A DNA stretch of 64,000 bases from contig OY740784.1 in the NCBI GenBank assembly GCA_963514005.1, positions 94,054,001 to 94,118,000 on the forward strand, read 5' to 3'. This document shows positions 1 through 64,000 of this stretch, piece after piece (the stretch's first letter is position 1; each line of letters starts with the position of its first letter). The notes under the pieces were generated by a model. It saw only the letters and a list, made by a program, of their open reading frames with translations. It was not told where the DNA came from and did no database searches. A program made the translations under genes and the position numbers. This stretch comes from Raja brachyura (lineage: Eukaryota).

Positions 1-560
1 GGGTATGGAGGAGACCCTGGTGCGAGCCTCATCTATAGTGGGGGAGGGGAATCCCCGTTCTCTGAAGAATGAGGACATTTGTGATGACCTGGTGTGGAAC
101 ATCTCATCCTGGGAGCAGATGCGGCATAGACGGAGGAATTGGGAATAGGGGATGGAGTCCTTACAGGAGGCAGGGTGGGAGGAAGAGTAGTCCAGGTAGC
201 TGTGGGAGTCAGTTGGTTTGTAGTGGATGTCGCAGGAGTGTATCACCTGCAATAGAGATGGTGAGGTCAAGGAATGGTAGGGAAATGTCAGAAATGGTCC
301 AAGTGTATTTGAGTGCCGGATGGAAGTTGGTGGTGAAATGGATGAAGTCAGTCAGTTGTGTGTGGGTGCAGGAGGTGACACCAAAGCAGTCGTCGATGTA
401 ACGGAGGTAGAGGTCGGGGATGGGGCCTTGGTACGCCGAGAACAAGGATTGTTCGACGTACCCGACAAAGAGGCAGGCGTAGCTGGGGCCCATGCGTGTG
501 CCGATAGCTACACCTTGTGTTTGGAGGAAATGGGAGGAGTCAAAAGAGAAGTTATTGAAG
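1..560 (-). mobile_element. Penelope-like element, reverse transcriptase fragment
   Basis: ORF 209..493(-): MGPSYACLFVGYVEQ...LYLRYIDDCFG...FHPALKYTW..SLPFLDL, typical Penelope RT motifs. Confidence 0.85.
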
Positions 561-880
561 GATCAGTACCCCATTCCTGGTTTTTTCCCCATATCCCTTG
601 ATTCCTTTAGCCCTAAGAGCTAAATCTAATTCTCTCTTGAAAACATCCATTGAATTGGCTTCCACTGCCTTCTGTGGCAGAAATTTCCACAGATTCACAA
701 CTTTCTGGGTGAAGAGGTTTTTCCTTCATTTCAGTTCTAAATGGACTACCCTTATTCTTAAACTGTGACCCCTGGTTCTGGACTCCCCCAACATCGGGAA
801 CATTTTTCCTGCATCCAGCCTATCCAATCCTTTAAGAATTTTATATATTTCTGTAAGATCCGCTCTCATCCTTCTGATTC
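561..880 (-). mobile_element. CR1/HER1 LINE 3' fragment
   Basis: Same ORF2 C-terminal sequence as the other CR1 copies (SRTRGHSLRIRG, FTQKVVNLW). Confidence 0.85.
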
Positions 881-1979
881 CTTATGATTCATTTTCATCA
901 ACAGTTATCTATTTTGTTTCTCATGGATTTATTTACCCTTTCTGTCCACCATGCAAGCATGGTTACAATATACTTGCTGTCTCTGAAGAATAAGTGCTTC
1001 TTTCTAAGCATGAGATGTTATTTAATCTTCTTAATATATTGCTGAAGCCTCATGTGCATAGTTTTTCTATCCATTATTCAATTTTAATTCTGCTTTGTGG
1101 CAGAAATTCATATTCCTGCAAATGAATGTATGTTCTATTACCCTACTTCCTGATCGATATGTCATTATGTTCATTTATTTCAACTACTTCATTACGATGC
1201 AATAGCAGGTAATCTTGATCTTAAAATCAATCCCTAATTACCTACAATATGCTAAATATTCTTGAAAAATGTGGGTAATTAGGGATTAATTTTAAATTGA
1301 AGATACAGTATAACCCAGGAAGTAACTTTCAAGAGAAGCTTAAAAAGTACATAGATTGTGAGATTTCCAGGTATGTGCAATATTCTACTCACTGCATATA
1401 CACAGGATCATTTAGCGTCAATGAGTTGCATGAGTTGGAATTCTACACGGATCCTTTCTCTCTCTAATCGTAATACTGATGGAAAATCAGCAGATCTCTA
1501 GTAACTGATGGAATCTGTGTGGGTCTGGGTTATGCTGCATATTTATAATTGTTCCAAGGCATAGGTCTGTCTTCCATTGATTTTGGTAAGAAATTTGGAA
1601 AATCTTCGGAAAAATTCTGAATTGATCAATGTAATTAAATTATATGTGTAATATATTTATTGCGGTTTGTTAAAAACCATTAAAAATGTTTAAACATGTC
1701 AGCATGATGAATATTAATAACATTGGTTTCCCCAGCTACACAAGATTGATTTTCAAAATATATATGATAATTTGAAAATTATATTTTCTTGCATTGTTTG
1801 AGTATAAAATACTATTTAAAATATGCAGTAGATGAAAAGTGTTTTATACTAAAATAATGAAGGTTAAATTGTTTTACTTGTTTTCTCCTTTTACTATTTG
1901 TATAATTAACATCATATTATTTTGTAGAATTTAATGAAAACTATGATTTTAAGGTCAAACAACGGTGGTGCCATTGTTA

Positions 1980-2426
1980 ACATAGAAATAGAAAACATAG
2001 AAAATACGTGCAGGAGTAGGCCATTCGGCCCTTCGAGCCTGCACCCCCATGCAATATGATCATGGCTGATCATCCAACTCAGTATCCTGTACCTGCCTTC
2101 TCTCCATACCCCCTGATCCCTTTAGCCACAAGGGCCACATCTAACTCCCTCTTAAATATAGCAAATGAACTGGCCTCAACTATCTTCTGTGGCAGAGAAT
2201 TCCAGAGACTCACCACTCTCTGTGTGAAAAATGTTTTTCTCATCTCAGTCCTAAAAGATTTCCCCCTTATCCTTAAACTGTGACCCCTTGTTCTGGACTT
2301 CCCCAACATCGGGAACAATCTTCCTGCATCTAGCCTGTCCAACCCCTTAACAATATTGTAAGTTTCTATAGATCCCCCCTCCATCTTCTAAATTCTAGCG
2401 AGTACAATCCGAGTCTATCCAGTCTG
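1980..2426 (-). mobile_element. CR1/HER1 LINE 3' end with (CTATGTTT)n tail
   Basis: ORF 2079..2384(-) ...SRTRGHSLRIRGKSFRTEMRKTFFTQRVVSLWNSLPQ, followed by the conserved 3' UTR and microsatellite tail. Confidence 0.92.
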
Positions 2427-3437
2427 TTGGTAGTACCAAATGGAAATATGATATATGTAAATACATATACATATATAAAAAGTTAGGATAGCTTTTATAG
2501 TTGGATTAAGGTACATACAGCACAATTGTTGCTGGATAATTAATGGAGTAGTTCAAGACTATTTTAAAACCCTATTCTACCATTTGGGTGGTTCCTTCAA
2601 AATTGATGATTGCAGTATCCACAGTGCAGCCAATATTCGAATGACCCAATATTCCAATGGTGGCACTCTGAATGGGCTATTAATTAATTTCACTTCCTAA
2701 TCCATGCAAACTTTTTCTTTTTAACTCCATATTCTTAAATGTTAGAAAATTACCATTTTAATGTGGATAAATGTGAGGTTATCCACTTTGGTATCAAAAA
2801 CGGGAAGGCAGATTACTATCTAAATGGCGTCAACTTGCGAAAAGGGGAAGTACAACGGGATCTGGGGGTCCTTGTTCATCAGTCTATGAAAGTAAGCATG
2901 CAGGTATAGCAGGCAGTGAAGAAAGTGAATGGCATGTTGGCCTTCATAACAAGAAGAGTTGAGTATAGGAGCAAAGAGGTCCTTCTGCAGATGTATAGGG
3001 GCCTAGTGAGACCACACCTGGAGTGTTGTGTGCAGTTTTGGTCCCCTAATTTGTGGAAGGACATTCTTGCTAATGAGGGAGTGCAGCGTAGGTTTACAAG
3101 GTTAATTCCTTGGATGGCAGGACTGTCATATGCTGAGAGAATGGAGCGGCTGGGCTTGTATACTCTGGAGTTTAGAAGGATGAGAGGGGATCTTATTGAA
3201 ACATATAAGATTATTTAGAGGCAGGAAACATGTTCCCGATGTTGTGGGAGTCCGGAACCAGGGGCTACAGTTTAAGAATAAGGGATAAGCCATTTACAAC
3301 GGAGATGAGGAAACACTTTTTCTCACAGAAAGTTGTGAGTCTGTGGAATTCTCTGCCGCAGAGGGCAGTGGAGGCTGGTTCTCTGGATACTTTCAAGAGA
3401 GAGCTAGATAGGGCTCTTAAAGATAGCTGAGTCACGG

Positions 3438-3621
3438 GATAGAAACATAGAAACATAGAAATTAGGTGCAGGAGTAGGCCATTCGGCCCTTCGAGCCTGC
3501 ACCGCCATTCATTATGATCATGGCTGATCATCCAACTCAGTATCCCGTACCTGCCTTCTCTCCATACCCTCTGATCCCCTTAGCCACAAGGGCCACATCT
3601 AACTCCCTCTTAAATATAGCA
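3438..3621 (-). mobile_element. Antisense CR1/HER1 3' tail nested in the + strand CR1
   Basis: Near-identical to the tail at 1980-2162, in the opposite orientation to its host. Confidence 0.85.
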
Positions 3622-3716
3622 TGGGGAGATATGGGTATGGATATGGGGAGAAGGCTGGAATGGGGTACTGATTGGGGATGATCAGCCAGGATCACATTGA
3701 ATGGCGGTGCTGGTTC

Positions 3717-3920
3717 TGCAACAGCTTCTTCCCACGAGCCATCAGACTCCTGAATGCCATGTAATGGGCTGCCACCATTGTCTATTTATCCTTTTCATCC
3801 ATGCCTATCCTTCGGTTAATTTATTGTGTTGCACAGGGAGCCAAATGCAACGTAATTTCGTTTGGAACTGCATATATCAATGTATTTCTAAATGACAATA
3901 AAGTTTGTTTGACTTTGACT
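3717..3920 (+). mobile_element. Rex1/Babar (L2-group) LINE 3' end nested in a CR1 3' UTR
   Basis: Encodes (F)CNSFFPRAIRLLN, then aataaa and a (ttgac)n tail. Flanked by tggttc at 3711-3716 and 3921-3926 (probable TSD). Confidence 0.75.
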
Positions 3921-4638
3921 TGGTTCAAAGGGCCGAATGACCTACTCCTGCACCTATTGTCTATTTTGATTTATAACTGGTAATAAAGCAACAAATAGTT
4001 CTAAGATTAAGGGTTAAAAATCAAATTATAATTATATTCATTCAGATCCCTTTATCTAAGCCAATGATGTAATCCATTTCCAGTCAAATCATGTCTGGAC
4101 GCATGATCTGTCTCTCTAATCGTCTGGAAGCTTTTGGCTCTTTTGTCCGGTGAAATGTCTAAGCGGCTGAGGTTAATCCAAGAGTAACCAATATCTGCAG
4201 CTGGCATAGGAAAGGAAAGTTAGGTATTTTATGTTCATCAAAACTGCAGATTGAATCTTAATGTTCCAAAGAGTGTTGTATTGATTAAACCACTACATCA
4301 TAGAGCTGTCATGTCCAGTTCACCTTCATTTCTAAGTGTGATTGTTTTTAATGCTGAGATTTTGTTTTAATATACATAATCTGGTTATTTTAGTGCACTT
4401 TACTAATTCAAAGTGAATTATGAAAATATTCTAATGATCTACAATTTTGATAAGAATTATGAAACTATACTTTGCAAAAAGAAGTTGATTATTTTGCATA
4501 ATTGTGTAGATTAAAAAAATCAATGCGAATGCAGGAAGTAATCTGTGATTGCATTGGGGAATTGGATGATAAATGTTCAGAATGTTCTCCTCCAGAATTT
4601 AATTAATTGAGGTAAACCTAGGTGACTGTATTAAATAA

Positions 4639-4785
<147 letters not shown>

Positions 4786-6529
4786 TAAAACCTGTTTTAA
4801 CCACTTGGTTTGATATTTAACGGAACTTAGTAATGGACCAAGATTTCTTATTTCAAAATGTTTTTGTCCTCACACGTTGTTTACCTGCAATACTTTATTT
4901 TCTTTTGTTGTGATTCTGAGTTTAAAAATGTTGTATTCATGAATTCCTATGTCTAGTCTTAAAATGGAAACTACTCATTTAAATATTTTATGAAGATATA
5001 GATCTTCCCACTATTGGTGCGATTATAATGCCTCAATTCTGTGATCATAGATATTCAGTCTGTATTTTGAAGATGTTTGGTTTTATTAATCTTTTTTCCT
5101 ATGTGCTGAGATTCAATTACCTCTATGAAGTAATCCCACTTTATTGTTCTTAACTCCTGGAAGCCAGATGACCAGCTATTAGAGAAACTGTCCACTTTTT
5201 ATTTCCACTGAAAACAATTTAAATTAAGCTACAGTAGGGTTGAGTTTGAGTGAGGACCTTTATGGATTTGTATGTTAGGTTGCAAATAAAGTACATACAA
5301 TTTGGAAGGTAAATGGAAGTCTGAACAAATAGCAATTGTGGAGCAAAACAAAATTAGTTTACAGGTTCTTAGAACAACTAGGGAGATGTTTTGGAATCAA
5401 TTTGGATTAAAATAAATGATGACAGGCCAAGAAACTTTAATAAGAAATCAGGAAAAGCTCAGAGGTGCTTGGAGCAGTAATAGCTATTGGAATAATTATA
5501 CTTATTGAAAGCCCATGCATTTTAGATGTACAATAAACTCTGACATCCTTGATGTTTTAAATTTATTGATCTAGTGGCATTTGATTATTTTTTTTAAGAA
5601 TGTTTACAGCAATAAATGTTGTCAATCAGGTGTTTCAGAAATGACAATTAAAAATACAATGACAAGACCAAACAATTAAAAAATAGTGCTAGTTAATTTT
5701 ATTTGCTCTTTGTACCAATTTATTTGGTTGTTGAATTCATTAACATATGTTCAATTGAGTATTCAGATATGGGAATCCAGAATGTATTAACATCAATTTA
5801 TTTATTTAATTCTATTGGAGAGAAAAAAAGACTTTCAAACAATAGGCTATTCTAAAACAAATTGATAAAACAAATAGAGCATTTATCCATAATTGGCATT
5901 TTTTTAAATTTCCCTTCAGAGTTTCTTGATTGCTATATACCTATAATAAACTTTCTGCAGAATTGCAATTGAACGCTATAAAGAGCAAATCAGAATTAAA
6001 ATCCATTTGGATATGATATTAGTCAGCCTCATGAAAATACAAACTAGTTATGATGGTTGTGATACCAAATCATGATTGCTGTCTCATAAAATGTCTCTTT
6101 GGAAATATCTCTTTAGTACCAATGGGCAGTCAAGCAACCAGAGAATAATTCAATAATTACTATCAGTAATTCCGCTAACTTTCACCTATTTTTTCCAATC
6201 TAGTATTGGGAAAAGCTCTGAACAATTTACCTAGCTCCCTTTTGAAGGTCTGTGCTTAATTCATAATCATGTAAATATTAGCTCACCTCATTAACTTTGT
6301 GGTTAAAAAGTAAACTCTGACATTTAAATTTATACCAGGAGCATGTTCAAGCACGAGGTATGCTGTAATATTTTAGAGCCCTCCACCCTAACGGTTTCGC
6401 AGATATAAATATTTCACTTCTAACTTTACACTGAACTGTTTTGGCAGTAGTCTCCTTTTCACCTTTGTGTTGTCCTTCGTTTGTGAACTAGTTATTTACA
6501 GATGCTTCTTCTATTCTGTGACAATTATT

Positions 6530-7040
6530 GGTAGTTTGGGCTTGTTGTCACTGAAGGAAGCTGGTGACTTGAAAGAGGTATGTAAAATTATAAGAGCCAA
6601 AGATAAAGAGATATAATCTTTTTCCTGTGTAAGGGGTTTCAAAAAACAAGAGGTAACAGTTTAAGGTGCGAGATAGGACTTTTAAAGTGGATATGAGGTA
6701 TGAGATTTTTTGGACACATTATATCCCATTCATTAAGCTGAGAGGGACAAGAGTTAACACAAACCTGAGCGACAACATTTTCATTCATAGGATGTTGCGT
6801 ATATGGAACGTACTGCCAGAGGAAGTAGATGAGGCAGGTACCATATCTGGAATGTACTGCCAGAGTAGGTGATGGTGGCAGATACAATCATTATATTCAA
6901 ATGGCACGTAGATAAGTACTTGAATAGTCAAGGCATAGAATGGTATGGACCCAATGTGGGCAAAAGAGATTAGTGTAGATCAAACTAAATAATCAGTATG
7001 GATGTGGTGACCTAAAGAGCTTGTTTCCATGCTGTACATC
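6530..7040 (+). mobile_element. Old degraded CR1 3' fragment
   Basis: Degenerate IWNVLPEEVDEAGTI motif and remnants of the 3' UTR. Confidence 0.65.
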
Positions 7041-8210
7041 CGTATAAAACTTACTGATATACACACAGCTGGAAACACCCTGGCCCAAAATGATCCATGC
7101 TGATGAATAACTGCTACCCTTGGTTATAATCTCTCAATATATCCAAATGTTGGGAACACAGCCGGGTGTGGGACTGCTATATTCATTGCTGTCACCTGTC
7201 ATCTGTTTTGTCAGTTTTCCACCTTACTATGGGTTTATCCACTGCTATGATTCATTGGGTTGAGAGTCAGGGGAAAACAAGTAGCAGCCAAAACAAGTAG
7301 CAGTAACTGAAACAGGCTGGACCTTATCTGCATTCTGCCGTGCTGGTGAGAGGATCACTGAGATTTGGCTTAGAGGAGGCCATGCGTGCCTTGCAGGTTG
7401 TTTACTTCACAACCCTGAATGACGAGTTTCTAAAGAGGTTCAAATTATTGGGCCTCATCTTGTTGATGCCGGTTCAGCACCTGGAACCATCATTCACCGC
7501 CCTCTTCTTCCATGCTGGATGAAACTATTACATCAATGGTCTGATATGGAAATGAATCCATGAAGCCTAATGCTAGCTAATTTTATCGGAAACAAGAAGC
7601 AGCCACTTTGTGGAAGTAACTTACAGATTTGGCCCTATAAATCTGTCAATAATTCCATAGCAGTGGCATTAATCAGTTAAGCCCATCTTATTTAAAAGAC
7701 AAAGTTTAAAGGAGACTAGACCAAGTGGGACCCATTGGGTCCCGTCCCCAATGGGGGGGGGTCGCAGAGCATCATAGGGGAGGGCTGGTCCCCAAAAGCA
7801 ATATTCTACCACTCACCCATAGGTCCCAATACTCACCACTCTCGAGAGAGAGGGAGAGGGAGGGGGAGGGGGGAGGGAACAGAGAGGGAGGAAGGGGGGA
7901 CAGAGAAGAAGGGAGGACAGAAAGGGTGGAGGTGGGGGGTAGAGTGGGAGAGGGAGGGGGTAGAGAGGGAGGGGGGATAGGGAGTGGCAGGGGGGTAGAG
8001 AGGGAGGAGCGGCAGAGAGGGAGGGGGGTAGAGACCCTACCCCATCTTCGCTTTTCCTTCATCCTCCTCCAATTCCCTGCCTCAGGACCTACCCCGGTCG
8101 TAGAGCAGTGCCTGGGCCTGGAACTCTGCCTAATTCTTGTACTCGACCTGGCCCTGGATGTAGACCCAGGCTCGTCCTTGGTTCCAGCGGCGGCTTCTTT
8201 ATCGGCCCCA

Positions 8211-8436
8211 GTCACGGCCCCATCCCAAGCACCGGGCTCGGCTCTCACTCCAGCTCGAGCAGCAGGCTCAGCTCCAGTCCGGGCCCTTGGCACCACCCTC
8301 GTCACCAGGTGTCGGGCGTCAGTGGTCACGGACCCATCCCAAGCCCCGGGCTCGGCTCTCACTCCAGCACGAGCACCAGGCTCAGCTCCTGTCCGGGCCA
8401 GCGGCTCCACCCTCACCACCAGATGTCGGGCGTCGG
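8211..8436. repeat. Two-copy 114-bp GC-rich tandem repeat inside Helitron 1
   Basis: The unit starting gtcacgg recurs at 8211 and 8325. Confidence 0.9.
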
Positions 8437-8732
8437 GTGCTGGCAGCCACTACACGAGCGATGGAGTGGCCCTCCCTCCCGGAGTGTCCCATCCTGCCTT
8501 GCGAGTTCATTGTGACGTCACTCGGGGTTTTTTTTCTGAAATGGGTGAGTTTTCGGGCTGTTTTTAAAACTTTAAAGGATTAAAAAGTTTGGAAACATAG
8601 GTGGGAATGCGACAGGAAGATGTTTATCGCCTCGAGGGGGAAAATGTGAATAGAATGTGTGAAAATGGGAAGGCTGTGGCCTAGTGTTTGGAAGGAAATG
8701 AGAATCAAGCAGATTGTGCCCAGATTATGCCC

Positions 8733-8733
8733 A

Positions 8734-8777
<44 letters not shown>
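8733..8777. repeat. (CA)n microsatellite
   Basis: Read directly from the sequence. Confidence 0.95.
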
Positions 8778-8783
<6 letters not shown>

Positions 8784-9362
8784 CAAACACACAAACAAGA
8801 TGAGAGTTTTAGTTATATAGATGTGTGGGGCACGTTATTTACTCAGAGAGTGCTTCCACTCAGGTGCTGTGAGTTCTGAGGTGACTGATGAGGGCAGTGT
8901 GGCAGTAGCAGACTCTTTCACGGAAAGGTGCATCTCACGGGGCAGATGGATGGGTTAATTTACAAGGTGATGCTTTCCTTCTGTTGTTTGCGCTGGGCTT
9001 TTTTGAGCACTCGATGCACACCTTCACAGAAGGTACATGCAGGATCTTGCAGTCATTTGCCTATAAGTGAGACCCACTTATAGGCGACTGATATCTTATT
9101 GTAAGCTACATTAATTTAGCTATAAATTAGGTGAATCAGAATGAATGGGTGCCCTGGTTTGTGGATCTCTCTACCTTTCCTGTGTATGTCTGACAATCAG
9201 GGCAGCCAACATACTTGGGGAAGATTATTGATGAGAAAAACTTCCACTCCCTCGTGGTCTATAAACACAAGGACTTGCAGGCTAGCCTGGTAGACACGAG
9301 CCTGAACAGCACCTTGCGAACCATCATTGGGTGCCTTCAACCTACTCCAGTCGAGCAGCTCA

Positions 9363-9710
9363 GAGAAACATAGAAAATAGGTGCAGGAGGAGGTAATTCG
9401 GCTCTTTGAGCCGGCACCGCCATTCGTTGTGATCATGGGTGATCATCCCCAATCAATAACCCGTGCCTGCCTTCTCCCCGTATCCCTTGATGCCACTAGC
9501 CCCTAGAGCTCTATCTAGCTCTCTCTTAAATCCATGTAGTGACTTGGCCTCCACTGCCCTCTGTGACAGTCCTGCCATCCCAGGGATCAATCTCGTGAAC
9601 CTACGCTGCAGCCTCAATCACAAGGATGTCCTTCCTCAAATTAGGAGACCAAAACTAGACACAATACTCCAGATGTGGACTCGCCAGAGCCCTATACAAC
9701 TGCAGAAGCT
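9363..9710 (-). mobile_element. CR1/HER1 3' fragment with internal deletion
   Basis: Tail and UTR jump to the RT C-terminal region near 9565. Confidence 0.8.
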
Positions 9711-9984
9711 CCCTATACTCGCAGGCATTTTGCCTGCAGTGATCCGAAGGCAAGCAGCAACTCTGGCACTATCTCATCGTGCCATGGACCCAGATCTACT
9801 CCTCCATCAGGCTATCAGCAGAGAGCAGAGGCCTCCCCGACTGAAATCCCATCACCCCTCTGCTCCACATGGAAAATAACTCCTAGCATCCATCCAGCCA
9901 ACTGAGACAAAAGTACACTGGATAGCCACCAAGTGGTCACAGGAGTGGAAGGCAACCTCATCTTCATTACACAGCTACATCTCT
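9711..9984 (+). mobile_element. Vingi/RTE-X-like non-LTR ORF C-terminal fragment
   Basis: LPILAGILPAVIRRQAA...PPRLKSHHP resembles the LxxLAGIAPPxIRR...RLKSR motif recalled for these clades. Confidence 0.55.
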
Positions 9985-10625
9985 TCACTCCTCATCAATC
10001 TCCTGCACCTCGACAATCGGCCTCGAAGTTCTCCTTCCAATATTGGGGTTGTTGCTGGGCTGCACTGGTGGGTAATATCTTTGCCTCACTGGCCTCCCTC
10101 TGCTTGGCCCTGCCCCAGGATCCGACCCCCTTCGCATCGAACCCGACTTGCGAGATGACGTTCTGTGGGCAGGGATGTATGGTTTCATAAGCCCATTCAT
10201 TTTTGCCTCATTGTCGACGTCCCTGTTTTGCTTGACGAGATCTACGCCGAACAAGTAATCAAGTGCTTGAACGTTGGTAGCCCTACATATGCCTGCAAAC
10301 TTTGGGTTCAAAGTCGGTCGAATGGCTATCTTTCTTATGCAATTTACCTCGAAGTAAGCATTGCAAAAGAGGGCCAACATATCTTGTTGGGTTGAAGACA
10401 TCGGCTCCCCGTGGACCATCTTCCCGAATGCAGTTATGCGTGCTGCCACCAACTTGAGGACTCGCTGAAAGCGTACTTCTTGTCCCCGCATTGTTGCACT
10501 CATGGGTGCTCATATTGCCGAGTTTGCAGTGGGCACCTTGAGTGAAGCACCGTTTACAGGTGTTTTATATCGTGCTGTGGTCTCCTCCATGATGGTTTGC
10601 TGGAGCTGGTGAGAAGCCAAATCAT
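9985..10625 (-). mobile_element. DIRS-type ORF1 (gag-like) fragment
   Basis: ORF 9985..10503(-) contains IRPTLNPKFAGIC...YLFGVDLVKQ, typical of DIRS ORF1. Confidence 0.65.
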
Positions 10626-11895
10626 TCAATTATGCGCATAACATTTTTGGTTTTACATCACAGCATATTTTCTCTTTTTAACGCATGAAAGTTAAAGTTG
10701 CAGCTGATTTAACCATCATTGATCCCTTTAGGCACAGCATGTTTTAAAAACCTGCGATTGGGAAACGTTTTCAATTTTTTATGTGATTTTTACTGAGAGC
10801 AAAACGACGATTATATAGAAGAACAAACAGTACAGTAGGTCTTGCTAAAGGCCAACTTCAAAAATAATATCAGAATAATTGCATTAAAATACCAGAAAGA
10901 TAACTGTTTCTTACGGCGCTTAAGCCTGCTCAAACTTTTAATAAACCTTGGAATTTTTTAGGAGTTTAAAACTGCAAGTACAAATGACGAATAATTTCTA
11001 GCCAATTTGCTAAAATAGAGAAACTCGCATATGTTTCTTCATAGTTTTAAAACAACTTAATTAAAAACAGATTCCTCACAGAGGTTAACTTTTCAGTAAA
11101 AATGTTTGCTTTTTAAGAGAATTTCATTTTCATCTGTAAGAATAATATATACCAGGTTACCATGCGCAAATATATCAAAGAATATTTCTTAATACATCAG
11201 AGAAAATTGGCATATATTGACTGGCACAAATATGCAAAGTTTCTACACCACCGTGACGTAGTATCAGAAGCATACATCAGCTCTAAGGACAACAATAGAG
11301 TGATTAACAGGGGTGGTTGTCACAATCATGGGAATGAGATATGATCTAAATTTCAGGTGTTACCTCCACTGGCACAAATATGCAAAGTTTTTGGGTATTA
11401 TTGTATTTTTTATTTGGTTTGGTGGGACTGATTGAATCACAATGTTACATCATAAATAGCATCTTGTTTTTCTCAAGTTGTGCTGATTTGTAAATATTCT
11501 TTGTTATTTTTAGATGAACATTAATGAAGATCAATAGTTACATGTATTATAAATGTCATCTATCTCTTTGTGGCAATTGTCCCACATGTCCTGCAGGTTA
11601 TACAAATTCCTCATCACATAAATAAATCATACTTTAAAGCATGAAGAAGTGTATTTGCTGTGGTTGCCCAATCAAAACTTTCTCAGATTACATTTCTGTA
11701 GTGCATTTTTATTTATAAAACTAGACTAAGTTCACATGAGAGGGCTGGTCCCCCAACACAATATTCCACCTCTCCACCAATTCCAATATTGGTGGCCAGT
11801 GGGGGGGATTTCTGGAGAGCTAATATGGGTGTTGTGGGCTGAAGGGACTGGCTTTCAGAGGGCTGGTATGGACATTGTGGGCCGAATGTATTCTT

Positions 11896-12116
11896 GGGTG
11901 GCAGCTCAGTCACTCAGGCCTGGTAGGCTGGCATCTCAGTCACTCAGGACTAGTGGGCTGGAAGCTCAGTCACTCAGGGCTAGTGGGTTGGCAGCTCAGT
12001 CACTCAGGGCTGGTGGGCTGGCAGCTCAGTCACTCAGGGCTGGTGGGCTGGCAGCTCAGTCACTCAGAGCTGGTGGGTCGACAGCTCAGTAACTCAGGGC
12101 TGGTGGGCTGGCAGTT
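11896..12116. repeat. 30-bp minisatellite, ~7 copies
   Basis: gcagctcagt-like unit starts at 11901, 11931, 11961, 11991, 12021, 12051 and 12081. Confidence 0.95.
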
Positions 12117-12139
12117 CATGCACGGTTATTCCTTGAAAT

Positions 12140-12498
12140 TGCATTTCAAGCAGAGTGCAGCCCACCAAATTCAGTTTCATAATTTTTCAAGCAGAGTGCA
12201 GGCCACTAAATTCAGTTTCATTGCATTTCAAGCAGAGTGCAGGCGACCAAATTCAGTTTCATAGCATTTCAAGTAGAGTGCAGGCCACCAAATTCGGTTT
12301 CATAACATTTCAATCAGAGTGCAGGCCCCCAAATTCGGTTTCATAGCAATTCAAGCAGAGTTCAGGCCAACAAATTGAGTTTCATAACATTTCAAGCAGG
12401 GTGCAGGCCACCAAATTCAGGTCCATAGCATTTCAAGCAGAATGCAGGCCACAAAATTCAGGTCATAGCATTTCAAGCAGAGGGCAGGCCACCAAATT
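12140..12498. repeat. 41-bp minisatellite, ~9 copies
   Basis: cagagtgcag-like unit at 12151, 12192, 12233, 12274, 12315, 12356, 12397, 12438 and 12478. Confidence 0.95.
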
Positions 12499-13554
12499 GC
12501 CAAACAACTCATTACATTGTCATTAAGGGCTAACAAATCATTTATTGCAAGTACATTGCAGACTTACAGTTCAGTTGATTTACAGCGTAGAATGACTGTT
12601 GTGGACTCTCATTCACGCTCTTCCAGAGTGACTAACTCGTGTCCCGGCATCCGGGGTTTTATAGTCCTCGTCCCCCACCCCCGGTAGGGGCGTTACCTTC
12701 ATCGTGGTGATTGGCAGGCGAGAGGACCAATCAGCTGATCTCAAGATTTTTTAAACACTCATAACTATTTTATTTTTCTTTTATTTATCGGAAAAATCCT
12801 CGGGGCTGACTCAGCGGAGGAGGACTGTGAGAAAGATGGCCAAACATCCTAGTGATATATGGAAACATTTTTTTCTAAAATCAGACAGACAGCGCAGACA
12901 GGAAGTGGTCAAGATGAGACTTTTAGTTATATAGATGAACTGTTGAAAACAGATTGCATGTACGTGAGGAATTAGGTAATTCTACTGTGGAGTTAGTTGG
13001 AACTACACTTTATATGTGAATCATAGGTGATATATTACTCAGATTTTCTGCTTGACTTCGTTATCCCCTTGACATTTAGTTTAGCACCATCTGAACTCAG
13101 TAATTACTGAAGTATTTTAGTATCGACAGGATGCTGAATTTCGCAGGAACTTTACTCACTCATTTATGACAACTCATCTTTCACGTTCCCCTAAATACAT
13201 CCATTAACTTGTTTATGTGAAAAATAAATCTAGGTAGATAATTATAACGGTAACATGCTAAACAGAAATCATGAAAAATGAACTAAGTGTAAGAATGGTT
13301 GAATAATGTTGAGATGGTCAATAATTTATCCACAAATAATTATTTTATACTTGGGAAATTGCAATTTAAAATGTTTGTAAAGTTGAAAAAAAAGATATTG
13401 AACTTAAAGCATTTGCCTCAATGTGTGGTTAGAAGGGAAGAAATAACATATGCATACATTAAACCTACAGCTGGCCACAGAATTTCCATGGGATATGGGG
13501 TAGCAAATTCCGATTACTAATAATATTTTTTGATGTAACACCCTTTTCCTGGGA

Positions 13555-14620
13555 TAGACACAAAATGCTGGAGTAACTTAGTAGGTCAGTCAGCAACTCA
13601 ATGTTTCGGGTGGGGACCCTTCTTCAGACTGATTGTAGTAGAGTGGGTGGGGGAAATGACTGGAAGTGAAGAAAAGAACAGGATAAATCAGGACCGGCAA
13701 CAGATGACCTCAGACAAGAAAGTTACCTGACTGTTGGCTGGGATTGGTGTGAGCACAAGAGGGATACATTGTTGTGAACCATGGAATGTTAATCGACTTT
13801 TAGTGGAGGAAATGGGAGAAGGAGGGGAAATGGTGGTGGTAGGGAGATGTTTGTAACAGTTACCTAGAATTGGAGAATTCAAAGTTCATACCGTTGGGAT
13901 GTAAGCTACTTAAGGGCAATATGAAGTGCAGTTCCTCCAATTTGCAGGTGGCCTCACTCTGGCAATGGAGGAAGCCCAGGACAGAAAGGTCAGCATGAGA
14001 AGTGGAGTTAAAGTAGTTAGCAATTGAGAGATCTAGTAGGCCTTTGCAGACCGACCACAAGGGAATGGATATGTGGCATGTATGCTTGCCATTATTATAG
14101 TCGGAGATGCTAGAGAGGCCAGGGCATGAGCGATTGGGTTTGTAGAAAGTCGGGGTGGATAGGATAAAGATGGAGATGTTGAGGTTGAAGAAAAAGGGAC
14201 AAGAGAGATTAAGCCAGGCGAGAAAGTGGAAGGGGCATAGCATGAGTGGCAGGGACTAGGATGGGACTGGATAGGATGAGGATGAGAAGGTGGGACTGGA
14301 GAAGGCAACTACCAGGGCAGGAGAAACGAGGGTTGGATTGGGTGAATGGTGCAGATGGGTTGGGTGGTTAGGTTGAGAAAGATGGGTCCGGATGGAAATA
14401 ATGGGGCAGGAGTAGATGAATGCTCTCCAATTGCTTGAATGGAGCTACAGCATGATTCATCCAACACCTTCCGGGAGAAAGCAGCACTTGATTTATATCT
14501 CATCTTCCACCTTAAGCACTCACTCGTACTCTGACTGCAGTGTGTGCCACCCACAAAATGCAATGCATTCCTCACAAGACTGTTTTCAGCAACGCTTTAG
14601 GGATGTTGTAAACCAAGAAA
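13555..14620 (-). mobile_element. Degraded Penelope-like 3' region: GIY-YIG end and pseudo-LTR with a hammerhead core
   Basis: ORF 13860..14243(-) ...EATCKLEELHFILPLSSLHPNGMNFEFSN. Minus strand at 13601-13630 reads CTGAAGAAGGGTCCCCACCCGAAAC. Confidence 0.7.
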
Positions 14621-15139
14621 GGTGACAGGTCTGACTCTGGTTGTCCTCAAATGCCTTTTGATAATGACAGAAGAGCTGATCCTAGAATCACAGTGCGGAT
14701 TCATCCATCTAGAGACTGAATAGATCGGAGCACCATTTGCCCGTTATCCCTCTTCATTGCTCCTGCCAGTCAGCTATTCTCTTAACCGGCTAATAATTTG
14801 CTTTATTTCCATCTACTGCTACTTTATTATTTTCCAATGAGGAACTTCAGTGAGTGGCCTTTGGAAATCCATAAAAAAATAACTTGCATGGTCATCTCCC
14901 AATTGACCATTCAAAAATTTCAATTGGGTCCAATCAGCCTCATGATATCTTTCTGATTTGCTAAAATTTTCAGTGTTTGTAATTATCATATCGCCTTCGA
15001 AAACTTACTAATAACAGATATTGGTATTGAATTACCTTTCGGAATAATAGAAAATGGATCGGATTTCTAGTAATTATTGCTGAGATAATATGTTGCTGAA
15101 CCAGAATTAGATAATTACTAAGAATTTAAGGAGTTGGTG

Positions 15140-15428
15140 TTGTGGGAAGAAGGTACAGGAGCTTGAACTCTGGAACAGCCAGGTGCAGGAACAGCTACTT
15201 TCCCACAGCCATCAGGCTATTAAACACAATATCAAACAAGCTCTGAACAATAACAGTCTAGTTACTCTAGTATTACTATTGCACTATCTGTTTATTTATT
15301 GTATATATATATATATATACAATAAATAAACAGATAGTTTATATATATATATTTATATATATATATACAATAAATAAACAGATAGTTTATATATATATAT
15401 TTATTTATAATAAATAAACAGATAAAGT

Positions 15429-15460
<32 letters not shown>

Positions 15461-15585
15461 GGTCTATGGTATATAGATACACTGAACCTTTATCTTCTGT
15501 TCTGTATTATGTATACTTATTCTGCTGTGCTGCAGCAAGCAAGAATTTCATTGTGCTATCTTGGAACTCTCTTGACTTGACTTGC
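15140..15585 (+). mobile_element. Rex1/Babar-like 3' end containing a TA-rich fold-back repeat
   Basis: Encodes RRYRSL...RCRNSYFPTAIRLLN and ends in a (cttga)n tail. Confidence 0.7.
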
Positions 15586-16124
15586 AATACCAAATGCTCC
15601 TTCATGTTGAGGGTTTAAGAACGTGCTTGTACTAGGGCAGACCAGTTGATGACATTTCTGCTTCGGCAAATATGCTTCACCTCAGCAGTATGTGAAAAAT
15701 TACCAGGTTTCAGCATGACTGATAGAAAAGACCGCTGATGTAATTACTCTCCATTATGGTTTAGCTCTCTGGGTAAACAGGTTTGCTGAAGTAAAAGGGA
15801 CAGGTATTGAATAATTCTTCAAATTTGAAATTTTACTTGGTGAATCTTAAAAGATTACTGGTATGTCCAGCATTTTCTATTTTTTATTGTAAACAGATTC
15901 TCTAATTTCTTTACACTTTTACAGGGAAAGAAACCCCTCAAAAATTATTTTTAACCATGTCCTGAATTAGGTTCATTTTGGCAGAGAGATTCAAACCCCT
16001 GGATGCTGAATAATGATCACCATTCCATCCACACAGAATGGAACCTCCACGCACATGTCCAATTGACAACCACTTTCAGCTGTGGGCTTCATTTCTGGTG
16101 AGGCTGTGGATTTTGTTACCACGA

Positions 16125-16817
16125 GAGGCGCCACATGATTGACAGCCCCGCCAACATTTTTAGTGTGTGTTAAAAGTTGGTGTAAATGTTCTCCGGTTTG
16201 TTTTATGTGGGGGGAGTAGGAGGGGGTCGGTGAAACTTTTTTTCAGTTTTTTACCTTGCCAGCGATGCGATTGTTTTCTGGGTCGCTTCTCCGGTTGCTC
16301 TGCGACCTATCATCGATGGAGCTGGAGGCGTCCTCGGACTCACTTTGTGCCCAACGCGGGGAATGGACTTAACATCGGAGCTGATCCCTTGCCTGGGATC
16401 GCTCCAACCGCGGCCTGCGGACTTCCCATCGCAAGCTCGCAGTCTCTGGAGAGGCTAGTCAGAAGCTCCAATGACGCAAAGGCAAAGGTACGATTGCCGG
16501 CGCAGGGGAGCTGACATCCCTCCCGATGCAGGAGCTGATTGCCCCGATGCAGAGTGCCTGACCGGCTATGGGAATCAAGATCGTCCCATCAACAGAAGTC
16601 TCGAGGCCCCCGACTACGGGAGAGCATAGAAGGGAAGAGATTTGAACTTTCTTTTGCCTTCCATCTTTTGCCTTCCAGAGAGGAATGTGGAGGAGTCACT
16701 GTGGTATATGTTTATGTTAAAATGTATTTTGTGTATTCCGTTGCTTTTTATTTGTATGACTGACTTGGCAAATTAATTGCTAATAAAGTATTATTGTGAT
16801 TATGATTGATTGTGATT
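16125..16817 (+). mobile_element. Non-autonomous GC-rich retroposon, related to 41327-41696 and 52152-53098
   Basis: Shares the ttttgccttcca...gagga..gtgg..gagtcactgtggt...gttaaa block, then aataaa and a (tgat)n-like tail. Confidence 0.6.
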
Positions 16818-18685
16818 CCAACAAGATTCTAAGTCATGTCGCAGCCACATACACACTTACATATGCCAAATAATTGCAAATGTGGTTTATGCAGCATGTA
16901 AAACTGTATATTGGATCTTGGCTACAGATCTTGCAAAAAATTGGGCCTATTTATAAAAAATAAAAAAATTAAAATGTTAGGTCAGGGAACGTTTGATCAT
17001 AACGAGAGGATTCATGCAGAATAGCAGTCGTGATCCCGTGCGAATGGCAGCTTTTCCGCCTGATCTGAAAAGCATTTCTGCATGGCTATGACAATCCTAA
17101 TACACTTGATATTATTTAATACTTTAAAACAATCACTACAAGAATTGAACTATTTATTTTGGCAAATGTGTTACACAAATTATACTATGATATTAAATAA
17201 TAGATCTGCAGCTATTTCTGTACTTGAAAACACTTCGGCTTTTTGCTATATCATTAGTAAATGAGCTCAGACTTCAGTATGCAAATTACATTTCTGATTA
17301 GATTAGGAAAAATAGCCATTGGGAATTGTAGCTGCAACCATAGCTGACAGTGATCATTCATTCCCACACATGAGTGTTTCTATTTTCCAAGCAATCGCTG
17401 TACATAAAGATTTTGAGATGTGTCATTTGTAACAGTGTAAAGTGTATATGCATGGTTGACCAAATAATGACATTGGTTTCGTTTTGACCTCTCGGCTACG
17501 ACATCTCAGTTCAAATTCCAGGCCTGTTCTGGCATTTGTCCTGGCCTGAGGTTTTTAAGTCTTTGTAAAAATAATTTTGGAAAAGATTTTGCTCACCTTG
17601 TTAAATGGACCAAAAGCAACTTGTATTTACATAGTGCCTTTAAAATACTGAACCATCTCCAGAAGTTAACATTTGAAGCGACGTTACCTCTTGGAGACAG
17701 TGGAAGAACTTCATCCTGATAACCCAAATTAACTGTGCAGAGGTGTTGCAAACAAAATTTGACGGCTTTCAAAGAATATTAGGGCAGCTGACCATAATCT
17801 TAGCCAGAGATAAGTTTTAATATCATAAGGAAGGAAAAAAAGGTACAGAGTTGAGATACCCAACAAAACATAATTAGGTGGTCCTGGATATCATGCAGGA
17901 CTCAAGAAATAAAGAAGGCGACAAAGCTAAGGAGACATGATTCTGTGTACATTTATTCAATTACTTGAATTTAAATCCCTTGGCTGCCACTGTAGATTTT
18001 GAACCCATGCCTTCATATAAAAAATTCTAACTGTCAGATAATGGTTCATTAATGTAAACCTTATGTTGCCATATTCTATGTATGACACTTTGACACCTGT
18101 GCTGAACAAGTGAAGAAAGAGGTAGAGAAGCCTCATATGGAGGAAGGAGCCACCACATTTCTCCCAGGATTCTGTCAAGGATGCATTTGATCTATGTGCA
18201 GTGATCAAGGGTGCAGTGATCTATAATTGTTCATGGGAATGTCCAGGGCCTTATCAGAAGTGAACAGACACTGTGTATTTTATTGATCTCATCATGTACT
18301 GCAGGAGGTAGCCAGAATATAAAAAGTAATACTAATGCAGTGTCTGAGTTCCTTTAATTTGGGCAAGACTGTAAGAAGTAATACCAATGCAGTATCTGAG
18401 TACCTGCAATTTGTCAAGCCTGTAATTGAGGCAAATGGATACTCTCACTGTCACTGTCTGTGGGCTGAAGGAAAAGTTGATGAAGTCTTTTCCCCTTTAT
18501 TATAGATTTTGAGTGATCTCTGCATCACTGATCAGCAAACTGGGACATGTAGTAGTAGCAACCTGGAATAATTGTGAGACCATAACCAGAGGAGTTGAGT
18601 CCCATACTGAAGCTTCTATTTGAAGTTGTAGGATAACACAATTCTCGTTAAGGATTGTCTTTGTGATACATAGTTTGTATATGTT

Positions 18686-19028
18686 ATGGGGGGATCTTAT
18701 TAAGGATTTGTTATGGGGGGATCTTATAGAAACTTACTAAATTCTTAAGGGGTTGGACAAGCTAGATGCTGGAAGATTGTTTACACAGAGAGTGGTGAGT
18801 CTCTGGAATTCTCTGCCACAGAAGGTAGTTGAGGCCAGTTCATTGGCCATATTTAAGAGGGCGTTAGATGTAGCACTTGTGGCTAAAGGGATCAGTGGGT
18901 ATGGAGAGAAGGCTGGTACGGGATACTGAGTTGGATGATCAGCCATGATCATATTGAATGGCGGTGCAGGCTCGAAGGGCCGAATGGCCTACTCCTGCAC
19001 CTATTTTCTATGTTTCTATGTTTCTATA
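18686..19028 (+). mobile_element. CR1/HER1 3' end
   Basis: FTQRVVSLWNSLPQ, 3' UTR and (ctatgttt)n tail. Confidence 0.88.
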
Positions 19029-19521
19029 GAATCACCTCCCCAGTAAAAGACGATCAACAAAACTTGTGTCTCTGTAAGCTCTTGGTGTTTGGTGTAGACT
19101 TACTGAAAGTTAGTTTAGAATACAGCAAAGTTATGAAAAGACTGCTCAGTCTTTGTGTGGACAATGCACAGTATAACTAATGAGGCTGTAGGGTGTTGTG
19201 GAACATCCTGACAAAGGACAACATTTTAAGCATTGACCTTTTAAATAATGCAGTTTCAATGGATCAATAAAAACTGATTATTCTGTAAGTAGACAAGAGC
19301 TGTTGTTTCAGACCAGGTGCGGAAAATTATGCTGGAGGTAAAATGTGTTGCACTATTATTGGTATCTTGACTTCTGCCAGTGGTCCCCAGCATGATAGAT
19401 GCTAGTCTTCAGCCATTTTAATTCATATGACATCAAGAACTGGCTTAAGGCCTTGGATAGAGCAAAGCCTAGAAGCCCTGACAACATTTTAATAATAGTA
19501 CTGAAGATTTGTGCTCCAAAA

Positions 19522-20341
19522 CGGCATCAAGTTGGGAAAAGGGGAAGTACAACGGGATCTGGGGGTCCTTGTACATCAGTCTATGAAAATAAGCATGCAG
19601 GTACAGCAGGCAGTGAAGAAAGCGAATGGCATGTTGGCCTTTATAACAAGAGGAATCGAATATAGGAGCAAAGAGGTCCTTCTGGAGTTGTACAGAGTAC
19701 TAGTGAGACCACACCTGGAGTATTGTGTGCAGTTTCGGTCCCCTAATTTGAGGAGGACATTCTTGCTATTGAGGGAGTGCAGTGTAGGTTTACAAGGTTA
19801 ATTCCCGGGATGGCGGGACTGTCATATGCTGAGAGAATGGAGCGGCTGGGACGGTACACTCTGGAGTTTAGAAGGATGAGAGGGTATCTCATTGAAACGA
19901 ATAAGATTGTTAAGGGTTTGGACACGCTAGAGGCAGGAAACATGTTCCCGATGTTGGGGAAGTCCAGAACCAGGGGCCACAGTTTAATAATAAGGAGTAA
20001 ACCATTTAGAACAGAGACGAGGAAACAGTTTTTCTCACAGAGAGTGGTGAGTCTGTGGAATTCTCTGCCTCAGAGGGCGGTGGAGGCAGGTTCCCTGGAT
20101 TATTTCAAGAGAGAGCTAGATAGGGCTCTTAAAAATAGCGGAGTCAGGGGATATGGGGAGAAGGCAGGAACGGGGTACTGATTGGGGATGATCAGCCATG
20201 ATCACATTGAATGGTGGTGCTGGCTCGAAGGGCCGAATGGCCTACTCCTGCACCTATTGTCTATTGATACAATAGAACTTTATTTATCCCAAGGGGCCAA
20301 TTGATCTGCCAAAAGTCATAAAAACACTGCATCTATTGTCT
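19522..20341 (+). mobile_element. CR1/HER1 3' part with an extended composite tail
   Basis: ORFs 19511..19801 and 19777..20181. Flanked by aaaac on both sides, inside an older degraded LINE. Confidence 0.9.
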
Positions 20342-20409
20342 AAAACATGTCATATCCTTGGCCGGGCTCTGGAGCTTCATTATTAATAATATTCTTCATT
20401 ATTAAAATT

Positions 20410-20958
20410 AATAGTATACTTTATTGTCATTGTAAATGCATACAACAAAATTTCAGGTGCACTGCCTGAGCGGAGCTCCAATGTATCAAATAGATAATAA
20501 TGAATAACAAAAATGGCAAGAAAATGTCGTCATAATATGCAATATTTCACAGTATAGTGTTGTGGCAGTACAAAATATTGGCTATGGGGGCTGTGTGTTC
20601 AGTGCAGAGTTCAGAGTGGTGATGGCTTGGGGTAGAAACTGTTTGTTAATCCTGTGGTGTGTGATTTGATGGACTTGTAACACTTTCCAGAGGGCAGAAG
20701 GGCAAACAAGTGATGTGCGGGATGAGATGAGTCCTTTAGTAAGCATGATGCCTTCCGCAGGCAACGAGAGCTACAGATCTCTTCCAGGGCAGGCGGGTGT
20801 GTGTTGGTGATCTTCTGGGGTGTATTGATGACTCTCTGCAGAGCCTTCTTGTCAGCTGCAGAACTGTTGTTGAACCATACCAGGATGCCATGTGTCAGGA
20901 TACTCTCTATGGCGCAACGGTAGAATGACACTAGCAGCTCTTGTGACAAGTTGACTTC
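20410..20958 (-). mobile_element. Rex1/Babar LINE 3' fragment
   Basis: ORF 20611..20949(-) SFYRCAIESILTHGILVWF...KDSSHPAHHLFALLPSGK. Confidence 0.85.
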
Positions 20959-21776
20959 CTAGTTGCTATTGCTACAAGTGATGGAAGGGAATAATTGACA
21001 AAGCTATCAAGTTGCTTAGCAACTATCCGCTCACAAAATGCTCAGTTTAAGTTCTGCCCAATTCACTCAGCTTCTGACCTCATTGCACCCTCCATACAAA
21101 CATGGACAACAGAGCTGAACAACAGAACTGAACTCCATAGGTAAAGTGAGAGTAACTGCATTTGACATGAATGCCTCATTTGATTGTGAATGGCATCAAG
21201 GAACCATGGCTATACTGGAGTTAATAGGAATCGGGAAAATCCCGCCGTTGTTGGAATCATATCTAACACTCAGGAAGATGGTGGTGGTGTAGAAGGCGAG
21301 TCTCCTCAGCTGCAGGACATCAATGCAAGAATTCCTCAGAATATTGTCCCAGCTGCTTCTTCATTGTATGGTCAGAAGTAGGGATGCTTGGTGATGCATG
21401 CGCAATGTTTAGCACCATTGGTGGACACTCAGATAATGAAGCAAGACCTGGACTAATAGATGTGTAAGAAAGAACTGCAGATGCTGGACTAAATCGAAGG
21501 TAGACACAAAAGGCTGGAGTAGCTCTGCGGGACCGGCAGTATCTCTGGAGAGAAGCAATGGTTGACGTTCCTGGTCAAGACCCTTCATCAGACAGATGGA
21601 CTAGTTGGTGGCAGGTAACATTTGCACCACACAGGTGCCAGGCACTGACACAATATTCAAGAAGAGAATTCTAACAACAACATTCAAGAAGAGACTTTTT
21701 CATGCACCAACGCCATAAATCTTAATATCCAATAAAGTACACCATTGCGGATTAAATCTACTTGCAAATGCACAGG

Positions 21777-22360
21777 TGTTATATTTCGGACGGCAGAATG
21801 AATAACAACTTACACGCTGGTTGCCTGGATCACGAGAGAGAGATTTATTACCCAACATTCTCTGCTTATATTGAACACCAATTCATTAACATATACATGA
21901 ATATTTATGAATACATTACACTGCTCTCCTTTTTTAAGTATTAAATCTAAGAATTCAATTACAATTTTGTTGTTGTGATACTTGATTAAAACCAGTATTT
22001 ATTTTACATATTTACACATTTTTGTTTTACTTGTACAGTGAGTTATTTAATTTACAAACCTAACCTGACTACTGGTTTACGGATCCTGCCTGATCGTCTA
22101 ACAGTAACAGGTGTAACAGGTTTAGGTGTTGACTCAACTGTAGGCTTGTTTGGCTATGTTTTAGTACCCTGACTGACCAGAGGAATCTGTTTCTTTGTCT
22201 GTACTAACTGAACTTTGTGTTTCAATCACAGTGGTCTCTTCCAACTCACTTTCAGATAAAAACTCAGGGATTAGGACTTCATGCTCAGTTTTTGGTTCAT
22301 CTTTGGCTGGAATAATTTGATCAACATTAACACTTTTGATCCTATCTCCAACTTCAACTA
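21777..22360 (-). mobile_element. Gypsy remnant: integrase C-terminus, PPT and a short 3' LTR (21777-21920)
   Basis: Minus strand encodes LVEVGDRIKSVNVDQI and RRSGRIRKPVVRLGL*. Purine tract aaaaaaggagag is followed by TGTAAT...aataaa...ATAACA. Confidence 0.65.
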
Positions 22361-22361
22361 A

Positions 22362-22538
22362 AGGGCCTGTCCCACTTTCACGACCTAATTCACGACCTTT
22401 TTTACTCGTGGACATTTTTCATCTTGCTAGAAAAAAAGCCCCGACCCTCTTGATGCCACGAGTACCTACGACTAGCATCATGACCTGCTACGACCTACCT
22501 ACGACCTCGTGATGACCATGCTGCGAGTATGAGTCAAA
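22362..22538. mobile_element. Truncated PIF/Harbinger-type MITE (one end)
   Basis: taa|agggcctgtcccactt, the same terminus as the complete MITE at 25211-25482; cut off by a CR1. Confidence 0.7.
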
Positions 22539-23614
22539 GGTACTTCTGCAGTTGTACAGAGCCCTAATGAGACCACACCTGGAGTATTGTGTGCAGTTTT
22601 GGTCCCCTAATTTGAGGAATGACATTCTTGCTATTGAGGGAGTGCAGCGTAGGTTTACAAGGTTAATTCCCGGGATGGCGGGACTGTTATATGCTGAGAG
22701 AATGGAGCAGCTAGGCTTGTACACTCTGGAGTTTAGAAGGATGAGAGGGAATCTCATTGAAACATATAAGATTGTTAAGTGTTTGGACACGCTAGAGGCA
22801 GGAAACATGTTCCCGATGTTGGGGGAGTCCAGAACCAGGGGCCACAGTTTAAGAATAAGGAATAAGCCATTTAGAACGGAGACAAGGTTGAATTATTATT
22901 GGATTGAAATTTTTAAAGTTATTTCGGAAGTTCTTAAGGTTGAACTCGACCCAGACCCAAAATTAATAATATTCGGAATCCCGGAGCCAAATTTGGTACT
23001 CACGGTTAATCAAAGAAATTTTTTTGATTACTGTTTAATAATAGGGAAAAAAATGATACTTAAATTTTGGAAGGGAACATTATCCCCAACAATTAAAATG
23101 TGGAAAGCAGAGATGTTGGAGACGTTGAATTTGGAAAGAATTAGATTTGTCCTTTTGGACAGGTATAATTCTTTTGAATCGATATGGTCTCCATATATAC
23201 AGTATTTAGAAAAGTAGCTATTCTTGGAATCACGGCTCGACGGACACCCTACGGATCCGATGGGAATAACTTACTTATATTTGATATTATTGTGCATTTA
23301 TTAGAGATATTTCTGAATGAAATAGTATTTCGTATAATGACTTTAGTTTTTGTTTATATATATGTAATATTTTTGTTTTTCAAATTTTCCCTTTTTATTT
23401 TCTTTTTATTTACGATTGAAGTATGTGGGAAGAATTTTTTATTCCTTTTTATTTACTCTTTTTTCTTTTCTCTTTTATATATCTTTTTCTTTATTTCCAA
23501 AAAATAGAAGATATTAAGTATTGATATGTTATTTGTAGTAATATTGAATTAAGGTGTTAGTTTATAAAGTAAGCTTTACATTGTAAACGGTTTACTTCAA
23601 ATAAAAAAATATTA

Positions 23615-23649
<35 letters not shown>

Positions 23650-23968
23650 GGAGACAAGGAAACACTTTTTCTCACAGAGAGTGGTGAGTCTGTGGAATTC
23701 TCTGCCTCAGAGGGCGGTGGAGGCAGGTTCTCTGGATGCTTTCATGAGAGAGCTAGATAGGGCTCTTAAAAATAGCGGAGTCAGGAGATATGGGGAGAAG
23801 GCAGGAACGGGGTACTGATTGGGGATGAACAGCCGTGATCACATTGAATGGCGGTGCTGGCTCGAAGGGCCGAATGGCCTTCTCTTGCACCTATTGTCTA
23901 TTGATACGATAGAACTGTATTTATCCCAAGGGGCCAATTGATCTGCCACCAGTCATAAAAACACTGCT
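22539..23968 (+). mobile_element. CR1/HER1 3' part interrupted by an L1, with the same composite tail as 19522-20341
   Basis: CR1 ORF2 sequence on both sides of the L1 insert. Confidence 0.9.
22888..23644 (+). mobile_element. Young 5'-truncated L1-clade LINE with poly(A) tail and 15-bp TSD
   Basis: TSD agaacggagacaagg at 22873-22887 and 23645-23659. Uninterrupted ORF2 C-terminus YWIEIF...IILKFWK-like...IWSPYIQYLEK*. aataaa precedes a long pure A-tract. Confidence 0.92.
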
Positions 23969-24084
23969 TGAAGATAGCTGCATGAAAGTTAACTGGAAAG
24001 GATTTTCTTTCACTTAATATAGATTATACCTTTGGTGCTGCAAATATGTAGTGTGAGTGGTACAGTGACTAAGCAGTGCTGCAT

Positions 24085-24398
24085 GTTTAGTATAGTTTAG
24101 AGATACAACATGAAAACAGGCCCTACGGCCCACTGAGTCCACGCCGACCTGCGATCCCCGCAAATTTAACACTGCCCTACACACCCTATGGACAAGTTTA
24201 CATTTATACCAAGCCAATTAACTTACAAACCTTTGCGTCTTTGGAGTGTGGGAGGAAACCAAAGATCTCGGAGAAAACCTATGCTGGTCACGCGGAGAAC
24301 GTACAAACTCTGTGCAGACAAACACCCTTAGTCAGGATCGAACCCGGGTCTCTGGTGCTGTAAGGCAGTAACGCTACCGCTCTACCACCGTGCTGCCC
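24085..24398 (-). mobile_element. HE1-type tRNA-derived SINE, full length
   Basis: Minus strand gggcagcacggtggtagagcgg...gggttcgatcc (A and B boxes), a HER1-like 3' end and a (taaac)n-like tail. Confidence 0.88.
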
Positions 24399-25055
24399 AA
24401 TTTAGTGATTTTGTGATGCATAAGTTATTGAGGTGCATTTAACTGAAGTGATAGAAAACAAAATCAGACAAGATGCTCAACAGTAACACTTAATCTGCAA
24501 CTGTTTTTCCCCTCAGTCAAGGTTAGATTCACTCCATTTAACTCTACCTAGGGATCATTATTAATGTAGCTTTTTCGTACTTTAATATCCTTTTTGTCTT
24601 GTCTTTTCTTGGGCAGGAGTGAGGAACATTTGTAGGGAGAACAGTTTGTGCAAAATTCAGTTCACATTGAACCCAGTCTTCTAATTCAGAAACAATTATT
24701 GGGAGCAAATGAACAAAACTAACACAACAGAAATAATTCAATAATTCATATTTCTCTTAGTAATGTGAAATAGTGAGTCCAGTTATTTATTTCTTAACTG
24801 CAGTTGAGGTATCTATTGACCAAAGGTATTTAGGCATATGGTTTGGCCACATATTAAACCCCATCTCACTGAACTAGCTTTTTATATTTATTCCCATTCG
24901 TTTATACCTTAGTGAAAGGAGAATTTTAAGATACTGGATATTTCCATTACAACAGAAAAAGTTCTGAGAAAATGTAAATCAATTTTTTAAATGATGTTTG
25001 CTTTGATGCAGTTGATTTAAAAGTAATGTTTTCTCTGAATAGAGTCTATGATAAC

Positions 25056-26022
25056 AGACAATATACGCAATAGATACAGGAGCAGGCCATTTGGCCCTTT
25101 GAGCCAGCACCGCATTCAATGTGATCATGGCTGATCATCCTCAATCAGTACCCAATTCCTGCCTTTTCTCCATATCCTTTAACTCTGCTATCTCTAAGAG
25201 CTCTATCTAAAGGGCTTGTCCCACTTACGCAACTTTTTCGGCGACTGCCAGCACCCGTCATAGAGTCGTTACAGGTCGCCGAACATTTTCAATATGTTGA
25301 AAATCCAGCGGCGACCAGAACAAGGTACGACTCTTGGTCCATACAGGCTTCACGCTGCGACATGTCTCCTAGTCACCAAAGAGTCGTAGCGTCGCCACTG
25401 AATTTTCAACGTTGAACATTTTCGGCAACTTATGACGGCTGCCGGCAGTTGCCGAAAAACTCGCGTAAGTGGGACAGGCCCTTAACTCTCTCTTGAAATC
25501 ATCCAGAAAACCAGCCTCTGAGGCAGAGAATTCCACACACTCATAACTCCCAGTGTGAAAAAGTTTTTCCTCATCTCCGTTCTAAATGGCTTAGCACTTA
25601 TTCTTAAACTATGGCACCTGGTTCTGGACTCATTGGGAACATGTTTCCTGCCTCCAGCGTGTCGAAACACTTAATAATCTTATATGTTTCTATAAGATCC
25701 CCTCTCATCCTTCTAAATTCCACAGTGTACAAGCCCAGCCGCTCCAATCTATCAACATATGACAGTCCTGTCATCCTGGGAATTAACCTTGTTAAACTTC
25801 GCTCCGCTCCCTCAATAGCAAGAATGTCCTTCCTCAAGTTTGGAGACCAAAACTGCACACAATACTCCAGGAGTGGTCTCACTAGGGCCCTGTACAACTG
25901 CAGGAGGACCTCTTTGCTCCTATACTCCTCTTGTTATGAAGGCCAACATGCTATTCGCTCTCTTCACTGCCTGCTGTACCTGCATGGATACTTTCAGTGA
26001 CTGATGAACAAGGACCCCCAGA
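25056..26022 (-). mobile_element. CR1/HER1 3' part interrupted by a MITE
   Basis: ORF 25604..25897(-) YRALVRPLLEYCVQFWSP. Confidence 0.9.
25211..25482. mobile_element. PIF/Harbinger-type MITE, complete and largely palindromic
   Basis: TIRs agggcttgtcccacttacgc and gcgtaagtgggacaggccct. 3-bp TAA duplication at 25208-25210 and 25483-25485. Excision restores the CR1 sequence ctatctaactctctc. Confidence 0.9.
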
Positions 26023-26075
26023 TGTGACGACGCTGCTTGGCAGCTGCGGCTCACCTGCAGTCTGTCTGTATTTTA

Positions 26076-26385
26076 AGTTGTAATCCAGTACCTTTTGTAC
26101 AGGTCACCCCTTTCCCAGAAGAGATCCCAGAAGTCTATAAAGCTAAATCTTTGCTCTCTGCACCACCCCCCATTCAGAACCCCTATCTCCCTGTTCCTGC
26201 CCTCAATAGCATGAGGTACTGGAAGCAATCCAGGGATAACCACCCTAGAAGTCCTGCTTTTAAGTCTTCTTTCTAACTTCCTAAACTCGCATTGCAGAAC
26301 CTCCTCCCTCTTCTTCCCAACGTCGTTTGTGCCCACGAGCACAACTACTGTCGGCTGTTCACCTTCCCTCTCAAGGATGTTCTGA
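26076..26385 (-). mobile_element. CR1 ORF1 SGNH-esterase fragment
   Basis: VGTNDVGKK...SRVVIPGLLPVP (GTND motif). Confidence 0.8.
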
Positions 26386-26964
26386 CAAAGGGCATCAATT
26401 TAATTTTTTTTACCAAAGAAAGAGGAGGTAGATCAAGAAACTTACTTTTACAAATTGCCAGGGTATTGGAATGTGTTGCCATGTGGAGTGGCAGAGAATG
26501 AATTGCATTGTTTCGTTTTGTGAATGTAAATGTACCTGGCTCCGGAGAGATAACAGAGCTGTAGAATTACTTTTGGATTCCAGCAAAGACTCAATACAAG
26601 CATGGAAAGGTCTCCTTTTGTGTTGAAAACTGGAATATCTAAAGGCATTTCACTATCTGAATATATGAGCAAAATGATCTACATTAAATAGGGGATAATA
26701 GAATAGATCACTAAAGTCTTTACAAAAAAACATTGTGTGTTATGAGCACTATAAAGGAGAGAGAAGTAGAGGCAGAGAGCTTCAGCAAATTTCTGATCAT
26801 ATGGGAAATATTAAAAAGCTAATAGCTGCTACCGGTGGACTAAAGGAAACCGAGGATGTGCAAGATTAGAAATCAGGCAGAATCACTGACATCAGGGCAT
26901 CCCATTTGCTGGTTTTGAATAGAAGATTTGTGGAATTATATCATTGACCCCGATACCCTCTGGT

Positions 26965-28475
26965 GCAACTGTACCTATGGTTACCGTCACAGAGATCAGA
27001 TCAGCATTCCTGAGAGTGAAGCCATCGAAAGCGGCTGGGCTGGATGGAGTTGGTGGCTGTGTTCTCGGAGCTTTAGCGAACCAGCCAGCAGGAGCATTTG
27101 CAAGCAACTTTATCTTCTCCGTACTCCATTCTGAGGTATCCACCTACTTTAAGAAGACCAGGGCCAAAGACAAGCAAGTTAATATGCCTTAATAACTGCA
27201 GTCTGTGGCTCCGACATCCATTATCAAGAAATGGTTTGAGAGGCTGGTTATGATAAACCTTAACTCTAGCATCCCAGACAGCCTTGATCCACTGTAATTT
27301 GCCTACCACCTGACAGGCACAAAACAGATGCCATCTCTCAGGGCCTACCTCATCTTTGAAACATGTGGGAAACAAGGACACCCGTGTTAGACTTCTATTT
27401 ATTAACTATGGTCCCACCTTCAACATCATAATTCCAAACTCCTAAACCTAAGACGCAGCATTCCCTCTGCAGCTAAATTCTTGATTTCCTGACCCAACAC
27501 CACGATCAGTATGGTTAGGGGGCAAAACATCCTGAACAATAATTCTCAAAACCAGTGCCCCTCAAAGCTGCATCTTCAGCCCCTTACTATTCTCCTTACC
27601 TGCAGGTATGTGCCCAAAATGTTGCTCTGACCCTATTTGTAAGTTTGCAGATGACATGATATAGTGGGTACGATCTCAAGCAATGGCAAGACTAAATATA
27701 GGTAGGAGATAGAGAGCTCAGTGACATGGTATCAACAACCTCTCCCTCAATGTTAGGAAAAGGAAGAAGCTGGTCATTGACTTCAGGAAGCAGGGTGGTG
27801 TCAACATCCCTGTCTGTATCAATGATACCAAAGTGGAGATGGTTGAGAGCTTGAAGTTCATAAATGTAATTATCGCCAACAATTTGTCCTGGTCCAACCA
27901 TATTATGGTCAAAAAGGCACACCAATTCCTGGAAGCGAAGCACGCTTGAAGTGGATACCACCTATTTCTACAGTAGCATCACAGCATGGAATGTCAACTG
28001 CTTTGCCCAGGACCACAAGAAATTGCAGTGAATTTTAAACGCAGCTAGTCCATCACGCAAACCAACTCAAATCCCCCCCCCCCCCCATACCCACTGACTC
28101 CATCTACTCATCAGGCTTTCATTGAAAGTAGTCAACATAATCAAGGACCATTCATTCTCTTTCTTTAGGTCTCCAGCTGCTCAGAATTATTAATAGCTTG
28201 AAAGCACATACCACCTGAATTAAGGACAGCTTCTTTCTCATTGTTACCAGACTCTTGAATGGAGCTCTCGTAAGCTAAGAATGCATGACTGATCTCCCAA
28301 TCTATCCATGTTGTGACTCTTGCACTGTTTCTATCCGCTCTTTCTCTGTAATTGTTTCGCTTTATTTGGCATTCTACTTCTTTTACTCTCTTAAACATCC
28401 TTGAAGTACCTATATATATGGTATGAATTGCAGGCACAGCATGCAAACAAAGTTTTTCCCTGTATATCAATACAT
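26965..28475 (+). mobile_element. Degraded Rex1/Babar LINE
   Basis: KPSKAAGLDGV...LANQPAG, VRLLFINY, KFADD and FKDSFF remnants. Confidence 0.8.
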
Positions 28476-28477
28476 GT

Positions 28478-29990
28478 CAGAGTCATGTAGCATGGAAACG
28501 GGCCTCAGGTCCAACTTGTCTGCCAACCAACATGACCCATGTAAGCTAGTTCCATTTGTTGCATTTATCCTATATCCAAACCGTTCCTATCCATGTACTT
28601 GTCCAAGAGATTTTTAAATTATGCTATATTACCTTGCTTCAACTGCCTCCTCTATCAGCTCTTTACATATACCCACCACTCTCTGATGGAACAACCCTCA
28701 GATTCCTATTACATATTGACCCATTCTCCTTAAACTTACAGTATGTCTTCTAGTTATTGATTCCCCTACCCTGGGTAAAAGACTGTGCATTCACCCTATC
28801 TATTCTCCTCATGATTTTATATATCTCTGTAAGACCATGCCTCAGCCTCCTGTGCTCCAAGGAATAAAGTCTTAGCATGCCTAAACTTTCCTTATAGCTG
28901 TAGAAACAAGAAACTGCAGATGTTGGTTTACTAAAAAATGCACAAAGTGCTGGAGTAACTCAGCAGGTCAGACAGCATCTTTGGAGAACATCGATGGATG
29001 ATGTTTGGGATCAAGACTAGTCTTCAAACTGATTGTGGTGGTGTGGGGGGGGCGGGTGGGGCTTGTCATTTGGGGCCTCCTGCATTGACAGTGAGGCAAC
29101 ACACAGACTGCAGTATCTGCACATATTCTGCTTAGAGAGCTTACAGCCCAATGGAATGAACATTGAATTTCCCAATTATACTAACTCTTCCCCCCTTTTT
29201 AGGGAAGCATGTACCTACACTCCTAGATACCTCTGCTTCACAACACTCCCCAAGACCCCGGCATTTACTATGAAGGTTCAGACCAGGTTTGACTTCCCCA
29301 ACTGCAACTCCTTGAGCTTATCTGTTTTAAACTCCTTGTTTAAGAATGAACAGATGCTGGAAAATGAAGGTAGACAAAAATGCTGGAGAAATTCAGCGGG
29401 TGAGACAGCATCTATGGAGCAAAGGAAATAGGCGAAGTTTTGGGTCGAGACCCTTCTTCAGACTCTATTACTTATTCCTCATCCATTTAAACTCCATTAC
29501 ATTCCTCAACCACTTGTCTAGTTGGTCAAGATCCTGTTATAATGTTTGATAACCATCTTCACTGTCTATGATACCATGTACTACAGTATCATCTGTGAAC
29601 TTACTTATCATGCCATGTATATTCTCAGAAAAATCGTAGATATAAACCACCAACAGCAATGAGCCCAGCACCGATCCCTGAGGCACAGCACTAGGTGAAT
29701 AAATAGGGTGACTGCACAGTATGAAAAACAACCATCTCCTTCCTTCCATGCCGATTCTCTATCCAGCTAGCTACCTCTCTCTGGATACCATGCAATGCAA
29801 CCTTCCAGGGCAGCCTACTATGTGGAACATTATCAAAGGCCTTGCTGAAGACAAAGTCCCCTTGCCCTTGTTAACCTTTTTGGCTACTTCAAAAAAATTC
29901 ATAATAGTTGGTACATTTTGGTACATGTGACTGCCACTCAATCTACCAACATGTAACATTCATCCCTTCACCAATAGTGTACCATCCACA
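28478..29990 (-). mobile_element. Old CR1 fragments interleaved with Penelope pseudo-LTR pieces (~28900-29185, ~29345-29465)
   Basis: AVPQGSVLGSLLLVVYI..KFTDD. Penelope LQPNGMNIEF and tgctggagtaactcagc motifs. Confidence 0.65.
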
Positions 29991-31184
29991 AAATACATTG
30001 AAATTACTCGCTCGGGCTTCTCTGCTAGCATAATCTTCACCTGGAACCCCTATGATCAGGTAGTACAGGGGCAGCCAGTAAATGGGAACAACATCATCTG
30101 TATGTTGGAAAGGCACAAAATGCTGGAGTAACACAGTGCGTCAAGCAACCTTCCTGGAGAACATAGACAGGTGATATTTTAGGTCAGGATGTTTCTTTAT
30201 CTGTATGTTGAATTCCAAGTTGCATACCATCCTGACTTAGAAATGTATTGTTTTTCCTTTACGGCTATTCGATTTAAATCCTAGAAATCCCAATCCAACA
30301 GTGATGTGGGATTATCTTCACAAAAACTATTGGCGTGATGCAAAAGAGGCTCATTACCACCTCCTCAAGGGCAATTAGCGATGAGCAATAACAAATGTCC
30401 TTAACAGTGATGACCACATCTCAGAAATGAATAAATAAAAAGATGACTAATGCATAAACATTATTAATGTGTGAAATTAGCTTTATATCAGTGTTTAAAC
30501 ACATTCAGGCTATCGATTGCAACCCATTTATAGCATAATATTGCTAAAATTGACTGAAAACGGTTTGGGGCCATTCTGAAATATATTAAGTTGCTTCATA
30601 AACTTATATGAGAATTATAAATGTGAGCTAAACTCTTTTAATGTGCAATAAAGATGCGAATTGCTTTTGCTCCAAGTTATTACAAATATTAAACATTTTA
30701 GGCCGTTTTTACAGAATTATTTGCCTTTTCAAATAAATTGAGGTTAATAAAATTTGTAACTCAAATTTATAATTAAAAAAATATATAGATATACTGTCAT
30801 TTGCCTCGAGCTTCTTAAAGTTAACCAACAGCAAGATGCTGCAGACACTAGAAATGCAAAATAAAAACAGGGCCAAACATTGCCAACTGTACCAGGTGAG
30901 ACAGCACCTGTGGGGATGGAAGTCGGTGAAATGTTTACAATAATCTTTCTTCAGCAGGAATAACCACAGATTTAACCTTACCTAATAATTTTTTAACAAC
31001 TTCTAGTTCTGATGAAAGCATTATGAGCAGAAGATTTAACTGTTTCTCCTTCTATAGCTGCTGTTGGTTATTTATAGTACTTCTTGTCTTATTTATTCAA
31101 CATTAATATTTTGTGCCAACCTAAAACCTTCTGCTTCCTTGACTGTTTATGCCTTCCTTAGTAATCAATCGCCCAGAAACAATC

Positions 31185-32783
31185 TCCCAGGAATCCACAT
31201 TAGTCAGGAAATGGTGTTAGGTAAACTGTTGGGACTGAAGGCAGGACCTGATGGTCGGCATCCCAGAATACTCAAGGAGGTGGCTATAGAAATCGTGGAT
31301 TCATTGGTGATCATTTTCCAAAGTTCTCTTGACTCTGGATCAGTTCCTGTGGACTGGAGGGTAGCCGACATAACCTCACTTTATAAGAAAGGATGGAGAC
31401 AGAAAACTTGAAATTATAGACCAGTTTGCCTTACATCGGTAGTGGGGAAGATGCTTGAGTCAATAGACAATAGGTGCAGGAGTAGGTGCAGCCAGCACCG
31501 CCATTCAATGTGATCATGGCTGATCATCCCCAATCAGTTTCCCATTCCTGCCTTCTCCTCATATCCCCTGACTATGCTATTTTTTAAGCCATATCTTGCT
31601 CTCTCTTGAAAGCATCCAGAAAACCCACCTCCATCACCCTCTGAGGCAGAGAATTCCACAGACTCACCACTCTCTGTGAGAAAAGGTGTTTCCTCATCTC
31701 CGTTCTAATGGCTTACTCCTTATTCTTAAACTGTGTCCCCTGGTTCTGGAAGCCCCAAACATCGGGAACATGTTTCCTGCCTCTAGCGTGTCCAAACCCT
31801 TAACAACCTTATATGTTTCATTAAGATCCCCTCTCAACCTTCTAAACTCCAGAGTGCACAAGCCCAGTCGATGCATTCTTTCATCATAGGTCAGTTCTGC
31901 CATCCCGGGAATTAACCTGGTGAACCTACGATGCATTCCCTCAATAGCAATAATGTTCTTCCTCAAATTAGGAGACAAAATTGCACACAATACTTCAGAT
32001 GCGGGCTCACCAGGGCCCTGTACAACTGCAGTAGGACCTCCTTGCTCCTAAACTCAAATCCTTTTGCAATGAAGGACAACATGCATTAGCTTTCTTCATT
32101 GCCTGCTTTACCTACATGCTTACTTTCAGTGACTGATGTACAAGCCCATCCAGGTCTCGTTGCACCTCCCCTTTCCCTAATCGGACACCATTCAGATAAT
32201 AATCTGCGTTCCTGTTCTTGCCACCACAGTGGATAACCTCACATTTATCCACATTATACTGCATCTGCCATGAATCTGCCCACTCACCCAACCTATCCAA
32301 GTCACCCTGCAGCCTCATAGCATCCTCATCGCAGCTCGCACTGCCACCCAGCTTTGTGTCATCCACAAACTTGGAGATGTCACATTTAATTCCCTTGTCC
32401 AAATAGTTAATATATATTGTAAATAACTGGGGTCCCAGCACCAAGCCTTGCAGCACCCCACAAGTCACTGCCTGCCATGTTAATTCCTACTCTTTGCTTC
32501 CTGTCTGCCAAACAGTTCTCTATCCATGTCAATACCCTACCCCCAATACCATGTGCTCTAATTTTGTACACTAATCTCTTGTGTGGGACCTTGTCAAAGG
32601 CTTTGTGAAAGTCCAGATAGACGACAACCACTGGCTCTCCCTTATCCATTCCACTTGTTACATCCTCAAAAAACTCCAGAAGATTAGTTAAGCATGATTT
32701 CCCCTTCATAAATCCATGCTGACTTTGACGGTTCCTATCACTGCTTTCCAAATGCATTGCTATAACATCTTTAACAATCGACT
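31185..32783. mobile_element. CR1/HER1 copy whose 3' 1.3 kb (31462-32783) is inverted relative to its 5' part (31185-31461)
   Basis: The + part ends ...VVGKMLES; the - part begins SIVKDVIAMHLES and runs to the tail at 31462. Confidence 0.75.
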
Positions 32784-32808
32784 ATATTCAAGGAATTGAC
32801 TATATTCT

Positions 32809-33422
32809 AGGAATCGAATATAGGAGCAAAGAGGTCCTTCTGCAGTTGTACAGGGCCCTAGTGAAGTATTGTGTGCAATTTTGTCTCCTAATTTGAGGAA
32901 TAACATTATTGCTATTGAGGGAATGCATCGTAGGTTCACCAGGTTAATTCCCGGGATGGCAGAACTGACATATGATGAAAGAATGAATTGACTGGGCTGA
33001 CAGTACATTTCACTGGAATTTAGAGGGATGAGAGGGGATCTTACAAAAACATATAAAATTCTAGAAGTATTGGACAGGCTCGATGCAGGAAAAATGTTCC
33101 CAATGTTGTGGGAGTCCAGAACCAGGGGGCACAGTTTAAGAATAAGGGGTAGGCCATTTATGACTGAGTTGAGGAAAAACCTCTTCACCCAGAGAGTTAT
33201 GAATCTGTGGAATCCTCTGCTGTGGAAGGTAGTGGAGGCCAATTCACTGGATATTTTCAAGAGAGCGTTAAATCCTGCTCTTAGGGCTAAAGGAATCAAG
33301 GGATATGGGAAATAAGCAGGAAACGGGTACTGAGTTTAGATGATCAGTCATGATCATATTGAATGGTGGAGCTGGCTCGAAGGGCCAAATGACCTACTCC
33401 CGCACCTAATTTTCTAATTTTC
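32809..33422 (+). mobile_element. CR1/HER1 3' part
   Basis: ORF 33028..33315 and the 3' UTR. Confidence 0.88.
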
Positions 33423-34814
33423 GAATAGGAATGCAGATTACCAGTTTCTATGATTTGTGTACTGCCAATAAATATGTTGGAGGACGAATAGACCTTCTAA
33501 ATTCTGGCTGCTCTGTATGCACCCGACTTTTCTTGAATTCCAAAAAGTACTTTAAGATGGGAAAACATCCCATGTTTTTTCTCCAAAGCATTATTACAAT
33601 GATCTTGTAAGAATTAAGTTTTTTAATAAAGGTAAAAGATTTTGTAATAATATCATACAACTGACAGAAACACATACAATTACATTAATAAAACTTCAGT
33701 CAGTGGTTATAGTTCCCAGGTAAAATGTTAAAATACAACCAAATGTTACCTATTCTTATTTTCCGATGTAAAAGAAAAATCAATAGGATTGTTGGTTAAA
33801 TAACTCAGATCACACTTCAATGCGGATTAAATGGTAAAAAAACAAAGCTGTAAGTTTACAGGCCAAATCCAATTTAAAAATGGATCAGTATTAGTTTTAA
33901 AATCATGTAACCCATCATGCCTTTGTGTTGTTTCTTCACGGGAGTTAATGGTTCACTCCTCTGATCTGTTGTCCAGAAAATTACTCCCCTTTAACGTTTT
34001 GCTGAATGTGTTTTATTATTTTTTTGGAACATGGTAGCAATCAGCAATCAGCAACAAGCTCTTTTGATGGTCATATTGAATCTGCTTTATCCATTCTTTC
34101 TGGTTTTGCATTCCTGATCAAGACAGCTTGTGTTAAAATATTTGCTTTCCTCATGCCATTAGTTTTTTTTGTAATTAACTGAAACCTATTCTGTTTGTGA
34201 AGTTCAGTGAAACCTTCTCACGTTCTTATCCAGTGGGAGTGGAATAGACATATAATTATCCCAAAGCAATTCTGTTGAGTTTGGGTTGAACATTTAAAAT
34301 CCTGAAAATCTGATACCCCACTCTTAACTCTCTTTCAGTAAGTGCTTTCACAATAATGCTTATGAGCCAGGAAGAATAAGAATGGGTTCCCACTCACATT
34401 ATACCTATACCTGCCCCCAACTCCCTTCAAACCTTTCACATGCCCCAGCTCATCTCATCAGATCCTCTTAAATTCCATAATTAGACAAGATGGACAAAGT
34501 GCATAAATACCTAGGGGAGACAAATGACATTTGATTAAAAATCTCTGAGGAAAAAGCATAGGTGAAAATGCATGGAACAGCAAGTTGTCAAATTGATAAG
34601 TAAGATTAAATTGTGGTGGCATTTGTGGACTTCTGGCAATAAAGACAAGATTTATTAGTATTCTTAGCCCTGATGTATTGAGAAAAAGAGTGTTGGAATT
34701 AAAGGAGAATAATTAACAGCATTGACTAGAGATGGTTATCTGAATGAAGGAATGTGAAAGTGCTATTGTAGCTTGTAAACCATAGGTCAGCAAATAGGTG
34801 AAGAAGTTTCAGGT

Positions 34815-34940
34815 TTAAGAAGGAACTACAGATGCTGGAAAATCGAAGGTAGACAAAAATCTGGAACTCAGCGGGGAGGCAGCATCTATGGAGCGAAGGA
34901 AATAGGCAACGTTTCGGGTCGAAAACTTTCTTCAGACTGT
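34815..34940 (-). mobile_element. Penelope pseudo-LTR fragment with a hammerhead core
   Basis: Minus strand reads CTGAAGAAAGTTTTCGACCCGAAACGTT. Confidence 0.7.
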
Positions 34941-35267
34941 TTTAGTTTCAGGAGCACTTTTTCAGATACGTTTCAAGAAGGTGAAAAACTGCAAGGTTGT
35001 TAGAATGGGATTTCAAGAGACATAAAGTCATGGAATGTTACAGCATGGAAATAGGTCCTATGACCCAACATGCCCATGCTGACCCAGGTGGCACAATGGA
35101 CTATTTGTCGATAGCCCTGTAACACTTCCTATCCATATAGTTGTAAAAATATAGCCATTATATCCACTTATTTCATTTGGCAGCTCTTACCAGATACGGA
35201 CTACCCTCCTAGTCAAAATGTTCCCTCTGAGATCCCCCTTAAATCTCTTCCCTCTCATCTTAACCTC

Positions 35268-38200
35268 TTTTGGGGAAGGAGTGACCTATATGAAAAGGAC
35301 GGGTTGCACTTGAACCTGAGGGGGACCAGTATCCTGGCGGGGAAATTTGAAAAGGCTACTGGGGAGACTTTCAACTAGAACGGTTGGGGGGCGGGACTCA
35401 TAGAATCATAGAAAATAGGTGCAGGAGTAGGCCATTCGGCCCTTTGAGCCTGCACCGCCATTTAATATGCGACAGAGAATTCTAGAGACTCACCACTCTG
35501 CATGAAAAAAGATCTTCTCATCTCCGGCCTAAAAGACTTCCCCTTTATCCTTAAACAGTGACCCCTTGTTCTGGAGTTCTCCAACATTGGGAACAATCTT
35601 CCTGCATCTAGCCTGTCCAACCTCTTAAGAATTTTGTAAGCCTCTATAAGATCCCCCCTCAATCTCCGAAATTCCAGCGAGTACCAGCCGAGTCTATCCA
35701 GTCTTTATTCATGTGGAAGTCCTGCCATCCCAGGAATCAGTCTGGTGAACCTTCTCTGTACTCCCTCTATGGCAAGAATGTCTTTCCTCAGATTAGGAGA
35801 CTAAAACTGTTCGCAATACTCCAGGTGTGGCCTCACCAAGACCCTGTACAACTGCAGTGGAACCTCCCTGCTCTTGTACTCAAATCCTTTTCCAATGAAT
35901 GCCAACATACCATTCGCTTTCTTCACAGCCTGCTGCACCTGCATGCCTACTTTCAATGACTAGTGTACCATGACACCCAGGTCTCGTTGCATCTCCCCTT
36001 TTCCTAATCGGCCACCAGTCAGAAAATAATCTATCCTCCTGTTTTTGCCGCCAAAGTGGATAACCTCATGTTTATCCACATTATACTGCATCTGTCATGC
36101 ATTTGCCCACTCACCCAACCTATCCAAGTCACCTTGCAGCCTCCTAGCATCCTCCTTACACCTAACACTACCCCCCAGCTTAGTGTCATCCGCAAACTTG
36201 GAGATGTTGCATTTATTTCCCACATCCAGATCATTAATATATATTGCAAATAACTGGAGTCCCAGCACTGAGCCTTGCGGTAACCCACTAGTCACTGCCT
36301 GCCATTCTGAAAATGACCCGTTTACTCCTACTCTTTGCTTCCTGTCTTCCTGCCAATTCTCCATTCACATCAATACTGAACCCCCAATACCATGTGCTTT
36401 AAGTTTGTATGCTAATCTCTTATGTGGGACCTTGTCGAAAGCCTTCTGAAAGTCCAGATATAGCACATCCACAGGTTCTCCCTTATCCACTCTAATAGTT
36501 ACATCCTCAAAAAATTCTATAAGATTTGTCAGACATGATTTACCTTTCATAAATCCATGCTGACTTTGTCCAATAATTTCACCGCTTTCCAAATGTGCTG
36601 CTATCCCATCTTTAATAACTGACTCTAGCATTTTCCCCACTACTGATGTTAGACTAATTGGTCTGTAATTCCCCGTTTTCTCTCTCCCTCCCTTTTTAAA
36701 AAGTGGGGTTACATTAGCTACCCTCCAATCCTCAGGAACTACTCCAGAATCTAAAGAGTTTTGAAAAATTATCACTAATGATTCCACTATTTCTGGGGCT
36801 ACTTTCTTAAGTACTCTGGGATACAGCCTATCTGGCCCTGGGGATTTATCAACATTTAATCCATTCAAATTACCTAACACCACTTGCCGGCTAACTCAGA
36901 TCCTCCATCTCATTTGACCACCGGTCCCCTGCTATTTCCGGCAGATTATTTATGTCTTCCTTTGTGAAGACAGAACCAAAGTAGTTATTCAATTGGTCTG
37001 CCATGTCCTTGTTCCCCATGATCAATTCACCAGTTTCTGACTGCAAGGGACCTACATTTGTTTTAACTAACCCTTTTCTCTTCACATATCTATAAAATCT
37101 TTTGCAGTCCGTTTTTATGTTCCATGCCAGTTTTCTTTCATAATCTATTTTCCCTTTCCTAATTAAGCACTTTGTCCTCCTCTGCTGGACTCTCCCAGTC
37201 CTCTGGTAGGCTGCTTTTTCTGGCTAATTTGTATGCTTCATCTTTAGTTTTGATACTATCCCTGATTTCCCTTGTTATCCATGGATGCACTACCTTCCCT
37301 GATTTAATCTTTTGCCAAAGTGGGATGAACAATTGTTGTAGTTCATCCATGCAGTCTTTAAATGCCTTCCATTGCATATCCACCGTCAACCCTTTAAGAA
37401 TCACTTGGCCAGTCTATCTTGGCCAATTCACTATCTTGGCAAATTCACGACTCAAATAGAGAAAGCTAGTAGACAGAGTCTGAGGCAGGAGGCAGAGATG
37501 GGAAGTACTCAGACACAACATGTAGGGGGGAAAGAAGAAAAAAAATAGAGAATAAGAGGTGGTGGGTTTCTTAAATGTGTGAGCAGAGAGAAAGAGGGGT
37601 ATAAAATGAGGGCACAAGCAATTGGTAGCAAGATGAAAAGTAAAAGTGGCAGGCAGACAAATCCAGGGCAAAAATCAAAATGGGCCAATTTTCAACATAA
37701 TTGTATAAGGCGTAAAGGTGTTGTAAAAACAAGCCTGAAGGCTTTGTGTCTCAATGTGAGGAGCATTCGTAATAAGGTGGATGAGTGAAGGTGCAGATAG
37801 CTATCAATATAGTTGGGATCACAGAGACATGGCTCCAGGGTGACCAAGGCTGGGAGCTGAACATCCAGGGATATTCAATACTCAGGAGGGATAGACATAA
37901 AGGTAAAGGAGGTGGGGTGGCGTTGCTAGTTAGGGAGGAGATTAACCCAATAGAAAGGAAGGACATTAGCTTGGAGGGTGTGGAATCGATATGGGTAGAG
38001 CTGCGAAACACTAAGGGGCAGAAAACGCTAGTGGGAGTTGTGTACAGGCCACCTAACAGTAGTAGTGGAGTTGGGGATGGCATCAAACAGGAAATTAGAA
38101 ATGCGTAAAACAGTTATAAAGTGCTTCAATCTACATATAGATTGGGTGAATCAAATTGGCAGGGGTGCTGAGGAAGAGGATTTCTTGGAATATATGGGGA

Positions 38201-38955
38201 TAGTTTTCTGAACCAACATGTAGAGGTGGCCGATTAGGAAAAAGGGAGATGCAACGAGACCTGGGTGTCATGGTACACCAGTCATTGAAAGTAGGCATGC
38301 AGGTGCAGCAGGCAGTGAAGAAAGCAAATGGTATGTTAGCATTCATAGCAAAAGGATTTGATTATAGGAGCAGGAAGGTTCTACTGTAGTTGTACAGGGT
38401 TTTGGTGAGACCACACCTGGAGTATTGCGTACATTTTGGTCTCCAAATCTGAGGAAAGACATTCTTGCCATAGTGGGGGTACAGAGAATGTTCACCAGAC
38501 TTATACCCAGGACATTCACTGGGTAGACTCAGCTTGGACTCACTAGAATTTAAAAAATTGAGGGGGGATCTCATAGAAACTTACAAAATTCTTAAGGGGT
38601 TGAACAGGCTGGATGCAGGAAGATTGTTACTGATGTTGGGGAGATCCAGAACAAAGGGTCACAGTTTAAGGATAATGGGGAATTCCTTTAGGTCAGAGAT
38701 GAGGAAAACATTTTTCACACAGAGAGTGGTGAGTCTCTGGTATTCTCTGCCACAGAAGGTAGTTGAGGCCAGTTCATTGGCTATATTTAAGCGAGAGTTA
38801 GATGTGGCCCTTGTGGTTAAAGGGATCTGGGGGTATGGCGAGAAGGCAGGTACAGGATACTGAGTTGAATGATCAGCATGATCATATTGAATGGTGGTGC
38901 AGGCTCGAAGGGCCGAATGGCCTACTCCTGTACATATTTTCTATGTTTCTATGTT
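35268..38955 (+). mobile_element. CR1 copy (ORF1 end, APE endonuclease, internally deleted RT, tail) split by an antisense CR1
   Basis: FWGRSDLYEKDGLHLN from 35268. Resumes at 37449 with LCLNVRSIRNK, IVGITETWL and GGGVAL. Jumps at ~38226 to the RT C-terminus. Confidence 0.85.
35401..37448 (-). mobile_element. 2-kb CR1/HER1 RT region inserted antisense into another CR1
   Basis: ORFs 36365..36883(-) (KSPGPD, NYRPISLTS, YLDFQKAFD) and 36095..36364(-) (PQGSVLG, KFADD). gactca duplicated at 35395-35400 and 37449-37454. Confidence 0.92.
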
Positions 38956-39192
38956 AAGTCTATGCCCTATAATTTTAGAATTCTCTGCCTGGGAAAAATA
39001 AATTCATTTGATCCGAGCCCCTCGTGATTGGTACTTCTCAGTAAGATCACGTCAGCCTCCTATGCTGCAAGGAAAATATTTTCAAGTTCTCCCATGAACT
39101 CAAGTCCACAAGCCCTGGTAACTTCTTGTTGAATCTCCTCACCATCTTTATAACATCCTTATAGTGGATGAGTGACCAGAACTATTTCTATT

Positions 39193-39480
39193 GGGGTGGT
39201 TTAGTGGCGCAGTGGCTGAATTGTTTCCTTATGATGTCAGAGACATGGGTTTGATCCTGACTACAGGTGCTGTTTGTACTGAGTTTGAACGTACACTCTC
39301 TTAGTGCTCAGGTCTCCTCCAACATTCCACACACATGCAAGTTTGTAGGTTAATTTGCTTTTGTAAATTGCCTCTACTTTGCAGCATACGGTATGGGTGC
39401 TCGTTGGTTGACCTGGACTCGGTAGGCCAAAAGGTCTGTTTCCATGCTGTGCCTCTAAACTAAACTAAACTAAACTAAAG
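39193..39480 (+). mobile_element. HE1-type SINE with a (taaac)n tail
   Basis: Homologous to 24085-24398, with degenerate A and B boxes. Confidence 0.8.
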
Positions 39481-39612
39481 TCTTCTTCTTTCGTGTGGCG
39501 TGCCTAAAGTTGTAGGACAGCTTATTCTATATGATCTTCTGTTTGTGCACGTCGAGTTAATTGCATTAGTCGAAACAGGGCGGACCACGTGAAGGTTGCA
39601 ATCTTCCACCCC
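39481..39612 (-). mobile_element. 132-bp non-autonomous retroposon with a ribozyme head and a (GAA)n tail
   Basis: TSD taaactaaag at 39471-39480 and 39613-39622. Minus-strand 3' end ...cacgaaagaagaaga. Confidence 0.85.
39560..39612 (-). ncRNA. Minimal HDV-like (CPEB3-type) self-cleaving ribozyme, predicted
   Basis: GGGGUGG(P1) AAG AUUGCA(P2) ACC(P3) UUCACGU(L3) GGU(P3') CCGCCCU(P1') GU UUCGA CUAA(J4/2) UGCAAU(P2'). All three helices pair fully, with a G1-U wobble at the cleavage site. Confidence 0.82.
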
Positions 39613-39696
39613 TAAACTAAAGTGTGGTGTCATCAATGACTTTGACTGTTGCACCATGATGCTTACAACTCAATACTCTTCACAATGAAGGCAAGT

Positions 39697-40730
39697 ACAG
39701 GGACAGGATGGATTCGCAGATGGAGCAACGGGATACCAGACGCCTATGGCAGGGACTACGGACTATAACAAATTACCAGTGCAGCCCCCCTCAACCAGTA
39801 GTGCCGGCGCCTCATTAGCCGATGACCTGAACTCTAATTATGCACGATTTGAGGCGGGCAACAACACCCCTAGCTTGCCGGCTAACAATTTTGTCAGCTG
39901 ACTGGATAGCGAGGCTGGAGTGAGGCACATGACTGGGGATGTGTACAAGTTCTTGGTGTCCAAGCACGATGGAGGAGGGCTCTGACGCGTGTGAACACGA
40001 GGAAAGCTGTAGGCCCAGATGGTATATCTGGGCGAGTACTAAAGTCTTGTGCTAATCAGCTATCTCCAGTGTTCACCACAATATTCAACCTCTTCTTGTC
40101 CAAGACCGTGGTCCCTGCCTGCTTCAAGAGATCCACTATTGTACCAGTGCCTAAGAATGCCTCTCCAGCCTGCTTGAATGACAACTGACCGATGGCCCTC
40201 CCCTCAGTGGTCATGAAATGCATCAAGAGGCTGATCAAGACTACATCTGCACCTTCCTTCCTCGCACAATGGATCCGCTGCAGTTCGCATACCATCCAAA
40301 CAGATGATGCAGTCTCCCAGATTTAGCACACCACTCTCTCACCTTGACATCCAGAAGGGGGGCTATGTGAGGATGCTGTTCATTGACTTCAGTTCAGCTT
40401 TCAACACCATAGTCCCCACCAGACTTCCTGAGAAGCTGCTGGAACTGGAACTGAACACTCCCCTGTGTGCTTGGATCATGGGCGTTCTCACCGCCAGGTC
40501 CCAGGTGGTCAAAATGGGGAAACATACCTCCAACGCCCTCATCCCGAACACAGGATCCCCCCAGGGTTGTGTTCTCAGCCCCCTATTGTACTCCCTGTAC
40601 ACACGTGACTGTGTGGCCAGGTTCAGCTCCAACTCCACCATCAAGTTTGCTAATGACACGGTGGTGATGGGCCTGTTCTCCGATAACGATGAGAAGGCCT
40701 ACCTGGAGGAGGTGGCTGACCTGGCACTCT
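39697..40730 (+). mobile_element. Rex1/Babar LINE RT fragment
   Basis: [54 protein letters not shown]. Confidence 0.9.
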
Positions 40731-40789
40731 GACTTGGACTCCATCAATTTTGCATCAAAATGGCTAGCTTGCCTTAGATTCCATAAAAT

Positions 40790-42130
40790 CAAACATTCCA
40801 GTTTAGCCGAGCATGCAAGACCTTGTCAAATGTCTTAATAAAAACCATATAGACCATGTCCACTGCCCTGCCCTCATCAATCCTCTTGGTGATCTTGTCA
40901 TAAGACTGATTTGTGGAACGGGATTTCCCACGCACAAAGCCATGCTGACTGTCCCTAATCAGTGTCCCTAAGAATCCGCCACAACTATTTTTCCACCACT
41001 GATATCAGGCTCACCGACCTTGGTTTGCTGGCTTGCTTTGCTGCCTTCTTAAATAACGATACAGCATTAGCCCCCTCCAGTCTTCCGGAACTTATGTTGT
41101 GGCTGAAAATGAGCAAATACTGTATATCTGCAAGGGCCTCTTTAATATCCACCTTAGCTTCCTTCAAGATCTGAGGATGTACTGTACTTGGTCAGGCCTG
41201 GGGATTTATCCACCTTAAATCACTTTAAAACCACCAATTACTCTGCTTTGGTAATTCCGATATTATCTAAAACATCACAGCTCCTATGCCTCAATTCTTT
41301 AGCTTCCATGATCTTCTCCTCAGTATTCTGGTGCTCCAGCGGCGACCTGGCTTTTGGGGCTGCGGTGCTCCAGCGTTCCAGCGGCGGGCCCTGTGGCAGT
41401 GTTCCGGCATTCCGGCGATGGCGGTGGCGTCGGCCCGGTTTCGAAGGCTCGACCGCGGGCCTGGTGGACGGCAACATCGGAGGCCTGGCTCTCCTCAGCG
41501 CAGAGGGAGAACAGGGAGGGAAGAAGACAGAGACTCTAAGACTTTTGCCTTCCACCACAGTGAGGAGGTGTTTGGTGAACTCACTGTGGTGGATGTTAAA
41601 TTTGTGTTTATTTGTTACTTTTAATATATGTATGACTGCAGGCACGAAATTTCGTTCAGACCGAAAGGTAATTCAGTACAATAAAGGTAATTCAGCAAAA
41701 GCAGATAAGAATTACTCAGTTAATATATTCACCATCTCTCGTGGTTCTTCACAAAGGCGGCTATGCTGATCTTTAAAGGGTCCTATTCTTCCCCGTGCCA
41801 CCCTTTTATCCTTAATATACCTATAGAATCTTGAAGAATTTTATTTCATCTTGCTCCACTTCATGCCCTCCTCTAGCCCTTCTGATTGTTTTCTTAAGTA
41901 TACTCCTATACTTTTTATACTCGCGGAACAATTCCCGAATATCTAAATCTAACATATGCCTCCTTCCATTTCTGTCCTGCGTCTTAATATCTCTCATAAA
42001 GCAGGGTTCCCTAAACATGCCAGCCTTGCAGGGAAATGCTGCGCCTGTACTCTTACTGTCTCACTTTTGATTGCTTCCCACTTGCCAGATGTCCTCTTAC
42101 TTGTTTACAGGCTCTCCTGATCAACCTTTG
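40790..42130 (-). mobile_element. Old CR1 fragment, interrupted at 41327-41696
   Basis: Degenerate DKSPGLD, SVSLISVVEK and SQHGFV motifs. Confidence 0.7.
41327..41696 (+). mobile_element. 5'-truncated copy of the GC-rich non-autonomous retroposon
   Basis: 41450-41670 aligns by eye with the reverse complement of 52190-52400 (ctaagacttttgccttcca, ggtgaactcactgtggtggatg, gttcagaccgaaagg). Confidence 0.8.
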
Positions 42131-42964
42131 ACAATTGTAATATACTTTACAAAAAGTATGTAGAGATGGGGAGACATTTCTGCATATGTACATGAAAGTT
42201 ATTTTGTTTAGTGTGTTTATTAAGTGGCAATTAATATTTTGGCAGTGAAATGCGAAAAGGTTTCTCTTATTCATTCACTCTCTTAGGCATAATTCAGAAG
42301 ATCACATTTATTCCGAATTGCTCTTGAGATGGTGTTGGTGAGTTGGCTTCTTGAACCGTTACCATTAATGTAATGATGGTACTGTCAGATGTGCGACGTA
42401 GAGAAGAAAATGCAGTACTAATGTTTGCATGTGTCTCCTGCCAGCATCTTTCTCTTGCTGTAGAGATTGTAGTTTTGGGAGATGTTTGTGAAGAAGCCTT
42501 GATGAGGGGCTGTAGTGCAGCTTGGCAGATACAGTAGTACATACGGCAGCCGTGATGTCAGTGGTTGTGGAAAAATATATTTTTGTTGGAGGTTGCGGAA
42601 ACAGCTAGTGAGTTGCTTTGTTCTGGAAATTGTCAATCGTCTCAAGTGTCATTAGTGTTCTTTTAAGCAAGTCAAGAGTATTTCTACACAATCTTTGTCT
42701 AGATGGTGGAAAGTCTCAAACTGAGTTATTCACCGTAGAATATCCATACCCATTAAAAGAGACATAATATGCTGGAGTAACATTGTGGATCAACCTTAAC
42801 CTGTTGATTTACTCCAGCACTTGGTGACTTTTTTTTGTACACCGGCATTGCAGTTCCTTTTCTCCTTTCCCATACTATACTTGCTGCTATTACTGAGCAA
42901 GCTCCGATTTTATGGTGGGACAAGAGTCATGTGGTGAGACAGCGGTAGGCAAATCTGTCTCATC

Positions 42965-43257
42965 CTTGAGGGGGATGTGGGGGGAGGGGTGTGTGGACAG
43001 GGGGCGTGTGGGGGATGGGGTGTGGGTGGAGGAAGAGAGGGTGTGTGGTAGAGGGGAGGGGGTGTGTGTGTGGGAAGGGGGTAGGGGTGTGTGTGGGAAA
43101 GGGGGAGGAGGGTGTGGGAGGGGGTGTGTGGGGGTGGGTTGTGTGGGGGTAGGGGGTGTGGGATGGGGATGGAGGATGTCGGAGGGGGAGAGGTTAAAAA
43201 TAGAAAGATTTGCGCAAACCGGATGATAACAAGATCAGAGCTTTAGTTATATATAGA
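42965..43257 (-). mobile_element. Non-autonomous Helitron (copy 3; 5' end plus G-rich tract)
   Basis: Minus strand a|TCTATATATAACTAAAGCTCTGATCTTG..atccggtttgcgc. No CTAG 3' end identified. Confidence 0.65.
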
Positions 43258-43279
43258 TTTTTAATTTGATTTTGTTTTT

Positions 43280-44290
43280 ATGCAGTATTTGTAGCAATAT
43301 TACACAATTTTGAGATTTTAAAAATCATGTCTGCAATTTAGCCCATCAGATAAAGCATAAAAAGAAGTTTAGTTTGACATCTAATTCACTTTCATATCTT
43401 CACTATTAAAAAAGGTATGACCATTTTCATTCTCCGAAATTAGCATCTTGTTCCCTATTGCTTTTCCATTGACTTAACACAAAAGCTGTGTTTGAGGTCA
43501 GTCAAAAGCCCATAGATTTCTTGAAAATTAAGAGAACTGAAAGAAATTTTCAGTTATTATAGATTGAACCATTCTGAAACAAATATGAAACAATTTTACT
43601 TGGATCACCTGAAATTAAAGCATATAATTAGTTAGTTACATAATTGTAGCTAATTACAAAATTCAATTACTAGATCTAAACATCTATCCATTTCTTAAGA
43701 AATGATTAACATTTTTAAATAGCGCAAGTGTCCAAATAACATTCACACAAGAATTCATAATATACCATGACTTTTTCATCTCCTTGTCTTGAATTTATAG
43801 GCCAAATGGAAGGAATTTAATGTTTAATTCCCGTAAATTAATGGACATTTTAATCATCTTGCGAGTGGGTTTTTGTCGAACGCGTTCGATTGGAAAGTTG
43901 CGGTTTGCAGTGAATTTGAACCCCATATCGGCAGGAATAATACTGGGACCATAATCACATTTTCGCCAATGAAATTTTGATTAAAGTCATCCTAAGAAGC
44001 AAGTTTATATGTAAAATAAACAACTTACCTTATGTTTTGTCCCCTACGTGAGATCCGTCCCGTTGTCGGCATTGACGGCATTAGAAGTCACTTTTTTATT
44101 TTACTCCAGCGATTAAATTGTCCCGAACAAGTTGGAACAATTTTTCAGCATCAGCTAGCAGCCCCAGAAAAGGCAAGTATTGAAGGTAAGTATTGTAACA
44201 TATCTAGTTATTGCAGAGCCACCCATGTGATATTGCATGTAACCAGTACGATATCACCTAGGCTGATATCCGGTGATCTGAATTAGAGAT
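43280..44290. mobile_element. Unclassified probable DNA-transposon-derived segment
   Basis: CpG-richer distal part and a weak inverted match between gcaatattacaca (~43294) and tgtgatattgc (~44226). Family not recognised. Confidence 0.3.
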
Positions 44291-45007
44291 TAGTTCACCA
44301 ATCTGTGGTTTTTACAATGGATATCCTTAGTTTGATCTCGTTATTTTGCCTCACTAGCACTTCACTCCATTCTTTGATCTCTAAAATGAGAAGAAAAGAA
44401 AATGAATGCAACCATATGTGTTAGGTGGCATGTTAAATATAATGCCCATTTGTCAGGCAGGTGGTGAGATTACTTCCTACTGTTTTTACAGTGTGAAGAA
44501 TAGGATTTCAACAGTTGTGGTTGGAAAGGGAGCCAAGGATCCCCAAGGTTCTTTAACAGTCAATTTAACTAATAACCATCTCAGCTTTTGTGGCATCAGA
44601 GCAGTTGGTGTTCACAAGGTCAGAATTAAAATAAATATCATCACATTTTTAATGATGTTTTCTTAATTTAGGAGATCTTCAAATTACCATAATACATCAG
44701 AAACATTTAATTAACAAATCCAGAGGGTCACAGAGGTTAGCTGATGAAGCTTGTTAGTACAACATAGATAAATTCAGTTATCTAGACTCACCAGGAAGTC
44801 CACTGGGAGATTCTACGCATTGATTTCAATGGAATTGATTTAAATCAATTGTTAATTCTGCAGGGCCAAAATTGTTCTGATTAAAATCAGCTAATGAATC
44901 AATTTAGGATGTAGAGACGTAGAAAGGTTCACATGCCAGCAATGCTCTATATTTGACAATGGCAGCCATTTTCAGATTTAAATTCTTGTTCAGTGCTGGT
45001 TTTCTTT

Positions 45008-45151
45008 CATAGAAACATAGAAAATAGGTGCAGGAGTAGGCCATTCGGCCCTTCGAGCCTGCACCGCCATTCAATGTGATCATGGCTGATCATCCAACTC
45101 AGTATCCCATACCTGCCTTATCTCCATACCCCCTGATCCCTTTAGCCACAT
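45008..45151 (-). mobile_element. CR1/HER1 3' tail
   Basis: Near-identical to 1987-2130. Confidence 0.88.
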
Positions 45152-45279
45152 TTTCAACACAAAATGTGGCAGATCATTTGTACATCAAATTTTACTGATT
45201 ATATTTTTTGGTCAGTGCTTTTTCGATTTGTCATGGCGAGTGTTCAGCAAAATTGGGTATATTTGGTTACTTAAAAATA

Positions 45280-45615
45280 ATCCAATCGGGGTGCATTGTT
45301 GCTTGGTTCAGCAACAGCTCTGTCCAAGATCATAAGAAATTGCAGAGAGTTTTTGCTATAGCACAGTCTATCACACACAGCGGCCTCTCCAGCCAATGAC
45401 TCCATCTACACTTCATGCGGACTCCAGGAAGTAGCCAACATAAAGGACCATTTTCACCTTCTTCTCCTCCTCTCTCCTGTCGGCCAGAAGATACAAAGGC
45501 TTGACAGCACATACAGTATCACCAGATTCAGGAACTTCCCTGCTGTCATCAGATCACTGAAAGGCCCTCTCATAAGCTAGGGTGTAGTCCAGATTCCCAG
45601 CCTATATCATTGTGA
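45280..45615 (+). mobile_element. Rex1/Babar 3' fragment
   Basis: SGCIVAWFSNSSVQDHKKLQRV. Confidence 0.7.
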
Positions 45616-45618
45616 ATA

Positions 45619-45811
45619 CAGTGAATTGAGAAAGTATTCAGACCCCTTCACTATTTCCACATTTTGTTACATTACAGCCTATTCTAAAATGGATTAAATT
45701 ATTTTTTTTTAATCATTAATCTAAGCACAATACCCCATAATGAAAAAGAAAAAACAGATGTTTAGAATTTTTTGCAAAGTAATTATAAAGATATAACAGA
45801 AATATCACATT
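45619..45811 (+). mobile_element. Tc1-like DNA transposon terminal fragment
   Basis: TA|cagtg...aaagtattcagaccccttcact..ttccacattttgttac, a typical fish/amphibian Tc1 inverted-repeat start. Confidence 0.8.
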
Positions 45812-46689
45812 TCTGGCTTGATTGTATACATGTGCATAAAAAATATTGTTGGAAAAATGTTAGTGGGTCAGACAGCATCTATGGTGATGATGGATAACAG
45901 ACATTTTGGGTTGGGATGCTACTTCAGACTGATGGAGTGGGGGAAGAACGGTGAGGATGAGAGAAAGCCTGGCAAGGAACAGGTGAGTTGGGTAATCGGC
46001 AGATGGATGGAGTACATGTCAAAGGCTAGAGGTGAAATGGAGACAAAGGGGTGTCAGATAACAAATAGGAGGAGTGAAATGTAAAGCCACAGGGAGAGAT
46101 ATGGGTGGAAAGGGAGAGGGGAAATAGTAAGATTAAATTAGAATTTACCTGTTCAAAGTTTGATCTTTATTTTATGAGGAGTTAAAATGAGGGATTACGT
46201 GAAGAAGCCCCGCCAGGCACATGCTTGGCATACTTCAAAGCAGCGGCGTGAAAAGCACAGAACCAATAGCTGGAGTAAGATAGTAAGGCTCACAAAGACT
46301 AGAACTACCAGATGATCATTTAGATTATGAGGGTCGGGAGCGGAGGGCACGTAATCCCTCATTGTAACTCCTCATAAAATAAAGATCAAACTTCGAACAG
46401 GTAAATTCTCGTTTAATCTTACTATTTTACTTCGGAGTCACGTGAGTGACTATGTGAAGATTTCAAAGCTCTGTGATTTTCATGCCGTAGATCATTCCAT
46501 ACGACACACTGCTTCAGTTTACACAGTAGTGAGTAAATAATATATATTGCTTGAAATTATGCAATAAATATTTTAATAATAATAATAAAAAAAGAAAAGT
46601 AATAATCCCTCTATCCCAGGGGAAATAACAACAAATGATATGCAACAAAGCAAACAATTTGAACAGAACCCAACACAGCACGTGCAACC

Positions 46690-47620
46690 CTGGCACTGTA
46701 ACAACAGGTTTATCATAAAATCTGGAAAAGTTTCTTCTTTAGACCATCCTGCCGTCTCCAGAATTTGGTCGAGTGGCACGTCCTGCACCTTTGCCGCGGA
46801 CATTGATACCGCCTTTGTGGAGTGAGATTTAAACACATCAGTGTCTACTCCAGTTAATCCAGAACCTGTTTATCCATCTAGAAATAGTTTGTACTGTCAC
46901 TTTTTTATATGTTTCTTGTGGGTAATGAACATTGGTGTCTCACAATCTCGGAGACTCTTAATTCAATATATAATAAGTCAGGTGCTTAACCACACACAAT
47001 GTTTAGTTGACAAAGTATGTCTTAAAGATTACATTGGTTCCAGCCTTTCTTGGTTTGCTTTGCTTTCTTAGATCATTGACATAAAATGTTATTTTATCTA
47101 CAGACAACTGCATACAATCTAACCGCAACATTTGTAATGTTTGTACTCATTGTGCTGATATTAATGGCATGAGCATAACCACTTTAAATATTAACTTCTG
47201 AAAAGACAGTGACGTAATTGGAGTCCATTGCCGAAGCAATGTGAGAACTATACTGACATCCCAGATTTCTGTATATCTGGGTTTGGTAGGATTTTATTAA
47301 AATTCCTCTCATAAATCGGGATATTAACGGATGAGACCCGATAAATTGTCGTTCTGAAATTGTCCTAAATAGAAGGAAAAAACACTCCGAGCTCCATTCA
47401 TGGTACTATAACTCAGGTGCAACATAGCAAGGAACTCCAATACATCCCATATGTTTTCAGTATGATAAAATATATCTGACTGTATACAAAAGATTTCCCA
47501 TTCCTTATATGAAACATATATTGTTTCTTAGTGCTATCTCCAAGCTGCAGTTATGACATCCATGGTCCTATCCGACATTCCATCAGAACCTGCAGATTAT
47601 TAATTAATACGGTCATGTAA
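46690..47620 (-). pseudogene. DIRS tyrosine recombinase (frameshifted)
   Basis: FKSHSTKAVSMSAAK..VPLDQILETAGWSKEETF, matching the HSTR and AGW motifs. Confidence 0.85.
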
Positions 47621-47728
47621 TGGATGACTTCTGCTGTTACTGGATGTACCAACAATTACTGCACCTGGGATTTGTCATGAATGTCTGAATCATCATTCTG
47701 AGCACGAATGGGAACAATGGCTGTGTAG

Positions 47729-47815
47729 TAATGGCCCCTAGATAAGGGACATATCAGATATTAACTGATAAGAACAGATACTACACTTGAACTTAGCCAA
47801 AGGCCGAGAAGCAAT
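47729..47815 (-). pseudogene. RNU2: U2 snRNA 5' fragment (about nt 1-88), retrocopy
   Basis: Minus strand ATTGCTTCTCGGCCTTTGGCTAAGTTCAAGTGTAGTATCTGTTCTTATCAGTTAATATCTGATATGTCC matches the U2 5' end, including the branch-pairing GTAGTA. No Sm site. Confidence 0.93.
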
Positions 47816-49956
47816 ACCAGTTATGAACCACCAAATGCCTTCGGCGGAGACTTGCTCTGTTTTGGTGACACATTGCCTAATCAGTCAAATTGGGGAAAAC
47901 ATAAAAGACTATACTTCCCCAATGTAGCGAGAATGCATCCACCGCTAATGCTCCTGGGTCTGGCTCCCAAGAGACACATTTAGACCACTGGAGATTTAAT
48001 TCAGACACAACAGATCAACATTTGGTACTCATACTGTCTGACAATCGTTTTGAAACTTTTTGAATTTGAACATTCATTCTGCATTGTCATGTGATCTGTT
48101 GTCTTACCACAATATTGTCTTCTCCCACATCTGTGGTATTGTCTACTTGTAATTGAACATGTAAGTTCTTTATTGTAGAACAAACAGCTATTAATGCATA
48201 AAACGCCCCCAATAACTCCAAATAATTCATACCATCTGTTTGGAGAATTAAATCATCTTGGACAGTCCATTGGCCACCACAACTGGTATCACTGTCATTG
48301 GCTCCCCATCCGAGAGCACTCACAACAGTCTGTAATAACACTGAAGACTGCTAAACAAGCACATTTTTACATTGGTAACTTGTGCAACATTGAGAATCCA
48401 TCATTGCAATTCAGCTCAACCTTTTTAGTTGGTAACTGCATGGACCTAATCAATGACCTGCATGCCTTTACGCTTATTCTCTGGTCTTTGCAGACTTTGA
48501 TCATGCAGAGGTCCTAATTCAACAGCAGGAATGCTGCTATCACTTTACCAGTAACCGTAGCTAGTTCTTGGATGGTGGGATAATGTTTTTTACCAAGACA
48601 AGTACAGGCATTTGTAACATCCCCAACCTTAATTGTTGGTAAAGTTACTGACATATCAACTGTATTAATGACAAACCCCAAATAATCAATTGTTTGGGAT
48701 GCCTGTAACTTACATGTTGTTTGGATGTACATAACCTTAGCCTTTCAATAGGCTTATGGTTGCTGAACCCAGTTCTTCAGCTGTCTCCCATTTACAATTA
48801 ACATATCCTCTAGATAAGTCATTACAATGTGATTCTGAGCCCTCATTAACTCCAGTGCTGGTTTCAATAATTGTGTGAGCAATCTGAGGGCTGAATTTAA
48901 CCCATTAGGTTATTCCTTCCCATCCAATTAATTTAAGTACCTGAATAATAAGGCATCTTTTTTAGGTCTAATAATAGCCATATAGCAGCCTTGTGATAAC
49001 AACTTCGTTACAGTGTTGAAGTGTACTTTTGATGCCTATACTGAACTATAAATTTAAGTTTGTGAGTTCCAGAATGACTCTGCAACCCCCATACCTGTGT
49101 CTGGGATATATTATCTCTACCTGACGAGTTCCTGGTGCATTCAAACACCAAGCCGATCAGATTTAATGCAGAATTACAAAACAATTGTAATCTTACAACC
49201 AACCAGAGGTTGTTTCCCAGGAATTCCACGTGTGATGGAATGACGTTTCTGTACTTCCGTAAATGAACCAGAATATCCCTTTTCTTAATATAGGGGTTCG
49301 TATTCAACCTGTTTGTTTTCTCAAAGCAGGGATGAGAAGTTTTATAAGGCAAATATCCTTAATTGTTTTTCATCAATCATAAATCTGGTTATAGCTTGCC
49401 CACATAATCCTGCATTTTTTGGGCATAATGTTAGCCAAATCGGAATTTTCATCATACAATTGGGTTTGAATATGCATTGCAGAGTAACGCAAGCATGTCT
49501 TAAAAGTATTGGACATTATCGACCCATGTATGTCTTCCCCAAATGCAGTGATGCCAACTGAATATCAGCTAGAGGACATGTTGGAACACATTTCCTGTCC
49601 TCGCATCATTACACTCATAGAAATTAGGTGCAGGAGTAGGCCATTTGGCCCTTCGAGTCGAAGTGGGTGCCCAAATACTGAGTTACTGTTGGCACTCTGA
49701 GCGAGGCACAATAGACAGGTGTTTTATATATTTATATATATTTTTTACTGTTTCAGTCATAACAGTTTCTTGGAGTAGGTTAGAAACCAAATAATGTTGG
49801 CCGCCAGGTTCATCCATAGCCTCACCAGTCCATACCGATATAGCAAAACATGGTGGTACATCGGGAACACCCGGAGCATTTCTATTGTGCTCTGGTGTAT
49901 ACACATAAGTAGGGACACCAGCTTCAGGGTCAGTTTCATCCTGCCCTGATACTCCC

Positions 49957-50445
49957 GAGTCTTGCTCGAGGGAGACTTCATCCAGACCTATGCAAGGCAC
50001 TGGTGAATGAGATTCTCATTCTTCATAGGCACCATACTCAGTGTGTGGAAACCACTTCGGAGCCTGCCTTAGAATCTCATGGGTCTTTAGAACCCTTGGT
50101 TGTTTAGAGTTTTGAGTATTTTATCTTGCTCTAAGGACTTTATCCAGACCTATGCAAGGCACTGGTGAATTAGATTTTCATTCTTTATAGGCACCATACT
50201 CAGTGTATGGAAACTCCTACGGAGCCTGCCTTAGAATCTCATGGGTCTTTAGAACCCTTGACTGATTAGAGTTTGGAGCATGTTATCTTGCTCTAGGGAC
50301 CTCATCCAGACCTAACCAAGTTACTGGAGAATCAGAATCTCATTTTCATAGGCACCATACTCAGCATATGGAAACTCCTTTGGAGCTTGCCTTACAGGAA
50401 GACATACATGGGTCTTAGAACCCTTGACATAGTCAAGTGTGGAGC
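49957..50445. repeat. Three-copy 162-bp tandem repeat in the DIRS gag 5' region
   Basis: tccagacct at 49981, 50143 and 50305. Confidence 0.92.
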
Positions 50446-52151
50446 ATTTTCTCCATTTCCAACCACCTCCACATCCTTGGAGGAGAGTTACTTCTTTACT
50501 GTTTTGTATTTGTGCATAAACCATATATGTTTAAAATTGTAATTCTGACAGGCACATTCTGCTTGCAGAATATTTGCATTAGCCTCAGTATCACACAGGG
50601 TTATATACATTTCCATAAGAAAACTGAATCTGGTAACATATACTCAGAGCAGACTTTATTTTACAATTAGTGGGTATTTGCAGTCGGCATTTAGCGCAGC
50701 CGTTATCTCCAAACCCGATCTAAATAGCAGTAAATAGCAGGAGCCGGCTTTTAAAGCAGCCCTTATCTCCCGATCCGATCTAAATCGGAAACTGCGGTTC
50801 CAGCGCGTTCTATTCAATTACCGCAGTTTAAAATGCTTTCACTCTGGCTGACTCCGTATTTCGATCCAGAGTTACAGAGTTTTTAATTTATTTTTAAATA
50901 CATCAGCACTCTAGTTGGCTCTGCAGACTTACAGAGTTTAAAAACACTAGCAAGAAAGTTCAACAGTGACTTACCTGCGGGTTAAACTTACCGCTGGTGG
51001 GAGCTGCGCTCTCCACCCTGTCGGTGCCACATGCGTCAGCGTAATGCCGAGCACGCGCCTGGCGGGGCTTCTTCACGTAGTGACTCACGTGACTCCGAAG
51101 TAAAATAGGGGGGATACATAGAAATGTGATTCCATGAGATGAGCGCATGCAGGAGGGGAAAGGTTCAGGCTGACCAAGAAGAATATGAGATGCTGTTCTT
51201 CTAGATTATGGAGGAGGTCAAGTAGTGAAATATCGGTATGCCGAATGGTCAATAGGTGAATCTGCATGGTGTAACAAAGGTAATGAAAATGTACAGTCTG
51301 AGTGGTTGACATTTATTGTTGACAGAGACATTTAACAGTGAAATAAACTGAAAACATTTTTTTTCCAAGTATGCTTTCAAGGATATTTTTTGGTTCTTAT
51401 CAGTTGCAAAATTTAATTAAGATTTTAAAATCAATTCCTGAACATATGCTCATGTTTCCTGCCATGAAAGGAAAGTGGGTAAAATAGATATCTCAGGCTG
51501 AGATCAATACATTTTTGAATGCTAAGCGAATCAAGAGATAATATGATTGACCTGGAAAGTAAATTTGACGAACAGGATCAATTTTAAACTTAATGAGTGG
51601 CAGAACAGGTGGTCTATGATTGTCTAGATTTCTGGTATTCTTATATTTTTTAACACAATCTCTCATTTTACCATAACAATGAGAAATATTTGTTATAATG
51701 GAGTCATTTTTGTAATTGATATATTCCCTAGTTAAATATAGGGCTACTACACAAATGCTATCTGCGACCAGATTGTTCACAATCTTGGCATTTTAACGAG
51801 ACAGGCAGGTTGAGTTAAGTAATTTTTATTGGCAAACAAAAACGATAATTAATCTCAGTACACGCGTGCCTGGTCTGCTAACACTCTAATAGCTCCTGCT
51901 GCTGGGAGGAGCACTGACGACTGACTCGAAAAGCCCACGAATGAACCCTCGCAGTGAGGTGATGGAACCAACCAATGACAAGGGTTCGAACTTCCCCAAA
52001 CCACCACTAGGTGCCACTACCGAACCCCCCCCCCCCAGAACCCGAGTCAATGAACCGAGTGGAAGGCTGAATGAGGTGTCCAAGCTGAGTGGAGACCAGA
52101 GAAACTGGCACAACCGGCGGTACAGGATAAACTGGTGGAACAGAGCCAGCA

Positions 52152-53098
52152 GGATTGGATTGGATTGGATTCTTTATTTGTCATTTAGACCTTTCGGTCT
52201 GAACGAAACTCTGTTCCCTGCAGTCATACATATAATTAAAAATAAATAAGTAAATAATGACAGAACACACAATAAACATCCACCACAGTGAGTTCACCAA
52301 ACATCTCCTCACTGTGATGGAAGGCAAAAAGTCTTAGAGTCTGTGTCTCTTCCCTCTTTTTTTCCCTCTGCGCCGAGGCGATCCAGGCCTCCGCTGCCGC
52401 CGCCACCGCTGGAACCGCTCCAGGAGTCGGGCCACCGCCGCCGCTACTGCCGCCGCTGGAACCCCACCGGGAGTCAAGTCGCCGCTGCCGCTACAGCCGC
52501 TGAAACCGCCCCGGGAGCCGGGCCACCGCTGCTGTTGCTGCCGCCGCCGCCGGAACCCCACCGGGAGCCGGGCCACCGCTGCTGCTGCTGCCGCCGCCGC
52601 CGCCGGAACCCCACCGGGAGCCGGGCCACCGCTGCTGCTGCCGCCGCCGCCGCCGGAACCCCACCGGGAGCCGGGCCACCGCTGCTGCTGCCGCCGCCGC
52701 CGCCGGAACCCCACCGGGAGCCGGTCCACCGCTGCTGCTGCTGCCGCCGCCTGAACCACTCCGGGAGTCGGGCCGCCGCTGCTGCTGCTGCCGCCGCCGC
52801 TGGAACCGGTCCGGGACGGGGGTCGGGTCGCCGCCACTGGAACAGCCCCGGGGCCCGAGGCCGCCAGCTCTGCCATTAGGCCTCAGCGCAGACGGAGACA
52901 GGGGATACAACACAAAAAAAATTGCACCCCCACCCAGAAGGAAGAGACCCGGACATGTTACTCCCCCCCCACCCACATACACACGCAATCTAACAAAACA
53001 AACGAACCCCACTAAGAACAGGACAGAAAAAAAAAATTAATAAAATAACAGACGGACTGCAGGCGGGCCGCAGCTGTTAGACCAGCGCCGCCATCTAA
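52152..53098 (-). mobile_element. Apparently full-length GC-rich non-autonomous retroposon inserted in the Gypsy element
   Basis: Minus strand starts agatggcggcgctgg...gctgcggcccgcctgcagtccgtctg and ends aataaa followed by an (atcca)n tail. Confidence 0.8.
52390..52855. repeat. GC-rich minisatellite: ~10 units of ~44-53 bp with variable (GCT)n(GCC)n tracts
   Basis: The unit ggaaccccaccgggagccgggccacc recurs at about 52411, 52458, 52502, 52552, 52605, 52655, 52705, 52753 and 52802. Confidence 0.92.
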
Positions 53099-56000
53099 GT
53101 CACGGGGAAACAGGCACAACAGATGCAATAGGTGCAACAGGCACAGCCAGCGGACAACCTCTATGCTGGGGTTGAGCCACTACCACCGGGTTATCGACAT
53201 CCAGATGGGCGGGCTTGAGGCGAGCCACGGAAATAATCTCCTCCCGACTCCCGACATCCAACAGAAAAGTTGTGACGCTGAGCTGCAACACCCGGAAAGG
53301 ACCCTCATAAGTCCGCTGCAGCAGAGTCTGGTACGAGTCCCTGCGAATCAACACAGACAGGCAGTCCTTAACCCCATGTCGAGAGGTTGGAACAGGAGCC
53401 AGGCCGCCCACTTTCTCCTGGAGATTCGCCAACACAGACGAAGCGGGCTCCTGCTGCCCCCGACCTGCAGGTAGGAAATCCCCAGGCACCCGCAGCGGGG
53501 CGCTATACACGAGCTCAGCGGACGACATGTCCAAATCTGTCTTCGGGGCCATGCGGATCCCCAGCAACACCCAAGGCAATTGGTCCACCCAGTCCGGGCC
53601 CGCAGGCTGCGCCTTCAGTGCCGACTTCAAATGCACATGGAAACTTTGACCAAACCGTTGGCCTGAGGATCATAGGCGGTGGGGTGATGCAGCTGCATCC
53701 CATACAGCTGTTCCAGAGCCAACCACAAAGCCAAAGGAAACTGTTAGTGGAGATGTCCGCAGGTACACTAAAACGAGCCACCCAGTGGGCCGCGAGGGCC
53801 AGAGCACAAGACGCGGTGGAGGTGTCAAAGAGTGGAATGGCCTCTGGCCACTTCGTAGCACCGCGAGACATTGTTAGGACGCGGCTTCCCAGTGGAAATG
53901 TCACAGACGACCGTCACACCTGTAGGACCGAACGGAACATTGGCCAATACCAATCCCGACGCTGCAGTCCAATAGGCATCCATCTCACCACCCTCACATT
54001 GCGCAGCAGCCAGCCCAGAATAGTCCATGCCCAGGTCCACGGAAAATACGGCAAGGGACTGCAGGGCAAGACAAAGCATTCGCGACCAGGTTCAGCTTGC
54101 CCCCCACGTGCTGGTCATCGGTGGTGTACTCGGAGACAAACCCCAGGTGCCGCTGTTGCCGAGCTGGCCAGGGGTCGGACACCTTTGTAAACGCAAACTT
54201 TAGGGGCTTGTGGTCCGTGAACACCGTGAAAGGCTTGCTCTCGAGGAAATGACGGACCACCAAATAAAGGGCCAGGAGCTCTCAATTAAACGTGCCGTAT
54301 GCTCTGCTCCCGAGGACGCAGGTGTCGGCTGAAAAAAGCAAGCAGTTGCCAGCATCTGTGACAGCGGTATCGGAGGCATCCACGGTGAGGGTGGGAGGAG
54401 CAGCAGCACGTGGGTGCACCAGCATGGTGGCCTTGGACAGCGCCTCCTTAGTACCGTCGAAAGCAGCCGCGTCTCAGCTCATATCCGGGCCGCTGTCTCA
54501 GACATTATCCGGGCCGCCGACACGAAACGATGATAGAAATTCACCATTCACTCCTGTTAGTGAGTGATGGTGAGTGCCGAGGAAACTGCCAAATTGCCCC
54601 CACCTTAGTGGGAAGAGGTGCAGCACCCTGTGAGGTGACATGGTGTCCCAGGAAGGAAATAGAGCGGAGCCCAAACTGACATTTGTCGGGGTTGATAACC
54701 AGCCCTTGATCCTTAAGCTACAGCACCCGTAGGTGCGCGCAGTGTTCCTGGTGGGAGCGGCTGGTGACCAGAATGTCATCCAAGTACACAAACACGAAAT
54801 CCAACCGTCAACCCACCATATCCATGAACCACTGGAAAGCCTGCGTGGCGTTCTTCAACCCGAACGGCAACCGCAGCCACTCAGATAGGCCGAACAGGGT
54901 GATGATGGCGGTCTTGGGCACATCATTGGCGTGGACGTGAATCTGGTGGTAGCCGCGCACCAGATCCACCTTGGAAAAGATGGTAGCACCGTCCAAGTGG
55001 GCCGTGAAGTCCTGAATGTGCGGAACTGGAGAGCGAACCGTAGTCGTGACAGGGTCTCCACCCCCTAGATGATTTAGGGACTATATGTAATGGGGATGCC
55101 CATGGGCTGCTTGAGCGCTGCACAATCCCCATGTCCTCCATTTGTCGACACTCCTCCTTGGCGAGACGTAGCTTGTCGGGCGGGTGCCTGCACATCCGTG
55201 CATGCATTTGGGGGCTGGCAGTAAGAATATGATGGACCACCCCGTGCTTAGGGGTGGCCGTGTGACAACGAAAGGTCAGAAGCTCTGGGAAATCAGCCAG
55301 TATGGGAGCATTTGCCCCGCCCACATCCGTCACAGATCCGAGGTGTGGGTCGGAGGGAACTGCGGCCTGCGGGGGCGCGGGCCAGGGGGACTCCGGAGGA
55401 ACAAGGCACCGGCCCAGCACGTGTACCAGTAGGGAAAAAGCCCCGCAGAAAATCGGCTCCCAGCAATGGCCGGGAAATATCCGCAATAGTAAAGGCGCAC
55501 GAGTAACAGCGGGAGTCGAGGACGAGGGAAAGGGTCCGAGTGCCATAGGTGCGGAGGGGGCTCCCGTTGATGGCGGTGAGGGTGGGGCCATACATACCAG
55601 CACAAGTATTGCGCCCAGATGGAGGAATGATGCTCAGCTCAGCACGAGAAGTCCTTCCTGGTGGACACCGGGGCAGAGCTTATGTCCATCCATAAGAGTG
55701 AGCATCTCACTCATCGGTGCGGACGGCTTAGGATCGCCAAGGCCGTCCATGTGTAACAGGTGGGATGCGCGACCGCAGCGACTGAGCCCGAAAGTGCGGA
55801 GCAGCAGAGCCTTGAGACCTTCGTACTTGCCAAACGCAGGTGGATTTTGTAGGTACGGCAGCAATCGGGTGGCAGTCTCTTGACCGAGCAGCCCCACCAC
55901 GTAGAAATAATAGGCGGCATCCACAACGATGTTGCTGAGTTTGAATTGAGCTTCAATGTGGGCGAACAACACTTGAGGCTGTACCGCCAAGAAAACAGGA

Positions 56001-58014
56001 AGTTTCAGGGCAACCGCGTTTTGCTGGGCGGGCTTGGCGGGCTTTGCGTCGAGGTTTTCGGCGGCATTCATTTTAAAGATCCAAAAAACATTCGGACCTG
56101 CGGGGTCATCACTTTAGCGAGACGGGCAGGTTGAGTTAAATAATTTTTATTGGCAAACAAAAATGATAATTAAACTAAGTACACACGTGCCTCGTCTGCT
56201 AACACTGCAATAGTTCCTGCTGCTGGGCGGCCCTCGTGGTCATGTGATGAAGCCAACCAATGATGAGGGTTCGAACCTCCCCAAACCACCACTAGGTGCC
56301 ACTACGGCATCCTATTTAATGTTTAGCTGTGCTTCAGATCTCATATCTTCTGCATCAAATTCATTGTATTTTTTCAGTCTCCACAATAGTACCCATTTCC
56401 TGTCCTGTCTCTGCCTGATTGCTACTGAAACTTTTATGTATGTTCCTATTTTGCCAGACCACTACTCCAATGCTCTCTCCGCTGGGTGTTCAGCTTCCAT
56501 TCTTCATTAACATGAACGCTTTACTGCTTATATCCTCATTTTCAGCACAATTTGGTTCACCCATCATCTTAGCTGGTTGCTTTGTCTCTAGTTTTTTGTG
56601 GGTCTGAGGTGGCTGGTGAGGCCAATTTTGGAATGACAGACTTTTCAACAGATAGGGGAGGTGATGGGCGAAGGATGCATATGTGGGTAACTTGTCTTCT
56701 GTGCCAGCCAGGTTCAACTGCACATTCATCAATACTTCTGTTTGAGCGTTTTCATCTCGTTCAAATTCTTCCCTAATTTAACTCCTTCCCATCATTGCGG
56801 ATTCCCGAAGCTCAATAAACTTCCAAATTCAAGTGTTCTCCCATGTTATTTTGTCTCCCAATTAGCAGCTGCACCCTCCAGATATCCATGCTATAAATGT
56901 TAGTTATCAGCTAACTGGGCTTCAGTCAGTTAATTCAATGCACGTTTCTTGAAAAAGAAATGTTGGCTCCACCGTGAAAGCATTAACTCAGTTATTTGGA
57001 TCAGTACCCGGTGATTCACGTGACTGTTTCTCATGGCTATTTCTATGTAATGATCATCTTCAGTTTATTCGCATCCATCCATCCATCCATCCACAAACAC
57101 AAAGTTCAACGGCAAATTCTTCAACTTAAATTTTCCTTACAATTGGTTAATCTTTGTTTTAACGTGATTCAAAAGCATTTTTAAAGGGTTATTCAGGCTC
57201 AAGAATGGATTAAGTAGGATTATTGGCTTTTTTTCTGCTGAGCCAAAGTTGACATTTATAATACTAAAAATAATAGGCAATAGAACATAGAAACTGCAAC
57301 ACAATTAATAGGGAAAAGAATCCTTTACAGATGTTCACCATCTTCACTACAGGCCTAAAGCTTTTTAGAATTTAGAATTTATATTAAAGAAAAACATGAT
57401 TATCTTTCATTATGAGAATATCATTGGCTAAATCACCTCTGTGCCCAGAGCTGATTTCTAATGAATATATTATAGGTTGCAAAGATTTTATTGGTTTGAC
57501 CTTTTAAAATGGAGAAACCATGCCTCGTTCATGATTAAGTCTCTGCAGGTTGATTTTGTAGTGCGTTAACACTATTCTCCTTCCTTTGTGCATAGAATTC
57601 TATTGTTATGTGTATTTGTTTTTCAGTACTGTATGAAAGTAAGGGAAAGGCAATTTTCTGCATGCATTCATTCTGAATTAAGGTGATATATTTGGTCATC
57701 GTTGAAATACAGAAATGATTTGCTAAAAGAATGTGACAATCGCAAACTGCTGTTACAAAAGCCTGGGATAAACTGAAATTTTCATTAAGCTGGTTATTGC
57801 TCATTTGCTTCATGTCAAGTACATTTTGAATTAATCATTATGAAAATACATTACAACTATTCATATTATGTTGAAAACATGTTACCACAGATTAATTTTA
57901 CTAATACACTGAGGATTTTATTCTCTGGTCACTCTATTTTTAAAAATTGCATCATGTTTTTGCAGTGAACACATCGATCAATATTATTAATATTTGAGCT
58001 ATTTCGTTGGTTTG

Positions 58015-58290
58015 CGGGTGCAGGAACCTTGATTTGACTCTGCGTAGAGCTTGCAAGTTGTAAACACATGGGTTTCTTCTGTGGGTTCTGGATTCCTCGC
58101 ATATCCTGAAATGTGTACTTTGTGGGCAATTTGTAACTGTAAGTTACCCATCAATGGAAGGAAAGAGCTGATGACTATGGGAGGGAGAGAATAAATTGTA
58201 GGGGATAAGTAGAGGAATGCGACTAGTAACATTGCTCCTCCTCCAGGGGTCTGCATGGACATGACGAAACAAATGGTTAACTATAATTTT
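58015..58290 (+). mobile_element. Old degraded HE1-like SINE
   Basis: gggtttcttc.gtgggttctgg.ttcctcgcatatcc and ttgtaactgtaagttaccc blocks. Confidence 0.55.
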
Positions 58291-58994
58291 GAGTTATAGA
58301 TTGGATGAAATGTGCCATTCAACATTAGATTTAAATGAGATATTATTGGAAAAGACCTCCTCAAGGAAAAGTGACAATCACACCCTTGAACAAAGACAAT
58401 ATAAATATGTATCAATAATTGAAGTGATGAAGAACAGAAGAAGCTTCATAGAGTCAAACAGCATGGACACAGATCCTTCAGTGCAACTCTCCATGCCGAC
58501 CAACATGTGCCATCTAAGCTAGTCCCAATTGGCCGCATTTGGCCCACATCAGTCTGAACCTTTCCTTTCCGTGTACCTGTCCAAAAGTATTTTAAGTGAT
58601 GTTATTGTTCTTGCCTCTCCTACTTCCTCTGAGAGAAACAAAACACTATAGATGCTGGAGTCTTGAGCAAAACTCATAATGCTGGTCAGGCAGGCAGGCA
58701 GTCTGGTCTGGCATGGGGTCCAATGGAAGTTACTTAACTGGGTGCAGAACGTATCTGAAGATGGGGCCCAACGTGAAATGTCAAGTGTCGATTCCCTTCA
58801 AAGATGCTGCCTGACCCACCGTGTTCCTCCAGCACTTTGTGTTTTACTTCCCTTAAGTTCCATTTATGTTCCATTAACCACCACCTTTCAAGGTGAAAAT
58901 GTTGCCCAATGGGTTCCTACTAAATCTTTCTGCTCTCACCTTCAACTTAAGCCCTCTGGTTCTTGATTCCACTATTGGAGAAAATATACTCATC

Positions 58995-59750
58995 CATATA
59001 ACCAGATAACCATATAACAATTACAGCACGGAAACAGGCCTTCTCGGCCCTTCCAGTCCGTGCCGACCATTTATTTTCCCCTTGTCCCATCTACCTGCAC
59101 TCAGACCATACCCCTCCATTCCCTTCCCGTCCATATACCTATCCACTTTGCTTTTAAATGTTAAAATCGATCCTGCCTCCACCACTTCTGCAGGAAGATC
59201 TTTCCACACAGCCACCACTCTCTGAGTAAAGAAGTTCCCCCTCATGTTACCCCTAAACATCTGTCCTTTAATTCTCATGTCATGCCCTCTTGTTTGAATC
59301 TTTTCTACCCTCAATGGGAAAAGCTTATCCACGTCAACTCTATCCCTTTCATCATTTTAAAGACCTCAATCAAGTCCCCCCTTAACCTTCTGCGCTCCAA
59401 AGAATAAAGACCTAACTTGTTCAACCTTTCTCTGTAACTTAGTTGCTGGAACCCAGGCAACGTTCTAGTAAATCTCCTCTGTACTCTCTCTATTTTGTTG
59501 ACATCCTTCCTATAATTAGGCGACCAAAATTGTACACCATACTCCAGGATTGGTCTTACCAATGCCTTGTACAATTTTAACATTACTTCCCTACTCCTAT
59601 ATTCAATGCTCTGATTTATAAAGGCCAGCACACCAAAAGCTTTCTTTACCACCCTATCTACATGCGATTCCACCTTCAGGGAACTATGCACAGTTATTCC
59701 TAGAACCCTGTTCCACAGCATTCCTCAATTCCCTACCATTTACCATGTAA
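58995..59750 (-). mobile_element. CR1 LINE 3' part of a second subfamily, with an (accatata)n tail on the + strand
   Basis: ORFs 59311..59721(-) and 59021..59332(-): LVRPILEYGVQFWSP, TRGHDMRIKG. Confidence 0.9.
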
Positions 59751-59759
59751 TACATCCAA

Positions 59760-61320
59760 TGCATTCATCCTATCCAGTCACCTCATGATTCTGTACACTT
59801 CAATAAGATTATTCCTTAGACTCCTGCACTCCAAGAAATAAAGTCCTAGCCTGCAACCTCCCCCAACAGCTCAGGACTGCATGTCCTGGTAACATTCTCG
59901 TAAATCCACTCTGCACTCTGCTCAGCTTAATAACATTTTTCATATAACAGGATGACCAAAACTAAACAAATGCTGTAAGTGGGGCCTCAGCAATGTCTAG
60001 TACAACTGTAACATAACGTCCCAATTCCGGGACTGATGAAGACCAACATACCAAAAGCCTTTTCTGGTAATTTTCCCATCATAGATTTTAGGGTTATTGG
60101 TCTATAGGTCCCGAGTTTTCTTTGCAGCCCTTCTTAAATAGAGGTACAACCTTAGTTACCCTGTCTTCCGGCAGCTTAACAATGTCTAATGATGATGTAT
60201 ATATTTTCGGTCTGGGCTCTTGAAATGTCGTCCATAGCTACCCATGGTTTACTTGTATATACCTGAGCAGGTCCTAGAAATTTATCTACTTTCATATGTT
60301 TTAGAGTATCCAGCACTTCCTCAACTGCAAAATGAATTTTCCTCAATACGAGGAAACAAATATTAATTGAGGACCGTCTCCTGCAACACAACACATAGAT
60401 GATTACTTAAATGATTGTTTTCTGAGGGGCCTTATTCTCCCTCTAGTTACCCTTTTAGCCTTAATATACATAAAATCTCTTTGGGTTCTCCTTCATCTTA
60501 TCAACCAAAGTTATCGCCCTCCCTTTTTACCCTCCTGATATTGTTCTTATATATGCTCCTCAATCCCCTATATTTCTCCAGGATCTACACTTGATCCCAC
60601 CTGTCTATACCTGACCTATGAATCTTTATTTTTCTGTAACAGGGCCTCAATTTATCTTGTCATTCAATATTTGCAGCCATTTGCCCTTCATTCAAACTGA
60701 AACATACCTTGAATTCTCACTATCGTACTTTTAAAAACATCCCAATTTCAGCTTTTCCCTCTATATATTTCCAGAGAATTTTTTTTCCTGAACCTACTTG
60801 CCCAATGTCACCTCATCTAAGCCCGATGAACTATGGCAGTCTTAATTTATATCGGTAAAGTTAAAATTCCCTGTTTTGACAATCCTGGTAGGCTTGATCT
60901 GTCTGTAACCTCCTGGCACATTTGCTGCTCTTAACTCCCATTGACTATTTGAAGATCTATAGTATACTTCCAAAAGGGTGAACATCCCTTTTTTCCATTC
61001 ACTGATCCACCCAGCCTCACTAGATGATCCTTCAATAATGTAATCTTGGACCACAGCCATGATGTTCTCCTTTATCAATAAACTCTATATCACTTGTAGC
61101 ACCTATACCCTGGAACATTAAGCAGCTAGTCCTATCCTTCCCTTGGCCAAGGTTCTGTCATGTTGCTCCTGACTACCCTGTCTACTGAACTTGCTTTGTT
61201 TGATTACTATATGACCTCCCAGCCTCTCACCTGTCTCACTACTGCATTGGATCACATTCCCTTACCAATCTAACTTAAATCCTTCCAAACAGCACTGGGA
61301 AAACCTGTCTGCCAGGTTTA
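59760..61320 (-). mobile_element. Old, deleted CR1 fragments (RT C-terminus to endonuclease)
   Basis: KVDKFLGPAQVY, LLEVYYRSSNS and GNFNFTDIN remnants. Confidence 0.7.
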
Positions 61321-62290
61321 TGGTTTATGTGAAGCATAAGTACTGAGATTAGCCAACTAGTTAAAAAGGCCTCTTTGTGGATTGTGAAGTCAACTTAAAT
61401 GCTCTGATTGCTGTCTGAAGTGAATGTACACACTATAAGTATTTTAATGGGGTAGCATCTCTAGTTTTATAGTTCTGTATTATAATTTTCAGGGGTTGGG
61501 AATACCAGCAGCTGAAGGAAAACAAGGACAACTAAAGGGAATAGTTACATGCTTTTATAACTGTTTTGGTGAAGCTGGATTGCTGTCTCAAGCCTCCACC
61601 ATCCACTTGATTCCCTCACCATTGCAAAGACAACTGTGTTCACCGGGCTTGTGTCACAGAGTCATAGAATCATAGAGCTCTACAACATGGGAACACGTTC
61701 TTCAGCCCAAATTGTCCACGCCAACAAAGTTGTCTTTCTGGGCTTGTCCCAATTTCCCATTGGGCCTATATCCCTCTAAGTCCTTCCTGTTCATTGTGGT
61801 CAAGAATTGGGCTTCTACCTTATTGCACTCCCTGTATTAAGATTAGAACTCTAGAGTTCACATTCCCTTCTACCCAACCCTAACATGCAAAAGCAGGTAG
61901 GGAGCACCTTGAACCTCCCTTGGTGCTTCTGCATATTAATACAAATTCATTTCTGATGAGCAGCTAAGCCCATGGATGAGTATGACTTCCAAGCGAGAAA
62001 CTTGTAAGGCAGAATAGACACTTTCTGTAGATTTATAACTCTAGAGCCTGCCAAGAAAATCTGGCTTTCCAGGTGAACACTGGGTCCTGAACTTGTCGAA
62101 ATGCCCTATGTAATGATAGTCAGATAACAACTGCTGTTTAATGTTTTACACAACAAATTGACCCTGGGTGCATAGTAGATGCTGTGACTTTTATTGAGCA
62201 TGACCTCAAGAGAAGAGGGCCAGAGGAAGACAAAAAACAAGCATTATGCAAAAAATATAATTTTTGGAGAATAAGAACTGTATGTGTTGA

Positions 62291-62596
<306 letters not shown>

Positions 62597-63258
62597 TGAG
62601 ACAGTTGCCATAAAATAGGCACATTTATAATCCATCGCTGAGTAACTGACACAAAAAATATCTGCATGGTAAACTGGCCATGTTATCTACATTGCTTGTG
62701 ATAATAATGCCTGGGGAGATGTTGGGATCGACCCAATAGGGTCAACACAACACCTTTAGCTGAAGGTCTATTTTGTTCATTTTATGAAAATGACTTTGTC
62801 ATGTAAAATAACTCACACAGGGGTCGGAGGAGGAGAACCAGAATGGAGTTCAACATCTGATTGAAGCCCACAGTTTAGCAATCGTGTATCTATTGGAAAC
62901 GTGGTGCACCACCTGCTGAACAACATCAATACTTAGGTTATTTCTCTGAGGACTTGTAGAGTACATGGTGCATGTGTGTTGGATGATGATCATGTACACT
63001 GAAAACCAGTAATTTCATTTTTCTTATTGCAACATGTTGCTTCTGACCTCTAATAAAGGCAGAACAATCTAAAAACTGACATGAACAAAGTAGAAAATAT
63101 TACCTTTGCAGGTGATATTGAATTTCCTACACTTGTACTTTAAGTAAAGCATTGATATTCCATTTATAGAGTGTTTTCTGTAGATATTGACTTCCCCCCC
63201 ACAAAATTGGTCAGTTATCCCTTCCAGATTTCAGTTTTGAAGCATTTGTTTCTCAGCA

Positions 63259-64000
63259 TCTATACTATTACTAAAACTCTCATCTTGACTTCTTCCGGTT
63301 TGTGTTGTTTTTAAATTTACGCCAAAAACGGTACCCTATATCACTAGGATTTTTTCGCCACCTTATTCACCATTCTCCTCTGCTCCAAGGCACCACGTTT
63401 TGTTCCGATCAGTGAAATATTACAAAAGTTATTGGTCTGTTATTCGTCGGGACAGCGATGCCCCTTCAGGCACCCGTCAAGTCAATCACCAGCTCCTTCA
63501 GGAGCAGAGTGTGGGCTGTGTTCGCGGACAAGGGCGGATGGTGTTCGCGGGCGGGGGTTGTGGTCGGGAGCCGCGGAGTGAGTCCAGAGCCGGGTCCTGG
63601 TGAGGGCGGTCGGAGCCGTGACCGGGAACCGGTGAGACCACACACCCCCCTCCCCCACAACCCCCTTCCCCACAACCCCCTTCCCCCATAACCCCCTCCC
63701 CCATACCCCCCTCCCCACACCCCCCTCTCCTACACCTCCCCTCCACTACACCCCCCTACAAGCCCCCTACTCTACACACCACCTCCCCTACAGATCACCC
63801 CCCTCCCCCGCACACCCCCTCCACCAGACCGCCTCACACCCCCACTCCCACACCACCCTCCCCCACACACCATTCCCACACACTCCCCACACTCCCCCCT
63901 AGCACCTACTCCCCCAATCCACATACACCCCCGCCCCTTACCCCACAACCCCCTACCCCCTCCCCGCACAGCCCCTCACCCACACAAACACCCTCCCCCA
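63259..64000 (+). mobile_element. Non-autonomous Helitron (copy 4; runs off the window end)
   Basis: a|TCTATACTATTACTAAAACTCTCATCTTG. The first ~150 nt align with the 5' end of copy 2 (shared tatatcactaggat). C-rich tract from ~63640. Confidence 0.8.

What the first reader, a model, noticed from the sequence alone, without database searches (positions are those of the whole stretch)
39481..39612. Ribozyme-headed mini-retroposon: a 53-nt minimal HDV/CPEB3-like ribozyme defines the 5' end of a 132-bp TSD-flanked element
Seen: on the minus strand the insert starts GGGGUGG-AAG-AUUGCA-ACC-UUCACGU-GGU-CCGCCCU-GU-UUCGA-CUAA-UGCAAU. P1 (7 bp, G1-U wobble), P2 (6 bp) and P3 (3 bp) all pair in nested double-pseudoknot order. 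A candidate catalytic C lies in CUAA just before P2', and P4 is reduced to a 5-nt loop. G1 (39612) abuts the 10-bp TSD taaactaaag, and the element ends in a (GAA)n tail with no tRNA A/B box. Established: L3 UUCACGU and the following GU match the mammalian CPEB3 ribozyme as I recall it, and HDV-like ribozymes process the 5' ends of R2, RTE and Ingi-group non-LTR transcripts. Inference: this is a promoter-less SINE-like parasite that cuts itself out of host read-through transcripts and is mobilised by a Vingi/RTE-type LINE. It would be one of the smallest vertebrate HDV-like ribozymes. It lies antisense to the host gene, so it would not cleave the pre-mRNA.
Basis: partly seen in the sequence, partly recalled or inferred. 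Interest (0 to 1): 0.92.

Follow-up and report, generated by a model that had tools for sequence, protein, structure and literature searches.

The report
Ribozyme-headed mini-retrotransposon in cartilaginous fish
A tiny jumping element, copied about 17,000 times in this fish genome, is built from the two ends of a larger retrotransposon and starts with what looks like an unusually small self-cutting RNA; the design is known from other organisms, but was not found described for this retrotransposon group or in so reduced a form in an animal.

Summary
39481-39612(-) is one copy of a roughly 137-bp family with about 17,000 copies or more. All 30 copies picked by their tail keep the head. In 21 of them the target-site duplication abuts G1, in 6 it lies within 2 nt. 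The element is an internally deleted LINE: its first ~75 nt and last ~40 nt match the two ends of a decayed Vingi-type LINE in the same genome (469 3' ends). The head fits the HDV-like fold, with a 7-bp P2 (54 nt) and no P4. Three other Vingi-type families here have the same core with different, compensating helices, and one made its own ~165-bp derivative that also starts at G1. The copy lies antisense in a CCDC102A-like intron. Cleavage is untested, Rfam thresholds are not reached, and 'promoter-less' is unproven (the trypanosome relative is promoter and ribozyme at once). The kind is known (R2 SIDEs, NARTc/RIME). Not found in the papers searched: ribozymes on Vingi, and a P4-less HDV-like ribozyme in a vertebrate. 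Verdict: new variant of a known kind.

The parts
39481..39612 (-). Whole element copy (132 bp; family about 137 bp), type A
39559..39612 (-). Predicted P4-less HDV-like ribozyme, 54 nt; predicted cut just 5' of G1 (39612)
   Evidence: head positions 1-53 identical to the majority of 30 tail-picked copies
39606..39612 (-). P1 5' strand (G1 wobble; one further U.G wobble at pair 5)
   Evidence: P1 pair probabilities 0.79-0.99 with 60 nt of natural flank
39597..39603 (-). P2 5' strand (7 nt)
39584..39596 (-). P3 with the L3 heptamer; L3 equals the Rfam CPEB3 consensus
39577..39583 (-). P1 3' strand
39570..39576 (-). J1.1/4 (GU; single C-G pair plus U-U as P1.1) and the 5-nt loop in place of P4
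   Evidence: CPEB3 P1.1 has one G-C and a U-U pair (PMC4836649, passages)
39566..39569 (-). J4/2 CUAA; candidate catalytic C at 39569
   Evidence: by position only; CUAA in 70 of 82 copies, CGAA in 4
39559..39565 (-). P2 3' strand
39541..39612 (-). Part derived from the 5' end of Vingi-type LINE family C
39521..39540 (-). Short middle part with no direct LINE match; looks like a local duplication of the end of the 5' part (inference)
39481..39520 (-). Part derived from the 3' end of the same LINE, ending in (GAA)n
39471..39480 (+). Target-site duplication, left copy, at the end of a (CTAAA)n tail of an older high-copy repeat
39613..39622 (+). Target-site duplication, right copy, abutting G1
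4663..4779 (+). Host gene exon (CCDC102A-like) upstream of the intron
62354..62563 (+). Next host exon; the element lies antisense in the 57.6-kb intron between the two

Best explanation
The element is a non-autonomous, internally deleted derivative of a Vingi-type LINE: the LINE's first ~75 nt joined to its last ~40 nt (shown by sequence). Its head is a P4-less HDV-like ribozyme (fold and covariation shown, activity inferred). When a copy is transcribed, most simply by read-through from a host promoter (inferred), the ribozyme cuts just before G1 and frees an RNA with an exact 5' end that still carries the ribozyme. The LINE protein recognises the shared 3' end and copies the RNA into DNA by target-primed reverse transcription, which leaves a duplication of about 11 bp and a (GAA)n tail (footprint shown, enzyme assignment inferred). 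Because the RNA is so short, nearly every new copy is full length and keeps the ribozyme, which explains why it outnumbers its LINE about 35-fold. The partner looks long dead, so the family is probably fossil. This copy keeps an intact head but lies antisense to the host gene and would not cut its pre-mRNA.
For: Head 16,721 and tail 16,863 matches, reversed controls 0. 30 of 30 tail-picked copies keep the head; the duplication abuts G1 in 21, is 1-2 nt off in 6, is not found in 3. Hundreds of contigs in four other runs stop matching exactly at 39612 (452, 469, 62, 27). Of 20 long LINE loci, 4 carry both ends in order (L224, L225, L228, L235); L224 starts at G1 with a 12-bp duplication. LINE-specific 3' ends 469, LINE-specific 5' junctions 30. 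LINE pieces hit Pfam endonuclease and RT; relatives are ~1000-aa single ORFs without RNase H. Heads of LINE families A, D and E keep the core with different helices: on a MAFFT alignment of 6 heads, 93.8% of cells pair, 5 of 11 pairs change on both sides, 0 of 500 shuffles reach the covariation score, and slid controls give 46-52%. The four positions that differ within the 54 nt among the LINE, type A and type B (8, 32, 45, 54) are all compatible with the fold. Family E made a second, ~165-bp derivative; its duplication abuts its own G1 in 8 of 14 copies. Single extra bases at the junction are not G-biased (4 G of 13), which weakly favours an uncapped end (cap-derived G is recalled knowledge).
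Against: No cleavage data. Rfam scores are below threshold for this copy and LINE C heads give no match at E<=5. Only 8 of 23 LINE C heads have G at position 1; many are clipped by 3-9 nt or inverted. Vingi-type family B has a head that does not fit the descriptor and family F was incomplete. The strict descriptor found 0 of 20 heads upstream of metagenomic relatives; a relaxed scan of 13 found one full core. The cross-family table was aligned by hand to the structure, few families were compared, and relatedness is not removed by the shuffle control. No intact partner ORF was found among 20 loci (longest Vingi piece 313 aa). Read-through against internal promoter was not tested.
Confidence: 0.8

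Rival explanations
1. Dual head, as in L1Tc/NARTc: the first ~75 nt are both an internal promoter (DNA) and a ribozyme (RNA), so the element does not depend on read-through. This differs from the best explanation only in the source of the transcript.
For: Pr77 of the sister clade Ingi is both (PMC3383444, passages). The element keeps ~20 nt of LINE 5' sequence beyond the ribozyme. Copies are dispersed with no target specificity.
Against: No direct evidence either way; the junction bases give no sign of a cap (4 G of 13; weak).
Confidence: 0.35
2. The P4-less head is a catalytically dead remnant. The 5' end is set by a promoter start, and the fold is kept for protein binding or protection against exonucleases.
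For: Rfam scores are low; P1.1 is a single pair and P2+P3 alone is only -4.6 kcal/mol; post-insertion changes cannot show selection.
Against: The candidate catalytic C and J4/2 pattern are kept in four families with unrelated helices. Natural P4-less HDV-like ribozymes cleave in vitro (10.1101/2023.06.13.544163, passages and section 5). The competing 2-bp hairpin over G37-C44 is unstable (+3.2 kcal/mol). Two independent derivatives start at their own G1.
Confidence: 0.12
3. A classical Pol III SINE with a degenerate tRNA-like head; the ribozyme likeness is chance.
For: A B-box-like stretch at element positions 38-46 matches 7 of 9; size and copy number are SINE-like.
Against: No tRNA or small-RNA match; both boxes need 2 mismatches; the head is the 5' end of a protein-coding LINE; chance level of the fold is 0 in the shuffles.
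Confidence: 0.03

Closest known systems
NARTc / RIME / SIDERs of trypanosomatids (L1Tc/Ingi clade)
   Same: Non-autonomous element made of the first 77 and last 30 nt of its LINE, with an HDV-like ribozyme that cuts before nucleotide +1; dispersed (PMC3383444 passages; PMC4035085 abstract).
   Different: NARTc is 263 nt and its ribozyme has P4; the head is also a shown promoter. Here about 137 nt, no P4, Vingi-type partner, vertebrate host, about 17,000 copies or more.
R2 SIDEs of Drosophila
   Same: 5' ribozyme joined to the 3' end of a LINE, spread in trans (PMC3414825 abstract).
   Different: Site-specific in rDNA and rare; R2 has a different endonuclease and a larger ribozyme.
Non-autonomous derivatives of Vingi-1_EE (hedgehog) and bipartite LINEs in Repbase
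   Same: Vingi is known to make internally deleted derivatives (PMC5786205 passages and section 23).
   Different: That paper lists six ribozyme-bearing clades (R1, R2, R4, RTE, Ingi, LOA), not Vingi, and leaves the ribozyme link as a hypothesis. The original Vingi paper was not held.
Minimal HDV-like and theta ribozymes
   Same: No P4; same core order and catalytic C position.
   Different: Reported from gut metagenomes and phages, beside tRNAs; none found in human, mouse or protist genomes with that motif (10.1101/2023.06.13.544163 section 5). Here in a vertebrate retrotransposon.
Mammalian CPEB3 ribozyme (RF00622)
   Same: Same L3 heptamer and GU, single-pair P1.1.
   Different: Single conserved intronic locus with P4; this copy gives no RF00622 match at E<=10 and has different helices.

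Membership tests
HDV-like ribozymes (structural class) | Nested double pseudoknot: P1 of 7 bp, P2, P3 of 3 bp, P1.1 | tested here: met
   P1.1 is one C-G pair plus U-U
HDV-like ribozymes (structural class) | G at the cleavage site paired at the base of P1, coinciding with the RNA's 5' end | tested here: met
   G1.U36; duplication abuts G1 in 21 of 30 tail-picked copies
HDV-like ribozymes (structural class) | Catalytic C at the start of J4/2 and conserved L3 core | tested here: met
   By position, in families C, A, D, E; single copies of D deviate
HDV-like ribozymes (structural class) | Helices supported by covariation | tested here: met
   Between families; none expected or seen among copies
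HDV-like ribozymes (structural class) | Self-cleavage dependent on the catalytic C and a divalent ion | not testable with these tools
   Needs a bench assay
Rfam RF02682 / RF00094 / RF00622 | Score at the gathering threshold | tested here: not met
   17.3 of 44 bits for RF02682; no RF00094 or RF00622 match at E<=10. Not filed under these families.
CPEB3 ribozyme | Single locus in a CPEB3 intron, with P4 | tested here: not met
   Multi-copy, in a CCDC102A-like intron, no P4
Minimal (P4-less) HDV-like ribozymes | P4 replaced by a short loop | tested here: met
   5 nt
Theta ribozymes | Phage origin, adjacent to a tRNA | tested here: not met
   Vertebrate genome; no tRNA within 39300-39800
Bipartite non-autonomous LINEs (SIDE/NARTc type) | 5' end taken from an autonomous LINE | tested here: met
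Bipartite non-autonomous LINEs (SIDE/NARTc type) | 3' end taken from the same LINE, ORF deleted | tested here: met
   about 20 nt in the middle have no direct match
Bipartite non-autonomous LINEs (SIDE/NARTc type) | Independent spread: dispersed copies with duplications and tail | tested here: met
Bipartite non-autonomous LINEs (SIDE/NARTc type) | Mobilised in trans by that LINE's protein | not testable with these tools
   Inferred from the shared 3' end
Vingi clade (partner LINE) | Compact single ORF with APE endonuclease and RT, no RNase H (PMC13708176 passages) | tested here: met
   Broken pieces hit endonuclease and RT, none RNase H (8 pieces); closest full protein, 65% identical over the piece searched, has the same layout; head to tail about 3.1 kb in L225
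Vingi clade (partner LINE) | Tree position with named Vingi references | not tested
   No named Vingi sequence was available; an Anolis protein of the same layout is 41% identical. Hence 'Vingi-type'.
Classical SINE (tRNA, 5S, 7SL or snRNA head) | Small-RNA-derived head with Pol III boxes | tested here: not met

The most novel reading that the evidence does not exclude
Vingi-type LINE heads are a reservoir of CPEB3-type ribozymes in animals, and the mammalian CPEB3 ribozyme is a domesticated head of this kind. The element shares L3 and GU with CPEB3; family E shares 9 letters in a row over P2 and the start of P3, plus the P2 partner strand (Rfam CPEB3 E 1.6e-4); a metagenomic relative scores E 6.8e-5; and a Vingi trace exists in the human genome (PMC5753468 passages). 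In this fish, thousands of dispersed P4-less ribozymes would be able to cut any host transcript that reads through them in sense, a natural large-scale version of the CPEB3 situation. Both Rfam scores are below the gathering score of 35, and convergence on a constrained core is not excluded.
Probability: 0.2. Interest if true: 0.85.

Novelty: new variant of a known kind. Interest (0 to 1): 0.62.

Why it matters
If it cleaves, it places a P4-less HDV-like ribozyme, a form so far reported from gut metagenomes and phages, in a vertebrate genome with a clear job: defining the 5' end of a retrotransposon. It adds Vingi to the ribozyme-bearing LINE clades and supports the published idea that a 5' ribozyme is what lets a LINE spawn two-ended mini-elements; here that happened at least twice in one genome. 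It marks out a natural minimal template (about 75 + 40 nt) for a clade now used in RNA-based gene insertion (PMC13708176 passages). It also gives two cheap tests: whether sense intronic copies are selected against, and whether the CPEB3 ribozyme descends from such a head.

Tried and rejected
Rfam at gathering threshold found only a U2 piece in the window. Energy folding gives no signal. Most endonuclease hits in the genome were other LINE types with no link to the element: 30 loci of one family and 19 of 20 further regions; only L124 led on. Vingi-type family A shares the core but not the ends, so it is not the partner. Sequencing runs: no RNA holder listed; only contigs could be laid, so starts, strand and expression could not be read, and no empty site was among the joints shown (171 not shown). 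Host gene search: 300 of 512 candidate frames scanned with Pfam. In alignment A1 one row was given on the wrong strand and the P4 region misaligned, so A1 was not used. In A3 MAFFT put family E's P1 one column off, which lowers the counts. The strict descriptor failed on 20 of 20 metagenomic upstream regions and on all 80 loci; Rfam found nothing relevant upstream of L264. Family B and F heads are unresolved. Earlier scan notes: none. Paper searches listed no paper on a Vingi ribozyme or on this family; I judged most hits from the listing only. Ruminski 2011, Kojima 2011 and Riccitelli 2014 were not held, Repbase, Dfam and patents cannot be searched here, and bioRxiv supplements were not seen; any of these may already hold the family or the ribozyme. 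Antisense bias across the genome could not be tested without gene annotation.

Full report
Observation. The element is at 39481-39612 on the minus strand, between two 10-bp direct repeats at 39471-39480 and 39613-39622, and ends in (GAA)n. P2 takes a seventh pair, so the motif is 54 nt with a 2-nt J1/2 and a 5-nt loop in place of P4. A recalled HDV core descriptor, written after I had seen the sequence, matches once in the window, in 0 of 60 shuffles of the window and in 0 of 20,000 shuffles of the head. Rfam is weak: HDV-F-prausnitzii over exactly 39559-39612, 17.3 bits against a threshold of 44, E 0.9. The L3 heptamer and the following GU equal the Rfam CPEB3 consensus printed.

Host. The window lies in a 2.7-Gb genome. 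An exon at 62354-62563 is 93% identical to a ray's CCDC102A-like protein and 80-89% to other rays' and sharks', so the host is a cartilaginous fish. The exon before it is at 4663-4779. The element sits antisense in the 57.6-kb intron, at the end of the (CTAAA)n tail of an older high-copy repeat.

Family. A 37-nt head pattern with up to 3 mismatches has 16,721 matches, a 37-nt tail pattern 16,863, reversed controls 0. These are lower bounds. To avoid bias I took the first 30 exact tail matches: 30 of 30 keep the head, 29 have G at position 1, the duplication abuts G1 in 21, is 1 or 2 nt off in 6 and is not found in 3; 13 of 30 keep every pair and core base, and this window's head equals their majority. 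These copies are biased young. Over all 82 distinct copies held at that point, 76 have a duplication (mode 11 bp), 53 abut G1, and a displaced-flank control scores 4 of 82. A second type with J4/2 CGAA has 4,931 matches. Contigs of four other runs, from four coded organisms, stop matching at 39612 in 452, 469, 62 and 27 cases with unrelated continuations, so the family and its 5' boundary are shared with other species; two of the runs are only guessed to be RNA and show nothing about expression.

Partner. A search with the Pfam endonuclease PF14529, followed through, led to several single-ORF LINE families. In family C the element's head runs straight into a 5' UTR and an endonuclease. Of 20 long family C loci, 9 show the head in order, 11 the tail, and 4 both. 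L224 starts at G1 and has a 12-bp duplication. The element equals LINE positions 1 to about 75 plus the last ~40 nt, with about 20 nt between that look like a local duplication. The LINE has 469 specific 3' ends and 30 specific 5' junctions. Its pieces hit endonuclease and RT (4 of 8 above the curated cut-off). The 75 relatives found include many ~1000-aa single ORFs, and the three scanned have no RNase H. That is the Vingi layout (PMC13708176, passages), but I had no named reference for a tree, so I write Vingi-type. Copies are 81-92% identical to the query copy and no intact ORF was seen, so the partner appears dead. Against a simple picture, only 8 of 23 LINE heads have G at position 1; many are clipped by a few bases, and some lie inverted next to a LINE 3' end.

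Covariation. Copies of one family mutate at random after insertion and cannot show it. Families can. Heads of families A, D and E keep the core and J4/2 pattern while P1 pairs 4-7, most of P2 and one P3 pair change on both sides; they have P4 regions of 16-46 nt (aligned by hand; single copies of D have breaks). On an untouched MAFFT alignment of 6 heads, P1, P3 and P1.1 pair in 93.8% of cells, 5 of 11 pairs change on both sides, 0 of 500 shuffles reach the covariation score, and slid controls give 46-52% (relatedness is not removed). Rfam independently gives family E matches to CPEB3 (E 1.6e-4), HDV-F-prausnitzii and HDV, and family D a match at E 0.0064, all below threshold; LINE C heads give none at E<=5 in 5 loci. 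Within the 54 nt, the LINE, type A and type B differ at positions 8, 32, 45 and 54, all compatible with the fold. Family B's head does not fit and family F's was incomplete. Outside this genome the strict descriptor found 0 of 20 upstream regions; a relaxed scan of 13 found one full P1/P3 core, L335, which Rfam scores E 6.8e-5 for CPEB3, and by eye 7 more show parts of the same head, probably from one organism.

A second case. Family E has 283 heads. 32 of its 40 best matches cover only about the first 110 nt. I fetched 14: they are elements of about 165 bp made of the E head and the E tail; the duplication abuts G1 in 8, is within 3 nt in 2 and is not found in 4. The same design arose at least twice.

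Mechanism. Shown: two-ended LINE origin, exact 5' boundary at the predicted cut, insertion footprint, conserved fold. Inferred: cleavage, read-through as the source of RNA, and copying by the LINE protein. I put the whole at 0.8. The main open branch is a head that is also a promoter, as for Pr77 (PMC3383444, passages). A dead ribozyme is less likely: natural P4-less forms cleave (10.1101/2023.06.13.544163, passages and section 5) and the competing small hairpin is unstable.

Comparison and novelty. Ribozyme-headed, internally deleted LINEs are published: R2 SIDEs (PMC3414825, abstract), NARTc, RIME and SIDERs (PMC3383444, passages; PMC4035085, abstract). Vingi is known to make such derivatives, but the list of ribozyme-bearing clades in PMC5786205 (section 23) omits it. 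Minimal HDV-like ribozymes were described from metagenomes and phages and not found in human, mouse or protist genomes. HDV-like ribozymes are known in lamprey and lancelet (PMC8256844, passages) and in some LINEs and SINEs of metazoans (PMC6765202, passages), so a vertebrate example is not itself new. Ten searches listed nothing on a Vingi ribozyme or this family. Three key papers were not held, and Repbase, Dfam and patents could not be checked. PMC3391268 (passages) gave nothing of use. The claim 'one of the smallest in vertebrates' is plausible but unverified.

Verdict. New variant of a known kind; interest 0.62. The boldest reading left open is that the CPEB3 ribozyme is a domesticated head of this type (0.2).

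Noticed in passing
L344-L357 (short copies), L363 and L182 (long copies): A second ribozyme-headed mini-element, about 165 bp, made from the ends of Vingi-type family E; 283 heads in the genome; its ribozyme keeps P4 and a two-pair P1.1.
   Followed up: yes
L182:927-1019: Family E head shares 9 consecutive letters (P2 and start of P3) and the partner strand with the Rfam CPEB3 consensus; E 1.6e-4, below threshold.
   Followed up: partly
L335:3315-3386; parts in L280, L328, L320/L343, L288, L289, L277: HDV-like head with the CPEB3-type L3 upstream of Vingi-like ORFs in metagenome contigs; P2 differs by a compensating pair between copies.
   Followed up: partly
L124:1058-1147; L178, L179, L189: Vingi-type families A and D also begin with HDV-like folds with P4. 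L124 has a short tandem duplication of its first bases.
   Followed up: partly
L159, L160, L166, L170 (about 230 nt upstream of the endonuclease match): Vingi-type family B has a head with P1- and P3-like pairing but a different loop and no G after P1; possibly a variant fold.
   Followed up: no
L251 and G000:C3:19358710-19358876; L255 and G000:C9:43991080-43991482; L227, L232, L236: LINE C 5' ends lying inverted next to LINE 3' parts, and many 5' pieces ending near LINE position 110; suggests 5' inversions of the twin-priming type (name recalled).
   Followed up: no
L228:502-639, L185:3996-4135: Copies of the mini-element inserted into Vingi-type LINE copies, in L228 into its own partner's 5' region with a duplication.
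   Followed up: no
L221:2452-3033: An uninterrupted ferritin-like reading frame (name recalled) inside a LINE C copy; likely a processed retrocopy.
   Followed up: no
window 47716-47815 (-): Truncated U2 snRNA copy, 83.8 bits; probably a pseudogene.
   Followed up: no
window 53100-56113 (-): Broken LTR-retrotransposon-like pieces: DUF7041, RT, RNase H.
   Followed up: no
window 39660-40730 (+): Broken LINE with an RT match at 40235-40729 right after the element; Rex1-like by recall.
   Followed up: no
window 57538-57834 (-): Weak match to DUF7078 (E 1.5e-4, just under the cut-off), unexplained.
   Followed up: no
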